This document shows positions 1-5,872 of a DNA stretch of 5,872 nucleotides, piece after piece (within the stretch, counting starts at the first letter, position 1; every line of letters begins with the position of its first letter). The DNA is from Octopus sinensis (Eukaryota). Location of the stretch: NCBI RefSeq assembly GCF_006345805.1, contig NW_021829798.1:1-5872 (forward strand), given 5' to 3'. Both the position numbers and the translations under genes were made by a program. The notes under the pieces are model-generated. The model worked only from the letters and a program-made list of their open reading frames with translations. It was not told where the DNA came from and ran no database searches.

Positions 1-730
1 CAGAAATTTTTTTTTAATTTTTTTGGGGGGGAAGGTTTTAAGGACCTCATCATGTAAGTCGAGGACATCGTAGTTATTCATTTAACCAAAATGCAGAAAT
101 TTTTTTTTAATTTTTTTGGGGGGGAAGGTTTTAAGGACCTCATCATGTAAGTCGAGGACATCGTAGTTGTTCATTTTAACACAAAATGCAGAATTTTTTT
201 TTAATTTTTTTTGGGGGGGAAGGTTTTAAGGACCTCATCATGTAAGTCGAGGACATCGTAATTGTTCATTTTGACCAAAACGCAGAAAAATTTTTTTTAT
301 TTTTTTGGGGGGAAGGTTTTAAGGACCTCATCATGTAAGTCGAGGACATCGTAGTTATTCATTTAACAAATGCAGAAAATTTTTTTTTAATTTTTTTGGG
401 GGGAAGGTTTTAAGGACCTCATCATGTAAGTCGAGGACATCGTAGTTGTTCATTTTAACCAAAATGCAGAAAATTTTTTTTAATTTTTTTTGGGGGGGGA
501 AGGTTTTAAGGACCTCATCATGTAAGTCGAGGACATCGTAGTTGTTCATTTTGACCAAAACGCAGAAAAATTTTTTTTAATTTTTTTTGGGGGGAAGGTT
601 TTAAGGACCTCATCATGTAAGTCGAGGACATCGTAGTTGTTCATTTTGACCAAAACGCAGAAAAAAATTTTTTTTAATTTTTTTTGGGGGAAGGTTTTAA
701 GGACCTCATCATGTAAGTCGAGGACATCGT
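1..730. repeat. Tandem array of ~91-96 bp units (about 8 copies, open at the left window edge)
   Basis: The core GAAGGTTTTAAGGACCTCATCATGTAAGTCGAGGACATCGTA starts at 31, 124, 219, 312, 403, 499, 594 and 690. Copies are joined by near-identical linkers (GTTGTTCATTTT(A/G)ACCAAAA(T/C)GCAG, A/T tracts, G run). Length differences lie almost wholly in homopolymers. Confidence 0.98.
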
Positions 731-753
731 ATTGCCAATTTGAAGTTGGTGTG

Positions 754-807
754 CACACACAGACAGACAGACAGACAGACACACAGACAGACAGACAGAC
801 CACACAC
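754..807. repeat. Compound (CA)n/(GACA)n microsatellite
   Basis: Read directly: CACACACAGACAGACAGACAGACAGACACACAGACAGACAGACAGACCACACA. Confidence 0.97.
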
Positions 808-830
808 CATACAATTTTTATTAAGATATA

Positions 831-960
831 TTCGAATGTGCCAAAAAATTCGGATAGACCATTTATTTTACTACAGGATAATGGACCTTGCCACAGATCT
901 AAAATGGTACAAGATTATATTAAAGAAAAAAACATATTTTACTTCAATACGGCCTACACA
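831..960 (+). pseudogene. Tc1/mariner (IS630-Tc1) DDE transposase fragment
   Basis: In the 637..969 frame: RPFILLQDNGPCHRSKMVQDYIKEKNIFYFNTAY, resembling the second-Asp motif of Tc1-type transposases (F.QDNAPCH.S..V..). It stops before the expected SPDLNPIE motif. Boundaries approximate. Confidence 0.65.
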
Positions 961-992
961 AGCTCGTAATTGCTTCCACGAGCTTAGAAGAG

Positions 993-2112
993 ATGAAATT
1001 AATTGCACGTGAGATTCATGAAGCTAATCATTGCGGACATAATGCTTTGGAAGCCTTATGTAGGCGAAGATTTTTTATATTGAGAAGAGAGATCATTCGC
1101 CAAGTTGTTAAAGAATGCAATATTTGCAAATTTTCAGTTCCACTAAAACAATATGATGATTCAACTCATATTGTTGCTGATTTACCTAATGAAAGATTTC
1201 AAGTAGATTTAATTGATCTTAAACGGTATAAAATTAACTTATTTTGTAGATTTAAAAATGAAAACAATGATTTTTCTTGGTTAATGTCTGTAATAGACGT
1301 ATATTCGAAATATGCGTTTACAAGGAATCTTAAAAATAAAAGTGGAGTAGAGGTGGCGAATAATCTGAATGATATTTTTATGGATTTTGGTCCCTGCAAG
1401 TTTCTCCAATCAGACAACGGAACAGAATTCAAAAATTCTCATGTGACAAAAGTATGTGAAGAGTTTTGTGTTCGACAAATACATGGAAGACCAAACAATC
1501 CCCAGAGTCAGGGAATTGTTGAACGATTTAATCAGACGGTCACAAGGAGCCTTTCAAAAATTATGAGTTTGGATGACACCAAAGAGTGGGTAAAACACAT
1601 AAGAAAGACTGTGTTTTTGTACAATCAAACACCTCATTCATCTACAGGTGAATTATTTGTCTTAAATTTTTTGCAGGCGTTAGCCCTTTGAGAGATATCG
1701 TGGAATTCCTGGATTCAATACTGTTTTAGGAAATACTGATGTTGAGGCAGCTGAACTTCAATACACTCCCGAAATTAACAGTAAATGTTTTAATTCAACT
1801 AAAGATGAATTCGAATTCAACTTCCCAAAAGTTAACTTGGATTCTCCATATTATAAGAGAATGAACAGAAGATGGGAGTGCATGTGTCTAAATATGAATT
1901 AAACATTGGAGACATTGTATTTTTATAATTACTTAAAAGGTTCGCATTCAAAAAGATTATGGGACAAATCCTTCCTTGAGATTAACCAGGTTTGAACATC
2001 CATACGGGGATCCATTCACTATTGTTGCGAAATTGTCTAACAATTTTGTCATGTAAAAAATAGTGATGGATCAGTAATGAAAGTTCATGCCAAACGACTT
2101 AAGAAGTTATAA
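993..2112 (+). CDS. Intron-containing retroviral-type integrase (H2C2 finger, rve DD35E core, SH3-like C-terminus), probably a Ginger/GIN-like DNA transposase; three -1 frameshifts as sequenced
   Basis: Proposed exons 993-1225, 1250-1647, 1677-1916, 1940-2112. Motifs: HEANH...CNIC; QVDLID, QSDNG and IVERFN (35 residues between D and E); YNQTPHSSTGVSPFERYRG; GDIVRIQKDY...HPYGDPFTI...VHAKRLKKL*. One base must be added in each of the runs 1687-1689 (T), 1874-1876 (G) and 2044-2047 (T), giving 348 aa from Met993. The frame is open upstream to 924, so the true N-terminus is uncertain. No reverse transcriptase or gag seen. Confidence 0.85.
1226..1249 (+). other. Tiny spliceosomal intron (24 nt, in frame, no stop)
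   Basis: GTATAAAATTAACTTATTTTGTAG. Removal gives DLIDLKR|FKNENNDFSWLMSVIDVYSKY, closer to the usual spacing after the first catalytic Asp in this integrase type. It preserves frame, so it is not needed to restore the ORF. Confidence 0.7.
1648..1676 (+). other. Tiny spliceosomal intron (29 nt)
   Basis: GTGAATTATTTGTCTTAAATTTTTTGCAG. Removal joins HSSTG to VSP(F), restoring the PHSSTGxSPF motif that follows the integrase core. Confidence 0.85.
1917..1939 (+). other. Tiny spliceosomal intron (23 nt)
   Basis: GTATTTTTATAATTACTTAAAAG, with an in-frame TAA. Removal gives LNIGDI|VRIQKDY, the (I/V)GD.V opening of the integrase C-terminal domain. Confidence 0.8.
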
Positions 2113-2362
2113 CAGTCAGAAATAATAATTGTCCTTGATCTAATCAATAAAATAAGTTATTTTGACATTGATTGACATTGAGTAAATTTGATTGGTCGCG
2201 TCTAGTGCTCGTTCGCGCGCTCGGCTCGCGACATATTACAGTGCGACCTCGAATGGGGAAATTTTTCCCCAATTTTGAGGTTTCCCCCAAAAAAAGGTTT
2301 TTCATTAAATTTAGGTCTCGCCTGTTCGATATCTCTCTTAATAATATAACCGAGACGAATAA

Positions 2363-2957
2363 CTAATTTTTATTTTTAATAAAAAAATCAGTTAATTTTA
2401 ATCGTGTGTTTTGTTTTTTTTTCGCATCGAACTCATAATATTTGCTTTGAATCTGAATAGATCAAGTACATTTTCCGGAGTCTCTTGCTTAATAACATTT
2501 AGCAGCATTGTGAATGCGCATTCCGCATTGTTTATAACTTGTTGATCATCCAATTGTTCCATAATTGTTCGCTGCATCGTGATTCGCCATGTAATATTCT
2601 GAATTTTATTTCGAATTGTTTCTTAAATCTGTAAAGCCATCCATTAGAAGCAGTGAAATCATGATTTGAATTTCTATACGCAATTTTACGTGCAATAAGC
2701 TTTAAGGTTGGCCCATTAATTGGAACCTTTCGACCTGAGATTACGAAAAATCTCGTAAACTTGGGCATTCAATTCTTATCCAATTGTCCCTTCGGATGTT
2801 GAGAAACCTTGAGCTAAGATTCCTTCCCTTTTCTTTTTTAGTCGGTATAGCATTCCTTTAGAGATGTTAATCCTTCACAAATCATTTTGTCCTTATGACC
2901 CGACTGTATATCCTTGCAAATTCTGATCTTTTCACTTTGATTTAGTTTTCTAGGCAT
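2363..2957 (-). pseudogene. pogo/CENP-B-like transposase remnant: N-terminal HTH domains plus C-terminal tail, no DDE domain, several frameshifts
   Basis: From ATG 2957: MPRKLNQSEKIRICKDIQSGHKDKMICEG, then across shifts NISKGMLYRLKKKRE, ELNAQVYEIFRNLRS and VPINGPTLKLIARKIA...FTASNGWLYRFKKQFEIKFRILHGES (Tc5/CENP-B HTH signature). A shifted frame continues MQRTIMEQLDDQQVINNAECAFTMLLNVIKQ...MRKK and, after +1 in the A9 run, QNTRLKLTDFFIKNKN*. Confidence 0.85.
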
Positions 2958-3315
2958 TGGCTTTCTAAAATTATAAAATAACTTTAAAAATTGATAATTT
3001 CAATTTTTTACCAGTTTAATTAGCTAATAACTAATTACCAGGTAAATGATTTTAAAAATATTGATTACTAGGGCAACCAATTGCAATTTTTTGCAATTAA
3101 ATATAATTTAATTAAAATTCGATAAATAATAAAGTAATGAATAGACATTAATTTTAATTATATTTTTATTCGATTTAAATTTGCAATTTTTTGCAATTTT
3201 TTGTAGTCATTTTACAATTTTTGCAATTTTTTAAATTAAAAAAAAAATTTTTTATTAAAAAATAATATAATTATAAGTAAAAGATTATTAAAACGTGTTT
3301 TAGTTGTTTGTTGTA

Positions 3316-4786
3316 ATGGGTAAAAGGACAGTGTCACAGAAAATTTCATTTTATGCAAAGAAATTCCCCGAGTTTGTTATTGACAGTGAAGGGAATTTAT
3401 TTTGCTCCAATTGCTCAACTGTTGTACGGTGTGACACAAAATTTTTTGTTGATGCGCACCGTTCTTCAAAAAAACATTTAAAAGCACACAGTATTTCTTT
3501 GAATTTAAATTTATAGAATGGACAAATTCATCTCAGAGTTCACAAACATTTCTTTCGGCGATAACGGATACTCGAAAGGATTGGGGGATCAAAGTAACAC
3601 AAGCGTTTTTGGAGGCAAACATACCAATTTATAAAATCAGACATCCTTCCCTCATACGGCTTTTTGAGCAGGAAACATATCCTTTGCCATCTGAATCATC
3701 TTGCAGGTTAAATGTTAAAGAAATATCAAAATATAAAATTAATACCATTCAGACTCATTTACTGTTGTTTTTTTTAAGTTATTCAATAGTGGGGAATGTG
3801 TTTTTTTTGTTTGTGATGAAGCCCAAATCAATGGAACTCGTTTTTTAATTACTTTGATTGGGAAAATCTCCACTCCAAAAAATCTTCATTTAGTATCGTG
3901 TACCAATCTATATTATCCGCCTACTACTTCAACAATTTGTGTTGAGGTGGACAAAGTAATAAAGAAATTTTCTATTGAACGTGAAAATTTTATATTATTC
4001 GTTACAGATGGGGCGAGATATATGACCAGTGGTATATATAAATAAATTTAATTTTAGCTGGGGCATCAATGAAATTGATATACCAAAATCTTTTCCACGT
4101 GACTTGCGTGTCACATTTATTGCACAACTGTGCTCTAAAGATTAAGGCATACTTCGCAGATGTTGATGAATTGATTTCGTCTATAAAGGCTGCCACAGTC
4201 AAAAACAAGAGACGTTTGGAGATGTTTTCACGAATCGGAAATCCACCCGAAGTTGTGGTTACAAGATGGGGAAGCTGGCTAAAAGCAGCAAAATATTACT
4301 CCCAGAATCTTCCAGAAATTATTAAAATCGTATCTGAATTTGAAGGAGATGGAGTTTTAATACAAAATGTTTTAGTTTTTAATTATTTTAGGCAAAAAAA
4401 TCAGTGAATAATCCTACGTTGTTTCCAAGCTTAACCCAAATCAGTTCAAATTATTTGGGATTAATTGAAATGATTTCAAATACTGAATTGCTTGATTACT
4501 CCATTGCAACAGCTTATGGTGATCTAAACACCCTAGACTTTACATCAGATCCATGCGACATAAAATCCTATATATCAAAAAAGCTTGAGAAATCAGGAAT
4601 ACTAAGTATTCTTGAATTCTCAAATAAGAATCTATCGCCAGAAGTTTATTCACATCTCAGAAAATGTAGCGCAAGTTCAGCATCTATCGAAAGGGCAATA
4701 TCTCTTTTGACGAAAATCTTAGTAAAGAGAGGAACTTTAAACCTGAAAATGTTCAGGAATATTTGATTTCCTATTACAATAAATAA
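3316..4786 (+). CDS. hAT transposase with CGGBP-like BED zinc finger; five exons; ~456 aa after one +1 correction
   Basis: Proposed exons 3316-3490, 3517-3763, 3790-4031, 4058-4368, 4392-4786. Motifs: LFCSNC...HRSSKKH (BED finger), AFLEANIPIYKIRHP, VCDEAQ (Asp1), FVTDGARYM (Asp2), TCVSHLLH (CxxH), TRWGSW, SASIER (Glu). Adding one A at 4724-4726 changes the end to VKERNFKPENVQEYLISYYNK*, a typical hAT C-terminus. The CGGBP-like label is from memory of the family. Confidence 0.88.
3491..3516 (+). other. Tiny spliceosomal intron (26 nt)
   Basis: GTATTTCTTTGAATTTAAATTTATAG. Its final TAG is the stop of ORF 3304..3516. Removal joins KHLKAH to KWTNSSQS...KVTQAFLEANIP, the frame of ORF 3609. Confidence 0.9.
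3764..3789 (+). other. Tiny spliceosomal intron (26 nt; an alternative donor at 3767 gives 23 nt)
   Basis: GTTGTTTTTTTTAAGTTATTCAATAG. Removal shifts into GECVFFVCDEAQINGTRFLITLIGK, which holds catalytic Asp1 and is the frame of ORF 3854. Both donors give this frame. Confidence 0.8.
4032..4057 (+). other. Tiny spliceosomal intron (26 nt)
   Basis: GTATATATAAATAAATTTAATTTTAG, with an in-frame TAA. Removal gives TDGARYMTS|AGASMKLIYQNLFHVTC, joining ORFs 3854 and 4069. Confidence 0.92.
4369..4391 (+). other. Tiny spliceosomal intron (23 nt)
   Basis: GTTTTAGTTTTTAATTATTTTAG. Removal gives GVLIQN|AKKSVNNP, joining ORFs 4069 and 4404. Confidence 0.88.
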
Positions 4787-5779
4787 TTTCGTTAATTTTT
4801 TGCATAATGTAATGTTTACAATTAAAAAAAATTATTTTTGCAATTTTTTACAATTTTTAAAATTCATTTTTGCAATTTTTTTTATTAAAAAGTGCAATTT
4901 TTTGTTGCCCTATTGATTACAAATTTGGAAACTTAGTTACAATAAATAAATAATAAAATCAAAAATTATACAAATATATTATGAATCGTTATGCTAATAT
5001 AAAATTTTTCCCCGGTAGGGGGTTTATTTCATTAAAAATCATCGTATTTTATAGGGATGGCAAAAATATTTCCCCAAAAGCAAGGTTTTTCCCCAAAAAA
5101 GAGGGTTTCCCCGCTACTTGGTTTTCCCAATTCGAGGTCGCACTGTATTAAATTGCAAAAAATCAGCAGATTCGAGAGGTTTTAATAATAATGAAAAAAA
5201 TAATTAAAGGAACAAACAAATAAAATCGAGTTATAAAATGTTTATTCAGAAAATTTTTTTAAAAAATAAGAGAAAATTTGATAATAATATGACTAAGAAA
5301 TAATAGTGCTTAGAGTTTCAAAATAAATAAAAGAAACAGATCAAAGGAATAAAACCGGAAAATATACAAAAATGATGAAATTTCAGATAATTTAATATTA
5401 AAAGAAACCACATCTCGCATTATTCCTTCTACATCCAATTAAATAAAAAAATAAAGTGTGATCAAAATTGATAAAATACAACAAAGTGAATCGACTCCGT
5501 AATAACACGTGGCTTAATTATTAAGTTTTTTAGTAAAAATTAAGATAATGAAAAATAATTAATAAAAATAAATTTTATTTTAATTACAACAAATTGTACT
5601 AACTTTATTTTGATAAAATCTTTACGTGTCATTTTTAATAGTTCGCAGGTCTAGCTGCAAAAATAAGTGAATTTCTAAATAACAAAAAACGGACTAAGTA
5701 TAAAATTGGAATGATTTATGAAAATGTTTAAATTTCAAGCATAATGAATGGATAGTTAGTTCGTGAATATTCTTTAGAA

Positions 5780-5872
5780 CAGGCCTGGCCAACCCAATCG
5801 CATCGCGGGCCACTTGTGTCCAAATGAATCCTTTCCGCGGGCCGCATATACATGTACATACTAAGGATAGAT
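5780..5872. mobile_element. Probable terminus of a second hAT element (Buster/Charlie-like), running out of the window
   Basis: Abrupt switch to GC-rich sequence at CAGGCCTGGCCAACC, with two CGCGGGCC motifs (5804, 5836) like Charlie/Buster-type ends. The preceding 8-mer CTTTAGAA fits the Buster nnnTAnnn target preference. The other end is not visible. Confidence 0.6.

What the first reader, a model, noticed from the sequence alone, without database searches (positions are those of the whole stretch)
1226..4391. Seven 23-29 nt GT-AG introns inside two unrelated DNA transposon genes
Seen: introns at 1226-1249, 1648-1676, 1917-1939, 3491-3516, 3764-3789, 4032-4057 and 4369-4391. Six of the seven are needed to rebuild the frame, and each join restores a family motif. 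All are AT-rich, start GT, end AG and contain TTAA, ending 3-12 nt before the intron end. Known: introns this short occur in few lineages (Paramecium, microsporidia, dicyemids, nucleomorphs; small introns are also reported in myxozoans). TAA/TAG end the genes here, arguing against the Paramecium code, and there is no fixed GTAAGT/CTAAC signal as in microsporidia. Inference: two different mobile elements carry introns sized for a miniaturised host splicing system, by shrinkage or gain in this lineage. Standard predictors would call these fragments or pseudogenes.
Basis: partly seen in the sequence, partly recalled or inferred. Interest (0 to 1): 0.82.

Follow-up and report, generated by a model that had tools for sequence, protein, structure and literature searches.

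The report
Tiny introns inside two transposon genes
Two unrelated DNA transposons in an AT-rich eukaryotic genome, a hAT element and a Ginger2-like integrase element, carry four and three intron-like inserts of only 23-29 bases; this fits the ultra-short introns known from a few parasite lineages, and the single-exon relatives suggest that at least the hAT introns were gained.

Summary
All seven segments start GT and end AG. They are 24, 29, 23, 26, 26, 26 and 23 nt long and 16% GC, against 34% in the exons. Each is a clean insertion relative to homologous proteins. Removing the four in gene 2 gives one ORF that aligns end to end, without gaps at the well-aligned joins, with more than 40 single-exon homologues. 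Keeping any segment costs 10-16 bits against a homologue profile.

Gene 2 is the transposase of a complete hAT element (3069-4912) with 8-bp target-site duplications; the predicted structure of a 41%-identical relative matches the Hermes transposase. Gene 1 is the integrase of a Ginger2-like DNA transposon. A microsporidian relative is a single ORF between 213-nt inverted repeats with the same terminus.

- Gene 1 is 5'-truncated and needs three more 1-nt frame changes.
- Gene 2, as read, ends at TGA; the homologous end is TAA.
- TTAA in all seven segments is only marginally above chance (p about 0.03).

Splicing itself and the host organism remain untested. Ultra-short introns and intron-bearing transposase genes are each already known, so this is a new member of a known kind. 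The likely intron gain in the hAT gene is the interesting part.

The parts
930..2235 (+). Ginger2-like DNA transposon remnant. It is 5'-truncated, and homology to the 424-458 aa stand-alone integrases starts at about their residue 41-55.
   Evidence: tblastn, homologue search, alignment A2. The 3' terminus matches the terminal repeat of the D. muelleri relative.
963..2112 (+). Integrase coding region (H2C2 zinc finger, rve core, SH3-like C-terminus), ending at TAA 2110-2112. Exons: 963-1225, 1250-1647, 1677-1916, 1940-2112.
   Evidence: Pfam rve 1.9e-12, Integrase_H2C2 3.3e-6. PDB profile hits to PFV integrase at 1e-27 and to Ty3.
1226..1249 (+). Gene 1 intron 1: 24 nt, phase 2, length a multiple of 3 with no stop codon.
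   Evidence: No homologue has these 8 residues. About 23-24 nt are extra relative to D. muelleri DNA at this point. Keeping it costs 11.6 bits.
1648..1676 (+). Gene 1 intron 2: 29 nt, phase 1.
   Evidence: The join gives HSSTG|VSP, gap-free against HSA..K.SPF in homologues. It is the only short GT-AG solution here. Keeping it costs 13.9 bits.
1917..1939 (+). Gene 1 intron 3: 23 nt, phase 0.
   Evidence: The join gives NIGDI|VRIQKDYGTNPSL, gap-free against CIGKKVRVYKDFGTNPSL. Keeping it costs 12.1 bits and introduces a stop.
1684..1689 (+). 1-nt frame change (one base missing) in gene 1: GVSP | FERYRG.
1866..1872 (+). 1-nt frame change (one base missing) in gene 1: YYKRMNR | MGVHVSKY.
2048..2053 (+). 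1-nt frame change (one base missing) in gene 1: LSNNFV | VKNSDGS.
2213..2235 (+). GC-rich 3' terminus of the Ginger2-like element: ...GCGCGCTCGGCTCGCGACATA.
   Evidence: Same terminus as the D. muelleri repeat end ...GCGCGCGACATA.
2239..5145 (-). Context: an internally deleted pogo-like element. Its inverted repeat is CAGTGCGACCTCGAAT and it is flanked by TA at 2237-2238 and 5146-5147. It inserted just outside the Ginger2-like terminus and hosts the hAT element. Its coding remnant (about 2400-2960, minus strand) has stops but no tiny intron.
   Evidence: Inverted repeat I1, HTH_Tnp_Tc5 3.1e-10.
3061..3068 (.). Left 8-bp target-site duplication of the hAT element: TTGATTAC.
3069..4912 (+). Complete hAT element, 1844 bp. 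Its inverted repeat is TAGGGCAAC / GTTGCCCTA, and the subterminal motif TGCAATTTTTT occurs seven times.
   Evidence: Relatives share the TAGGGCAA terminus.
4913..4920 (.). Right 8-bp target-site duplication: TTGATTAC.
3316..4786 (+). hAT transposase gene: ATG at 3316 and homologous stop TAA at 4784-4786 (as-read stop TGA at 4764-4766). Exons: 3316-3490, 3517-3763, 3790-4031, 4058-4368, 4392-4786.
   Evidence: Spliced ORF. 70 homologues, 35-48% identity, many full length. Alignment A1. DUF659.
3491..3516 (+). Gene 2 intron 1: 26 nt, phase 1.
   Evidence: Restores the frame and contains an in-frame TAG if kept. It lies next to a variable, disordered linker. Keeping it costs 9.6 bits.
3764..3789 (+). 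Gene 2 intron 2: 26 nt, phase 2.
   Evidence: The join gives HLL|GECVFFVCDE, the same length as homologues, just before the catalytic D150. Keeping it costs 12.0 bits.
4032..4057 (+). Gene 2 intron 3: 26 nt, phase 1.
   Evidence: The join gives ARYMTS|AGASMK against AARYMTSAGSTLK. tblastn query residue 225 falls on both sides of the segment. Three stops arise if kept. Keeping it costs 16.1 bits.
4369..4391 (+). Gene 2 intron 4: 23 nt, phase 0.
   Evidence: The join gives GVLIQN|AKKSV against GVIVEKAKQSV. tblastn query residues 327 and 329 flank it. Keeping it costs 14.2 bits.
4717..4723 (+). 1-nt frame change (one base missing) near the end of the hAT gene: ...LLTKI | SKERNFKPENVQEYLISYYNK.

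Best explanation
The seven segments are genuine U2-type GT-AG spliceosomal introns of 23-29 nt inside the transposase genes of two resident DNA transposons.

Proposed mechanism:
- The host spliceosome recognises a minimal 5' site: GTA in 4 of 7, GTT in 2, GTG in 1.
- It then uses an A-containing stretch a few bases upstream of the 3' AG (the TTAA/AA region) and a 3' AG, which is TAG in 5 of 7. The sharp drop in GC (16% against 34% in exons) probably helps recognition.
- Only spliced mRNA encodes a full transposase: a hAT enzyme with its D, D, E, CxxH and RW residues intact, and a Ginger2-like integrase.

Shown here: the sequence signals, the restoration of frame and ORF, and the gap-free fit to homologues.

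Inferred:
- That splicing happens.
- That the host genome as a whole has introns of this size. The best-fitting known lineages are dicyemids and myxobolid myxozoans.
- That the hAT introns were gained after the element diverged from its single-exon relatives.
For: 1. Boundaries and lengths are as described.
2. Removing the four gene 2 segments turns five frame-shifted pieces into one ORF from ATG 3316. Over 456 residues it aligns with homologues of about 455-465 aa, with no gap at joins 2, 3 and 4.
3. tblastn matches break exactly at the segments, with consecutive query residues on either side.
4. Scores against a profile built from homologues only, gene 2: 564.6 bits spliced, 548.5-555.0 with one segment kept, 512.9 with all kept. 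Gene 1: 416.5 bits spliced, 402.6-404.9 with one kept, 379.0 with all kept.
5. Two of the gene 2 segments and one of the gene 1 segments contain in-frame stops.
6. Joins 3 and 4 of gene 2 fall inside helices of a confident model of a family member (pLDDT 90.8).
7. D. muelleri DNA lacks about 23-24 nt exactly at gene 1 intron 1.
8. The chance that seven homology-defined insertions all carry GT and AG is about 4e-17.
9. Size and signals match published ultra-short animal introns. Henneguya salminicola has a median of 27 bp in a genome of 29% GC, and Dicyema has a median of 27 bp. In these lineages the 5' site is reduced to GTa and a few weak A residues sit upstream of the AG (PMC13644364; PMC6543705).
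10. The code looks standard. There is no in-frame TAA, TAG or TGA in 456 codons, Gln is always CAA or CAG, and the homologous C-terminus ends at TAA.
Against: - There is no transcript evidence.
- The source organism was not identified, and no host gene lies in the window, so the size of host introns is unknown.
- Only one copy of each element is available.
- Gene 1 is a truncated copy with three extra frame changes, so it cannot now make a product. Its intron 1 is a multiple of 3 with no stop, so retaining it would not break the frame.
- TTAA is only marginally enriched (p about 0.03).
- The best named relatives of both elements come from microsporidia, a group with very few introns. Their 5' splice sites are strongly conserved as GTAAGT (from general knowledge), which none of the seven segments has.
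Confidence: 0.85

Rival explanations
1. The segments are ordinary insertion mutations in decaying transposon copies. They are not removed from the RNA, and both genes are dead.
For: Gene 1 is clearly damaged: it is 5'-truncated and has three 1-nt frame changes. Gene 2 has one frame change. Short AT-rich insertions can arise by slippage in AT-rich DNA.
Against: - All seven insertions start GT and end AG (about 4e-17 by chance).
- Their lengths fall in a narrow band, 23-29 nt.
- They resemble neither their flanks nor each other, so they are not slippage duplicates.
- The true damage in these genes is of a different kind: four single-base losses.
- After removal, the hAT ORF has no stop in 456 codons of 34% GC sequence, and the element has a perfect target-site duplication, so the copy is young.
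Confidence: 0.05
2. The segments are germline-limited DNA removed by programmed elimination, like ciliate internal eliminated sequences, rather than RNA introns.
For: The shortest eliminated sequences of Paramecium are about 26-28 bp and AT-rich (general knowledge). The window is rich in transposons and satellite DNA, like a germline genome.
Against: - Only 1 of 7 segments can be placed between two TA dinucleotides at the same offset.
- All seven have GT-AG boundaries.
- The genetic code looks standard: no in-frame TAA or TAG, and TAA at the homologous C-terminus. This excludes Paramecium-type ciliates.
Confidence: 0.03
3. On origin only: the introns are ancestral to the two transposon families and shrank to host size here, while the single-exon relatives lost them. 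On this reading they are not new gains.
For: Relatives were found through gene calls that favour long uninterrupted ORFs, so intron-bearing relatives would be under-sampled. The named relatives of the integrase are microsporidian, a group known for wholesale intron loss. Some Ginger1 and hAT transposase genes elsewhere do have introns (PMC2836005; PMC3942097 abstract).
Against: - In a neighbour-joining tree the window hAT protein sits inside a radiation of 47 full-length family members, with several branching deeper. All those whose DNA was examined are single-exon.
- The integrase relatives examined are single ORFs. P0072 was checked on its DNA. P0071 and P0075 sit on contigs too short to hold introns.
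- No relative shows an interruption at any of the seven positions. The one larger gap seen, in L004, lies elsewhere.
Confidence: 0.3

Closest known systems
Ultra-short spliceosomal introns of dicyemids (Dicyema japonicum, Dicyema sp.) and myxobolid myxozoans (Henneguya salminicola, Thelohanellus kitauei, Myxobolus spp.)
   Same: - GT-AG introns with medians of 22-27 bp.
- A 5' site reduced to GTa and a 3' site reduced to AG.
[quoted passage not shown]
- AT-rich genomes (H. salminicola 29% GC, Dicyema 36.7%) and a standard genetic code (PMC13644364, PMC6543705, PMC6736024).
- The window introns are 23-29 nt with a median of 26.
   Different: Those reports describe host protein-coding genes. In the papers read here I found no report of such introns inside transposase genes. 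The window could not be assigned to either lineage.
Paramecium and other ciliate tiny introns
   Same: Lengths of about 20-30 nt, AT-rich, GTA...TAG ends (general knowledge).
   Different: The Paramecium code reads TAA and TAG as Gln. Here neither occurs in frame in 456 codons, and TAA ends the homologous ORF. Stentor uses the standard code, but its introns are 15-16 nt (PMC13644364).
Microsporidian short introns
   Same: Some are 23-30 nt. The nearest named relatives of both transposons come from microsporidia of amphipods (Dictyocoela, Nosema granulosis, Cucumispora).
   Different: Microsporidia have very few introns, with a strongly conserved GTAAGT 5' site (general knowledge). None of the seven has GTAAGT. 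The density here is about one intron per 350 bp of coding sequence. The Dictyocoela copy of the integrase gene has no intron.
Intron-bearing transposase genes: Ginger1 (1-4 introns), the five-exon hAT element BuT2, the maize Ac element, P elements
   Same: These are DNA transposons whose transposase needs host splicing. Ginger1 genes have 1-4 canonical GT-AG introns (PMC2836005). BuT2 is a five-exon hAT gene (PMC3942097 abstract).
   Different: As far as I know, their introns are of ordinary size for their hosts. Here they are 23-29 nt, and the close relatives examined are single-exon.

Membership tests
U2-type GT-AG spliceosomal intron | GT at the 5' end and AG at the 3' end | tested here: met
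   7 of 7.
U2-type GT-AG spliceosomal intron | Removal restores the reading frame and a gap-free fit to homologous proteins | tested here: met
   Join 1 of gene 2 is fixed by frame only, because it lies in a variable linker.
U2-type GT-AG spliceosomal intron | Branch-point signal upstream of the 3' AG | tested here: inconclusive
   TTAA occurs in 7 of 7, 3-12 nt from the 3' end, but p is about 0.03 given the composition.
U2-type GT-AG spliceosomal intron | Absent from mature mRNA | not testable with these tools
   No transcript data. The source organism is unknown.
hAT superfamily (gene 2 element) | 8-bp target-site duplication and short terminal inverted repeats | tested here: met
   TTGATTAC at 3061-3068 and 4913-4920; TAGGGCAAC / GTTGCCCTA. 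Relatives share the TAGGGCAA terminus.
hAT superfamily (gene 2 element) | Hermes-like transposase fold | tested here: met
   Model of family member P0001 (41% identical to the window protein): pLDDT 90.8. The top PDB matches are all Hermes transposase, E 1e-10 to 2e-8, TM about 0.5. The window protein itself could not be submitted.
hAT superfamily (gene 2 element) | Conserved catalytic D, D, E plus the CxxH and RW motifs | tested here: met
   D150, E151, D214, C238, H241, R291, W292 and E425 are invariant or nearly invariant columns, and all are present in the window protein.
hAT superfamily (gene 2 element) | Pfam hAT C-terminal dimerisation domain (PF05699) | tested here: inconclusive
   Weak hits in 4 of 22 family members and none in the window protein. 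DUF659 matches 22 of 22.
Ginger2/Tdd DNA transposons (gene 1 element) | Transposase with an H2C2 zinc finger and a retroviral-type DDE integrase core, and no reverse transcriptase or RNase H | tested here: met
   Pfam Integrase_H2C2, zf-H2C2 and rve. Relatives are stand-alone proteins of 424-458 aa. In L002 the ORF fills the space between the inverted repeats.
Ginger2/Tdd DNA transposons (gene 1 element) | Terminal inverted repeats of about 50-300 bp | tested here: inconclusive
   Met in the D. muelleri relative (213 nt, 98%). The window copy keeps only the 3' terminus because its 5' end is missing.
Ginger2/Tdd DNA transposons (gene 1 element) | 4-bp target-site duplication and TGTNR termini | tested here: inconclusive
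   In L002, TTAT flanks both ends if the repeat starts TATGTCG. TGTCG fits TGTNR but is offset by 2 nt. This rests on one copy. It cannot be tested in the window.
Ginger2/Tdd DNA transposons (gene 1 element) | Lacks the YPYY and GPY/F motifs of Ginger1 and Gypsy integrases | not tested
   No motif search was done.
Host lineage with introns under 30 nt: Dicyemida or Myxobolidae | Intron length mode of 22-27 nt, a GTa 5' site and a standard code | tested here: met
   Median 26 nt, GTA in 4 of 7, standard code, compared with PMC13644364 and PMC6543705.
Host lineage with introns under 30 nt: Dicyemida or Myxobolidae | The sequence actually comes from such an organism | not testable with these tools
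   Exact-pattern scans of three collections and the protein look-ups found no source.
Paramecium-type ciliate intron or eliminated sequence | TAA and TAG read as Gln; eliminated sequences bounded by TA | tested here: not met
   No in-frame TAA or TAG; TAA ends the homologous ORF. TA-TA placement is possible for 1 of 7.
Microsporidian intron | Strongly conserved GTAAGT 5' site; very few introns per genome | tested here: not met
   0 of 7 have GTAAGT. There are seven introns in 2.4 kb of coding sequence.

The most novel reading that the evidence does not exclude
Both transposons entered this lineage, or its ancestors, as single-exon genes like the relatives examined here. They then acquired three and four ultra-short introns de novo, about one per 350 bp. 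That would make them a rare, datable record of recent intron creation in a genome with a miniaturised splicing system. It would also mean the elements can only be expressed where 23-29 nt introns are spliced.
Probability: 0.35. Interest if true: 0.7.

Novelty: new member of a known kind. Interest (0 to 1): 0.45.

Why it matters
Introns below 30 nt are confined to a handful of lineages, and how they are recognised is still an open question. Transposon genes offer a natural experiment, because their relatives in other genomes show what the gene looked like before.

Here more than 40 relatives of the hAT gene are full-length proteins in single-ORF gene calls. Seven clean insertions with splice signals therefore point to intron gain, an event that is seldom caught.

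If confirmed, the elements would give:
- dated examples of new ultra-short introns;
- minimal natural substrates (23 nt) for studying splice-site recognition;
- an example of a transposon whose expression depends on a peculiarity of its host's spliceosome.

In practice, gene and repeat annotation pipelines with a minimum intron length of 30-40 nt would call both genes broken.

Tried and rejected
**Finding the source organism.** Nothing was found.
- An exact-product look-up of a window ORF was not on record, and the spliced product was not accepted.
- Exact DNA patterns were scanned in viral contigs (one search gave only chance 17-mer hits), metagenome contigs and prokaryotic genome contigs.

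**Looking for relatives with introns.**
- The partial hAT hits L004 and L005 show a simple frameshift and a gap of about 400 nt at another position, not tiny introns.
- A family scan of viral contigs found nothing.

**Ruling out other origins for the segments.**
- Paramecium-style TA-bounded excision fits 1 of 7.
- The segments are no more similar to their flanks or to each other than shuffled versions. Local duplication or a common 'introner' family is therefore unlikely.

**Other checks.**
- Alternative short GT-AG boundaries exist for gene 2 introns 2, 3 and 4 (3767-3789, 4029-4057, 4375-4391 and 4354-4391).
- My first reading of 2234-2261 / 5123-5150 as a 28-nt inverted repeat was refined to a TA-flanked CAGTG... 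pogo-like repeat.
- My first hAT left boundary was off by one and was corrected.
- The pogo-like fragment found no homologues.
- Rfam and tRNA scans of the window found nothing meaningful.
- A PDB sequence-profile search did not reach Hermes. Only the fold comparison did.

Full report
**Layout of the window**

The window is 5872 bp and 31% GC, and it is a stack of repeats.
- A 95-bp satellite occupies 1-731 (7.8 copies), followed by (ACAG)n at 755-800.
- A short Tc1/mariner-like remnant with the motif ...ILLQDNGPCH... lies at about 845-940.
- A 5'-truncated integrase element runs from about 930 to 2235.
- An internally deleted pogo-like element occupies 2239-5145. Its inverted repeat is CAGTGCGACCTCGAAT and it is flanked by TA on both sides. 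It carries a decayed HTH_Tnp_Tc5 coding remnant on the minus strand.
- A complete hAT element sits nested inside the pogo-like element at 3069-4912.
- AT-rich sequence follows, ending in a GC-rich palindromic fragment at about 5780-5850.

No host gene is visible. tRNA and Rfam scans are empty or insignificant.

**The observation**

All seven segments sit at the stated coordinates and begin GT and end AG. They are 24, 29, 23, 26, 26, 26 and 23 nt long. Their pooled GC is 15.8%, against 34% for the exons of both genes. Each has one TTAA ending 3-12 nt before the 3' end. Given how T- and A-rich the segments are, all seven having TTAA has a probability of about 0.03, so this is only a weak signal.

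The pattern alone is cheap. The + strand holds 114 GT..AG strings of 23-29 nt, 53 of them inside the two genes. The evidence has to come from elsewhere, and it does.

**Gene 2 (hAT)**

Unspliced, the gene is five pieces in three frames. Removing the four segments gives one ORF from ATG 3316. A database search with the spliced protein found 70 homologues at 35-48% identity. Many are 450-465 aa and cover 95-100% of the query, and nearly all are uninterrupted ORFs on contigs of about 2 kb.

Position of the joins in the alignment:
- Join 2 (HLL|GECVFFVCDE), join 3 (ARYMTS|AGASMK) and join 4 (GVLIQN|AKKSV) fall in well-aligned blocks with no gap.
- Join 1 lies in a variable linker, where only the frame constrains it.

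Further tests agree.
- tblastn with homologues breaks exactly at the segments, with consecutive query residues on either side: 225/225 and 327/329.
- Against a profile built from 40 homologues only, the spliced protein scores 564.6 bits. Keeping any one segment, padded to preserve the frame, gives 548.5-555.0 bits. Keeping all four gives 512.9 bits. Two of the segments contain in-frame stops.
- A few alternative short GT-AG boundaries exist, but they add or delete residues relative to the family.
- The protein keeps the family's invariant D150/E151, D214, C238..H241, R291-W292 and E425.

A single missing base near 4720 shifts the last 30 codons. As read, the ORF ends at TGA (4764-4766). In the shifted frame it continues ...SKERNFKPENVQEYLISYYNK and stops at TAA (4784-4786), exactly where homologues end.

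**That gene 2 is a hAT transposon**

- The element has a TAGGGCAAC/GTTGCCCTA inverted repeat and a perfect 8-bp duplication, TTGATTAC. The subterminal motif TGCAATTTTTT occurs seven times.
- Two relatives whose DNA was fetched carry the same TAGGGCAA terminus.
- Pfam DUF659 matches all 22 aligned members, while the hAT dimerisation domain matches only weakly in 4.
- An AlphaFold model of family member P0001 (pLDDT 90.8) has Hermes transposase structures as its top twelve PDB matches (E 1e-10 to 2e-8, TM about 0.5).
- Mapped onto that model, joins 3 and 4 fall inside helices, and join 1 sits next to the disordered linker.

**Gene 1 (integrase)**

Pfam finds Integrase_H2C2, zf-H2C2 and rve. A family profile hits PFV integrase and Ty3 in the PDB. 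The best homologues are stand-alone proteins of 424-458 aa from Dictyocoela roeselum, D. muelleri and Nosema granulosis (40-54% identity), with KRBA2-like proteins further away.

The three joins are gap-free against these homologues:
- DLIDLKR|FKNENN
- HSSTG|VSPF
- NIGDI|VRIQKDYGTNPSL

Keeping a segment costs 11.6-13.9 bits, and keeping all three costs 37.5 bits. At the DNA level, the D. muelleri gene lacks about 23-24 nt exactly at intron 1.

Homology starts only at about residue 41-55 of the relatives. Three further single-base frame changes are needed, at about 1686, 1870 and 2051. All four frame changes in the window are missing bases. They may be real decay or long-read assembly errors, and I cannot tell which.

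**That gene 1 is a DNA transposon and not a retroelement**

In D. muelleri the 450-aa ORF is uninterrupted (locus L002, 4974-6326). It lies between 213-nt inverted repeats that are 98% complementary. Those repeats end ...GCGCGCGACATA, with TTAT on both sides.

The window copy ends ...GCGCGCTCGGCTCGCGACATA at 2235. Joining the flanks of the pogo-like insertion restores ...CGCGACATA TTAT T.... This matches the published description of Ginger2/Tdd: an H2C2 plus DDE integrase, inverted repeats of 50-300 bp, a 4-bp duplication, TGTNR-like termini and AT-rich targets (PMC2836005). Formal placement was not tested.

**Alternatives**

- Random insertions. These are unlikely. With boundary slack taken into account, GT and AG at all seven homology-defined insertions has a probability of about 4e-17. 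The lengths are tightly clustered. The segments resemble neither their flanks nor one another.
- Ciliate-style DNA elimination. TA-TA placement works for 1 of 7, and the genetic code looks standard. There is no in-frame TAA or TAG in the spliced hAT ORF, all 11 Gln codons are CAA or CAG, and TAA sits at the homologous C-terminus.
- Microsporidian-type introns. None of the seven has GTAAGT, and the density is far too high for that group.

**Comparison with what is known**

Median intron lengths are 27 bp in Henneguya salminicola (genome 29% GC), 22 bp in Thelohanellus kitauei and Myxobolus rasmusseni, and 27 bp in Dicyema sp. The 5' site is reduced to GTa and the 3' site to AG, with a few weak A residues upstream of it (PMC13644364; PMC6543705; PMC6736024). 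The window introns fit this description: median 26 nt, GTA in 4 of 7, TAG in 5 of 7.

Transposase genes with introns are also known. Ginger1 genes have 1-4, and BuT2 is a five-exon hAT gene. Neither half of the finding is therefore new in kind.

**Gain or shrinkage**

In a neighbour-joining tree the window hAT protein sits inside a poorly resolved radiation of 47 full-length family members, with several branching deeper. Those whose DNA was examined are single-exon. No relative is interrupted at any of the seven positions. This favours gain for the four hAT introns.

For the integrase the direction is less clear, because its named relatives live in microsporidia, which shed introns. Sampling is also biased towards uninterrupted ORFs. 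The pogo-like remnant has about 190 codons without any tiny intron, so such introns are not universal among the transposons here.

**Verdict**

Splicing and host identity are untested. I rate this a new member of a known kind and of moderate interest. It would be of higher interest if recent intron gain is confirmed.

Noticed in passing
window 1-731: Tandem satellite: 95-bp unit, 7.8 copies, 93% matches, with G-runs inside otherwise AT-rich sequence. It is followed at 755-800 by an (ACAG)n microsatellite.
   Followed up: no
window ~845-940 (+): Short Tc1/mariner-type transposase remnant (...RPFILLQDNGPCHRSKMVQDYIKEKNI...). It abuts, and slightly overlaps in another frame, the truncated 5' end of the integrase element. 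No Pfam hit was obtained on this short piece.
   Followed up: partly
window 2239-5145 (-), coding remnant ~2400-2960: Internally deleted pogo-like element with TA duplications and a CAGTGCGACCTCGAAT inverted repeat. Subterminal repeats of the form TTTCCCC-AAAAAA-GG occur at both ends (TRF array 5069-5112). Its N-terminal coding remnant has in-frame TAA, TAG and TGA stops and one frame change, but no tiny intron. No homologue was found in the protein database.
   Followed up: partly
window ~1686, ~1870, ~2051, ~4720: All four frame changes outside the introns are single missing bases. This one-sided pattern is what uncorrected long-read assemblies produce, so both genes may be less damaged in the organism than in this sequence.
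   Followed up: no
window 5780-5850: GC-rich fragment in AT-rich surroundings with repeated CGCGGGCC motifs (GGCCTGGCCAACC...CGCGGGCCAC...CCGCGGGCCGC), running close to the end of the window. From memory it resembles termini of miniature inverted-repeat elements seen in various animals. This was not tested.
   Followed up: no
hAT protein residues ~30-60 (window 3403-3490); alignment A1: The N-terminal C-x2-C...H-x5-H zinc finger of this hAT family gives weak profile hits to the zinc finger of the U1 snRNP protein U1-C (E 0.012). It is probably just a shared matrin/U1-type finger fold.
   Followed up: no
L002 4756-4968 and 6359-6571 (Dictyocoela muelleri, GCA_016256075.1): The protein annotated 'Gag-Pol polyprotein' in this microsporidian is in fact the single ORF of a compact element of about 1.8 kb. 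It has 213-nt terminal inverted repeats (98%) and TTAT on both sides, so it is a Ginger2-like DNA transposon rather than a retroelement.
   Followed up: partly
gene 1 intron 1, window 1226-1249: This is the only intron whose length is a multiple of 3, and it has no in-frame stop. From general knowledge, that is the class depleted in Paramecium, where intron retention would escape surveillance. It sits in the damaged copy.
   Followed up: no
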